NCBI GenBank assembly: GCA_964057225.1
Contig: OZ059899.1
Coordinates: 15,810,001 to 15,874,000, forward strand
DNA length: 64,000 bases
Reading direction: 5' to 3'
Source of the DNA: Auanema rhodensis
Lineage: Eukaryota; Animalia; Nematoda
Part shown: positions 1 to 64,000 of the stretch, one piece after another
How the letters are laid out: every line of letters starts with the position of its first letter
Numbering within the stretch: the stretch's first letter is position 1
Position numbers and translations under genes: made by a program
Notes under the pieces: model-generated
The model's input: the letters and a program-made list of their open reading frames with translations, nothing else
Told to the model about the DNA's origin: nothing
Database searches by the model: none

Positions 1-334
1 CTAGTACTTCCAGAATGTCTGCCGCGTGCGAATAAATTCCTGAATATTAATTTGATTCGGTCAGATATTTTCAATAGTTTTGCCATCAACAACCTAACCT
101 ACTGTGCGATTGAGGGTTACGGTTGTGTGTACGAATGCGCTGCATTCACCCTCCAAACACCATTTATCTGAATTATTCCGTAAATCTTCAGTTCGTATGT
201 ACTTAAATGGAATAATTTATTTCTTCGGAAAAAAACCCGATTTTACACTTTCGTTTATTAATTGTGCTATGATTTCGGGTGTTCTAGTAGAGTTTATTAC
301 AAATAGCGCCATCTTCTCCTCTGTTTGAAGGTTT
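1..334 (-). CDS. Possible coding exons of an unidentified gene at the window edge
   Basis: Three short open segments joined by ~45-60 nt GT-AG introns: MALFVINSTRTPEIIAQLINES | YIRTEDLRNNSDKWCLEGECSAFVHTTVTLNRT | EFIRTRQTFWKY* (TAG at 1-3). An alternative donor gives a frame that runs off the window. No family recognised and the 5' end is uncertain. Confidence 0.35.
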
Positions 335-1140
335 CTGTGAGCAGAAAACGATTATAAACTTCATCAGCCAACTATCCATCTTGTAATAATCACACGTAAT
401 TAGGCACGTCATTCACGTGCAAAATGACGTCATTGTTATTTTTATTATATACTATAGGCAGATGTGAATGGTTGTGTAAATTATCAAGTTCATTTAGAAA
501 GAAAAAGGCCGCTTTAAGACTGTTTAATCTGAAAATTATACCTAAAAATGGTTGGTGGCATGTCCACAGATGATTCATAATCAGACTTCTTTGGCAAGCG
601 ACTATTCAGCTTATCACGAAACAGCTTTGAGATTGGGACCTGTCATGAACATATATGTAACTAAGTTTTGCTTCAAAGTTTATTTTGTCATCTTCACTGT
701 TTTTCCCTTATAGCCACTTTCTCTCTATCTCTTTCTCTCTCTTTTTAAGCTTTTGCCTCGTTCTTTCCTTCCTTTTACTCACTATTATCTTGACATATTC
801 GCTTTCGAAAAGTAGATTTGCCGCCGAGAATGTGATAAACCAATCGGGTGTGTGGATATGGCAACGATACATCTCGAAGAAATAGCTTACCATGACGTGT
901 CTCAATATTTCTTCGTCTGCTGTTTTTTGAATTTCATGGACTGGCCTCTCTATCAGCTACTGATCTACCCCTCCTCTCTTTCCCGTCTCTTTCAATATCT
1001 CTCGCTCTCTCTATTCAGTCATTCTTTCTTTTCTTGATGACGGGATGTCTCAACCACAACAACTAATAGTAGCATCGTCTACAATGAATTCTACTTCCAT
1101 ATCCACTTTGTAAAGATAAAATCATGTTTTTCCATTCTTC

Positions 1141-1143
<3 letters not shown>

Positions 1144-1173
<30 letters not shown>
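1144..1173. repeat. (TA)n microsatellite
   Basis: Direct reading of the sequence. Confidence 0.9.
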
Positions 1174-1178
<5 letters not shown>

Positions 1179-1961
1179 GAATCCTATTTTCAGAGGTATA
1201 TTGTAAATATGTGATGTTGTTGATCAGTTTATATCATTGTTGTCGCCGTATTAGTCAGAAGTGAAAGAGAAAATTAAACCAAATTATGTGTATCATAGAG
1301 ATAATTGCTTCTTTGTCTTAATCTAAGCGGTTTCTTTCGTTTAAAACTGATTCCAATGTCAACTATTGTGCTCTTAAACGGCGATAGAGCTGAGAACGAG
1401 AAAAGGAATTTCAACGGAGGTGAATGAAAAATGACTAAAAGACAGACGATTCTCCATTTCCTTCGAACGTGATGATTCGAAGCCCCATGACACTTGCATA
1501 GTATAAAGAGAGTCCTTCATATCATGCTTCAACCATGTAGAACAGAAAGACGAGAATGAAAGGGCTGCGTATGTGTTGGGGCAGAAGAAACCACATCAAT
1601 CAGCTCATTATGCGCATTATGATTTTTCTTTTGTAATTCATCCTTTCTTCCATACTCTCCATCTATTTATCTCTCTGGCGATGTCTTTCCCCCTCTTTAT
1701 ATCTCTAATTCTCTCTTCTTCGATAACATACGTATACACCGCTTGTGCTAGCTTCTGATCTCATGGGAACAAAGAATCATTCTAAAATAGCTTATCAAGC
1801 AAAGCATTTTGCAATTTAGAAAACATTTCCAAATGTTGTGAATAATTCTTTCACTTTTTGCCCAAAAATAATTTCCTCTCTCAATTTCTGAAATCTATAT
1901 CCGTTTATCATGTGAATTCATGAGCTCTTTCTTCCACCCACCCAACCTCTCTCTTCCTCTC

Positions 1962-1967
<6 letters not shown>

Positions 1968-2024
<57 letters not shown>
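1968..2024. repeat. (CT)n microsatellite
   Basis: Direct reading. Similar CT/GA tracts lie near 3385, 10545, 15285, 20475, 42137, 51165 and 60903. Confidence 0.9.
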
Positions 2025-3377
2025 TACCCTCTATGGTCTTAGATTTTCCGATTAAATTTTGGCCATGTCAGCACCACGTATGTTTTACCCAGAGGGATAA
2101 GCAACAGCTGAATCAGTTTGAAATTATAGTTGAGGGATAATAGACAGATAAACTGATAAACAACCATATAAACATGGTATTACGATACAAGCTGAAAAGC
2201 TACAAATGTGAAATTTCATGAAAAGCTGGAAAATATGTGATGAAGGAAGGTTATGATGTTTGCTCTTTCAAAAGATAATTGAAGAATATACATATGGTTA
2301 AGATACATTACGTCTTATTTTGGTTGAAAGATGGATGCGTCAATGGTTCGTCGTCGTCGTCTTTCTATCTGACTAAACATATTTCCCCATGAGAAATCTA
2401 AAATCGTGGGAGGGTTAAACGGGTAATCAATCTTGATCTTTAAGCTATGAAAGTCATATCTCAAAAAAAAATTCTTTCGTTGCCATGTAATAATCTAATA
2501 ATTTATCTTTTTCTCTTATTCATTCTTTATTTTATGATGAAAATGACATAGTTGACCATGTACTATTATATGGTTCTTTGCGCTTGTCTCTCAGTTAACT
2601 GGAAGACACTCTCTTTACATTGTGTGCTCCATCTTTGCTGCTCTGTCCACTCTTTCGCCCTTTTCCTTTTTTCTCGTTTTCCCCAATTCCTCCAACATTA
2701 TTGGGGAGTGAAATCAAACGGCAAGATACGCTTCAAACTTTATATATATATATATATATATATGGTTAAAGAAAGAGAGAGAGAGAAAACCAGGAAAAAT
2801 GAAGAACAAAGAGATGGCTGCAGAGAAAAAAAAAAGAAAAAATGGAAGGAAAATCAGCTTTGAACATGGGAACAGATTATATTTTGCTGTTTTACATAGA
2901 TAGAGCAAACGATGACGTAGATCAGTACAACAACAGCTAACTGCAATGAAGCTATATTGTATATAAACAACTTATACAAATCAGCTCAAGAAATTTTGTT
3001 CTTGTTTTCTTTTTTTTTTTCGAAAAATCTTGTGCAAAATGAAATCAAACATGATACGATCCAAAGAAGATATAAAGTGAAAAAGACTTATGTTTTTCAT
3101 AATTTTTATCATTTTCCCTATACAGTATAAACATAAAAATGATGTTTTTCTTACGAAAGTTATTTAATGACAATTTACTGAAACAACTCATTCAAACATT
3201 CTTTTTCAAAATAAAAAATATAAAATACAATAATCTTCTATATACTATGTGTATAGTTATAGATATTATCTTTAACTAGATTTTATATATTGTATAGTTA
3301 GTGATGAATTTTCCACTGTTTACTCTTGCATAGTTTATTGTGTTAAATTGTCGTTAACCCTCTCATCCCTTGATATT

Positions 3378-3417
<40 letters not shown>

Positions 3418-5433
3418 ACTTGTTCATATTTAACACCTTTGACCTCCCTTACATCAGCTAGGACTAGGGTATAATCACACTGTCTATACACACTTATTCA
3501 TACAATTCTTATCATATAATTTGATAATTTTCAATGATTGCTCTGATGCTTTTACACACAAAAAAAATCGTAAAAAGCGATGGAATATTAGTAGGCTGTC
3601 CATAATCTGATAAGAAGATGAGCTTACTTGTGAAAAAAGATTTAATGGAAATTCATAGCCCATAAAGTATAGAAAAACATCTTCTGAAGCATTGATTGGT
3701 TTTCCCGATATTAGGATACAGGTACAATTCGTCTAAATGGACAAAGTTTTATGATTTGTCAACTCAATGTGTTTTGAAAAGACTGTGTGTGACTTCAGAT
3801 CAATAGCATCATGAAAGTAATGCTTGCTGATGATAATGCTGGTTAAAATAGATTGTTTGGTTGGCTTGAAGAAATGAAGTTCAAAAAAGAAATTCAAAAG
3901 AAAGAAAAAAAACAAATAATTAATGCAAGTAAAGGGTTTGATGGGGGAATTACCTCGAAATCTTCTATAGGCAGACATGCTGATTGATCAATTTTACATG
4001 GATTAATAGCTAATGTAGCTGAGGAAAATGAATAAAATATATAGATAATGAGAAGATTTTTCAAATTCATTTAGAAATATGAATAAATGAATGATTTCAA
4101 ATAAGGGTAAACTTGAAATATAACATATAGGGAATATGTCTTTGTCACTTTTCTTCTGTTTATTTCCATTTTGTATAAACGGTTTTTCCTGTAAATTCAG
4201 AAATATGATATACAGTTTGCACTTCCGTTAGCTGCTACAGTATATCGTCTCGTGTTTCCCCCAGAGTCAGCATCAATCGTTTTCACTGTTCTGTCTTCAT
4301 CTTCAGATATGTATGTCTATATGATTTTGATCTGTTCTCCTATCTTGAACATTTCAAGAACAAAAGCTCTTAAGTTCGGTGTTGTGATATGAGCTTTGAG
4401 CTATCACACTATCTCATCTCTCTCATTCTTTGCTAGATAGAATCATTTAATCTTTCTATGTATGTATGTCTCTCTGTATATATAAGTGTGTATATAACTG
4501 TTTGCCTGTGTGTTTCTTAAGAGAGAAAGCTGGTAAAAATAAATAAAATCGACAAATAAGGCAAAGTTCATGCGAGATTCGGCGGAATTTCAAACAACAT
4601 GCGGGCTCCATTAGCGGAATCATCCTGAGCAAATAAATTGGCAATAATATTAATAATTATTATATAAATGGAGAAGAAGAATTGTAATTATATAAGATAA
4701 GATGTGAGAATGGTTGGGTAGGTAGAAGATGACAGAAATAACTTTAAGAAATAAACAACCAGACGACATAGAAGAAGGGTTTGCTAAAAATCTGAAAACT
4801 ATATTGATGCCATAACAATATAATTAATATAAATAAATATTAAAGGAAGGAATAAAAAAGAAAAAATGAACTAGAGATGAAATCACTTTGGCTCAAAACA
4901 TTGAAAATATATTTTAAAACTTATTTGACTACAATATTTCTAAATATGCATCTATCGATTATTTATGGAGAATTTATATATTTATATAACTATGCGATGA
5001 TTAGTATGAAGTTTTTAGTGTTTAGCTAAATGGAATTAGTTTATAGTTTGATGTGATAATTGGAAAACATATAAGGCAAAAAGACACAACGCGACCGTCA
5101 CTGGAATCAAAACCCAAATTATCACAGAAGGGAAGCCGGGTTGCCTACGACGAAGATCTCGAAATAGAAGATATTGTTTGATTGAACCAATACATAATAA
5201 TAATTTGAATTCTTTTCAATTATGAGAAAGGTGCCGAGAAGAAGATGTAAGTCTGATCCATCGTTGCTCATGGTATTCTGATATAATCTGATTTGATGAA
5301 GCATCTACGAAACTCTTCAAGGCAAATACTCAAATTGGAATTTAGATTTGAAAGATGTAAATGCATTGTAGGGAAGAGAGAAAGTGACCAGATGAAGAAA
5401 CTGGGAAAGCAAGTAGTTTGTATCATATCACAG

Positions 5434-8400
5434 TTATACACGATGAAAATCTCCTTTGAATATGCGTGTTAAGGTCTTCTTGAACTGTTGATTGGCCATC
5501 GCATAGCAGAATGGATTGATGGGAGAATTCATATAGCACAGATAGTAGCTAATGGAATAAAGAAGATTAAAAAGTTTTGATTCCTGAAAGAATAATTATG
5601 AATTATGATATCTGAGATGAAATGTGCACATGCTCATAGTTTTTTCGTCTATTTCTTGTCATTTTAGCTTTTCATGCTTCTTCTATTTTCTCTTTTTTTT
5701 CTCTTTTGCACAAAGAGTTCAGGCAGATTTGCATATATTAACTTCAATGCATCTATCTAAGCTGCACTCGTGGCATTTAAATAGAAGCGACATTCGATTC
5801 GCAGTCGGCAATAGCCGAGCTCCGAACTGAAAAGATCGAAGGAAAGCAACCGGTCTGTACTTCATGCGTGGCAAAAAAACATATTCCCGAACAATCGGTT
5901 TGACTCAAACTTATTAATATGTAATAGAAAAAATGCAAATGGAAACCAAAATATGCGCAAATTGATAAAGCGTGGGCGTCGACGACAACCAACTGAAGAA
6001 CGACGACAATGCACTTGTTTCACATATGAACAAAATGATTAACGATCAGATGGATTGAAGCCGAGCATGAAATATCTTTAGTCTACTAGGATTAGTTATC
6101 CTTTGACCTTATGTCCTCGATTGATATTTCATCACGTAATTTCATCATTCATAAGAGCTAGATTAATTAAAGTGATCGATATAATGTCTAGTAGAGCAAA
6201 AACATTAGATATTCTGAAGCAGAATAGAAGAACTTCTTAAGATTCTTGTTTTTGTTAATTTCTCCGAGAGAAGAATGTGCACATAGATCAGCGAAAAAGA
6301 ATCTTAACCATGATTTCAACGTGAGGGTTCAGCTAATTTTCATATTGAGCTGCCGAAATAAAGAAACAATGACTGACCTTGCATGAATCACAAAAGCCAT
6401 AAATTGTCGCTAATACATAGAATGGTGTCCATAAAACGATGAAACTTCCAAGAATAAAAGTGATAGTTCTCAAAGCTTTCCTTGCCCGATTTTCAGATCG
6501 AGATTTGTACGGCTCCTGAATGTATTTATATTAGATTTTATCATTGGCACATAGTCTAATTATTAAAAAATGAAAAAAAAATCTCGATCACATCGAACAC
6601 AGGAGATTCAAAGACTCAAGCTTTATAAATCTCATCAGAGGAAGTATTAAGATATTGATAGAAGTGCAAACGTATCACCAGACCATTCACTATTTCACAG
6701 GAAGAAGTAAAAAATGTTTGAATAGGAAAATCATTCCAAGTTCAAAGAAAGATACTAATTTTTATGAAAAAAAGTTGGTCGGAAAATGAGAAATTCATGA
6801 AAGATTGATAACTACAACAAGCATTGCATCCACATTTCTAATTTTCAGTAATGCATAGACACTTTTTTCCATCACATTATGTAATTTATTTGCAGTAATT
6901 TCATCTTATGCTTAATCTATCAGTTTAAAAGAAGAGTTTTCAAACTTTTTCTTCTTTTTCTTTTTTTTTTGGTTTTTGTTTCTTTTCTAACGGGAGGCCT
7001 CAAACAGACACACGCATACACTACATACGCACGTCAGTGAAGCATTAGATCAACGAAGCAGCAGATTTTGAGACTAAAAACCGCGCAAAAAACTTGAAGA
7101 AATAGAATTATTCGAAAGTGCTAGAAACTAAAATGAAAAATGAACAATGTTATATAAGGGATATTCGCATGTTATATAGTAATTTATAAATTAAAAGAAA
7201 CTTTGAATAGCACACACACTACACTCTAAAGCTGTCAAATATAAAAAAATATCGGTAAAAGACCAATAGTATAAAGACACTCGCTGAATAAAAATTGCAA
7301 AATTAAAAAAAAAAGAAAAAGTAAAACGGCTCAAAAGTGAATGATAGTTTTGCTCGAAAAACAGTACGAAACAGAGCCGTCAAGCACAATCACGCAAACA
7401 AGAGTAAAGAAGCTAAAAGTTCATGTATGCAGAACACGAAAAATAGCAGAAGCTGAGAGACAAAAATGTGATGGCAGGCATCTGTAGCCAAACATTTACC
7501 TTTTTCCTAAATGGATTTAAATAGTTCAAAACGCTCTGCAAATTGTCTTATATGTGAATGAATATCAGGACTATGGGAAAGTCAAGAAATTTCTTTTACA
7601 ATACGAAAATATAGAAATGGAAACCATGTAACTTTATGGAATCCTGTTCTAGGGTGACGTACCTTCTTACTCGTTTTCTGTTTCCGTCTGCTGTGACTTC
7701 GAAGAGTCAGGAGAAGTTGACGAACTCTGCTGATTGCAGATTTTTCATTTTCAACCCGTGATACAGCTATCAGCGGCACCTGAATATCACCTTTGTGTTG
7801 TAACCACGGATTATAGTTCAAAGAACAGACCTTTACATCCTCTACTGGTTTAGAAGCATTGAGATCGGGATTCTGAAATTAAGACAATTGCATGATAATA
7901 GCAACACCATGGCCTTGGACACTCACATTTTCTCTAGCCACATCATCTAGATTCATATATTCACTAGGATCGTGAGTCTTCACAGATCGTAACCTGAATC
8001 AGTAATTGAAAAACAGACACAAATACATAAAACATGAAACAGATAATGGTTTCGAACAGGTAAAGCATAAAGGTGAATTAGCAAAAGCAATCCAATTGCA
8101 CAAAAGCTCAATCCGAACGTAAAGAATAAAGCAAGAAGACATCAAACCTTCGAAGATCGTCGTTGCCAACAAGAGATGATACACTATCAGCGTCGATAAA
8201 TGGAAATGAAATATCTGGTCTGAAAGAAAAGAACCAACTGAAATGACTACAGAAGCTCCTAACATTCAATGGATGTTGTTATGGAAAAATGAAATAATAT
8301 TTACAGATGGATAGATATGGACACAGACAGGTAACTATACCGAAGTGAAGCTTGTGGTTTAAACGGGACAGATTCGAAATATGCTCGAGTACAGAAATTT

Positions 8401-11400
8401 GAATCATTGATACAAGTACTTCGAAATCTTGATTACAGGACAGTAAGGACGTGAGAAATGATTTTCGACATGCTCTACCATATCGCTACATGGTTGTGTA
8501 AATCGTTGAAGCCGAAGGGTAGAGAAGGCATTCTACAGAAAATCACAGAATGTTATTGTTGTTGTTGTTGTTGTTGTTAACATACATACATGTTATAAAG
8601 TTAACGATCAAAAAATATTATAAACGTACTGAAAGACAGTTCGACGACGGTGGTGCTCATCACATATGTCATCCTCCTCATTCGAATCTTCCGGACTAAC
8701 ACATGGAGCAGTGCTCTCACGCTCAATCACAGATGATGGCTCTTGACGATAAACGACTACAGCTTCTGATAGGGAGAAATTTGGATTACTGAAATGATTG
8801 CATTCAACAAACAATCAAACAAGCACTTTGTATACAACCGCTTACTACGCACTACGAGGCGTAAATGAATATTCAAATTATTTTCAAAATAGGAAGTTGC
8901 TTTTAGAAAATTAAATCGTAGCAAGAAATATAATCAGTATTTTCAATTTTTCTCAATTTTTGTTTTGAAATTTAAAAAAACTTAAAAAAAAAATATTTTT
9001 ACGAAAATATTAAGAAAAATATTTCCTCACCTATATGTTGATATATTATTATTAAGATTATTCTGAGTTATATTTGAGGCTGTATTACTGATTCCTGGAT
9101 TACTATTACTTCGGTTATTATTTCCGAAAGCTTTGTTGTGTAATGTCATTGTTGTTCTTGTTAATGTTGATACAGAAGACGGTGGTGGAACTGACGGCGA
9201 TGATTTGAAGCATCTGAAAGACAATTAATTAACTAATTATATATGTAAAATATAATTTATATTTAAAATATTTCAATATTAATATCTAATTGTCTTCTGA
9301 TATTATTTGTTATGTAATTTACCAATTAAGGCATTTCTTACGAGCTGTTCCCTCGTATAGAGAGCAATTGTCTTTTTTTCTATAAAAATTAAAATGAGCT
9401 CTTATAGCAACTTTCTCAGACTTTATCCACCTCTCCCTCTCTCTCTCTCATCATTCTCTTCCTCTCTCAAAGCTTCCATTCTTCAATACTTCCCTCTTCT
9501 ACATTTTTTCTTTTTTTTTTCAAGTGCAGGAACAAAATTTATTATAATGTGACTACCGAATGAGGTCATGAGAATCGAGGGGAATTTGAAGTTAAAAGAA
9601 CAGTGAACAAGAAAACATGTTGAAGCTTCAAAATTTTCTCTCTTTCTCCCTTATTTCATCAATCTCTATATCTCTTCATTTTTCATAGAATTTCATCTAG
9701 ACCTCCTTTCCTAACACTACGCACCGTCTGGCTACCAAGGGAGCTGTCTTTCCTTCTTTTATACATGAAGTTTCAGAAGGAGATGAGCAAGACGAAGTAG
9801 TCGCTATGCCTTATGGCGTGAGTTTGATTGCATTTTCCCGCCGTCATTCGTATATTATGTTGATGACGTCATTCAATTATGAAGGGCCGTAGAATAGAAT
9901 TGGAAATAATGTAAAGATCTCCATGTGACTTCCTTACACTATGTAAGTGTTTATGGAGTACAACATCCTATCCACTCAAAACTTCTATATCAAATTCAAA
10001 GTTATCAAACTCATTCCCCCCTCCTTTCATAGTTAATTTGGATTTTCATCTATTTTCAGCTTTTAAAATCTTGAAAGTGTGAAAGCGAACGACATGCTTC
10101 AATGCTTTATATGATCATTACTCATCAGTACTTCGAGTAGCAAGTCTTTCTTCTAAACTGGCTTCACTGACTGCTTCTTCAATTTTTCACTTCATCAGCT
10201 TATTAAGACGATTCTTCGTATTGCCGTCATCAAAGCTTATGTTTTCTTGAAATCAATAAGTTTAAAAGAATTTCGTTTGAGCGTAAGTTAATTCATGAGA
10301 TTGATGATGATTAAATATAAATGAACTTATGTTTTTTTTTATCAAAAAACGGCAAAATCAGAATGGATTATGAGAAATATCGATTGTAGTGTTTTCTTTT
10401 CATTTTAGCTTCAAACATAGAATTTTCAATTATGACAGGTTATGCTAAGTTTTCTCACGACTACTACTATCTTTTGAATTTTGGTTTTTCAATTTGAAAA
10501 TGGCTTGATCAACATCATCAACTAATCTTCTTCTTCTTGTCCTCTTCTCTCTCTCTCTCTCCCTCTCTCTCCCTCTGTCGTTCCCTCTTCTCTCTTCGTT
10601 GCAGCTTTTTCTCATTGCTTATTTAGACAACAAGATGGACGAAAAATAAATTTTCTTCTGTTCAAACACTCCCCATTATTTGAAATACAAACCGAATATG
10701 AACTGAGTTAGAAGGAATAAGATGTATTGAAACTGCTTGCTGCACAAGGCTCAGCAGCGTCTCGAGGGCATGATGGTTGTCTGGGTATGTTTTAACTGAT
10801 GAAAGAGTAGAAAAAGAAATCCATTTCATGTTCAATTCCCTTGAGATACGACCTCGGTTGCCAAAAAGGGGAAGAGCCACATCAGACTTGTAGAAGGCCA
10901 CAGGAAGATGACGTGAAATTTTTTCTTTCTGTGGTCTTTGGGCAGATTACAATTGAAAATGGCGGATTTTCTTTAAGTAAAGTTCAGAGATGAGAGACAG
11001 AAGGAGGAGAAACAGATGAGGGAATAGGGCACACAGCGACAATCCATTCAAACTGGCATCTATTAATTTTCATAAAAAATCGTTCACTCTAACCATCATT
11101 TTCAGAAAAACAACAAAAAAAAATGATCATTCACATCATCGAAGCTTTAAATCTGTGGTCTGTGGTAGCTGTATGTCGATGGACATAATCAACCACCCCC
11201 TCCCTTTCTCTCCCTTCTTCATCTTGCTTCTAAACCATAAAAAGTGAAAGAAATGTTGGTAGCTAAGCAGGCGTCTGAAGAACAGTGGAAATGATGAATT
11301 GTGCTAGATTTCTGAGCCTCGTTTTCATATCAACAAACGCATATTTGCTTTATCGTTCGTTCCCTATCTCAGACAAAATGCTTATATGAACTATGTTCTT

Positions 11401-14400
11401 TCTACTGCCTTTAACCAAAAAAGGAAAAAGAAAAATATGAAGATAATGATGATGGGGCTAGGATTACGTTAGCCAAAAGAAAAAAAAACAAAAGAATTCA
11501 TGAAAAGGAAGAATTAGATATAGTCTTACTTGCTGCTATCTGACGTATCACCAGGGGAATCTGAACTACTACGTCCGCTTGTTCGAACGGATATTTCCGG
11601 TCGTCGCATCTCCGTCAACAGAGCAAGTCGTTTGGTTTTCTGAAACAAACACATTATTAAGATTGTCTTGTTGAGAGCCTTCAAACAATCACGATGTATA
11701 GCAAGCTTGAACCTATCTTCCCAACCTTCCCCGCTTAATTCTGTTTCCTCTCTTTAGACCCCTTCCCACCCTTTACGAATATGTGTGGAAGTTCATGATT
11801 GATCAAATATGGTCAGAAGCCTTTCCTCTGCTTCCGAAATCCATAAAGTTTTTACGTTTCTCCTCGATCAGAGACAGCTTTATGAGAACAGTTAACCGAA
11901 TAGCAAGCCGTTTACTTTGGAATTTGTTAGAGTTACTCCATACCTTATTAACCAAAGTAGCTGCTAACTAATTTATTTGATTTTTACATATTTCTAATAA
12001 TAAAATTACTTTTTTCTTTTAAAACTATAAAATATGTGTTTCATGGTGCAAACAGCGGTCACTGAGAGCACGGCAAAGTGTGAAAACCCAAGAATTCTTT
12101 GACTAAAACATTTCAAATTGCCCATTTCTGTTATTTTTTCTTTCTTTTTTTTCAAAGGAAAAATTAACGGACCCCTTGTGTCATGAAATGACATTCTTTA
12201 CTTAAGTTAAGAAGAAAAAGTAACCATAGTGGATGATGAGACCAAAGAAGGGTTAAAGCCTGAACTTAAACGAGTCTCATTATTTATAATGTACTTAACT
12301 CGTCTGCCATTTTGTTCATCTTTCACGTTATAGAGAGCCCAAAAGAACTAAAATAAGCTCTTACTAATGGATTTACTTTATTCTTTTTTTCAGAAAAAAA
12401 AAGTATTTTTATTTGAATGTTTAAAAAAATTGAAAAAAAACATTCAGAGTAAAGTTATTTTTGGTTCAAAATATAGATTATAGGAAGAGGCTGAAAGTGA
12501 GGGAAGGGAGAGAATGTAGAAAATAGATTCTTGAATATCAATCATTTTACAAACGACTAGAGGGTAATCCGAAAAACTCTTGCTGAGACTCATCAACGAA
12601 CTTCGTTGGTGTTCGAAATTCCTTTAGATACTCTTTAGTAAAGTCATTGTTTCTCCCCCTCTTCCCCTTCACCTATGATTCTTTAACTTGGTCGGGGTCG
12701 ATACAATACAAGCAGAATTCTTAAGTATTCTTCTAACTTTTCCTTCATAAGTAAAAAATAATAATATAGAGTTTAAGCGGTCATACAACACGAACCTGAT
12801 CACTTTTCAATGCCAACGTCTTAGCTGCACGATAAATTCCCCAATAGAGATAAAGCATGACGAATAGGGTGCTCCAATAATACGAGATATACATGCCCAT
12901 ATTCAGATATGCATTCGTCATAAACTGAACATAACACTCATCACTTGCTAAGATCCGGCCGGTTCCTACAAAGATAAATAAATATAACAAAAGTTATAAC
13001 ATGTCAAAGAAACCTGTAAAGGTTCCATAACCGAATATGGAAAGTGAGAATAGTACACTTGGAACCTAAAGCAACAAGTTAGTTGATAAGTGTTGGAAAA
13101 TAATGAAACATACAGCCCAAGTGACGGCTATAATCATCATGACCCGCTCTGGTGTTCTCCAATTACGGTACAGTGCGGCATGCTTGACACTACAGTACCT
13201 AAACATAATTATTGATTAAGATGGTAGGTCAAAAGGTCAAATACCTGTCTACAGTAATACCTAAAACGGTATAAATTGAGGCCAAACAGACAATATAGTC
13301 GATGGAGAGCCATAAGTCGCATGCAAATTCTCCGAAGGCCCACTTATTACCGTTCAAAAAGAAATGTGTGTAGACAGGAATACCTTCAAGACCGATAATC
13401 TGAAAAGAGGAGGTTAAAGCAGATTTTGGATCAATTCACGAAAACTTTTTCAAGCTTGTTTCGTTAGGCAACTCTTTGATTACTTTTCAACTTTTCTATT
13501 CTACTATCCTATCTTGCTCAATTCCTCCCTCAACTACTTTCGTTTTTCTTTCTTCTCATCTGCTACGTAAGAGCAGATGCAGCTGAACGAAGACAGGAGA
13601 TCATGAGAATCGCTTTAGTCCTTATATTGCTCATACATTATTCACGTGGCAGCCTGTTCTTAGAATTTCTGATGTCTATCCACTCATTTACTTCATTTTA
13701 TAAGTTGTTTCTCTTTTCTTCTTTGGTGCACAGAAGCTTCATGAAGACACATGCACACGAAGACACAGCTAGATGCACATCATCATCACCATTCCCCTCC
13801 TGTCCTGTGCTGTGTCTGTAGCTTATTCATGTGCATCGCTCATTTCAAACATTTCTATACGGAAGCTCAAACCGATTAAGCACCATGAAAATCTCATGAG
13901 AAGCAGAGAATGAACAAAATGGAGAGAAATAAAACAATTCTGAATAGCTTTTTCTTGATTCAATATAATATATATATATATATAGTATAAACAAACCTTC
14001 ACTTCTCATTTCTGTTAGCATCTTCTGTCTTTCTCTCTCCCTCTCACTCACTCTTTCACTAACTCTCTCTAATACATATACATAGACAGAAAGGCAGAGA
14101 TAATATTTGATGAAATAAGTTATTTAAATGAATTCCCGAGAATTCAATAGGAAATTGCACAACAAAACAACCGCTCCTCATCAAAACATTTCTATAAATG
14201 AAAATCAAAACGGTGTTAGAACACTCTTCACGTAAACGTTAGTTATGCAGTTGATGATGGATTCAGCTCTCAAGGCAATTGTTGAATTAACTCATAGAGA
14301 CGATAGAGTACTTCCTCATTTGAAAATTGTTTTTAACTCCCTCAGAAATTCTCTCCCCCCCCCTCCTCCCGCTCCCTTCCAGTTTACATTTAAGATTTTC

Positions 14401-17400
14401 GATATTGCTTTTCATGCCAACTACATAAGGTTAGTTGTGTGTTTCAATCTTGTATATATTATAATAAATTCTATTTTAATGTCAACGAATTTAATTAAAA
14501 TATTTGAAACAGTTACTTTGTTCTGTTCTTTTCTTTTCATATGTTGAAAAGTTGTTGAGAGAATTAACTACAAATTCATAAATAGAAATGACTATGATTT
14601 GATAAATCAACTATCGTTTTCAAACTCTTTACCCCGTTCTATGCTTTTTCCGAATTCTCTTATAATTCCAGTTTAAAAAAAAAGAAAAAGGAGTTAAGAA
14701 GTGAAGAAATAAGCCGGAAAAGGGAAAACAAATGGCACATGTTGATCTATTTTTATTAATTCCTTGACCGGGAAACCCATGAGAATTGGGCAGATAACTC
14801 ATAAGTTGGGAAAGCAACTTCAAATTTTCCTTTTCTGCTTTTTTAGTTTGTTTGCTACTCGTTTGATGCTTGCCCCGACTGAGATGGCTATCAGAATATA
14901 CTCAATCGCTAAGCTATTTTTCTTCAGCTGCTTAGCCTGGCTGATTTGCTCATGAGGAGCATAATCAAAGTTTTTCATCTCTCAAGATTCTTGTGATTTC
15001 AACAAGATGTTGATCCCCATTGACCAATTTTTTGAATGTTGTCGTATTAAAATGGGAAAAATAAGTACAGCACATGCATTATTGGTCTGTCCCGTACCTT
15101 TGCACTCCATTTCTTCCAAAAATGGCAAATGAAAATCGGAATAGTATGATCATCATGTTCTTTTACGTTTTCAATTTTTTTTTTGAATGAGCACGATTAT
15201 TCGTAGTCAAGAGCAGTTCTGATACCGGATTATTCCTCAGTTTTCCTAGTTAAAATCGGGTATATTATACATATGGAGGGAGATAGAGAGAGCGAGAGAG
15301 AGAGAGAGAGAATAGGCGCGCGGCAATGAGAGAGACAGAAATTGAAACGAAAGAGTTCTCTAAGTTGTGAACCAATGACTAACATCTCTATCTCTAGCAG
15401 TTCATAGCCATTTAAAGCTCTCTTTCTCTCTTTCTTTCAGTTCTCCTTTTCTTTGCCTTTAAAGCATAATTGGAAGGTTGTAGGAAGCTGAAAAATGAAA
15501 AGTAGGAGTGATCGAAATAGGAAAGAGAGTAGTAGTTCGATAGAGAGATATGAAAGAAAGAATAGCTTGTCGACTCCTTTTTGAGTGCTTCAAAAATCAA
15601 ATGAAGCTTCAATCCATAATCATACAGGGTGTACTGAAGTGAGAAAGGAAACATGAAAGAGGACATAGAAAGAGAAGACAAGAGAATTAAGAAAATAATG
15701 AAGTTGAGCTGTGATGAGATCAAACGCAACCTCGTTATGCATATGCGATTATAACATGACAGCCTCATGAGCTAACAGAGTTATTCAGATCTCCTGGCTA
15801 CTTAGCTTAGCCTTATTTTAGAAATATCTCAGTTTTACTCTTCAACACAAATAAGCCAAAGCAGTCTTGTCTGTCCTTCATTCTTCTCACCTATGGCCTC
15901 ATTCTTCGGTTCAATTTTGAGTTCTTTTTTTTGTGCTTCACACAGCTGCTCATTCCAATAACGAAATAAGGAAGCCTCGGGGTCAACAGCAGCACATCCT
16001 TCAAGCTGTTGGAAGTACGGAGTAGTAGATGGCCAATTGGACGACGACATCTATCAACTGACAAAGAATGAGAGAGATAAAGAAAATTGAAGAGAGATCT
16101 GGAAGAATCTTAGACTAAGATGTTTAGGAAAAGAACACGAATCCTAGAATCCAATCCAAGTGCTTCATAGAACAAAGGAACCTTTCCAGACGAAACATCC
16201 TCAGTACAATTTCTCTTGTTATCTTTCAATTCCCTTATATGTTCATCTCCCCCATTTTCTCCGACTTTCCTTCAACTTTTCCCTCCTCACCCTATATTTG
16301 CGTCAGATATATATATATATATATAATTCGAAATTCTTCAGGATGTAGGAAACCAAAAAAATTACTAAAAGAAAGCAAAGGAAGGGGTCAGGACTGAAAG
16401 CAAGAATAAAAAAATAGACAAGAAGAACGTGAAGAAAAAGAAATAGTAGCAGAGAGACACAAATAAAATCATTTAGTCTTGGAATCCCTGTCTTATACAA
16501 AGTAAAAAAATGACTGCAAGATACCAGCATCAGAAGAAAAACTAAATGAAGCAGACTTATTGCGCTTTTGACTTTTCCTCTCTCACTCTTCTCGAGCTTT
16601 CATGCCAGATTCGCCTGCCAATTAAGGATTATGGCTATGTTGTGACGAAGGATCTGCATCAGATACAAGACTTCAAGATTGGTTTTTTTCTTCCCTTTTT
16701 TCATCGCCAATGAACAACATCTCAGTAACTACAGCCAAGACCCCCTACGCTTCCTTTGTCGTAGATGCTGATGTCCTTATAAGCATGCGGATCGGAGGAG
16801 AATGATGATGGAGTTGAGGAGAATGATGATGAAGTTGAAGTTGCTACTTGATGCCATAAAGATGTTTTCGAAAGAAACAAAAAACATTTTACAGCGTAAC
16901 CAGTATCAACTTCTCAATCAAAGCAACAAGACTTGTATCCCTTTATCCTTTTGCATCATCTTATCTAGCTGTCTTCACCTTCTATTTAGATCTTCATTCT
17001 TCATTCTTCCTTCTTGACGTTTTCCCTGGTTGTGTGGAAAAAAAACGAATACGGAACGAATAAAAGAGGAATCAGAAGAAGTAAAACCTTCGTTTCAGTT
17101 AGATTGCGCTCTCTATTTCCCCCTTTTTATTCTCCTCTCTTCTATTTTTTTTGCCGTCTGGTCGACAGCGGGAGATGTATGAGGCTGGCTCTAGCAAGAA
17201 CCAGAAGAATTCGAGGATGGAAGAAGGAATAGAACGAAAAGCCTAAAAGACATAAGTTAGAAACAAAGACGGAGAGAACGAGTGAAACGAGGAGATGTTG
17301 GTGGAAGAAGGATTCAGGCATGGCCAGTAGTCAACTTCGGTGGCCGCTATGCTAGAACTTCTGGTGTTCGTTTTCAACCGTTTTGCTCTCTTCCCCTTTT

Positions 17401-20400
17401 ATATTTTCTAAGAATTAAGGAAGAAGGATAGAATGCCAATACAGATGCAACTGATCGACTTCATCTTTGACGACAACGATGAAGATGCCTTGGAAGCTGA
17501 ATAATCACGCTAGGTCTTTTAATCCTACTGAAAGTTAATTGCTCCCCGGCGTTCAGCAATGCTTCTTTCTTGAGAAAAATTGTCTCTGTTCATCAGATGC
17601 ACTCCATACTCACTGTTCAAAGAGAAAAATGAAGAAAGACAGAGCGACTCTTCCCTGCTCTACCCTCTCTTACAAATCTCTTCATTTCCATATTTGTACG
17701 CATTCCGGATGCGCCGTTTAAACGTCGCCTAAAAATGCTGACGACCATACACAAGGTTCAGAACGACCAGTACCACCCAAGGACAACGGAGAGAAGAATC
17801 TTGCTTCTTTATTCGTCGCTGTCGTCGTACTCTTCTTCATTCTCGTCATCGGCTTTATCGCACTCATATCCTCCTTACTCTTTTTTCTTGAATTCCTCCC
17901 TACCAACTACTTTTGATGGTGGCTAAAAAGAGAATAAAGTTTGAATTATGATAGCTATTACTAAAAACGGCCAGCACGGAACCCTCGAGACTGAGATGGA
18001 GTTTAGAAATGACATAAACGCGAAACTCTGAGACGATTGAAAAACAAAGTAGAAGTCACAATGTCCTTAGAACTTGACGTGCCTCAGGCTCACAAATCGA
18101 GCGACGGTCACATGCTCTTCATCAATTGAAACCCAAACTTGTTGATCATAATCTGGTAACACAACCCTCTCAATTCCAGTTTTTTGCGTCACTCCCTTTC
18201 TATTTATCTGTGGCATGCATTGAAATAAGAAGCAGTAGCAAGGGAGACAAGATGATGATGACGGTGCTACTGGTCGTGCTTTTGATGATCATTCCGATAT
18301 TTCTGATGATGACAGCACGAACTGCAGTAGTGTCGACATCAACGACATCACTAACAGCAACACATGAATAGGCTAAAGCGCAGAACAGCTATATCCGCGT
18401 ATACACACCATGACAATAGAATTGCGAGAGCTGAAGATGATGACGACAACGACGGCTGTGAACTTCACAACGTCAACGAGCAACAGAGATATATGAAGTA
18501 AACATAATCATCTTGTCGTTTTGAATCGGGACCATCTCATCTCGTGGTCTGAGAGAACAAAAGCCGGATTTCCAACATATTTTGCATCATATTCTCTATA
18601 CTCAAGCAATGTATAGTCTGCTGTGTCTTCATAGTCAGCATATATAGAAGAAAGGCGTAATGATGATGGTAGAGATATGAAATACACAGCCTACATAGTT
18701 CTTCTGGGGGTTTTGGGCGTATTATATCAAGTTGCTCCAATGCAACAACGGCCAGTAGGAAATGAAATCTTCCGAACGAGGTTGATTCAATTTGTCGGCT
18801 CTGGCCTCATATGGAAGTACTTCACGCATCGATCATTTTTCTTTCTGTGCTTCTGCCATCATCACATTTATTCTCTGCTTTTTCATAACTTTTTCCAACT
18901 TCGTCAATGGTCGATGTCTTTGTCATCGTCTCGTTTCTCTGTTCGGCTTTGGTTGGCATTTCTGGTACGGAATCTCCATGTAACACTTCTATTTTATCGT
19001 TTTACATGAAGAATGACAGGATAGAAACATGAACAGACAAAGCTCTTCATGCATCCTTCAGGTCGCAAAATTTGAACGACGATCAAGGATGCTGAAGACT
19101 AGTGAGAAGCATGGAGCACAAACGATTCTCATACCCGTAGATAGAATAAGTGGAGACACAGGGTGGAAGATATATATATACACATATAGTAAGGGGAAGC
19201 AAGAGATATGCATTATGGATGAGCATGAAAAAATAAAGAAAGCACTGACTACGTTCCCCAGATGGCCAGTAAGCTACCAAGCTTGGAAAAAATTTTCGTT
19301 GCATATCAGTCCCTAGAAAATCCATCTGGTCTCGGTGCATAGCAAGGACGAAAAACTATTTGACAATTTTGCTTCTAGAAAGAAATAAGAAAGAGAAAAT
19401 GGAGGCAAAGAAGAAGTAGAGGACGAAGTGAGAAATAAGCAGATATCTTTCCCAAAGCACATCGGGCAGCACCGCGAGAACGAAGACAGCTTGATAATGA
19501 GGAGGAATTGAACGATATTCGATCAAAGAATTTCTTTCGTACACGACTTCTCTACATGAACCTTGTACCCAAATATGGCTCTTTCGAATATCTTTTTTTC
19601 AGAAGCAAGACGGTAATCACATTAAACGAGTACTTCTTCTACTCGAACTATAGCTCTTTGTCCTTCGTTCACCTTGTATTTCTTGGCACCAAAATACAAA
19701 CAAAGAGTTTAAAAGGCAGGAATAGCAAGTCATCTCCTCTTGGTAGTCTACCCGCTTAATGAAGTTCGTCCTGTTGTTTTCACTCAGGCCGAGAAGGAGT
19801 AGGTAATGAAAGAAAGGCACTGTAATCGCGTGTAATCATGGGAAGTAGCAATATCTAATGCAAATCAACCACAATCCTCCAGATTCTTCTTCAAGAATCC
19901 TTGCTAATGTTCTCGATTTCAGCATAGTCATGTTCAACTATGCTTGCTTCACAAGAAAGATCCGATGGGTATAGATGATTGCTCACGTCGCCGTAGGGGA
20001 AAGTTTTATTAGAGAGCACTTGATGTCACATTGCTTTCATCGTAATGGCTTTTCGCCTAAGGATATGCTCGAAAATGCTTTCTACGAAAAGATGAACATA
20101 AACGGATTAGGTACGGTAGATTATGAAGTAAATGCCACATCAAATCTTTCTAGCATTCAACTTGACTGTCTGATTTCAATGCGCGAAATTGACCCGAGCA
20201 GCGAGTACACATCGAAGCTCAAGCTTTTACATAGACATAGCAAACAGACACGGAGAATTCAATCTAAGAATATTAGGCAGATTTGTCTTATTTATTCAAC
20301 ATTTCAGAATTTTTTTTAACAAAATGAGTGTAGGATAAGATATAAGAGAAAGGAGTATGAAAGATTCATATCTCTCTAGCTACCACTACCGACCCCATCA

Positions 20401-22231
20401 AAGCATGAGATCTCAAGCCTCCGAGAGCTCTTCATCTCATCACTTATCTCATTTTCTACCTCTTTTTTACTCTCTATCTCTCTCTCTCTCTCTAACTCAA
20501 TCTGCCAAGTAGCAAGAAATAGAAAGAGAAAGAAAACGAAGTGAAAGATGAAGAAGCAAAAGTAAGAAAGCTTCTATTCGTCACATTTGGAATAGATAAA
20601 AGGCGAAGTAAGATACCAAGAGAGCGACAAGTCAGTTTCTCTTCTGAAAACGCACATAATAACACCCAGAACGAAGAAAAGGCGTAAAATGCAGATAGAA
20701 AACGAAGTTTCTATTATGAAAAACTCTTGTTCTACTCTCTTTTTCGCTTAGACTTTCTTTCTCTTCAGCATTTTCCTACTCGTATGTTTTCCGGTGGCTA
20801 TATCAGGCGCACTGGGCTTGCTGAATAAGTAATAAAAACTAAAGATGGCTATTTTCCATGGGCTTCATCTTGAAAAGGCGGTAAGCTCATGAAAGCAACA
20901 GACATACACGTCTTACCACAATCAGATTAGTCATCTACTTCAATTCCGGATTTCTATTGTGAATTTAAAGACATTATAGGATTATAATAGAAGACTCCGA
21001 AATCTTAATCTCAGGTCAAATGAGTAGCAACAGCTGGCTGTCCAAAACCGTTTGACAGATGCGCTTACTTCCTAATAAGGTTTGGAACTCGGCTGACTTA
21101 TCTCATCCAATAGAAACATTCAGAGAAATCTTGCATATAAGATCACACAAATCTATTTGAAGAGCAGATATCAGTGTTGATTTAATGTTTTTTTGTTCTC
21201 TTTATAATTCTTTTTATAACTTCTAATACAGCGTGTTCTATTGACTTCTGGGATCACGAAATACATTTCCCAAAAGGAAAAGAAGCAGAAGAAGAATCAG
21301 CATCAGAAGAAGCAGCTCTACGAAATTAGCCAACTTAGTATGAGGAGGGGGAAGACGCGTCAACAGGCAGATAACCACATCTATTACAGCCGTACCCTCA
21401 GGGGACAGCATCCAGCATATCCGACGGTTAATCCCTCCGGCCAAACCCCAGCATCCCGAATGAAAATCTTATTTCGTGAAATCTCTAAACACTTCTCTAC
21501 AGGGCATGAAGTGCTGACAGATAGGCTTGCCAAGCATAAAATATCTTATTGAATATAGATAGATTAAGCATGAAAAAATTTGTAGAACCCTGATACAACG
21601 ACAAACGAAAGAGAGAGATAAAGTAAGATGTTCCCCTCTACCCTAGCTAGTTCATTCCACGGCATCTAAGATGTGAAATGAAAAAGAATAGAAAAAGAAG
21701 GCAAGATGATGAAAACATGCACAAGAGTACTTATATGGAGATGCTTGATATGGGATCTGAATTATGTCTCATAGTCAATGCAACTCAACTTATTAGAATC
21801 ACTTGTACATCAACAAATTGCTCGCCTAGAGGAAGTGAAAGCAAGACACTGGTGATCATTTCAATTCATACATGTAGGTGTTGATTCCTCATTTTCGCAG
21901 CTATTATACCAATAACGGCTCACACACATAGACTACTACCTCACACATAAATCCGAATTAACACATGCATATATGTGAAAATTAAAAAAAAATTTTAAAT
22001 TGTGAAAACTATACTTACCAGATCAGAAACAGCTAGTGAGAATATGAAGTAGTTAGATGGCTGGCGGATGTTCTTGTCTAGATAATAAGATAACAGAACA
22101 GCCAGATTTCCGATGACGGTGACGACGGATAGGACACCCATAAAGAAGGCCCACGCGATGACACCCAGCTCGTATAACCCGTCATCGGCCGTCGTCGTAC
22201 CATCAATCGGATCAACTGTAGCATTCAGCAT
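5434..22231 (-). CDS. gar-2: G-protein-linked (muscarinic-like) acetylcholine receptor GAR-2, multi-exon
   Basis: Approximate exons: 22231-22019 (TM1-2, [35 protein letters not shown]), 13399-13245 ([26 protein letters not shown]), 13198-13115, 13066-13015, 12965-12797 ([24 protein letters not shown]), 11639-11530, 9213-9031, 8789-8630 ([20 protein letters not shown]), 8219-8148, 7993-7927, 7872-7663, 7535-7500, 6515-6378 ([31 protein letters not shown]), 5583-5434 ([37 protein letters not shown]). Near-identical to the C. elegans GAR-2 sequence as I recall it. Confidence 0.95.
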
Positions 22232-22289
22232 CAAGTCGGGGGGCCTTCAGTCTTACATACGAACATACGTCTGTTAGAGGCGACATTAA

Positions 22290-22590
22290 AAGGCGTGCGC
22301 CCGTTAGTAGTCCGCACCCTCACTTCCTTTCCCCGCCCCTTCCTCTTCAGCTTATTACAAGGCTTTTGCGCGCCAACTTTTTAACCACGACCCCAAAATG
22401 GGCGTTTGAATTTCGCGCAACGACGCGTCGCGCACGATGAAATGCAGACCCGCGTCGCGTCGATGCTCCATGGAACTGCGAGGCAACCCGCACATATGAT
22501 GTACTGTGCGCGATAGGGCGCAAACGTAGCTTGGCAGGATGCCAAGCGAGAGAGACGCGCTGCGTGCTCCGTACGATGCGAGCGGTCATA
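22290..22590. promoter_or_regulatory. CpG-rich divergent promoter between gar-2 and cyclin T, with E2F/CHR-like motifs
   Basis: Sharp GC/CpG island in an AT-rich background between two head-to-head ATGs (22231 and 22776). Contains TTTTGCGCGCC (~22364) and GGGCG-TTTGAA-TTTCGCGC (~22400-22418). Confidence 0.65.
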
Positions 22591-22775
22591 TTTAACTTTG
22601 AATTTTTTCATGTAATTTTAATTTTTAATTATATAATTTATGCTTTTTCTATCGATCATACCCATTACGGAATCATGAGCTTTATATCTGATTCCATTAG
22701 TTTTGATTAATTTCGTTCTGTGTATACGTGTTTCGTGAATTGTTATTGGCATTACTCATCACTTGTAACAAAAGG

Positions 22776-25389
22776 ATGTCTTCCGCTCCTGGAACAAGCG
22801 TAGCTCAGCCCCAGGCGTATACTCCTCACAAATGGCTTTTCTCATCAGAGGAGGTAAGAATTAAACACAAAAAAATACTTTTCAACATTAAATTTAGATG
22901 AAAAAGACCAAGAGCGTTCAGGAGGGTTTTACTGAGGAGAAGGAGCTATACTACAGGCAGTTATCAACTAGATTTATCCAGGTTATGGTTGACAGACTAA
23001 ACGAGGCATACAAAGACAGAATGGGACTTATGTTAGTTAAATATATTTTGCTTCAAATATAAAATTATAAATTTTGAAGATCTCAGTACTGTATGTGTGC
23101 TGCCACAATACATATGCATAGGTTTTACTATTTTCATAGTTTTAATGTATTTGACTACCGGGTAATTCTTTTTGTATGTTTAATATATATTACATTTCAT
23201 CGTTCAGGATATTGCTGCTGCTTCACTGTTTCTTTCGGGGAAAAGTGAAGAGAGTCCCCGTAAGTTAGAAGATATAGTTCGAGTTTGGTGGGAGAAAAAA
23301 TATACCAAGCATCCTGTGATACCTCCACAGGTAAATATAGTGGCACTTTTCTTTAAAAAGTTTCAAATGATTTAGCACATTGCTGATGCAAAGGCATACA
23401 TAGTGCAATTGGAAAATGTGATACTTCATACCATAGGTACTATTTGGCTTGTTCAATTTAATATTTATAATTTGATTCAGCGTTTGATCTACAAGTGGAA
23501 CTTCCTCACCCTGTTGTATTGAATGTTATGCATCAAAGTGTTGGTCAGGCGGTTAATGGTTAGTTCCAATTATGCGCCCCGTTGTTTATTCAAGCTTCTA
23601 GATCATGGAAACAAAAAGCTCACTAAATGCGCATATTTCTTCGCAACTGATGTGTAAGTGATGCTGTACCTGTAGTGTATTAGAAATTAACTTTTTAGCC
23701 TCTGTGTGACGAATTGGGCCATACGATATTCTGCCGCTGCGATTGCTATCTGTTGTGTGCACATAGTTTGTGCTTGGTGTCGACATGAGGTGCTGCTTCC
23801 CTTTTGCCTTAAAATATCCTTAAGCGCAGGTCGTAGCGATGACTCGCGCCCGCGCTCGCTGAGCCCATCTTGTAAAGGTGTTTTTTAAGTATGCAAGGTT
23901 CGAGGTTCGCGCGCGGCTCATCGCTGCGAGACCAGCCAAGGTAATGGGCATGGGCTGGATGCGCTGAAGAATTAACTTATTTGTTTTATTTGGAGGTATG
24001 TGTAAGGCGGGGGGGTGCTTAGAAGCTGCCTTTGAGTGAGAATATTGCGCTTACTACACATACACAGGGTCAAAATTTACTTAAAAATTGAAATAAACAT
24101 ATTATAAAAACAGCCCATGAATCAACTATTGAATTTCAGATACCTAAGACACAAGATGGCAGTCACTGGTTCTCTAGAGCAGACCCCACAATGACAGAGG
24201 CTGTTCTAAAGGGTGTGTGCCTTGAGACTTTGTCTGCGATTGTGATTTTTTAGAAAACAAATTTTATGTCCTTTTTATTTATGTTTCTTTTTCAGAAATG
24301 GCTGATGAGTTTGTTCAAATTTATCATAGCTGCAAGGGAAAACTTGCGTTCCAAACAAGCAAATTTTTGCAATCTGGAACCTTTGGGGTATTTCAAACAG
24401 CCATGTTTTGAAAAATATGCAAATTATTTTCAGCCAGGACCATGTGTAACAGGGTCATCATCATCATCGACATCTAATGCCGTTCCTATTTCACCGACAC
24501 CACTTGTGGAGCCATTACCCCCTCCACCTCTTCCACCTTCAATTCCCAGAAAAGTTGATCTAAATGAGTACAAGGTACTCTTATTTCTTCTTGTCATGCT
24601 TTAAACTTTATCTTCCTTTTCAGGAGCGTGCGAAGATAACTCCTAAGGATGGCGATAAATCGAATTCGATGGAGAAGCCGAGAAAGAGCTTTATTCCCGA
24701 TACCTCACAAGTTGGAAAACTTCGGGAACTTCCAAATTTATCATTGCCTGGCATGGAACCTTTACAAAAAGGTATAATATAGCTAAATGACCTTATCTGA
24801 TATTATCATTTAGAACCAAAGAGAGATGATGAACGACGCAGGGAACAACGTGACAAGGATAAGGATCGTGAAAAGCGTAGGGAGGAGAAAGAAAGAAGGA
24901 GAGATGAGAAACCTGAAGATAGAGAGAGGCGACGTGAGGAGGAGAAACGGAAAAGAGAGCATGAGAGAAGTTCTGGTCACGGCAAAGATGGCTATGGAAG
25001 GTTTGTTATTCATCGTATTGTAGGGTAATGAATTTTTTCATTATTTTAGCTATAAAAAACCAAGAACTGAAAATATGCCCTCTTCGACACACCATTCAGT
25101 TAACACCAATGGTTACCATAAGGTGTGTGTAGAGTAGTGACACCTTTTCAATTTTGGCATCTAGGGACAACAGACATTACAATCTCGGGTGCCGAGTGAC
25201 AAATCTTTATCAAGTGCTCAACAAACAATTATGCCTCGACCAGCTAGTTTGGTTACACCTCCAAGGATTTCATTACCTCATGAACCAGCTGTAGCCTTAT
25301 CCCCCCCTCCCCCTGCTCCCTCATTAGTGCCACCTCCTCCACAGCCTCCTCAACATAATGAATTAGAGGATGGTGAAGTGGATGAATAA
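22776..25389 (+). CDS. cit-1: Cyclin T (P-TEFb subunit), cit-1 family
   Basis: Spliced peptide includes KWLFSSEE, AATIYMHRFYYFHSF, AAASLFLSGKSEESPRKLEDIV, QLENVILHTIAFDLQVELPHP, WAIRYSAAAIAICCVHIVCAW and IPKTQDGSHWF. It then has an R/E-rich and Pro-rich tail ending ELEDGEVDE*. Confidence 0.92.
23823..24069 (+). ncRNA. Structured intronic RNA element (long H/ACA-like RNA or cis-regulatory structure) in cyclin T intron 23790-24139
   Basis: Stems readable by eye: AGCGCA 23823-28 with TGCGCT 23960-65; TCGTAGCGATGA 23831-42 with TCATCGCTGCGA 23918-29; CCAGCC 23932-37 with GGCTGG 23953-58; GTATGTGTA 23996-24004 with TACACATAC 24055-63, followed directly by ACA (24064-66). Confidence 0.65.
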
Positions 25390-25748
25390 TTATATTGTAT
25401 TAATAATACTTCTTAGATAATCTATAGAAATTTTATATATTTGTGATACGACTGTATCGTTCAAGTGAAATTGACTTCGGGTATTGTAAGATATGGTCTT
25501 TGCTAGAGCATCATCGTAGTAATATTTTGTTGTAATTATCTGGTGTTTTCCAAAAATCTCAAAAAAAAATACGAGTTAACTCTTAATTAAAAAAAATAGA
25601 TATTCACTTTTGGAAATCTTTTTTTCAATCTTGTAATTATTCATTGCAGCTCTTTCCACAACGATCTTTTTCGACCCATTGTTATGTTTCTTTGTTGTTT
25701 ATTATCAACATGAAATCTGAATATAAATCTGAAAATGTTAAACAGGTT

Positions 25749-26632
25749 CTAGACATTCCATGACAGAATCGCTATTAACATGCTTATCACAACCACTCTT
25801 GTCACATGCTGATTCGACGACGACGAAGTTCTGAATGCGTACGTAGTCTGATAGGGCGATACGTCACCAAAAGCGCTTTGTGCCTGCTCAGCGAACACCT
25901 GAACATAATTAAATATTTAAAGGAAAACTACCAAATTCATAATTTCTCGTAAAAGAGAATAAGTTTGTGAGATAAAATATATTACCCTAGGATGATTGCA
26001 ATTTCCACCTTTGCAGCAACAAAAATAACATGGGCCCGACGGTGTATTTACCTAAGAATACGAAGGTTTAAACCTGGCACGAATTAATCAAGAAAGCTGC
26101 AAACCATATTGCATCCTTGTTGATTGATTGACAAAGCACTGTCACCACATGTTGGCATACCAATTTGTTGAGAAAATGATGAAGCACATCCGAAATTGGC
26201 TAAGTTGCTCGTAGGGTGGTATCTACAAGAGTATGATTCAATGAATAATGTAATGTAATCTTGGTTGATCTATTTGCCTCCACATTCACATGTTGAAGCA
26301 GGCTACTGCTTTATACATCTTAAATTAGCTATTTTCACCAGCTGAACCCAAGAAGGACAACGATATAGACACACAAAAAAATAAAAGCAGAGTATAAGGG
26401 ATTGCTTACGTGACAGCACACCAATCACTCAATCCATCTTGAGCGCATTTTTGGTTATAAAATGTTGGAGCACCACCAGAATATGAGCCTAATAATATGG
26501 ATAAGGAGTTAAAAAAGGAATTGGGAATAAAAACATACCCGAATAGCAGTTACCAGGACCCTGAGGAAGGCATCCCAATGCTTTATGAAACACTAATAGT
26601 AATGGGACCAATAAAAAGCTAATAAAAGACAT
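25749..26632 (-). CDS. Secreted, probably GPI-anchored Cys-rich protein (Ly6/three-finger-like)
   Basis: Signal peptide MSFISFLLVPLLLVFHKALG; five exons; C-terminal CYFCCCKGGNCN motif; Ser-rich spacer and hydrophobic tail VVVISMLIAILSWNV*. Confidence 0.8.
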
Positions 26633-27051
26633 CCTACAGTTCATTCCTTGTTATCTCCAAGGAAAATTATAAAATCTTGGATAACTATATTGAGAAAAGA
26701 AGTGAAATAGCTGGTGACTAGGAGCTGCCGATCGTATGTAGAAAAGGTATTGTTATAACCAGGTCCTATAGAATTGTAAGCTTGTGTGAATCAGCCCAAC
26801 AAACACCATTCTTGGTCCTGTATCTATATAATTCGTTTCTTCTATGAATAGTACAACATGTAGTCGAGAATAGCCATGAGGCAAAGTTTAGTGCAAGAGC
26901 AAAAAATTCTGAAAAGAGGCTATGAAGGGTGTTCCATAGTCTCTCTTACAAAAGGCCAAGAGTAAAAGAGAAGGAGACAACGATATATCATGAAAATTGA
27001 GTCCTGCGATATGTTTTCTGTTTATGGTTATTCAATTGTATTTCTTACTCT

Positions 27052-28458
27052 TTATTTGGCGTTCTCTGACACTTTTCTGTTTACAGAATATGGAACTCTG
27101 ACGTTTTCATGAGGCAAATCGGATACTGAAGAAAAACAGGCGGAACATATAGCTTTTCTTCGTTTGGCAACAAGTTCTCGAACAGTACTTAAATCGGGAA
27201 AAAAACATATTTGAAATATTTGTCAAAACACCTATTGAAAAGAAGATAAGGAAGAGCTGAACATCCATTCCATAGAACCCACATGAACAAATTAGTTAAA
27301 GCTACGACATCCGTATACTTGATGAAGTAAACTTCAACCACTTCCCATACAAACAAACAGAGTATTTGATAAAAGCAGAAAGAGAAAACCTTAATTACAG
27401 TACTCAGTTATCATTTCATAAACATCCCGAGTATTAGGGATATTTTAAAAGGTTGTAATGGTCCTATAAGGAACTCACCAGTACCGTAATTCGAACCTCA
27501 TAATTTCTGATTAAAATTGAGGATCTCTGAAAATCAAGAAAAATCAAACAGAAAACGATAAGGAATGAGAAAATGGAATATACCTTACAAAACAAAAAAG
27601 TGAACATAAACAAGTAAGCAATTGTATTAACGAAAGCTGATAAATAATTAGTTATGATATCGATTATTGCACAATATTTACTCCATGGATGCTCGACTAC
27701 GTAATGCCATGATAACCTGCAAAACATTTGTCTTATTCATATTTTGAATATCATTGGCATAATGACCATTTAACTGAAAATGTCATAGCTGACATGCCTG
27801 ACATATTTAAAAGAAAATACATCAGATAAAAACTGCATATGCAACACAACAGGAACTGAAAATCATTGACTTTTGATTCATTTAAGTATCGTACCTTCAA
27901 GAGATTGGGCGGCATTATGTTGGCAGCTTTAAAAGGAAATAAGGTCCAAACAAGACGATGGAGAGTTAAAAATAATGTGAAGATTACCATTGTTATCCAA
28001 CTTGATGTCATGAGGGCTCCCAAGGTCTGTAAAAGTCTGAAAATGCTGTAACAAATACTCTATATCCTTACAAAATGCATGCTGAAATCAGGTTCATAAA
28101 GGCTCTTAGAGAATTGAGTTGAGATATTTTCTGGACTATGAAGAGATAGCTGAAAATAAACACCTGATATAGGTGAAAAGATTCAGAATTTATACACACC
28201 GAATACATACGATATTCCAAAAACAGTAGAATTCCAGAAACACAATGAATACTCAATTGAACTATATCAGTTATTCCTATGCAAAACATTAGAGTAAAAG
28301 CGAAACTTGAATCATATCCACAGCATGGTCGAATAACCTGGAACATTTGTTCACTACCATGCTTTTCTCTAAAGGCTCACAGTGATGAAGGCCAACTGTA
28401 TTAGCAGAAAGATGACTGCCGTAATCGACAGGAAGATCCCAAAAAGGCCAACTAACAT
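27052..28458 (-). CDS. Nematode serpentine 7TM chemoreceptor (srx/srt-like superfamily)
   Basis: Multi-exon hydrophobic protein containing FTLMFCIGITDIVQLSIH, FLTLHRLVWTLFP and the C-terminal YLIFFNSTVRE. Class not resolved. Confidence 0.8.
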
Positions 28459-28787
28459 GTTATCAAGAAAAGAAGAAAAATGAGAGCACAACTATTTATT
28501 AAAGCAACTTCTTAACTCGACTGTTGTGACACAATAAACGAAATTGAATCCGGAGGGTGTATATTCAGGAATAACAATAAACACAATTGTTAGACAAAAA
28601 AAGCAAGTATAACGCAATGTCATTACCCACACAGGTACCAAACTGTTGTAGTATAGCTGTAAACAGGCAACGCAATAATATAAGAGATACAGAAAACTCA
28701 TGAAAATTTAATTTACAAGACGTATTTTCAACACGTGGTTCAAAAACAATACGGAGCTAATTTGACAGATGATCTACAGTAGGTAAT

Positions 28788-29411
<624 letters not shown>

Positions 29412-29593
29412 CTTCTGAAGTGTAGTTATTCGTTAACTACTTCACCTTCCATGAGAACGCTTTAATGAGAAGCAGCGTTTAAAACGAGAGAACACAAAAC
29501 TTTACAAAGTTGGAAAAACAAATTAAACCACGCCTCTTGGGCCAGCCCAAGAAATAAAATGATTTATCATTTTCCCATTTACGCAAAATTCAT

Positions 29594-29612
29594 ATTTTTT
29601 GCCGCGCGCGAA
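29594..29612. promoter_or_regulatory. E2F/DREAM-like site in the divergent HP1 / jhdm-1 promoter
   Basis: TTTTTGCCGCGCGCGAA, an isolated CpG cluster in AT-rich intergenic DNA. Confidence 0.45.
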
Positions 29613-30164
29613 TGTGCCAATTAGCATTGGAGCTGAGTTCACTCCAAAGGCTCGCTAACTTAGCCTGATCAGTTTGATGTTTATCTTTAATATGAATATA
29701 TCGATTGTTTGGCATCTTTCTTATTAAAATAAAATTCTCGGATCTGTTGTAATTATTTGGATCATTAAAGTTTATTGCTATGATAACTCTTGATTTCATT
29801 TTGTTTTATTAGTGATATATAAATTTGCATAGCATTATAATTAAGCCTTGCCATAAAGGTTATTAAGAGTATTAGATATGGTAATCTCTCGATCATTGCT
29901 TGTATCCTTATTCTATCTGATTTATCTAAAGCTATTTCACATTTCTGTGATGGAGAAAGAGCTCTGATGCATCTTATCGAAGCTTATAATAGTTATTGGT
30001 AAAATTAATTTGCATATTCAGTTTAATTTTTTCCAAATATTTTTAAAAGCATTATACGGGAGTTAATTTTTGCTCATTCTTCTCCTGAAATTCAAATGTC
30101 AATTAAATGTATATTATAATTTTGAGAAAAAATAGATCTTTTAATTATGTCCTTATAGCTTGCT

Positions 30165-34777
<4,613 letters not shown>

Positions 34778-35065
34778 ATAGAAAATCAAAATATTTTATG
34801 TCATGAATAATTAACCGAGAGCTTTTTGTTCCCCATTGTTGTCTATTTTTTGCCCAATATCTATGATTGTTTTATTTTCTAAAAGATAACTGTTGAAATT
34901 TTTACGAGCATTGATCTCGTCGTCATGAACTTTTGAAACGAAAAATGTCATTGAATTTATCTTTACCTCAATATATATATACATATATATGTTTATATTT
35001 TTACACATACACGCACATATATAATGTCTTGTTTCCAAGCTCTGAAGAATTAATATATTTTTATT

Positions 35066-35179
35066 AATAAAAATCTTTGGAATAATTCAATTGTTTTACT
35101 TTGATGTACATTAATACGGTACTAACCATAATTATCAAATCGATGTAACAAGTGTCGCCGCATCTTCATTTCATTTCAG
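35066..35179 (+). promoter_or_regulatory. Operon-type intercistronic region (poly(A) signal to trans-splice acceptor)
   Basis: AATAAA 35066-71, U-rich tract with TACTTT 35097-35102, TTTCAG 35174-79, ATG at 35198. The ~100-nt spacing is typical of SL2 operons. Confidence 0.65.
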
Positions 35180-35197
35180 ATTTCGCAGTATCTGTGT

Positions 35198-35659
35198 ATG
35201 ACTGAATTAGAGGAACTTGAAAAACTTCTTTTCTTTCTTTCTAGAACTAAGGTATAACGAATTTTATAAGTGCTTTAATGAATTATTTACTAAAGGATAG
35301 CCACGTTTACGTTCAGGATACAGGCAGTAGTGCATACTTTAAGAAGCCTACTACTAACGTGATAGCTGAAACACGAAGTAAGTATCAAATGGGAAAAAAA
35401 TATATAGACATCTAGGTTTCTTGAAGATAAATTCGAAAATTTTTCTTTTATTTTAGTTGTTCGTTCTTATATTTTTTGAGAACTGCAACCAACCGCTCAT
35501 CGTTTAATCAAAAATTTGAAATGAGTAATAAATGTATTTGCCACGTGTTTCACGTATAGTTATAGATATCCACATTTAAACTTTTTAAATTATTTGGTGC
35601 ATCAGGTTTTTTTAGAAAAAATAGCACATCTGAAGAAGCAATCCATCCAGAAACAGTAA
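35198..35659 (+). CDS. 59-aa spliced microprotein, prefoldin-beta/ASDURF-like, directly upstream of ALG1
   Basis: Exons 35198-35251, 35296-35377 and 35616-35659, all GT-AG and in frame: MTELEELEKLLFFLSRTK|DSHVYVQDTGSSAYFKKPTTNVIAETR|KKIAHLKKQSIQKQ*. Helix, VY..Q..S..YF hairpin, helix pattern. Confidence 0.72.
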
Positions 35660-35663
35660 CGTT

Positions 35664-37818
35664 ATGACTAGTTCTAAAAAAGCCGTTGTTGTTGTACTGG
35701 GGGACATCGGGCGGAGCCCACGGATGTGCTATCATTCGTATTCTCTTGCACAAGAGTTGAATTATGATGTTACCATAATAGGCTATTTAGACACTCGACC
35801 TCATTTTAGTATTGATGGGCATCCTAAGATTAAGTAAATATCTTTTTACTTTATATGGAAATGTATATTAAATATTTAGATGTAAGCCATTGGCTTCACC
35901 TCCTGATATTTTGAGTAAACTTCCAGGAACTTTTCAATTGGGTATTAAGTTTATATGGACCTTTTTCCAGCTTTTTTGGGCTTTGCTAATTGGGTAAAAT
36001 GATTTTATTTCTTTATCATGAAATCGGAAATATTGTAGTACCAGTGTTTCTCTGGATTTGATTCTTCTTCAAAACCCTCCTGCCATACCTACAATGCTTG
36101 TCTGTTGGATGGTAATTATAATGAATAAATGAATATATTCTTATATTTTAAAATTAATTGCAGATTTCTCGCTTAAAAGGCGCAAAATTTGTAATTGATT
36201 GGCATAATTATATGTATACTGTTATGACGGATAAATGGAGTAAGTTTAAATCAATGTCTGAGCAAATTGGCAATTAAGGGAACTAACTTAAAGGCTTTTT
36301 ATGAAATATGTATATATATTCGGTTGATTTCGATTGTATTTTAGAATTAGGAAAGTTAGATCTTTCGCCAGAATCTTCCCATGAACCTGAGCCTTCTAAA
36401 GATACGTCAACAGTGAAGAAAAGACCCGGAAAAGATGTAAGTTCATGTAATTTGAAGTTACATCTTATTATTGTGATGATATAGCCTTTAATACCTCCTC
36501 GAAAAAAGAAAACACACGAAAGGAAGGAGAAAAAGTCCACTAAACGAAGGTTGTTTTCTTAAAATATTGAATTAATTCTTTCAATTTCTGTTAAAGAATT
36601 GTCGAATTTGTTTATAAATGGGAAGGATACTTTGGTCGTCTTGCTGACGGAGCACTATGTGTTACTAGGGCAATGAGGGAAAACCTCGCATCCAGTTGGG
36701 GCATCAGAGCCGCCGTTCTATACGATCGACCTCCAAGTTGGTCTTTCGGTGAAGTGGCTGATGCTGAGAAACATGAACTGTTCATGCGCCTCGGCGCTAC
36801 TCCAGATGGCAAGGTATTTCAAGCGAATCCAGAGACAAATGGTGAGTTAGAGCTTAACGAATTCAAGTGAGAACTTAGAATCCCTTAGAAAGTCGTTTTA
36901 CTTCATTGGAAAATGAGGAAGTACTCTGGAACACAACACGACCGTTGATCGTGATCTCGTCAACAAGTTGGACCCCAGATGAAGACTTCTCCATCTTATT
37001 GGATGCTGCTATCAAGTATAACGATGTGGCCAGACTATGTAGAAATGAGTTCGCTTATTTGATGGATTTAGTTTTTTCACTCTATTCAATTTCAGTTCTC
37101 CTGAAAATTACTTACCAAACCTTCTCATGATAATCACTGGACGTGGCGAAGAGAAAGAGTATTATTTAGATCGTATTAGACGCTTACATTTAGAAAAAGT
37201 AGAGGTGAAAATCCTTTTTCAATCTAAAATTTGAATATATTAATCTATAGTTCTTAACGCCATGGCTGGAAGCCGAAGATTATCCCAAAATGCTAGCAGC
37301 TTCTGATATCGGAGTTTCTTTGCATACTTCAACATCAGGTATACTTATAGTTTATGGCTGTGTTCATACAAAATAAGAACAAATTTTGCTCAGGCCTTGA
37401 TCTACCTATGAAAGCTGTTGATATGCTTGGCTCCGGTATTCCAGTTCTTGCTAAGCGCTTTGATTGTATAGGAGAACTCATCCAAGAAGATGTCAATGGG
37501 CATCTTTTCGATAATTCGTCGGATCTTTTCCGCATTCTTTTATCTCTGGCTACTGGATTTCCAAAACACTCCGAGGTTCACTTCCCTTAAACTTTCGTCC
37601 AAACTTCTATACTTTAGACACTCAATAAACTCAAGCTCAATGTCCAATCGGACAAGCTGCCAAGTTGGGAAGAGAATTGGAAAACGTCTGTCGTGTCAGT
37701 TGTAACACCGGAGAGAAATATTCATTTTGATAGAATTCTAGCTAAGTAAATATGAACTTCCGTGATTTTATAACTTCCTGGCCGTTTCAGTGAGCCATTA
37801 ACAGATAGTGACGATTAA
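35664..37818 (+). CDS. algn-1: Chitobiosyldiphosphodolichol beta-mannosyltransferase ALG1
   Basis: Contains [58 protein letters not shown] and [22 protein letters not shown]. Starts without an obvious N-terminal TM helix. Confidence 0.95.
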
Positions 37819-38025
37819 TATTATCTAAGTCAGTTGTTTTCTCTATTATCGGGTTTATGCTGTTATGTTTGATAAATTATTCTCCACTTTATGACTAAAG
37901 CAAGCTTCTTAAACAACCGTAATATGAGGAAAATCCTATATTTACTTGAATATATAAATATTTTATTAAGATAAACAACAAATTCCTTCTTAAGTAGTTC
38001 TTTTTTTCATTAAATTAACATGTAG

Positions 38026-38907
38026 TTATGCAGCTTCATTACTTTGCGTAGTTTGTTCTTCTATTGAACTTGGTAGATAGCGAACTTTTTTGCGGAAAAT
38101 ATTCTCATTAGCCAGAAAATGCTCAGCCTGATCATGGGTCCACTTAATTATCTAAAGCAAAGCTGTAAATCTAAAGCTAAATGGTAATTACTTTTTCCGT
38201 GATTCTATGATCGCCCAATTCTGGAAGATTGTGGTTATGCTTGTGGGAAGGACCAGCTTGAAATCCTGCACGTTCGTCAATCTTAATAGAAATTCATGAG
38301 CGGGAAGGCCCTAACAGTCGGTAATTAATGGAAAATATTGTTTTCCAACTAGAATATTTTGGATGTACCTTAACAAAATATTGAATAAGACCGGGATTAT
38401 CTTCGTATCGTTGACAAACGTGATGAATAATGCCATCATCTACTGTTTCACCTATGTTCATGAGAATGCCATCATTTGTCTCGTTGGAATAGTAACAACC
38501 TGAGAGTATGTTCCAATATTTTACATCATATCTCTTAGTTGAAGCTTGCCTGTTACCCATTGTCCTGTCTCTAAACATTTCCATTGGAAACGATCTTTTC
38601 TATAAATCTCTTCGATGCGTCTTAGCGTCCCATCAACAAAGCAATGTGGTTCTATATAAAGAAAACAGAAGAACACGTATCATTAGTCATGTTGTTCGTT
38701 ATTCACATACCCGATTCTATTCTTAAAGCTATGTCGTCAACAGAGCAGGAATGCCAAAGATCATTGATAGAACGATTTTCACCAACTTTGACAAATCCAC
38801 CACCTTGTATTTCACATCCCATGAATAAGGCATCGGCTCTAAAGCAACATAAAGGTGAATCGAGAACTGAAGACGAATGATGGTTAGATGAGATTATTTT
38901 CTTGAGA

Positions 38908-38995
<88 letters not shown>

Positions 38996-39601
38996 GGACG
39001 AAGAGTACAATGCTAACTTACCGATCACTACCTTGGCATTCATACTTCCAGGTCTCATCATCAATCCAATTTTCACCTCTTTTACGACAATCACCATACC
39101 AATCCAAGCAATCACATTCGCTATTAACTATAATACTCATACGATCCAACACTAGATTAATTGTTTTTTAAAGGTTTAGGTTCATGACTTAGTCATGATG
39201 AACCAAAAAAAAATGAAAATAAGACTTTGAGTTCACACTGATTATGTTATTTCTTGTGATTGGACGGGTTAGAAAGACTATAATTTGTCTCGATGCTTGA
39301 ATATCATTCAGTCCATTTCGATCGTATAATATTTTCTGGCATATTCTTCCAGAATTCTCCATTTTTTATTTTTGATCTGCCCCCAACTCCCCACCTTTCC
39401 CTAAAATTCACTCAACTTTCTCACTCGAATTTCGTATGAATGAGGGAAAAGCTTGAAATAACTTATAATTCGGAATATGCATAACAAAAGCAAAAAGATG
39501 AACAAACCTGGTGAGAATGAAGCAAATGGACCGGCTATTGGAACGGCTGAAGTCGAAAAGACAACGAAGGCTATTAATGGAAACACATGACCAAGGATCA
39601 T
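38026..39601 (-). CDS. Secreted nematode protein with short Cys-pair beta-repeats (MIG-18 / fibronectin type I-like)
   Basis: Signal peptide MILGHVFPLIAFVVFSTSA. Repeats CLDWYGDCRKRGENWIDDETWKYEC, CEIQGGGFVKVGENRSINDLWHSC, CFVDGTLRRIEEIYRKDRFQWKC and CYYSNETNDGILMNIGETVDDGIIHHVC. Splicing of exons 2-3 is uncertain. Confidence 0.7.
38911..38991. repeat. (GA)~40 microsatellite in an intron
   Basis: Direct reading. It explains the spurious poly-RE and poly-SL ORFs here. Confidence 0.95.
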
Positions 39602-42130
39602 CTGCAGGATGATTTAAACGAAAAAAAAACGAAATCATCTAAATATTATCATCACCATTACAAAGAAATATTGCGTTTTTAAGAAATATAAGAGTTTATG
39701 AGATCAAATGGATTTTTGTCTTGATTGTTATAACTTTTTCCAAGATATTAATCCCTTTACTGGTTCTCTAATATTCTTTTTTAACACCTCAAAGTTTCTC
39801 TTTTCCTCTTTTTCACGTTCTAATTTCCTTTTTTTGTTTGGAATGACTCTAATAGACAATGTATCAACGTTTTTTCTTTTTCTGGACTTCTCTTCCTTGT
39901 CAATTCGTTTACTATTTTCTTTGTTTTTTTCCTTTTTGTCGTTGGTCTTTCTGGTTGCTTTCTGGAATTTGAGAGGAGCCCTGCCTACACAGATTGGTAA
40001 GCGACATGCTGTATCAGCTAGTTGATATGTTGTATATGGAAGTGAGCGTTGAACCAGAATTCGAGACGGGTATCCAACAGACTGACAGCCCAATCAAACT
40101 CAGACGGATCATGTGTGTGTGTGTATGTGTGTGTGCTTGAGTTTTGAAAGTCTTCTTCCGATTCTATACATAGTACTACAACTGCTTCAATTATACAATT
40201 TAAAAAAAAAGGCAGTGTCGCTTTGTTTTTCTGTGACATGTTTCTAAACTGTTCAACTTATTTTCCGAATAGGCATGAAGCTATGCCCTTTTTTAAAGCG
40301 ACCCCCGTAAAATTGAATGCATGCCTTTTAAGAACCAGCTGCATATGTGTGGGCTTGTATCGTCTTTTTTTTAATGTTTGCTGACAATATTTATAAAATG
40401 AAAGGTCATAACATTCGCAGTGCACGCTCAAGTCCAAGTTTTGAATTATGCTGCTAGTATGGAAAGTTCAAACTGTATTTGAACTAGCCAAAGGCCAAAT
40501 ACATATATGCAATGAAAAAGCTATTAATCATCTCAGAGGTTTTCAATAATATCAATTTGTTTTGAATATATCTGAATACTTAAGATTAAGACAGAGGGAG
40601 AGAAGGGGGGAAACACAAGGTGGCAGATGAGAAGTAATGTAGTAAGCAAGGGTAGCCAATCTCAACTAATACTCTATAACATGTCGGTCATATTTAAATA
40701 TATTTCCGATCATTTATTTTTAAACGAAAATAATATAAATACTATACAAACTAAAGTTATTCCAAACTATTTTTCATAAGCCTTATACTACAGAGATTGT
40801 GTGTAAGATATGTAGTAGTAAAGTAGGATAGAGAGCTTGTTCTAATAGTTGTACGCAAGCGTTAAGTTATAAATCATTTGTCACCCCATATTTGAGCAAT
40901 TCTCAGCAATTCTATCTGTATATACATACATGTATGTATCTCTGTATGTATGTGTATGTGTATGTGTGTGTGTTATGTCTATGTATATACATAGATGTCC
41001 ATCTGTATATTTTTTTTATTCATTTGTGTTGGTCAACTTAATTTACTTTACCACTTACTTACTCACTCACTCATTCACTTTTCACATTTTTCAGCTTCAA
41101 CATTCATCACGCACTCTATCCTACTTCTTTCTTTCATATTGTACTGTTTCTTTTATTGCTATTTCCAGCTATTACTACTACAACAACTAACTACAACTGC
41201 TGCTGCTGCTTCTGCTGTTGCTGCAATTGCTGACTCCCTTCAGTTTTCATTATTGTAGCTTAGCTTCATTTAGTAGTTTGAACTAGAGCTTATTATGTTT
41301 TTTTCGCGCCATCTACTTAAAATACGTAGTAAAAATAATAAAATTATATAATAAATTATTAAATCTTAATTAATTCAAAAGAATAAGCATAATTAACAGC
41401 GCCTACATACATATAACGATTTTGATAATCTTCCTACCTATCGTCCTGCCTCTCTATTTGTAAACAAAGATAAATTAGAGAGAATTCAAAACAAATAATA
41501 AAGTTACTAAGTAGTTACGTATAATGCATATCTTGGTAAGTCAAATCAAGTATGCTAAGCTAATGTATTATATATATATATATATATATATCAGTGCTTT
41601 AAAGATAATTTATTAAGAATAATACTATCAGCAGCTCTATTAAGATGCAGGAAACAGTGATATTTGCTAAATCATTTGTATAATTATGTATATGTATTAA
41701 AGAAGGGGGGGGGGAAGGAAGGAAAATATCATTTGTATAATTTCATACAAATGGTAATTCAAAAGGAAAATTTGAATGCAACCGAATGAACGAACGACCG
41801 ACCGATCTCATTTGAATTTTTCGTGCAAAATGATTTGTTCTGATGATGATAATGCAGATGGATAAATTACCTGTGATGACGTGAATGACGTGAAAAATGT
41901 GATAATTTCGTATGCAAATGAGTTGTTACACAGAAGAATAAACGATCAGTTGTTATTGTGATAGTAATAGATGTAGAAGTAGTTGATTTGTAATAGTAAT
42001 AGTAGTAATAGTTAAAAGACTTCTTCCTAATAGACTAGAAAAAAGGCGTGAGAATTAAAAAGCTAAGTGATAGATAATTGTTTAGATAAAAGCTTGCTTG
42101 TAATATGAATTTTAGAACATGATAATGCTG

Positions 42131-42168
<38 letters not shown>

Positions 42169-44442
42169 GAGTATTATACGGAAAGATACAGGTTCTCGAG
42201 TCAGCTATGTAATCATCCAGTTTATATGTAATAAGTCTGATATGTGTATGTCTTTTATTGTCTTTCCTTTTGGAATATCTCTTTTCTTCTTTTTATAGAT
42301 CTACTTATTCTTCTTTGCACCTCATTCTTATCTAATTTGAATAATATCCAGATTCAGTGGTCAAAAATCGTTTGATGAAAACCTGATCAGCTTCATCTTT
42401 AACATTTTTTTTGGTCATTTCCGTTCAAAAATCATCATCAAACCTTATACATAGTCATCTTATATTCAAACCAAAATTCTTAGAATAAATACTTCTCTAT
42501 CTACTTAGAAGATTACATCAACATGACTCTTCTGTCCCTCATTTTTGCTTTTCAGGGTGAAAAGGCATGGCGAATTGCTTGTTTTCTAAGGACCTATCAG
42601 AGAAAGCTTTGAAAGACACTAATCTCTACTTGTAGCCCATCTCAACATGTATTATGATGTTGTTTGAAGTCAAAATTAATTGTTCGTCTATATGAACTTC
42701 GTGTTTTGCTTTACTTGTTAAGCTACAAATGAAACAACGTCGTCGTCCACCCACAGAGCAAAAGAGCAAAACTGAGAAATCCTTTTCTTTTTTTTCAAAA
42801 AAAAAAAAAAAAAATGATTACATTACCTTCCTGTCATCTATGTTGTTTTTTTCTTTTTCTTCTCCATCTTCTCGTTCGTTTTCTCAGATATCGACAAGAA
42901 AAAGAGCTGAGTTCCTAACTACAAATGGCTTTTCCTGTTCACGATGATGGCGATTGGTGACAATAAACACGAAAATTTGCGCAAATTTACGAAATAAATA
43001 CAAATGCCAGATGGCTAGCTGTCTTCCTAGACTATAAGCTATTAAGAAAAAGATTTTAGCTATGAATTGAAAAGTTGAACCACTGCGACAAGTTAGTGCG
43101 ATAAACAGGCCGGATATACATAGCTACTACTTTGGCTGTTGTGGTCGCCAAGAGAAGTCGTTCAACTTCAAATAAATACAAATTATATTTGGTGAGAGCA
43201 AGTCCTTGATTCAAACAATCAAAATATCACAGATATCTTAGTTTAGTGGGGTGGAAGTATGTATTAGATACACAGATTCAACTGTGTACACACATCTATG
43301 ATAGAACCAATTACTTCCAATATCTCTAAGCTATTGATAGCTATATCTAACGAAGTAGATTATCTAAGCATTTGTTATGAATGTAAGTATGTTTACATGA
43401 TAGATACATATTACAACCTCAAGAATAATAAGAAACAACATTCCGATTTGAAAGCTTTCACAGAATTTATTATTATCTCTTCATACAGATGTTACTCATT
43501 GTCTTTTATTTCATATCCTGAAATATTGAAAACAAGTTCAACCATAAGAGTTGAGAGGATTCATCCTAACACCCACGATGACAAGCATATGCTCAAACGT
43601 GGTGATCTTAATGATGTTGACGATGACAATGATAATAATCCTGTACTGAAGTTGACAACAACGATGGCACTTATGCTAGTAAAAACGAATTTACTTGTAT
43701 TGTCGTCAAACTGACGTATTGTGATAGAATCTCACTCACACGCTGCTTGTGGTAAAGCTCATTGCTGTCGCAATCATGAAGTTACTTCGTCATATCATGC
43801 AGCACTTATGTTCCATCCCTATTGAGACTCTTCAACACATCGTCCTACACATTTTTGCATGAAATAGCTTTGAGTGTGAGCAAAATATATTAAGAACTTA
43901 GGTTTAGAATAAGGAATTTTGAAGAAGGGAATTCTGAAGAGCTTTAGACGATCTCCACGTATTTATTTATGATTAGTTATTCCAAAAATATATATTCTTT
44001 TCGTTGTAACGCCAAATTGTTGTTGATGTGTTATGTATCTAATTATTTTATTTTAAACTAAAAACAACAAGTAATAATAATAATAATAATAATAAAAATA
44101 AATATTTAATTATAAAAAAATTTTTTTTTAAATGTAAAAATTCAAAGTTGAAAATTAAAAGATCACAAATGATTAGATTGTAGAGTATAACTTTGTTAGA
44201 ATAAAAATATTTTTTGTTTATTTTTATTTTATAATTTCTATCTACTCCTTTTCCGTTTTTTCAACTTTTTTGATACATCTGTCTTTCTTTTTCTTTTTTT
44301 TTCTTTTTTTTTCCAAGCAGAAAATATTATGATATAGGTTGATTGAAATATAGTATATGTTTATATATTTATATCTTAATATCTTAGTTTACAACTATAA
44401 GAAACTTTGTTTTATACGCTTTTTTTATTCTCCTCCCCTCGT

Positions 44443-44443
<1 letters not shown>

Positions 44444-44473
<30 letters not shown>

Positions 44474-44486
44474 ATCTCTCTCTATT

Positions 44487-44563
<77 letters not shown>

Positions 44564-44583
44564 TCCTCTTTCTCTCTCTCTCT
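44444..44583. repeat. Compound (CT)n/(CTCTCTCTAT)n microsatellite
   Basis: Direct reading; about 10-bp periodicity. Confidence 0.9.
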
Positions 44584-45656
44584 TAATTTTTGTTTTGTTT
44601 TTACTTCAAAAGCTAGTCAGCCAATAGTAAGATTACATGTCCATTTTTCGACTAACTTTCCATACGATTGTCTTCATATTTGTCACAGAAAATATGGAAA
44701 ATTGCTCAAAATCATTTCATTTCATGCTTAGAAAGATGAAACTTCTGAAGAAAACTTGCTCGTCTCTTCTTATTTGATTCCTTATACATTGAATCCAGTT
44801 ATTTGAAAAACATGCAGCACATAAATTGTGAATTCAGCCTAGGAATACTATGAAGACGATTGTAGAATTTTACAAAAAAAATGATTAAGAGTATTGGATA
44901 GAGAGAAAGAGGAAGAGAGGAGAGAGAGAAAGGAAGGTTTTGAGATAGAAAGGAACAGGGGAAGAGACACAAATGACAATCTTCCAATGATTTCTAACAC
45001 TAACAACTAAGAATTGCTGTGCTCAAAGCTCAAAAAAGAAATAGCTTTTCCGGGTTAGAGAGAAAACACAAAAAATTTTTTTTGCACCAAGAAAAAAAAA
45101 AAGAAAAAAAACTAATCCTGTTGTGTTTTGTATCAATATTTCCGGTGGAAGCTGGCTAATGCGCATATGTGGCTGGTGTGTAAAGTGTGGACCACTTAAC
45201 CATTTCAGGAGTTTTTCCTTTTTTTTAAATTTCTTTATTCAGTTCCTCTGATTAGTGGAAATCCTAGAGGCACTGCTAAGCTTTAGGTCGTTCTAAATAA
45301 GTTCTGAATAATTTTTGACTGATTTCCGTGTAGTTAAGCCAAGAACAGCAGAACAGATAAACTCAGATTGTACAAAACGTAGTGAAGCCTATATCCTGAG
45401 GCAGTTTTTCGTAAATATGCATAATCTCTTGTAGTGTTTTATTTCCTTTTTCATATCTTATTTAATCAAACTTTCTTTGATCTCTCACATAGACGTTTCC
45501 ATTAACCTTCGGTATTGCAGGATTCAATAACAAATTAGAACTAAGTGATCAAAGTTAAGTTAAAAGGGTATTTTTACTAGGTGGATATACATCTTTCTTC
45601 TCAATTTCAAAGCTATTTACATACCATCATACTGCTTTATCCAAGCTCACTGAAGA

Positions 45657-45816
45657 GGCGGTGCTTAACAGAGAAAAGTAGGCGTGGCAATTGGGAGGCA
45701 CAATCTAAGAAGACAGCCTTTCTAGACGTAAAATTCTCTCTTCTTGTGCTCCGCCTACTTGAAGTTCTATTAGGCAGCCATGCGACCGACGGCAGTGCTT
45801 GTTCTAGCTGCAGGTC
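45657..45816. other. GC-enriched long imperfect inverted repeat / candidate structured RNA
   Basis: TGCTTAACAGAG 45662-73 with TTCTATTAGGCA 45765-76; AAGTAGGCG 45676-84 with CGCCTACTT 45752-60; inner TCTAAGAAG/CTTTCTAGA; second small hairpin GACC..GCAG/CTGC..GGTC at 45784-45816. Confidence 0.4.
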
Positions 45817-48800
45817 AGTTTATTTAAAGTTTTCAACAAATTTTACCTATTTTTCAATATTTATTGCGACCTTATAAGTATAAGACTATAATAAGCTGGT
45901 GAAGCTTCTCAGAAGCATCAAGCATCATTCATCTGAATTAATGTTTCAGCTATTTTCTTGTTGCCTTTCTCTTTATTTGTATTTATTTGGTAAATTAATT
46001 GAATATTTTATTTTTTATGTATTTTTATCTCATTTTTTACAAACAAAACTATATATTTCATATATCCAAGTTTATTTGGAGCTTATTAACATAGTCGAAA
46101 GTCAGTTAAATCAAAGAGGGGACCCGGTATCTGATAACCCATCCACTCTGAAGCCTGATAGAACTTGAGTTTAAGATGATAAGCAAGCCATGCTGAAAAA
46201 GTCCAAGATCTTAATTGTCTGACCGACCTCATCATTACTCATTTCCTTGAAGCTGATCATCAGAAAACTTATTTGTATTCGACCTTTGGCCTAATATCTA
46301 GTGAGCTACCAAGTAATATTAGCTAATATAGATGTTAAAAGTAAGTCGAAAAACATCAAATGATTCAATGCCAGTTGGTATCAGTAGCTTGTGCTTAAGT
46401 TTGAGGAAGAGACATCCAAATCAGTTTTTTTTTTGACGAAAGTAATACTCAACTACAAAGATATTTTATCTAATATCTCACAATAGCTGATGTGCACCAT
46501 CCATGAAGCTCTGAAAACAGATCGTTGATGAAGTTGGAAAGGAGAAAAGAAGGAGTTGGATTGGGGGTTTCATGAACATGAGAGAGTGACAAAGAGAGAG
46601 AAAGAGAGATAGAGAAAGAGAGAGGGAGATAGAGAGAGAAAGATGAGAGAGAAAAGAGGGTAATAGTGGAATAACAGTAAATGACAACAAAAAAAAACTT
46701 TATTTTGGAATAATTTTGATTCACATTCGCGAGATTGATACGAAAACAAATTAATTTCATTCGTTATTTCAATGAAAATAAAGAGAAAACTTCCTTTTTC
46801 TCTGTATAATGAAGGTGTGGCATCTTTAACTATGTATAAGAGAAAAAGAATTAACCTTATTGAAGTTATTATAATTTGAGAAAAACATGTTTAGACAAGC
46901 TTAATCGGCTTTAATAATATTCCCCTGTAATCCTATTCAGAATCCATTGTCTTTAATAAATTCATGAAACATTTATGTCATAATCATTAGCCTCACAAGA
47001 ACAGAGAACGAAAAATGTTTGAAAACTCTTAGAAAGCATGTGTTTAACCATCTTCGGATCCCAGCTCACGTTCAAGCTCCATTTTGTGAATGCTGATTTT
47101 CTCATCTGAAGCTATCTATGATGATGAAATTCACATACTTACACATCTCATCACTGTCTTTCGTTAATTTATACAAACTTATATACGATATTCATACATG
47201 ATGAGATGAAGACGTATGACGACGACTTCATGCTGTCTGTTGGTTGACATCGTCAACATGCTCTTCAGATGTCATCGTCATCTATTCTTCCATAGCATCG
47301 TCAGCTATAGATTTCATTGTTAGCTTATCTGACAATGCTTCATCCAAAAGAAACATCGAACATTGAGGAAGCATGATGAAAAAAGGAAGAACATGACTTG
47401 AAAACTTGAAAATGAGAGCAAATGTAATTCACATACGAGTTATAACCAAAGCCATAACATGCTCTTTCTCGATCCTCCTTCCCTTTTTCTTCTCCCTATT
47501 TCCATTCTCGCTATCAAAAGATACATTTTTTTTAAGAGAGAAAAAAATATTTTGAGTGGAATGAAGCCTAATCTCTCATCTCTTTGTTGTTCGTCTAAAA
47601 TTTGATGGCTTTATCACATCCGAACCATTTGAGATATTATTAGTGACAAGATGAATCTCTCAACTTCTATTTTTATTCTTTTATTTTTCTTCTAAACAAA
47701 GAAAATAAAACAAAAATAAAAGAAAATAGGGCATTAGTATAAGAACGTTAGGAATGCTGTGTAGATGGTTGTGTCAGTTAGTCCCTCTCTCCCATCATCT
47801 TCCACTGCACAACAAGTTGATGAGAAGAAGCCCGAATATATAAGGATAGAACTATTTATCTGGCCACATAGCATAACGACAATTATCAGCTTGTCGTTGT
47901 TTTTCTTTTCTTATCCAAGATATCATCAGATTTAGTAGTATGTAGGTAGAGAGTATCATATAATTAGTTTCAAATCCTCTTAGCAACAACTTGAACACAT
48001 ATCCAACACTATCTACTTCAGTCTCTAGTTCTCACTCTCTAGTTCTCTCTCTCTCTCTAAGTTTTTCTTTCACTTTCTCTCTATCTCACTCTCTCTCTCT
48101 CTCTCTATCTCTAAATCTCTCAGCTGCACACTGTATGTATTTTATAATTTTGAAATTCATTGAAGTTCATTTTTTGGTTACAAACCGTGAAAATTATAGT
48201 AATTGGACGTCATTTTCGAAAAATATTGTTTGTTGACTTGACGACAACGATGAACCTGCTGAATAGAAATGGCAACTTTCATGAAATTGGTTCAAAAGGC
48301 AAAGGGGTTAATCAGTGTCACTCACTCATTCAGATCACATTCTCGGTGATCTGAGTGACGTGAAGAAGCTTTTAAAGTTGTAAGGAAATGGAGCTTTCAA
48401 AAAGAAGACACACGCTTGAACGTTTGATTCCTCTTTCTAGTTGTACGAAAAGCTGTAAATGAGGTTTGAAGAAGGGTGTGGGATGTAGGCGGTGGCTTAT
48501 AGGCGTTTAAGCATGTATTTCACCACTTTTTATGCTGAAAAACAATGCTTGAAATGGTTGCTATAAGCATAACTGATTAGCTTCTTTCAATTTCTAGCAT
48601 GAGTTGTATGATCATACATTGGTCAGTATGGATATAATCTGTATTCTATATTTAGACAAATTTTTCCTGCATATTCTCATAAATGATTCCTTTCAAGTGT
48701 TTTCTTCATATTTCTCTCTCTCTACCTCTCTCAAGCTTATCTCTCTCCTCATTTCCTTCTCTTGTATTTTGATTCATGATCTATTATCCCACTCTTTAGT

Positions 48801-51162
48801 AGAACATCAAGTCATTTCCTTAAGACCATCATCGTGAAAGCCCATCAAAGTGTCTCATTCAATACGCGTACATATCAAGAACCATCTTTCATCATTGCTT
48901 ACACTTTTCCTCATCATTCGCACTTCAAACTTGTGCTGCTTTCACACCGATAAATAGCACGTGCTGGATTCGTTTCCTTCTCCAAATCTTCAAAACCATA
49001 GAACAGATCCTGCTACTTCTAGTCTATGCTCAGCAATTTCGTCGTTCGATCTTCAAAAAGTAGAATACGTTACTGATGGACGTGATCGCATTGCTCACGT
49101 CGCTCATACTCAACAGATAGATGTTCCATTCATCTGTCTCAATTTCCCTAAAGCACATGCCCTTAGCATACGAGAAGATCGTTGAAATTTTGACTGAAAA
49201 ATTGGTTGTATCAAGGGAACAGTTGACAATTCGTCAAATATTCTTTTTTTGTCAAAAATTCGATCTTTCCAATTTATAGAAATATCTATTTTTGGATAAA
49301 ACATATGTGGATGAGAACAGGCTATTCCATCACATCCAACTATATGCTTTGAAACATTTTTATCTGACATACTCACTTGGCTATCTAATCAAATCCAACG
49401 TTTTTTTTTTGTCGAAAAGGCTAGTTTGGCAATTCTTACGTCACGAACAACTATATGTGTGAATGTATATCACTTCTATTTCATCTACTTTAGAAACTCT
49501 CACCGTAATTATGCTGACAGTTTGAGGAAAAACTGCTCTTTTTTTCATCGAAATCATACTGTATATTAATTTGTCCAAGTTTATTGCAGTTTTTCAACTT
49601 GACATGCGCTTTGGGGGGTTGCACTAGCTTTTCGAAAAGTCTCTTTTCTTTAAACACATACTATAATACTTATTGTGTTACAACTTAGGAAGGCTCGCCT
49701 ACTATTCGTCGTAGTAGCTCAAGTTTTAAGAATAGTCGGATCTTATTTGTGTAGTTGATGATACATATCTAGATATGCCTGAAAATAGCTGTCTTGTCAT
49801 CATCCGTAGAGCTAAGAAACTGACTAGTAAGTCTAAAGCCTTAGATGACGTCAGGGGACTCACTCCGATGCTTCGAATCTCCGGGGACTATTCCCTCAAT
49901 TGGCCCCAAACGCTTCCAGGAATCGAGAACTAGACGTCGTTTATCTTTTCCCCTCTTTATATGCTGCCATATATTCGCTTTCATCATTACGGATCCGGTT
50001 TTTTCCGGACGAAAAATGAAAAAAAAAATAGGAAAACCAAGCATACAACAGATGGCTATAGGGACCACAATCAGACCGTCAACAATAAAGAGCCTTCTTT
50101 GGTTGAATGATAAATTGAGAAATAGGCTTACTCATGAATACACATGCCCGAACGTCCAATAGAAGGACAGAAATGATAATTTCTGAGGAATTGTTCGAGA
50201 AATGCTTGAATGCACTACTATATGCTGCCTTCGAAGCTTCTTCATATTTACTTCATTAGAGCATAGAGCTGAAGAGCTGTTGCTGATCTCTTCCCAGTTT
50301 TATACCTCGTGCCAATAATATTATGAGCCGTTGTAAACACAGTGCAAGTATTGAGATAACGAAATACAGGAAACTCTTGGAAGTCAGAGACACATACAGG
50401 CTTATCATCAGGAAGGAAAAGCTGAAGTGCTATGAATACCATAACATACATTGTTTCAGCATTACACCTCTGTCTTCCTTGTTGTATATACACATACACA
50501 CACAACATCTGATAGAGCTTAGAGATTTCGAGAAGGATACGAGATCCAAAAAAAAGAAAAGAAAAAAGGGATTTGAACATGAAGCTGTAAAAGCAGAAGA
50601 CAACTAGTTAATCTGACAGCATTGTTTAGAACAAAAGCCATATACTTCTTATAGAATAGATGGATGCTTAAGTTCAACTTTTCATTCTGTCCATATTCAA
50701 CTTTCAAAATTAATTTTTTGCGAAAATTTTAATGATGTAATAGTTGCATGAAGTAGTTTCTTTGTCATGTCAGTGTCATCTACACATGTTTCTTCAAACA
50801 TTTCATAATATTACGGTTGAAGGTTTTTTTTGTGTGTAGATATGTACATATTGAACTAAAAATATTAAATTAATTCCCTTCAATTTGAAGAACATTTATT
50901 GAAAATGAGTGAGCATGAATGAAATATCTCTCAAAAGATCTTCAGCTTTATTAGATTACGAGAAGTTCTTTGAGCATAAAACAAAGAGAAATAACAAATT
51001 GAGAGAGAGAGAGAGAATGTGGATAGGAGAGAATAAGATATGTTTCATGGAAATATGAAAATAGCACACCGATCTCTTGTTGTAATTCACTTATATGTTA
51101 AAACAATTCATGATATTCATACAATATAAATATTGAAATATAGCATGACATCATTATTCTCT

Positions 51163-51215
<53 letters not shown>

Positions 51216-53209
51216 GCTCTCACGCACTCTATCTATACATTTTTCAACATTTTGAAGTTCGAGCATTTAAACTCCAAGTTCGATAATCATACAACCTATA
51301 TAGCTAATTACGAGTCAAACCACAAAAACGATTACTGCATCTTTTGCCTATAACCAAGTAATAGTAATAGTGGTAGTGCTAGTAGTAGCAATAACGAAAA
51401 TATGAAAGTCTATTACAACAATCTAATTTTCTATTTCATTGTCCTAAATTAGTGAAAAGCAAGTTGGTAGAAATGCAACATGAAATTTATACTTTGAAAC
51501 ATAATAAGCGTTTTTCGAAGTCGAAAGAACAACCAATTCATAACACAGAATGTAAGAAATTGAATGTTAAGCCTATTAGCATATTCCACGTGTAAATCGC
51601 ATGCGGCATTCCGGTTTTCACGTGTGAGCGTCAAATTTCATTTGTGTATGCTCGCTGGCGTAATGGATGGTTGTGCATTAGTGATTGCATTTTTCTATTT
51701 TTAAAATATGCAGACAAGAATGAAGAACTGACTAGAAAGGACATATACGATTATGGTTTTGATATTTGCTAGACGATAAGTGACATCTTTCTAGTTTTGA
51801 TTTATCTATCCTATTATACAAAGCACATTACCAAATGTCTTGATGCTTCAAAAATGATTATCCTCATACTAGAAGACATCAGAGAAGAAAAATTGTGTTC
51901 TTAATACAAATTCTATTTTTGGCATCAGTTTCTTATTAGTTAAGTTGTATTTGAGCTCTTAGTAGGCAATGATGACGGTTCATCTGTCACTCATTGTTAG
52001 TTGCACGAACATCAACAGGCAAGTACGAATGTAAAGTTAGATTTATGAAATAAGAAAGCTACATCTATCCCGAGAAAAAGAATAGAGTGGGAGGATGGCA
52101 AGTTGTTTTCATTGTATTTGATCGACAAACGTCATTTAACGGGGAGATATTGGCAGGACTTTCTGATTTGTGCACAAATGCACAAACACATTAGTTCATA
52201 AGCACTTAATTCAGATTTAAAAATTCCAGTTTTCTTTGCAAATAGTCAGATGGGATTTCGTGTGAAGGATTTCAACCATAATCTTTTGCGGATAGTCATT
52301 GTACATGTTGTTTTAATGATAGAACCGATGTTATTGGGAGGGTATCAGCAGCTAAAGCAGCTGAAGTCATAGCATAAATAGCTCTGGTTCCAAGCTCAAA
52401 GACAGGATTGCAACGGTATAAATCTAATTGTGGCAATGATGTCATCCTGCTGCAGCAGCTTTAAGATTGCTTTTACTGCAAATGGAAATGGCTATCTGAG
52501 GTGCGATGACAATTCCCAATATCTGTTTATCTATGTCTTGGCAGAGAAAAGCATACTGTGTCTTCTACTAGAACAACATCTATATATCATCATCATCTCA
52601 GAGTGTAGTCGACTGGTATTGCTTCGTAGATTCTAGATGTGGAGACGATGTTGTACTTGATTGCATTAATTCAACATCACTTGAACCATGTTTTGCTTGA
52701 GCTGCTTTGCATCGTCTACCGCAACTTGAGGATAAATCAAGTCAGAATGACAATAGGGCTATGTTGTCCTGTCATCCGAAAGCACATTTGTACGCTTCGG
52801 CCAAACACAATTTTGGAGACTGTGTTGGAAAGCTCGAGAATGCAAATCATCAAACTCTCTTATGCGATGCATAAGAGTTGTCCTCAGAAAGCAGTTGACT
52901 GACAACGAAGTTAAGCCCAAGATGTCAGATGTTGATCAGATTTAAAACAGCGGAAGAGCGAACAAAGAGCAAAGTACACCTCGCTTTTTTTTAAATTAAA
53001 TTCATACTTATATTCATGTATTCTTTTAAAACTAAACGTAAATAGAATCAAACATGAGCTCCGATTGAACTTAGGACAATCTTGCTAGCTCAAATGTTCT
53101 TAAAAGTCAGAAATAACCCGTTTATTTCAATAATATTAGGAAACATCTACATTATTGTCAAAACATAAAAATTGTTTTGTTAAAATAGACTAAAAATAAC
53201 GTTTTTCAG

Positions 53210-54455
53210 CAGCAGTAGTCAGTTATGCACAGGAAGACGAGACATTCCTGGATAAAAGAGCGGGAGCTCGATTCTTTGTCACAGAAGCTAAACGAGGGGG
53301 TGCTCGAGCCTTCATGATGCCAGGCATGGAGGACAAACGCGGAGGAGCAAGAGCCTTTGGAGGTTTGTTTCACAGTATCAACTGTTATGATTGGGTTCTT
53401 TGTGTTATTAGTATAGCGATTATCAAGGGGGGTGATAATTTAGTGAAATTGATAACATGACTTCATGTGTGCCGCCATAGCTCAGTCGGTTAGAGCGTGG
53501 GTCTAATAAGCCCAAGGTCGCAGGTTCGACCCCTGCTGGCGGCAAAACATTTTACTTTTACGGTTTGTATCAAATAATACTTACGTATCTGTTTTGCAGG
53601 ACTGAAGCGTTTTGTACCAACTAACATTTTGGAGGAAGAAGAAGAGAAAAGAGGAGGTGGTCGAGCTTTCTTGGCTGAAGACAAACGAGGAGGTGGACGT
53701 GCCTTCTCCGAAATCAAACGTGGTGGCGGAAGGTACATTTCATTTCAAATGTACAAAGACAATATATATGTTACTGTTTTACAGAGCTTTCACTGAAAAG
53801 AGAGGAGGTGGACGAGCTTTCATAGAGACACGAGGTGGTGCCAGAGCAGCACTCATAGCCGATAAGCGTGGTGGTGCTCGCATGTTCATCAATGACAAGC
53901 GCGACTATGATCCAGAAGGCTTGTGGGATGTTGATCCCCGAGCATATGAGGTAATCATGCAGTTCTAAGATTGATTAGATATTTGCGTACCATACATTAC
54001 AAAGTAAATTGCAGATGCTAAAACGAGCAGGAGGTAGAGCTTTCCGCATCGACGGTGGTGGTATGTTTTGAACCAACCCAGTGAGTTGCTTTGCTTCGCA
54101 TGACTCTTATCCTCTGTTTTTCTTCTTCAAGGAAATGTCTTTGTGTATAATGAAGATACAGCAAATAAATTAAAAATAATTCTACATTGGCTTTCATACC
54201 TTATTTCTGAACCTACTTTCCGTTCTTTCTAAGCTTAACGAATGGTCTTTCGCTTTCCAGTATCTTGGCTGTTAGCAGACCTTAATATATCAAATAAGCA
54301 TTCTACTAAGCACAAAAGTTCCTCTAAAACAATACAAAAATCAAAATTTGACAGCCGAGCAAGCGAATACTTATCTTTGTTTTTCAGACAGTCAGGCTAC
54401 CTCTAAACGTGGTGGTGGCCGAAGTTTCCCGGTTCATAATTCTAAAGAAACCTAG
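53210..54455 (+). CDS. nlp-21: GGARAF/GGGRAF neuropeptide precursor (NLP-21-like); first signal-peptide exon not located
   Basis: Basic-residue-flanked peptides AGARFFVTEA, GGARAFMMPGMED, GGARAFGGL, GGGRAFLAED, GGGRAFSEI, GGGRAFTE, GGGRAFIET, GGARAALIAD, GGARMFIND, AGGRAFRIDG.. and GGGRSFPVHNSKET. The high copy number fits nlp-21 better than nlp-9. Confidence 0.85.
53471..53544 (+). tRNA. tRNA-Ile (anticodon AAT), inside an nlp-21 intron
   Basis: Full cloverleaf: acceptor GCCGCCA/TGGCGGC, D arm GCTC/GAGC, anticodon arm TGGGT-CT AAT AA-GCCCA, T arm GCAGG-TTCGACC-CCTGC, downstream TTTT. Confidence 0.97.
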
Positions 54456-55231
54456 ACGAACTGAACCACAGCACAACTCAGATGCAAGTGATCTCTTACC
54501 CTTTAAGCTCTTCAAACAGCTATCTGTAATAATAATCTGTTTCATGTCTCAAACAGTCTGTCTCATTCGTCTATTGTCTGACAATAGCAATAAAGTTGTT
54601 ATTTAGAAAAATAAGCATCGAATATTCATTCAATTCACTACAAATATCATTCAAAGAAAATTTTAAGATTTCTGGGAAACAAAAAGTATTAGTGAGGATT
54701 CAAAAGTTCAACATTGTTGTCCTATTGTCCTCCTAAGAGAGCAAATATACACACGAATAATCACTACTCCACTATTTTTCATTTGGAAATGTCGAATTAG
54801 TTCACACTGATGTTAGAGAACAAGTTAAAGCTTTAAAAAAATTGATTTGGAGAAGATAAAAACAAGACAATGTTTGCCATTCACACATCCTATATTCACA
54901 TTTTGTTCATAGCAACAGCTCTTATACCGTGTCCGATACCATTTGATTATCTTTATCAACCTGAGGTGTACATGTTTGATATTCTAAATACGGATTTGTT
55001 TTGTTTTTTTCTAGTTTCAAGACAGGAGTTCAACATTCACGTAGTTAACTATATATAGTAAAATATGCGATTTAATATGATACAGATTTTATTTATATGA
55101 CATTGGTTTACATACTTTTATCATAAATCATGTTTTATAAACAGAGTGTTTGCGGTTAACTATATGTTATATATATATACCACATAAAACATAGGTTGGT
55201 GAATATAGCCAACTGTCACACTTTGCACAAT

Positions 55232-58200
55232 CTATGGTAATGATTGGTTAAATTTAGTCACCGCATTTCTCCATTCTATTATGTTGAAATTTTTCCGGAA
55301 GAAATTCGTCATTAACTGTAAACGAAAAAAAATTATTTGGAAAATGTGTTCACTACTATACCTCAATTTCGGCATCCCAATCTGGCAGTTTATCGCAGCT
55401 AGGAGCATTAATCATACGGTCAAAAATTTCAGTCATCAAATCACGGATAATTAAACGCCTAAATTTTCCATAAGGTCAATAAAAAACAAAAAAAGTTACC
55501 TCTTCATGCTCTCTTGCATTTCATAGCGACCAGATCGTGCTTTTCGTACATTCACATATTTTCCTAAGGCAATAACCGTTATTGTAGACACAAAGTTAAA
55601 GAAATCTGTCTGGTAGGTCCATGGTCGTCCATCCTGAATATGAAAAATATATGCTTACAATGATGAAACTTACCAGCATTTCAGGACAATCAAACTTGTC
55701 AGTTCCACCACGTCCTTTGAAGGTAGCGCCATTCATATGCTTCATGTCAATGGCACGGCCCCAATCAATAAGTTTGACCAAATTATGATTCAAAACACTA
55801 TCTACCCCATCATACTCTGGTATACTGAAGCATCATTATAAGAGTGGAAATAAAACAATTTAAATTACGGTCCCAAAACCATGAAATTGTCTGGCTTGGC
55901 ATCGCCATGAATAATTTCAACATTATGAGCTTCTCGTAGAATTCGGGCTATATTGATAGCAATAAACAGAATGATTAACCAACTAGGATCTTTCATCTTG
56001 TTTGCAACATCCTAGAAGTTCATAGATAAGAAGAAGTGCACATTCAACAAAACAATACCAAAAGAGTTCCGTGTGTGTGGAATTCATTTAGCAAAATGGA
56101 GGCATTCGAGAAGATATAAGCATCCGTAACCTATAAAATACAATAACACTTAAGTAATGCTGATTTTCCTACTTTCATAACCGAATATTCCTCCACAATC
56201 TTCGCATAGGGACCGGAGCTTTGGCGTAGTCTTCTGTTCACTTGTTCACAAACGTATACTTCCCACGTAGAAGGTGGAATCTCATACTACAACCAACATA
56301 AATGAATTTTCGAAAGGAAAGACGTTACCTTTAAAGCTAGAGTCTGTTTTTCCTCATTAACACATCTGAATACTTTAGCAAATCCTCCTTCACCAACTAA
56401 ATCTTGAACATGGAAACGTTCTCCTCCAAATACCATAACCTTGTTCTTTTGCACTTTGGCACATGTAGACTACAATAAACAGAACATAACTGGTCATGAA
56501 AAAAAAAATTACAGTATAATCATGCTGTTCGATAGGAGTGATATAATGTCCGTTGTCCATAATACTTTGACGTACATTCGCATCCCAGGGATTGATATCA
56601 CCAGAAATTGCTTCGCTAAAAAGAATATCATGATAACAAAATAACAATGAAAGCTCACGTTGGTCTCCCGACTCCTGTCTGATTCAACTCGTCATCGTCA
56701 CTACCTAAGTTTATATTTTCTAAAGCCATGTTCATGGAGTTTGATAGCCCTCCTATAGGTGTTTTAGGTTTAGCATCAGCAACCATGGTAGCTACAGCTT
56801 TTGGAGCAAGGGAATTACGACGCTTCATGAAACCGAGAGCTCCTTGAGCAGCTACATCCTCGTCTTCATCATCATCCTCCTCCATCTCATTATTAGCTTC
56901 CACCGCGAAGAAATCTTCAATTAAATTATAATGAGTATAAGAGCTATTAAGCTTTCAAACCTGCATGAGTAGGAGGGCGGTTCATGAAATGAGCGGGGGT
57001 TGAAGTTACAATACCTTGTCCATACTCCAAACGATGAGAACGGAACCCAGCGACAGTAATTTCATCATCTAAAAGGGGAAAATTAGAAAAATCTAGCAAA
57101 TTGTCTAAAAGTACCAAAGGCAGCAGTTTGCGGTTTTCTAGGAGGGATGTGGAAGTTCTCAAGCTCTTCCATATCTTCATCGGTGATTTTAAATGGACAC
57201 TAAGTCAAAACATTACAGTTATAGAGTTAGAAGAATCTTACTGGTTTTTTCTCAATTTCCAAGGTAGCATCGCCACAATCATTAAAATCTGGCACTGGAT
57301 TAGATACAGGACGGAGAGGAACACGAGTTCTGAAATCAGTAAGTTGAACCCTGAAGAAATATCTAAAATGCATACGGTGAAGGCGCTTTAGGTGGGGAAT
57401 TACTAGTTTGACTAGGAAGCATGGAAGTTTCATCCATATAAACGTCTATTTTTTCAACTTGGTCATTGACCAAAGGCATAGTTTGATCTTCGAGGGGAGC
57501 TAGAAAAAAGTGAAATCACACAATAAAATAAGAAAACAGAAAACATACGGCGATCTAAATTAACAGTATCAGAGAATAATGCAGCAGCCTTATTAATGTT
57601 CTCGAAATAGGATCCATCAGCAAAGGAATCATCCGCAACGCGAGTTATTTTTGTAGCTGACGGAGCTTTAATAACAGTTTTTTGTGTGGATATGGTTACA
57701 CCTGATGGAGGCTTATGCTTTGGATAGTAAAGGGAAGATGAAGCACTAAGCTGAGTCTCTGAAGAACATAAGTTAGCTAATTAACAATTTGATTAAGATG
57801 GTCTGATAATACCTTCCGGAATAATATTTTTTTGTTGTTTCGCAAATACGCTTTCAGAAGTTTTTTGATTAGGTGAGCATAGCCGACGGCGTTTATCTTC
57901 GTGGGATAAACTTTGTTCACTTTCTTCAGATACACAGCTCATACCAAATACCTTTAAAGATATTAAGCAAATTTATTTTGAAGAAAAAAAACCTTTTTGC
58001 GTTCACTTCCTTTCACTTCTGATGTGCTACTATCGCTAGATACAGTATACACAGGTTGTTCAACACTTGGTTGCATGACCTAAAAAAGTAAAAACCTATG
58101 AAAATTACATAGGTCAATTAAATTACAGTAATATCCATATCATCATCCATATCGACACGATCTTTCAATAAAGCCTCCCGGAATTCTTCAGGTGATACAC

Positions 58201-59165
58201 CAAAATAGTCTTCTCTGTCGATAAAGCATTTTCGTATTTTAGTTTTTCCTTAAGTACATAATAGAAAAAAGTTTCTAACAAAGAGCAAAACGAGATAATA
58301 CCTCCAGTTTCAAATGTTGAGATGGCCTGCACGGGTTTATTTTCCAACTTTGCTTTTTGTTGGATGAAAGCAACAGATGACCTTCTACGATCTCAAATAA
58401 TAATGTATTACATCACATCAAAATATGATAAGAATTACTAGCTCTCATTTTAGGCTTCGAGAAAATCATAGCAGTATCTTCTTCTAAATTATCTGTCGTA
58501 AAAATATGATTCTCATTTGGGAAATAATTAGTAACAAAATCACTGAAAAAATATGTAACGTTATCAGAGTGATTTGAGATTTTACCGGAAAGAGTCTTCA
58601 ATCTCAGATGTATTATACCCTTTCACTCTGGTACGAGCAAGTTCAACAATTTCTCGGAACTTTTGCACATTTTTAGCTTTGGCCCAGCTTTCGGCCCATA
58701 ATACATGGAATTTCAAGCAATCTGAGAAATATCGAGTAGCCTCAAGCTGATCATAGATACCAGTTTCTCTCATGTTAGTACTATGTTTAGCCTAAAAATT
58801 TTGCAAATTTGATTTCTTCCAAGAATAGCATACCACAATTTGATATATTCTCAGCATATTCGGATCTTTCTTCAAACTGTTTATACAATTGACTACTTGT
58901 CCAGCTTTGATTCCCCATGCTTTCAATAATCGTTTCTCAGTAGGACCTTTATTTTCGTAAAACAAATCAAAACATTCCAACTGCCTAAACTATCAGAATA
59001 ATTTCCTAATAGCCTAACAAACGAACCCGCAGAAAAATTTGAGACTTGCAGCAGTACGCTCTCTTTCAACCTCACTGAAAGCAAACCACAATTACAATGA
59101 ATATAATTATTAAATACAAACCTCAACGCTGCCCTGAGTGTAGCCTCCAAATGTGCGTCTCCCAT
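55232..59165 (-). CDS. bub-1: Spindle checkpoint kinase BUB-1
   Basis: N-terminal TPR-like region, disordered middle (DDEITVAGF..STP, MKRRNS), and a C-terminal kinase with VGEGGFAKVF, IPPSTWEVYV, NEFHTHGTLL, IIHGDAKPDNF, KLIDWGRAIDM and FDCPEMLDGRPWTYQTD. Confidence 0.92.
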
Positions 59166-59223
59166 TGCTCTTATTCAAAAAAACCTACCGGATTCCGGCT
59201 AGGAATGAAATTACTTTAATTGA

Positions 59224-59250
59224 GCTGGCGCGGAAAATAGAATTCAAAAA
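59224..59250 (-). promoter_or_regulatory. E2F plus CHR-like (DREAM) element upstream of bub-1
   Basis: Minus strand reads TTTGAA-TTCTA-TTTTCCGCGCC, about 60-85 nt upstream of the ATG. Confidence 0.55.
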
Positions 59251-59751
59251 TTATTAACACCCGCCGTGATTAGCATTGGGGCGCCGTTTCATAAACAGCT
59301 TTTCAAGAGAATCACACCTAGTCTTGTCAATTTTTTAACATTCAAGGTTGAAAGAGATAAACATCTTGTTAAAAACTACTTAATTAAGTAAAATTAGGCT
59401 TGTTTGTTTGTTTGTTTAAAGATTCTTTTATTGTTTATTTACGTAATATTGAATTAGGTATCTGTTTAGTATTCCTTTGTTTGTCTTCTCGGATATGCTA
59501 ATTCAGTTGTTTTCTATTTTCATTTTCGGTAAACTGGCACATATCTTACGCAAAGTATTAAGTATTTCTTATATGCACTCAATTTCTTAGTTTTACAATT
59601 AAAATTTTCTTCTCAGCTATGTATATTAGTAGTAGTTCTCTTATACTAACAACAGAGGGATAAAGAAATATAATTTATTTACATACCAACATTGAAATAC
59701 GAATATAATTAGTTTTATTATTATTATTATACGGTTAATTATGTTATGTTT

Positions 59752-60076
59752 TTACTTGGATGGAAGGAAACGTTCACGAACATTCTTGGTAGCAAACGAT
59801 TCTCTGGAATATTAAGAAGTATAGAGAATAATTAATTATAACTTGAAAACCTGAATTTGTCGATATCAATGCTAGTTGGTATAATCTTGGTTTCTTCTTC
59901 TGGGAAGTCCTCTCCAGCAATGTTATCAATATCCTCGGTTAAATTGTTGTCTTCAATATCCATTTGAGCGAAAGCGAAAACGACAAGAGCAAGAAGGAGG
60001 AACTAAATATATTTTCTGAGTGTTTAAACGGAAATTTAAAAGGAAAATGGTAAATACTTACAGTCTTGAACATCAT
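59752..60076 (-). CDS. Small secreted acidic protein (72 aa), no family recognised
   Basis: Three exons with canonical short introns: MMFKT|FLLLALVVFAFAQMDIEDNNLTEDIDNIAGEDFPEEETKIIPTSIDIDKFR|ESFATKNVRERFLPSK*. Clear signal peptide. Confidence 0.75.
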
Positions 60077-60899
60077 TTTTGAAATATTTATGATGAAGTT
60101 GATTACTGTAATAATAGAAATATTAATAGTTATTTAAGAGGAGTTGAAGGAAGTGAGTTACGAATTAAAAAAAAAACAAGATATGAAGAAAAGTAAAATA
60201 TGAAAAGAAGTTAAGTTTTTTAACAAACATTATAAATTCACTGTAATGGAAAAAACTTGAAATGAAGGACATGAAAGTGAGATACTGGATTTCTTGATGT
60301 CCGAAAGCTTTTATACTCTATGGGGTGGTTGCCAAAACAGCAAAAAAGTTTTCTTATGGAATATAAGTAGAAAATAGAGTGATTGTGATATACTATTTGG
60401 AGAAATACGATATGAATAGTAAAAGAAGATTTGAAAGTAAATAAAAGGTATGCAAAAGCAGTGGATGTAACTGATGTTTGTACATAAACTGATATAAAGC
60501 ATGGAAGAATGAACATAGTGACATTGTGCAGAAAGATATTCCAAAAGCGATATTGTCATTTATAGCTTAGTATATACATATACAGTTATTCTTGTTAATA
60601 TAACAAACATATATAGTAAGAATATACATATATATATATATATATGCTATAACATCTGTAGTAGATGGTTAAATCTCAGTCTCATTCAACTGGTTTGGAT
60701 GAAGCAGCCATCTTCCTTCGATCTCAGAGAACCCCCCTCTCTCTAACACATAGGCATTGTCCATTTTAGTAGGTTTATAGGAAGTATTTAATTATCCAAA
60801 AAAAATAAATACGATGAGATTAATTAAAATCTTCATTTTCCCGATTTTCGTTGTCATTTTCGTTAGTAGCAAAAAGTATATGTGGATGGAGTTTGGATG

Positions 60900-60933
<34 letters not shown>

Positions 60934-63900
60934 GAAAAAATAATGATAGTTCAGAGATCTATGATATAAAATTTAAAAATATCTATTTTATACATTTTTT
61001 TTGAAATACTTTTTTTATTTTTCAAAATAAAAATGTTAAGAATATTTGTTGAAATGACGAATAATTTAATTCTTTTATACATTTTACTAAGTAAATGACA
61101 ATGTGGAAAACAATTAAAACATTTTTCCATGAGAGACCTTTTAGAATTTATATTTTTAAATTCTTATACAGTGCCATTTGATTAGCCTTTCTATTTAAAG
61201 TTGTTAATAGAACAAGTTTAACTGAAAAGTTATCAGAAGACCGACGAAAAGTTTTTTTTTTAACCTTTGCACTTTATTTGAGCAAATTGGTGATTACGGA
61301 AAAGATCCGAAATGAAAGGGAAACGTATTTTAACAGATACTGACAAGGAAAAACAAAAAAATTAAGAGAGAAGAGAGAAAGTGAATGGAAACAATTTGAA
61401 TTGTTTATAAAGTTGAAACTAAACTCAGTTATATCTTTAAGATTTGGCTGGTGATGCTACTGTTGGTGATGTCGCTACTATTACTGATGATGATGATGAT
61501 GATGTCGATGATGATGATGGTGGGCGTAGCTTAAAGCAATTTATCCTTAAATGGGTAGATTCCTGATGTTTCACTTTCTCTTCCAACCATTTAACCTGGC
61601 CCGATTTTCCCTGTTCATACATGCTTGACAAAAGGTGTAGAGACATGAAAGAAAGAGAATAATAACGAGAGAATCTGAAAAGGAAAAAAAGAGAGGAAAA
61701 CTCTCCCAGTTTGACCATCCAAAAAGAAACTGTTTATCCTTTGACCACCTCGTTTTTTTCTTTTTTGCGAAGATTTCAAACCTGTTGTCGTTAGTTCATA
61801 TAATGAAGATGAACATGTTCCTTCTTTGAAATCCCTCTCGTACCCGCTTAATGTCTCGTATCTTGGGGGACGGTGCGGTCATTGTCATCTGGAGCGTAGC
61901 GTTGTCTAGAAAGTGAATTAAAGCTGTGAATGGAGAACAAATTGATGAGATGAGGTAGAAACGAATGAATGATCATCACGGTTAAGAGGATAACAAGAAA
62001 TCTGCTTCCGCATTTCCGCTGCTTTCGGTGTTCGTTTGACCCACTGATGAAATATTGCCTTCAGGTGCCCACTCAGATGTGAAGTTTTTGGAAGTTTGGA
62101 AAAATACGGTGTCAGCATCTAACTCCGACAACAGCAACAGGATAATGGGTCCATCATCCGGTGAGGGACATCAGTCTAGTTCCTACTGTCCCATGTATTG
62201 TCTTCTTGCTTTAGCACGATCCATGTTCCAGTTTATAGCATCACGATTGAGGTTACAACAACATAGGTTCACTATCTTCTTGATTTTCGATCATCTAACA
62301 AAGAAGAAGGACAGAGCTTGTTGCTTTCAAACCGTTCCCGGATTCCTTTGAATTGTTAAAGAATCATAGAATTCATTAATGATTCTTGATTTCTTCATAG
62401 TTTCAGCCGTGGTCATGGAAGATAATGAAGAGACTACATTCGTATACACAGAAGCTCTGCCATGTTTGCAGTGCATTCAGTGTAGTCATGCTGTTTTCAT
62501 TGGGTCATATGATAACATTGTTGGCTATGGAAGAACAGTTCAAGAGTTTAATATTGAAATGTGTCATCCTACTTTAAGTAACCAAGCTTTTTGCTCGACC
62601 CCAGCTTCAACGTTATCTTGAGAATACTCTCCATCTAAAGTCTACTATTTCCAAACAGATTTATGTGTTCTTATCGAGCATAGATGTACTGGTATAATGA
62701 TAAAAGGTGGTCACCAATCAACAGACGTAAGAAATATAGATACGCAGACACGTAACATTTTCAAATATTTTCTCTTTTATATAGAAGAACCTGAATGTCA
62801 TTTCAATATTTCTGCACATTTTACAAGCTATTACTCCTTGTCTAAGTATAACTAATACCATTATTTTCTATTCTTACTTTGTATGAATTGTATTTACTTG
62901 GTTGACTGACCGATTATGAGAAAGCCAGCTTCTTCACTACTTACTATTCTGCTGACGTCACTGATTATCAGCTGTTGCACCTCTGAAGAAGCCAAAGAAG
63001 CGAATATTACTCTTCGAGCTCAACAATCTGACGGAAACCATTTGAATATTATCGGTAAGTTTTTGACAGTTTTCAAATTTTAGAGAAAGCAAGAACAGAT
63101 TCTGTTCAAAACAAAAAGAAAAATTAGTTTGTTGATTATTTCTTGCCTTCCATTCAACAATTGCAAAAATCCACACACTTCTCAGATGATCTAGAATTTC
63201 TAATCAAAAAACATATAGTAAAATACAATTATAAGTTATATATGATTAAAGATTATTGCTCACATTTTCAAAATAAAATAAAAAACATTTGAAATGTTTA
63301 GTGTACATCTGTCCGGATCCTAAGCTGAAACAAATTGCTATTGATGGTGTTACAACATATTCAACTACTGAAGAAATTAATAATTACATAGCTCAAAAAG
63401 TAGATGGGTACATAGTCTTTAATAATTTAATTTAAATTAATATTTCCTTATTTTACAGATATAATAATCAAATGTGGTCTGTTACGGTAGTTAATTTTAG
63501 CCGTGTAACTGGAGATCTTTTGCCTGGAGGAAGTAGTAGGTTAGTGCAATGTTTTTTACAAAAGCTTGATATATTCGTTCTGAACTTTGAAGGTTTTTGA
63601 AACATGATTAGTGATTGTTTTCCGCTTCTTTTTCTTCTATGAACATCAAGAACGAGCTTTTTACTAATTTTCCTAAAGTTTGGTGTTTAATGACGAATAG
63701 TATGATGATAATATTCTTAATGAAATGACGATATTTCTAAAACTTTTCTAGAAAAAATTCAACGAAAATTTCTAAATGTTTCTGTTTTCAGCAAAAATCT
63801 CTGTTTCATTTCGGTTGATAAGGAAAATATTGTCGTTATTATGGCAGCTATTGCTCAGCAATTAAAATAATTTCAATATACGTAATTACGTACTCGGAGC

Positions 63901-64000
63901 ATGTTTAATTAAAAAACTTCGACGAGAACTGTCACTGCTTCATGATATAACAGGGTTTTCGATTTTTTAATAAACGGGTTTGTTCTTATTTGTTCTTCTA

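What the first reader, a model, noticed from the sequence alone, without database searches (positions are those of the whole stretch)
23790..24139. Large GC-rich structured RNA ending in hairpin-ACA inside a cyclin T intron
Seen: this intron is 350 nt while the other cyclin T introns are ~45-85 nt. Its core is strongly GC-rich and folds into a three-way junction: closing AGCGCA/TGCGCT, a ~100-nt long arm with a 12-bp basal helix including a G-U pair, and a CCAGCC/GGCTGG arm. A U-rich hinge follows, then a hairpin with a perfect 9-bp base and ACA-NNN, ending ~70 nt before the 3' splice site. Knowledge: hairpin-hinge-hairpin-ACA at that distance from the acceptor is the layout of intronic H/ACA RNAs, but ordinary guides are ~130 nt. 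Atypical long members include U17/snR30 and the intron-encoded nematode telomerase RNA. Inference: an unusual ~250-nt H/ACA-class RNA. Its location in the P-TEFb cyclin gene raises the speculative idea of a 7SK-like or feedback RNA. Caveats: the H box is imperfect (AGAATTA 23968-74), and there is no GCCTAA template, no U17 m1/m2 motif and no 7SK GAUC motif.
Basis: partly seen in the sequence, partly recalled or inferred. Interest (0 to 1): 0.8.

Follow-up and report, generated by a model that had tools for sequence, protein, structure and literature searches.

The report
Conserved folded RNA in cyclin T intron
The one long intron of this roundworm's cyclin T gene holds a GC-rich folded RNA between a weak, used splice start and a strong, unused one; other roundworms share this layout, so it probably controls splicing of the gene and is not a snoRNA-type guide RNA.

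Summary
Spliced RNA contigs confirm that 23790-24139 is a 350-nt GT..AG intron, against 43-83 nt for its neighbours. The described helices, the 9-bp hairpin and the ACA are all present.

The H/ACA reading is not supported:
- There is no ANANNA H box.
- Rfam gives no match, even at E<=10.
- The ACA is absent after the matching hairpin in strongylids.
- The "3' hairpin" overlaps a consensus 5' splice site, GAG|GTATGT at 23993-24001.

The element is nonetheless real and old. The same intron position carries a GC-rich structured block in three strongylids, three Pristionchus species and one Caenorhabditis auriculariae paralog. In each, the block starts at a weak donor (GTGCTG-like) and ends at AG|GTATG.
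- In strongylids the first ~250 nt are 68-94% identical in all three species, against 6-36% further on.
- They form a 78-pair rod with 6 compensatory pairs.
- Two strongylid motifs each occur once in the 64-kb window, both inside this intron, and they pair with each other.

Best explanation (about 0.45): a structured pre-mRNA module that sets the choice between the productive weak donor and a premature-stop-producing internal donor. The function is inferred, and no minor isoform or stable RNA was seen. The closest relative, Auanema sp. JU1783, lacks the GC-rich core.

The parts
23699..23789 (+). Upstream cyclin T exon (LCVTNW...CRHE). Its last 58 nt (23732-23789) plus intron nt 1-7 are 100% identical to Auanema sp. 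JU1783.
   Evidence: Exon ends come from the RNA contigs. Identity is 86/91, against 70-88% for the other exons.
23790..24139 (+). The 350-nt intron (GT..AG), the only long one in the gene.
   Evidence: Spliced RNA contigs X1-X3.
23790..23795 (+). Donor 1, GTGCTG. It is weak (2 of 6 matches to GTAAGT) but is the one used in the mRNA.
   Evidence: The same hexamer occurs in N. brasiliensis, O. ostertagi, C. auriculariae and Auanema sp. JU1783.
23797..23809 (+). C-rich 5' strand motif TTCCCTTTTGCCT, shared with strongylids. It can pair with 23946-23954.
   Evidence: The pattern TTCCCN(3-4)TGCCT matches once in the window (0.13 expected) and once in each strongylid intron.
23823..23965 (+). GC-rich core. 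It is a three-way junction in the minimum-energy fold, or the distal part of a strongylid-like rod in a fold only 4.6 kcal/mol weaker.
23831..23929 (+). Long arm (arms 23831-52 / 23908-29) with a U.G pair that favours the + strand.
23881..23889 (+). Candidate internal acceptor TTTTTTAAG in the apical region of the long arm. If used with donor 2 it gives a 106-nt cassette (23890-23995) with stop TGA at 23965-67.
   Evidence: Sequence reading. Strongylids have GGGTTCTAG at +98 in the apical loop. No RNA evidence.
23886..23888 (+). In-frame TAA, reached if the exon is extended past donor 1.
   Evidence: ORF 23706..23888.
23946..23955 (+). G-rich 3' strand motif GGGCATGGGC, shared with strongylids.
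   Evidence: The pattern GGGCATN(0-2)GGGC matches once in the window (0.05 expected) and once in each strongylid intron.
23993..24001 (+). Internal donor 2, GAG|GTATGT (5 of 6 matches to GTAAGT). It is not used in the dominant mRNA.
   Evidence: AGGTATG occurs twice on the + strand of the 64-kb window, once here, and once in every element-bearing orthologous intron.
23996..24063 (+). Hairpin whose 5' arm is donor 2.
   Evidence: (I10). In the full-intron fold the same bases pair instead with 23814-23821.
24064..24066 (+). ACA triplet. It is present but not conserved in strongylids.
24140..24212 (+). Downstream exon (IPKTQDGSHW...).

Best explanation
The GC-rich fold is a cis-acting part of the cyclin T (cit-1) pre-mRNA, not a separate guide RNA.

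Layout. The intron opens with a weak donor (GAG|GTGCTG). About 200 nt of stable helices follow. Then comes a much better donor (GAG|GTATGT at 23996), and then about 144 nt of ordinary AT-rich intron.

Productive and unproductive paths. The mRNA uses the weak donor. Using the strong internal donor, or retaining the intron, extends the exon into an in-frame stop (TAA 23886-88) and gives an unproductive transcript.

Proposed role of the fold. The helices draw the two donors together and place the internal donor in alternative helices. The fold therefore sets the ratio of productive to unproductive splicing and tunes cyclin T output.

Shown versus inferred.
- Shown: the intron and its use of donor 1; the fold; the second donor; the premature stop; the same architecture at the same intron in strongylids, Pristionchus and one Caenorhabditis paralog; strong conservation with compensatory changes in strongylids.
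- Inferred: that donor 2 is ever used; that the fold controls the choice; that the unproductive RNA is degraded; and any link to P-TEFb activity, for example through elongation rate.
For: Intron and donor strength
- The intron and its use of donor 1 are confirmed by RNA contigs.
- In every element-bearing species, donor 1 matches 2-3 of 6 consensus positions and donor 2 matches 4-5 of 6.

The AGGTATG motif
- It occurs exactly once in this intron in the window, N. brasiliensis, A. cantonensis, O. ostertagi, three Pristionchus species and C. auriculariae paralog P0023.
- It always sits at the 3' edge of the GC-rich block.
- It is otherwise rare in these loci: 0-2 per strand and locus.

Strongylid conservation
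- Intron nt 1-250 are 68-94% identical in all three species, against 6-36% further on.
- They form a 78-pair rod running from 7 nt after donor 1 to about 10 nt before donor 2. 94% of cells are paired, and 6 pairs changed on both sides, against 0-1 in the slid controls.

Link between the window and strongylids
- Both strongylid strand motifs occur once each in the window, in this intron, in the same order, and they pair with each other.
- The strongylid-like rod costs only +4.6 kcal/mol.

Other lineages
- Pristionchus shares a roughly 530-nt conserved structured block with 23 compensated pairs. It is closed by a helix that touches donor 2.
- In C. auriculariae the 5' and 3' GC-rich parts pair across an AT-rich insert, and donor 2 lies in a local hairpin.
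- Lineages without the element have a short intron with a consensus-like donor (Mesorhabditis, GTAAAC, 46 nt) or a plain AT-rich intron.

Read-through gene products
- Truncated products that read from this exon into this intron are on record for O. dentatum, A. suum, Anisakis, five filarial genera, Syphacia and Meloidogyne.
- The filarial read-through peptide is conserved.
Against: - No transcript using donor 2 or retaining the intron was seen in this species. Each RNA run gave one spliced contig, and contigs drop rare forms.
- Predicted pairing probability of donor 2 (0.56-0.81) is not clearly above the background of each RNA (0.58-0.67), and donor 1 is predicted paired as well. Masking of donor 2 is therefore not demonstrated.
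- A covariance model built from the strongylid element does not find the window, Pristionchus or C. auriculariae elements. Homology beyond strongylids plus the window rests on position, architecture and short motifs chosen after seeing both.
- The closest relative, Auanema sp. JU1783, has a 261-nt AT-rich intron with no AGGTATG and no stable fold (z +1.5). The element is therefore dispensable there.
- The truncated gene models may be prediction errors at a weak donor and not real isoforms.
Confidence: 0.45

Rival explanations
1. The block is a stable intron-derived non-coding RNA of a new class, not H/ACA. The structured 5' part of the intron would survive after splicing, as a lariat-derived or trimmed RNA, and act in trans, possibly on P-TEFb/HEXIM.
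For: - Strong conservation and compensatory pairs in strongylids and Pristionchus.
- No known family matches.
Against: - Conservation begins at intron nucleotide +1 and ends at a splice-donor motif. Those are the limits expected of a splicing element, not of an RNA trimmed to protein-protected ends.
- No RNA run holding the intron was listed.
- There are no box motifs.
Confidence: 0.2
2. The internal AG|GTATGT is a recursive (ratchet) splice site. The structured 5' part would be removed first, as a mini-intron whose ends the rod brings together. The regenerated donor would then remove the remainder.
For: - AG lies directly before GT in all lineages.
- In the window a U-rich tract precedes it, and C. 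auriculariae has CCTTGCAG|GTATGT.
- The rod brings donor 1 next to this site.
Against: - The -3 base is G (GAG) in the window, strongylids and Pristionchus. GAG is a poor acceptor.
- Strongylids and Pristionchus lack a U-rich tract there.
- Strongylid introns are long anyway, so there is no need to shorten this one.
Confidence: 0.12
3. One reading: an atypical ~250-nt H/ACA RNA processed from the intron.
For: - The layout is hairpin domain, U-rich hinge, hairpin, then ACA.
- The lower stem ends about 14 nt before the ACA.
- It is intronic, which is the usual place for nematode snoRNAs.
Against: - No ANANNA in the hinge.
- No Rfam hit at E<=10.
- The ACA is not conserved in strongylids.
- The hairpin's z-score is only -1.1.
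- The hairpin's 5' arm is the conserved splice-donor motif.
- The H/ACA layout is absent from Auanema sp. JU1783.
Confidence: 0.03
4. A DNA-level element: an intronic promoter or enhancer, or an alternative non-coding first exon ending at donor 2.
For: - It is a GC-rich island in AT-rich DNA.
- A donor at its 3' edge would suit a first exon.
Against: - The compensatory changes keep Watson-Crick and G.U pairs on the + strand, between intron nt 7-111 and 124-213 in strongylids.
- The + strand folds better than the - strand in the window.
- Conservation is highest directly after donor 1.
Confidence: 0.07
5. A lineage-specific neutral insertion, such as a foldback or MITE remnant, whose resemblance to the other nematodes is coincidental.
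For: - Absent from the closest relative.
- Earlier notes say GC-rich islands in long introns are common in this genome (unchecked).
- The strongylid covariance model misses it.
Against: - No second copy in the window.
- No terminal inverted repeats with target-site duplication.
- Three independent short motifs lie in the right order at the orthologous position.
Confidence: 0.08

Closest known systems
Unproductive (premature-stop) splicing with conserved intron sequence in C. elegans ribosomal-protein and splicing-factor genes (my recollection of Mitrovich and Anderson 2000 and later work; not checked here).
   Same: Competing splice sites inside one intron, a premature stop in the alternative form, and intron sequence conserved far above neutral.
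   Different: The gene is the P-TEFb cyclin. The conserved part is a long GC-rich rod of about 200-550 nt with compensatory changes. The isoform itself and its decay have not been observed.
RNA structures that mask or juxtapose 5' splice sites, such as the MAPT exon 10 donor hairpin, SMN2 TSL2 and yeast intron 'zipper' stems (from my own knowledge).
   Same: A helix involves the donor, or brings distant splice signals together.
   Different: This structure is far larger and spans two donors. Predicted masking of donor 2 is not above background.
Intronic H/ACA snoRNAs and the intron-borne Caenorhabditis telomerase RNA (PMC12921731).
   Same: An intronic, structured RNA with a hairpin followed by ACA near the 3' end. 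The length falls in the 200-500-nt range quoted for telomerase RNAs.
   Different: There is no H box, no conserved ACA, no template and no Rfam or covariance-model match. Its limits coincide with splice signals.
7SK RNA / HEXIM / P-TEFb.
   Same: A structured RNA linked to cyclin T. HEXIM and 7SK homologues have been proposed in nematodes (PMC4227133, citing Marz et al. 2009).
   Different: There is no Rfam 7SK match and no GAUC pair in the window. A GAUC/GAUC pair in N. brasiliensis is not kept in A. cantonensis. The element is not an independent gene.

Membership tests
H/ACA box RNA | Hairpin-hinge-hairpin-tail layout | tested here: met
   The folds give a 5' domain, a U-rich linker and a 3' hairpin. 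The 5' 'hairpin' is a 143-nt three-way junction, which is atypical.
H/ACA box RNA | H box ANANNA in the hinge | tested here: not met
   No hexamer in 23966-23995 fits ANANNA (read). The best candidate is AGAATT.
H/ACA box RNA | ACA three nt from the 3' end, kept in orthologues | tested here: not met
   ACA is present at 24064-66 in the window. No ACA follows the donor-2 hairpin in N. brasiliensis, A. cantonensis or O. ostertagi. The 3' end of any RNA is unknown.
H/ACA box RNA | Pseudouridylation pocket complementary to rRNA or snRNA | not tested
H/ACA box RNA | Accumulates as a discrete RNA bound by dyskerin | not testable with these tools
   No RNA run holding the intron was listed. The RNA contigs are spliced mRNA.
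Any Rfam family (including snoRNAs, 7SK, telomerase RNA, RNase P/MRP) | Covariance-model match | tested here: not met
   Nothing in the intron at E<=10. Nothing at gathering score in L001-L003. Nothing relevant in the A. sp. JU1783 or P. pacificus introns at E<=10.
Nematode telomerase RNA | Template complementary to about 1.5 TTAGGC repeats | tested here: not met
   No 7-mer or longer of the repeat complement on either strand.
7SK RNA | 5' hairpin with paired GAUC motifs; independent Pol III gene | tested here: not met
   No GAUC in the long arm of the window. The element lies inside a Pol II intron.
Alternative 5' splice site / unproductive splicing unit | Two competing donors in one intron, the alternative giving a premature stop | tested here: met
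   Donor 1 is at 23790 and donor 2 at 23996. The in-frame TAA is at 23886-88.
Alternative 5' splice site / unproductive splicing unit | Conservation of the regulated region across species | tested here: met
   Not met in Auanema sp. JU1783.
Alternative 5' splice site / unproductive splicing unit | The alternative isoform exists and is NMD-sensitive | tested here: inconclusive
   It is not seen in the three RNA contig sets. Read-through truncated products are on record in at least 10 other nematodes, but these may be prediction artefacts.
Recursive splice site | Acceptor (Y-tract plus YAG) directly abutting a donor | tested here: inconclusive
   AG|GT is present everywhere. However, the -3 base is G in most lineages, and a U-tract is present only in the window.

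The most novel reading that the evidence does not exclude
The rod is a sensor built into the cyclin T pre-mRNA that reads P-TEFb activity. It could do so kinetically: faster elongation would expose the strong internal donor sooner and shift splicing to the unproductive form. Or it could do so by direct binding of HEXIM/P-TEFb to the double-stranded rod. Either way, nematodes would have a cis-encoded homeostat for P-TEFb, analogous in purpose to 7SK but unrelated to it.
Probability: 0.1. Interest if true: 0.85.

Novelty: new variant of a known kind. Interest (0 to 1): 0.62.

Why it matters
Cyclin T/CDK9 (P-TEFb) sets the rate of release of RNA polymerase II into elongation. In vertebrates its dosage is buffered by the 7SK RNP, but in nematodes this control is poorly defined.

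This is a deeply conserved RNA structure inside the cyclin T gene itself, with compensatory changes. It sits between a weak productive donor and a strong unproductive donor. It would give a directly testable route for post-transcriptional control of P-TEFb in nematodes, parasitic strongylids and possibly filariae included.

The element has no Rfam family, and I found no paper describing it in the searchable library.

Tried and rejected
- **Rfam.** Searched at gathering and at E<=10 on the window intron and on the A. sp. JU1783 and P. pacificus introns. Nothing relevant.
- **Sequencing runs.** No run holds the intron. Three small runs of the same species label gave only spliced mRNA contigs, which fix the intron borders but say nothing about minor forms or small RNAs.
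- **Repeat and MITE check.** No other copy in the 64-kb window. A whole-genome copy count was not possible with the collections on hand.
- **Telomerase template search.** Negative.
- **tRNA/SINE idea** (a GGTTCGAGG B-box-like word). ARAGORN and Rfam find nothing in the intron, and a T6 run lies between the putative boxes.
- **Strongylid covariance model.** Model R1 does not detect the window, Pristionchus or C. auriculariae elements, with filters on or off.
- **Base-pair probabilities.** They do not single out donor 2 as masked.
- **Encoding-contig look-ups.** Two were lost on isoform representatives, and P0002 was not on record. C. elegans cit-1.1/1.2 loci could not be fetched.
- **Literature.** One broad paper search was uninformative.
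- **Bacterial promoter/terminator scan.** Irrelevant here.
- **Joined protein model.** The spliced protein model of the window was never assembled or searched. One exon was searched by reference, and after that stored proteins of relatives were used.
Full report
**1. What is there**

The window is nematode DNA. It carries a ceN47 snoRNA homologue and a tRNA-Ile.

The gene around the finding is cyclin T. One exon, searched by reference, hit a 534-aa cyclin T of Auanema sp. JU1783 (A. melissensis) at 98% identity, with Pfam Cyclin_N and CycT2-like_C. That locus (L001) aligns to the window on both flanks at about 70-80% DNA identity, so it is the orthologue in a congener or close relative.

Logan RNA contigs from three runs with the same species label lie on the exons and skip 350 nt with GT..AG ends. 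This gives an intron of 23790-24139. The other five introns laid skip 43-83 nt.

**2. Is the fold more than chance?**

On energy alone, only modestly.
- The 5' domain has z = -2.7. The + strand is 12 kcal/mol better than the - strand, because of G.U pairs.
- The 3' hairpin has z = -1.1 and the whole intron z = -1.25.
- In a sliding scan of the window it is the most stable 150-mer in absolute terms. After correcting for GC it ranks among about 40 outliers.
- No other copy exists in the window.

**3. Tests of the H/ACA, telomerase and 7SK readings**

- Rfam finds nothing in the intron even at E<=10.
- The hinge has no ANANNA hexamer.
- There is no telomere-template word of 7 nt or more.
- There is no GAUC pair.

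**4. The comparative result that changes the picture**

The intron position, after the codon for the E that ends ...VC.W...E, is shared by several species:

| Species | Intron length |
|---|---|
| P. pacificus | 724 nt |
| P. entomophagus | 643 nt |
| P. fissidentatus | 547 nt |
| N. brasiliensis | about 636 nt |
| A. cantonensis | about 1650 nt |
| O. ostertagi | about 1620 nt |
| C. auriculariae, paralog P0023 | about 1650 nt |

*Strongylids.* In the three strongylids the first ~250 nt of the intron are 68-94% identical in all three species. The rest is 6-36% identical. The first 50 nt, at 94%, are better conserved than the flanking exon.

RNAalifold folds the block into one long rod of 78 pairs. 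It runs from 7 nt after the donor to about 10 nt before an internal AGAG|GTATGT. 94% of cells are paired. Six pairs changed on both sides, against 0-1 in slid controls, and 10-24 of 500 shuffles reach the observed measures.

*Pristionchus.* The three species share a larger GC-rich block of about 530 nt, with 23 compensated pairs. It ends at GAGAG|GTATGC.

*C. auriculariae.* Paralog P0023 starts GTGCTG. Its 5' and 3' GC-rich parts pair across an AT-rich insert, and it has CCTTGCAG|GTATGT in a local hairpin.

*The AGGTATG motif.* It occurs exactly once in each of these introns and once in the window's intron (23994). It is rare elsewhere in the loci. In every case donor 1 is poor (2-3 of 6 matches to GTAAGT) and the internal donor is good (4-5 of 6).

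*Introns without the block.* These are either short with a consensus-like donor (Mesorhabditis, 46 nt, GTAAAC) or plain AT-rich (C. auriculariae paralog P0009).

**5. Is the window's element the same thing?**

A covariance model built from the three strongylids does not find it. Formal homology is therefore not shown by that test.

Other evidence points to homology.
- Two strongylid strand motifs, TTCCC-N3-4-TGCCT and GGGCAT-N0-2-GGGC, each match exactly once in the 64-kb window. Expected counts are 0.13 and 0.05. Both matches lie inside this intron, in the same order.
- They pair with each other as in strongylids. Forcing that pairing gives a strongylid-like rod only 4.6 kcal/mol above the minimum-energy fold.
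- The motifs were chosen after seeing both sequences, so this is supportive and not blind.
- GTGCTG at +1 and GAG|GTATGT at the 3' edge add to it.

I take the window's element as a diverged member of the strongylid element. The Pristionchus and Caenorhabditis blocks are positional and architectural counterparts.

**6. The awkward fact**

The closest relative, Auanema sp. JU1783, keeps a long intron (261 nt) and the GTGCTGC start. It has no GC-rich core, no AGGTATG and no stable fold (z +1.5). It aligns at the neutral level: 47% of aligned columns, the same as the small introns at 45-63%.

It may retain a miniature version: a GTCCCA/GGGGTAC hairpin and a GTATGC at +98. That is a post hoc reading. 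The element is thus dispensable in at least some lineages.

Curiously, the last 58 nt of the upstream exon plus the first 7 nt of the intron are 100% identical between the two species, while other exons are 70-88% identical. This points to an RNA-level constraint at donor 1 that I could not explain further.

**7. Mechanism**

Reading past donor 1 meets TAA at 23886-88. A possible cassette, from the acceptor-like TTTTTTAAG at 23881-89 to donor 2, meets TGA at 23965-67. Either alternative is unproductive.

The simplest model is a structured splicing module that governs the choice between a weak productive donor and a strong unproductive one.

Indirect support comes from truncated cyclin T products that read from this exon straight into this intron. 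They are on record for O. dentatum (whose tail is the translated start of the strongylid element), A. suum (named Cyclin-T1.1), Anisakis, Brugia, Loa, Onchocerca, Litomosoides, Cercopithifilaria, Syphacia and Meloidogyne. The filarial read-through tail is conserved over about 23 codons. These may reflect real retained or extended transcripts, or gene predictors failing on a weak donor.

Against over-reading:
- Pairing probabilities do not show that donor 2 is specially masked.
- No alternative isoform was seen in this species.

Rivals are a stable intron-derived RNA of a new class, a recursive splice site, a DNA element, and a neutral insertion. They are weighed in the Rival explanations section.

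**8. Novelty**

No Rfam family matches. No paper in the searchable library describes a conserved element in cit-1 introns.

The kind of mechanism, conserved intron structure with competing splice sites and a premature stop, is known. Its presence in the P-TEFb cyclin gene, and the size and depth of conservation of the rod, appear to be new.

**9. Limits**

- Read laying, the look-up of sequencing runs and the encoding-contig look-ups are exhausted.
- C. elegans loci, filarial DNA and a genome-wide copy count were out of reach.

Noticed in passing
window 23732-23796: The last 58 nt of the upstream cyclin T exon plus the first 7 intron nt are 100% identical to Auanema sp. JU1783. Other exons are 70-88% identical and small introns 45-63%. 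The stretch contains a small hairpin that gave a chance-level mir-248 hit. This suggests an RNA-level constraint at the weak donor.
   Followed up: partly
window 32046-32178 (+): Homologue of the nematode C/D snoRNA ceN47 (Rfam RF01637, 46.7 bits against a gathering score of 35).
   Followed up: no
window 53470-53545 (+): tRNA-Ile (AAT) gene.
   Followed up: no
window 20401-20600 (-), 34876-35100 (-), 47201-47350 (both strands), 24276-24425 (+): These have the strongest GC-corrected folding outliers in the 150-nt scan of the window (-3 to -3.7 sd), stronger than the finding itself. 34876-35100 lies just upstream of the ASDURF/ALG1 unit noted by earlier reports.
   Followed up: no
Proteins P0055, P0061, P0064, P0065, P0067 (filarial cyclin T models): Five filarial genera have truncated models ending in a conserved read-through tail (VTAV.TK..AKTL...YILNL..) from this same intron. 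This implies that the first ~70 nt of the intron are conserved in filariae as well.
   Followed up: partly
L002 3170-3200 and L004 2860-2890 (Pristionchus element): The Pristionchus block holds repeated GATCT words (TGATCTCTGATCTCT) in a conserved stretch. The significance is unknown, and there is no 7SK match in Rfam.
   Followed up: no
L009 103-6576 (-) and 8001-15724 (+): C. auriculariae has two divergently oriented cyclin T paralogs. Only one (P0023) carries the GTGCTG...AG|GTATGT structured intron. The other has a plain ~200-nt AT-rich intron at the same position.
   Followed up: partly

Follow-up and report, generated by a model that had tools for sequence, protein, structure and literature searches.

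The interval immediately upstream of ALG1 (the algn-1 homologue) in the window, a 64,000-nucleotide stretch of Auanema rhodensis DNA, very probably contains a genuine gene for an ASDURF-family microprotein, 59 residues long and beta-prefoldin-like, as the upstream cistron of a bicistronic mRNA with ALG1. All features of the gene model lie on the forward strand. The preceding gene, a jhdm-1 homologue, has its stop at 34777 and a candidate poly(A) signal, AATAAA, at 35066–35071, within a block conserved in the congener Auanema sp. JU1783 (L001, AATAAA at 3674). A TTTCAG acceptor follows at 35174–35179, 108 nt past the AATAAA, and represents a putative operon-type trans-splice site; the layout is the same in JU1783, with the acceptor 88 nt past AATAAA. 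Between signal and acceptor lies a UACUAAC-like box, CGGTACTAACCA (35117–35128), identical at 12 of 12 positions in L001 (at 3705), which we can only guess to be a branch site or an intercistronic element. In a MAFFT alignment of the intergenic DNA of the two species, another ACTAAC, located in exon 2, led the program astray, and only the last ~170 columns are usable.

The first ATG downstream of the acceptor, at 35198, has a T at position -3 and opens exon 1 (35198–35251), which encodes residues M1–K18, the predicted N-terminal helix, and aligns with the ELEKL..L.R stretch of the orthologues. Its donor (AAG/GTATAA) leads into intron 1, a phase 0 intron of 44 nt (35252–35295) with a weak acceptor, CTAAAG, for which the conserved intron position is the sole support. 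Exon 2 (35296–35377; D19–R44 plus 1 nt) encodes the predicted beta-hairpin, HVYVQ / AYFKK, with the first part of the C-terminal helix after it, contains all three invariant residues of the family (V22, Y23, and F33), and ends at the donor GAA/GTAAGT. Intron 2 (35378–35615), 238 nt long and in phase 1, runs from GTAAGT to TTTTTTTAG; inside it, the block ACCGCTCA at 35492 is common to the window and JU1783, and an AATAAA lies at 35527. The coding part of exon 3 (35616–35659) supplies K45–Q59 and the TAA at 35657–35659, and its KKIAHLKK stretch resembles KKLAQLKK in JU1783 and KAIASLKK in Diploscapter. This exon is shared with the start of ALG1: after a 4-nt spacer between the cistrons, CGTT (35660–35663), the first ALG1 coding exon (35664–35833) begins at an ATG with G at -3, in a gene that runs to ~37812. 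That exon is 88% identical to residues 1–57 of the JU1783 ALG1 protein (P0001). An earlier note on this DNA had proposed three GT-AG exons, the TTTCAG acceptor, the ATG at 35198, and a TAA with CGTT and then the ALG1 ATG (35664) after it, and every one of these elements lies at the coordinates it gave; its 59-residue peptide is the exact translation of the spliced 180-nt coding sequence. An Rfam search of positions 34700–35900 returned no match.

Taken by itself, the ORF in the window is not beyond chance, since shuffling the intergenic DNA gave a spliced ORF of at least 59 residues in 39 of 40 cases when up to two GT..AG introns were allowed. Comparison with orthologues takes it far beyond chance. 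Nematodes of clades III and V have orthologous peptides of 61–71 residues encoded directly ahead of ALG1. Spliced transcript contigs from four other nematodes carry a homologous ORF of 61–66 residues (truncated at 51 in one of them), and these are recognized with HMM E-values of 1e-10 to 4e-30. In the L002 transcript, the ORF at 31–231 encodes 66 residues, 37% identical between L002 and the window peptide, and stops 5 nt ahead of the ALG1 ATG; in L003, it ends at 156, 2 nt ahead; and in L008 and L010, 61-residue ORFs are separated from ALG1 by spacers of 26 and 29 nt, respectively. The genomes of Diploscapter (L006) and Angiostrongylus costaricensis (L007) have the same three exons, with a junction of TGA GGG ATG in the former and a stop that overlaps the ALG1 start (TAATG) in the latter. 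Both have a phase 0 intron at the site of intron 1 (L006 2764–2820; L007 2579–2831) and a phase 1 counterpart of intron 2 at about the same place. Across six other species, the distance from stop to ALG1 ATG is -1 to 29 nt. JU1783, the only close relative, has lost the ORF, and the more distant species show saturation of their synonymous sites.

Other nematodes thus have the peptide, the two introns at their positions, and the stop placed beside the downstream ATG, and with the assembled spliced transcripts of four species these features bear out the earlier note's claim of a real spliced microprotein. Its placement of the peptide as the upstream cistron on the ALG1 mRNA likewise agrees with the bicistronic spliced contigs of those four species; for the window itself, the genomic layout points to the same arrangement.

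In the other direction, the ORF is destroyed at the ALG1 locus of the congener JU1783 and was not detected upstream of ALG1 in Caenorhabditis elegans, C. bovis, Strongyloides ratti, or Steinernema hermaphroditum. An opposite-strand tblastn match in S. hermaphroditum (E 0.25) was rejected, as it is without the hairpin motif; in clade IV, one Steinernema is indicated through a fused annotation (see below). Because it is not found there in JU1783, Caenorhabditis, S. ratti, and S. hermaphroditum, the microprotein is either dispensable at the ALG1 locus or has moved. Neither the peptide nor ALG1 exon 1 had a match among 5.8 billion proteins in a word-index search, in which shared 5-mers and a length window were required.

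The losses in JU1783 and Caenorhabditis, the ease with which shuffled DNA yields spliced ORFs of such length, and the lack of a Pfam or PDB match would all be expected if the ORF had arisen by chance or acted only as a regulatory uORF of the ALG1 leader, with a peptide sequence of no importance. We nevertheless regard this as very improbable, and the comparative data already contradict it: amino acid sequence, intron positions, and predicted fold are kept across clades III and V, between which the ALG1 proteins themselves are only ~45–50% identical, the models of the orthologues are confident, and the family resembles ASDURF.

The peptide is also present in public databases in another form. 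The ALG1 models P0153, P0162, P0159, P0181, and P0006, which include those of Necator, Angiostrongylus, Nippostrongylus, and Steinernema glaseri, contain the peptide fused at their N-terminus. Were these annotations in Necator, Angiostrongylus, S. glaseri, and others correct, the peptide would be a genuine N-terminal extension of ALG1. A stop, however, separates the two ORFs in the window as well as in each of the four transcript contigs, the two lie in different frames in five of the six modelled species, and ALG1 begins right at the conserved AVVVLGD motif in most species, so that we find a genuine extension extremely improbable. The separate-cistron model instead exposes a recurring annotation error, in which ALG1 models of parasitic nematodes are given a false N-terminal extension while the microprotein goes unannotated as a gene.

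The relationship of the microprotein to ASDURF was assessed against mammalian ASDURF sequences. The human ASDURF sequence given in the earlier note is an exact match to the entry looked up (P0260), and the relatedness it proposed by eye is upheld by profile methods. A profile of the nematode family scores human ASDURF at 21.8 bits, while none of 2000 shuffles exceeds 8.9 bits; a profile built without the window sequence scores 16.3 bits and the window peptide alone 13.5 bits, values that are each reached by 0 of 2000 shuffles. The background among ~8000 six-frame fragments is at most ~8.4 bits. In hhalign, the nematode alignment (A1) matches P0260 over 52 columns at ~27% identity, with a probability of 74% and a P of 2.7e-5. 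In the reciprocal direction, a narrow mammalian ASDURF profile gives a weak match of 11 bits, and exon 2 is among the two best of 7961 fragments for that profile. The similarity of the strongylid orthologues alone to ASDURF is not significant. By these measures, the nematode family is significantly similar to ASDURF across the hairpin and both flanking helices.

This evidence also has to be weighed against the reading that the microprotein is a conserved hairpin of prefoldin-beta type but not a true ASDURF orthologue, being instead a lineage-specific offshoot of some other beta-prefoldin (PDRG1 or PFD-4, for instance) or a convergent mini coiled-coil hairpin, in which case its partners could differ from those of ASDURF. 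The low identity and intermediate hhalign probability, the lack of signal from the strongylid members alone, the weakness of the reciprocal search, and a host gene other than ASNSD1 all lean this way. Against it, the 21.8-bit match lies far above composition-matched shuffles, a search of 177,635 PDB sequences with the same profile brings up no canonical prefoldin at E values up to 10, and the hairpins align without gaps, with VYRQ..NS.I.F in common. On balance, we think it quite improbable that the family lies outside ASDURF.

In the PAQosome, ASDURF is the sixth subunit of the prefoldin-like module that contains URI1 (Cloutier et al. 2020, cited in PMC8567396 and PMC9406135). Like the nematode peptide, human ASDURF is a small beta-prefoldin-like protein whose upstream ORF is spliced and lies on a bicistronic mRNA, and the two can be aligned over the proximal N-helix, the hairpin (VYRQ..NS.IFF in human and VY.Q..GS..F in nematodes), and the C-helix. 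They differ in length, as the human protein has 96 residues and the nematode proteins 59–71, with a ~28-residue N-terminal tail and part of the C-helix absent in nematodes. They also differ in host: human ASDURF is encoded on ASNSD1, whereas the downstream cistron is ALG1, and not ASNSD1, in all eight of the microprotein-bearing loci and transcripts. Unlike human ASDURF, moreover, the nematode ORF stops just a few nucleotides from the main ATG, in a unit that is apparently the downstream gene of an operon. The Arabidopsis protein AT1G49245 has been designated the ASDURF orthologue of plants, and UXT, URI, PFD2, PFD6, and PDRG1 co-purify with it (PMC10893143), which shows the ASDURF family to be old and widespread. 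In that review the gene is given as a stand-alone locus and not as a uORF. Hosting by ASNSD1 is a feature of the vertebrate locus and not of the protein family. Literature searches found no published description of ASDURF in nematodes or of a uORF on algn-1.

AlphaFold models of two orthologues display the predicted topology of a beta-prefoldin, with an N-helix, one beta-hairpin, and a C-helix: H2–20, E25–29, E36–40, and H41–64 in L002 (pLDDT 84), and H3–16, E23–27, E34–38, and H39–56 in L010 (pLDDT 79). Both Foldseek and VIA rank prefoldin beta chains first, including 1fxk_B (TM 0.76, rmsd 1.2 Å) and 6nr8_1 (Z 7.4, rmsd 1.8 Å over 64 residues); the Z values are modest (<8), as is usual for so small a domain. 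These models are in line with the prefoldin-beta-like nature that the earlier note had proposed. Pfam (including PF01920, Prefoldin_2) has no match to any of nine family members, and PDB sequence searches with the peptide and the family profile matched neither solved prefoldin beta sequences nor any other entry, with no prefoldin at E up to 10.

Canonical beta-prefoldins, such as archaeal PfdB (1fxk_B, 2zqm, and 2zdi) and human PFDN1/2/4/6 (in 6nr8 and 7wu7), have the same order of helix, beta-hairpin, and helix and come closest in structure to the orthologue model (rmsd 1.2–1.8 Å over 57–64 residues), yet they have no detectable sequence similarity to the nematode peptides. Their arms of ~35–40 residues, in proteins of 100–130 residues, contrast with modelled nematode helices of ~14–24 residues, so that the coiled-coil arms of the microprotein are about half the canonical length; correspondingly, the structural alignment spans only residues 28–92 of the 109 in 1fxk_B. 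Unlike the microprotein, canonical subunits are also encoded by ordinary stand-alone genes. By analogy with ASDURF in humans, we infer that the microprotein would associate with the URI1 prefoldin-like complex, its hairpin joining the beta-barrel of a URI1/UXT/PDRG1/PFD-2/PFD-6 module. The partner subunits PFD-6, PFD-2, URI-1, and F35H10.6/UXT exist in C. elegans (PMC6295163).

In the proposed route to the expression of both cistrons, the mRNA would start at the TTTCAG acceptor (35179), and its position ~100 nt past the jhdm-1 poly(A) signal suggests that the unit is the downstream gene of an operon. Candidate SL1-like tails at the 5′ ends of the L002 and L010 transcripts match too poorly to be called. 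The microprotein would be started at a weak-context AUG, with a pyrimidine at -3, and a share of the ribosomes would scan past it, through ~180 nt without an AUG in any frame, to the strong-context AUG of ALG1; reinitiation after the nearby stop may offer a second route. Over six species, 1251 nt contain no internal ATG, whereas base shuffles lead one to expect 19.7 and synonymous recoding 3.5 (P 0.007). All six upstream ATGs have T or C at position -3, and all six ALG1 ATGs have A or G there (also A in L003). The absence of internal ATGs and the pyrimidine at -3 in six species together suggest that ALG1 is reached by leaky scanning.

A stop very close to the start in every species, at distances of -1 (TAATG), 2, 3, 4, 5, 26, and 29 nt, is what would be seen if ALG1 were instead reached mainly by termination and reinitiation after the microprotein ORF. 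We consider this unlikely: the missing ATGs, together with the weak context of the upstream AUG, indicate that ribosomes scan beyond it, and reinitiation after ORFs of 60–70 codons is usually inefficient in eukaryotes unless special RNA elements are present.

ALG1 could also be translated from a separate mRNA, with the acceptor at 35615 trans-spliced to a spliced leader to give a 48-nt leader and the AATAAA at 35527 ending a microprotein-only mRNA (an "alternative operon"). Such an arrangement would rival the translation step only and is compatible with a real microprotein. It gains some plausibility from the operon-like spacing of this AATAAA, 83 nt ahead of the strong TTTTTTTAG acceptor, and from the unusual length of intron 2 with its JU1783-conserved block. 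The hexamer is, however, not conserved in JU1783, and such hexamers are common in AT-rich introns; moreover, exon 3 is conserved in its microprotein-coding part, four species yielded assembled bicistronic transcripts that are cis-spliced, and leaky scanning predicts both the depletion of ATGs and the contrast in AUG context. Separate mRNAs strike us as fairly unlikely. For leaky scanning, an animal precedent is the MOCS2A/MOCS2B bicistronic mRNA, which, like the nematode unit, yields two functional proteins from one mRNA with a weak upstream AUG and no AUGs between. The MOCS2 proteins are unrelated to the nematode pair, in which the upstream product would belong to a chaperone complex and has no evident link to the downstream glycosyltransferase.

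The nematode unit shows that the upstream cistron of more than one host gene can encode an ASDURF-type protein, and the question of why this subunit is encoded by a uORF becomes testable both comparatively and genetically. One possibility, which we regard as speculative and doubtful, is that a single prefoldin-like subunit either remained, or separately became, an upstream cistron on two unrelated hosts, ASNSD1 in vertebrates and ALG1 in nematodes. If true, translation from a leader ORF would itself have been selected for this subunit, for example with its amount set by scanning-dependent translation, and the output of the first mannosyltransferase of the N-glycan precursor in nematodes would be coupled, ribosome by ribosome, to the synthesis of a PAQosome chaperone subunit. 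The unit is also a clean natural example, in animals that trans-splice, of a bicistronic mRNA that is conserved and bears the sequence signatures of leaky scanning. The microprotein is a candidate for a missing subunit of the nematode prefoldin-like (PAQosome) module, which in C. elegans has been studied without an ASDURF-like subunit, the gene being absent from the ALG1 locus in Caenorhabditis. Its repeated loss at that locus, in Auanema sp. JU1783, Caenorhabditis, and Strongyloides, may provide natural knock-outs for the function of the subunit.

A TTTCAG acceptor ends at position 35179 of the window, and the first ATG downstream of it lies at 35198. From there, three plus-strand exons read from the sequence (35198-35251, 35296-35377 and, for the coding part of the third, 35616-35659), separated by GT-AG introns of 44 nt and 238 nt, join into a 180-nt frame that encodes exactly the 59-residue peptide proposed in the earlier note. 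Its TAA (35657-35659) is followed by CGTT and then, at 35664, by the start codon (ATG) of the ALG1 homologue. Hence, the final microprotein exon and the first coding exon of ALG1, which extends to 35833, are a single exon, as had also been claimed. Taken by itself, this ORF is not beyond chance: a spliced ORF of 59 codons or more turns up in 39 of 40 shuffles of the intergenic DNA if as many as two GT..AG introns are allowed. The acceptor of intron 1 (CTAAAG) is weak, and the peptide has no match in Pfam, PDB or a word-indexed protein database. The case for a real gene therefore depends on comparison with other species.

Starting from a list of nematode ALG1 proteins, we compared loci and Logan transcript contigs. 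Assembled spliced transcripts of four other nematodes carry a homologous ORF immediately 5' of the ALG1 ORF, which supports the proposal of a spliced upstream cistron on the ALG1 mRNA. In the L002 transcript the ORF is 66 aa long and stops 5 nt ahead of the ALG1 ATG; in L003 it is 5'-truncated and stops 2 nt ahead; in L008, from a diplogastrid, and L010, from an ascarid-like clade III species, 61-aa ORFs are followed by spacers of 26 nt and 29 nt. At the genomic loci of Diploscapter pachys (L006; exons 2698-2763, 2821-2902 and 2948 onward) and Angiostrongylus costaricensis (L007; exons 2501-2578, 2832-2913 and 3013 onward), the junctions read TGA GGG ATG and, with stop and ALG1 start overlapping, TAATG. 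In both loci, as in the window, a phase-0 intron 1 precedes the xxFVY strand directly, and a phase-1 intron 2 interrupts the C-terminal helix. The family follows the pattern ELE.L..L.R.K..FVY.Q.PGS.VFFREP...., with V22, Y23 and F33 (window numbering) invariant. A family HMM recovers the orthologous ORFs at E values of 1e-10 to 4e-30, whereas all other fragments from the six-frame translation of about 139 kb stay at or below about 8.4 bits. Because the peptide is conserved though ALG1 is just 45-60% identical between the species bearing it, the microprotein has been retained by selection across deep divergence.

Several public ALG1 models incorporate the microprotein: residues 1-53 in Necator (P0153), 1-68 in A. 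costaricensis (P0162), 1-26 in Nippostrongylus brasiliensis (P0159) and 1-52 in Steinernema glaseri (P0181), as well as residues 513-560 of a 1014-aa fusion of jhdm-1, microprotein and ALG1 (P0006). On transcripts, a stop codon separates the two ORFs, which also lie in differing frames in five of the six modelled species; the N-terminal extension of ALG1 in these models is therefore false, and the fusions are artefacts. The Diploscapter and Auanema annotations contain no gene call for the microprotein.

In a profile-free scan with an ALG1 exon, the nearest annotated ALG1 is that of Auanema sp. JU1783 (P0001), with 88% identity in exon 1 and roughly 80% across well-aligned exons. At its locus (L001:3768-4000) the microprotein ATG is kept, the frame then reading MREIVK-stop. 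Compared with window 35205-35425, this locus lacks about 215 nt that correspond to most of exon 1, to intron 1, to exon 2 and to the beginning of intron 2, while the last exon survives as RKKLAQLKKQHSEK-stop, 7 nt ahead of the ALG1 ATG. The congener has thus lost the microprotein at L001. We found no homologue in the jhdm-1/algn-1 gaps of C. elegans (722 nt) and C. bovis (442 nt), in the 1283-nt gap of Strongyloides ratti, or in the 2.5 kb 5' of ALG1 in Steinernema hermaphroditum.

Across six species (1251 nt), the interval from the microprotein ATG to that of ALG1 is free of further ATGs in all frames, against 19.7 expected from base shuffles and 3.5 when the peptides are recoded with synonymous codons (P 0.007). 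A pyrimidine (T or C) stands at -3 of 6/6 microprotein ATGs, and a purine (A or G) at -3 of 6/6 ALG1 ATGs; the ALG1 ATG of L003 likewise has A there. Together, the missing ATGs and the -3 contrast are a signature of leaky scanning, by which the ALG1 start would be reached by ribosomes scanning past the microprotein ATG. The microprotein stop lies so close to the ALG1 start (-1 to 29 nt) that reinitiation would be possible as well. In L002, a five-codon mini-uORF (MFHRI; 14-34) runs with its TAA into the microprotein ATG (TAATG), just as the microprotein stop runs into the ALG1 start in A. costaricensis (L007, about 3066-3070). Alternatively to both routes on one mRNA, intron 2 could also act as the spacer between two cistrons in A. 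rhodensis and yield separate microprotein and ALG1 mRNAs, given an AATAAA at 35527-35532, 83 nt 5' of a strong acceptor (35615); however, this hexamer is not conserved in JU1783, and the conserved coding sequence of exon 3 argues that the cis-spliced form matters. Intron 2 also contains a ACCGCTCA block (35492-35499) conserved with JU1783 (L001 3852).

Upstream on the same strand lies a JmjC-domain jhdm-1 homologue, which ends at 34777 and has a likely AATAAA at 35066. The 108 nt from this AATAAA to the TTTCAG acceptor are a spacing typical of the downstream gene of a nematode operon, and JU1783 has a matching layout. Between the two signals, a CGGTACTAACCA box (35117-35128; L001 3705-3716) is perfectly conserved (12/12). 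It resembles the UACUAAC branch-point box of yeast and lies about 50 nt 5' of the putative trans-splice acceptor; to our knowledge nematodes generally lack a branch-point consensus, and the box is unusual there. A 4526-nt C. elegans Logan contig (L005) joins the 3' part of jhdm-1, the whole unspliced 722-nt gap and spliced algn-1, which suggests either an operon precursor or a merged assembly. Downstream of ALG1, the window contains long (GA)n and (GT)n microsatellites (38900-39110 and 40930-41000).

AlphaFold models were made for two orthologues whose reading frames run without a break along their transcripts. The L002 model (pLDDT 84) comprises helix 2-20, strands 25-29 and 36-40, and helix 41-64, and the L010 model (pLDDT 79) has the same order of elements. 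When the L002 model was searched with Foldseek against 350,542 PDB chains, nearly all of its top matches were prefoldin, the best being 1fxk_B (TM 0.76, rmsd 1.2 A, 57 columns). On re-alignment, chain 6nr8_1 of human prefoldin reached Z 7.4 and archaeal beta subunits reached Z 6.4-6.9, values that are modest, as expected at 66 residues, with complete coverage (64 residues each, rmsd 1.6-1.8 A) and a consistent matched family. The suggested prefoldin-beta-like fold is hence supported by the predicted orthologue structures.

The human ASDURF sequence, which the earlier note had quoted correctly as judged by exact look-up, aligns with our nine-sequence nematode alignment in hhalign at a probability of 74% (P 2.7e-5, 52 columns), nematode positions 9-60 corresponding to human residues 31-83; this supports the likeness claimed by eye. 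In hmmsearch, the nematode profile scores ASDURF at 21.8 bits, against 1.6 bits for reversed ASDURF and a maximum of 8.9 bits among 2000 composition-preserving shuffles. Without the window and Diploscapter sequences it scores 16.3 bits, and the window peptide by itself 13.5 bits, with 0/2000 shuffles as high in either case; the strongylid members by themselves are not significant against ASDURF. In the opposite direction, a narrow mammalian ASDURF profile gives only a weak signal, yet the best two of 7961 fragments are Diploscapter exon 2 and window exon 2, at 11 bits each. Since the nematode profile retrieves no canonical prefoldin among PDB sequences, the similarity appears specific to ASDURF and not a matter of coiled-coil composition.

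The microprotein adds a new member to the ASDURF family. What the nematode proteins retain is the ASDURF core, without its N-terminal tail of about 28 residues and part of the C-helix, and their host gene is ALG1, in a putative operon context, whereas human ASDURF is hosted by ASNSD1. We found no paper on a nematode ASDURF or an algn-1 uORF; the family itself is already known, and the novelty lies in the host gene, ALG1 in place of ASNSD1, within this putative operon. C. elegans has PFD-6, PFD-2, URI-1 and the UXT homologue F35H10.6 (PMC6295163). Homology predicts that the microprotein serves as the sixth subunit, of beta type, in the URI1 prefoldin-like module.
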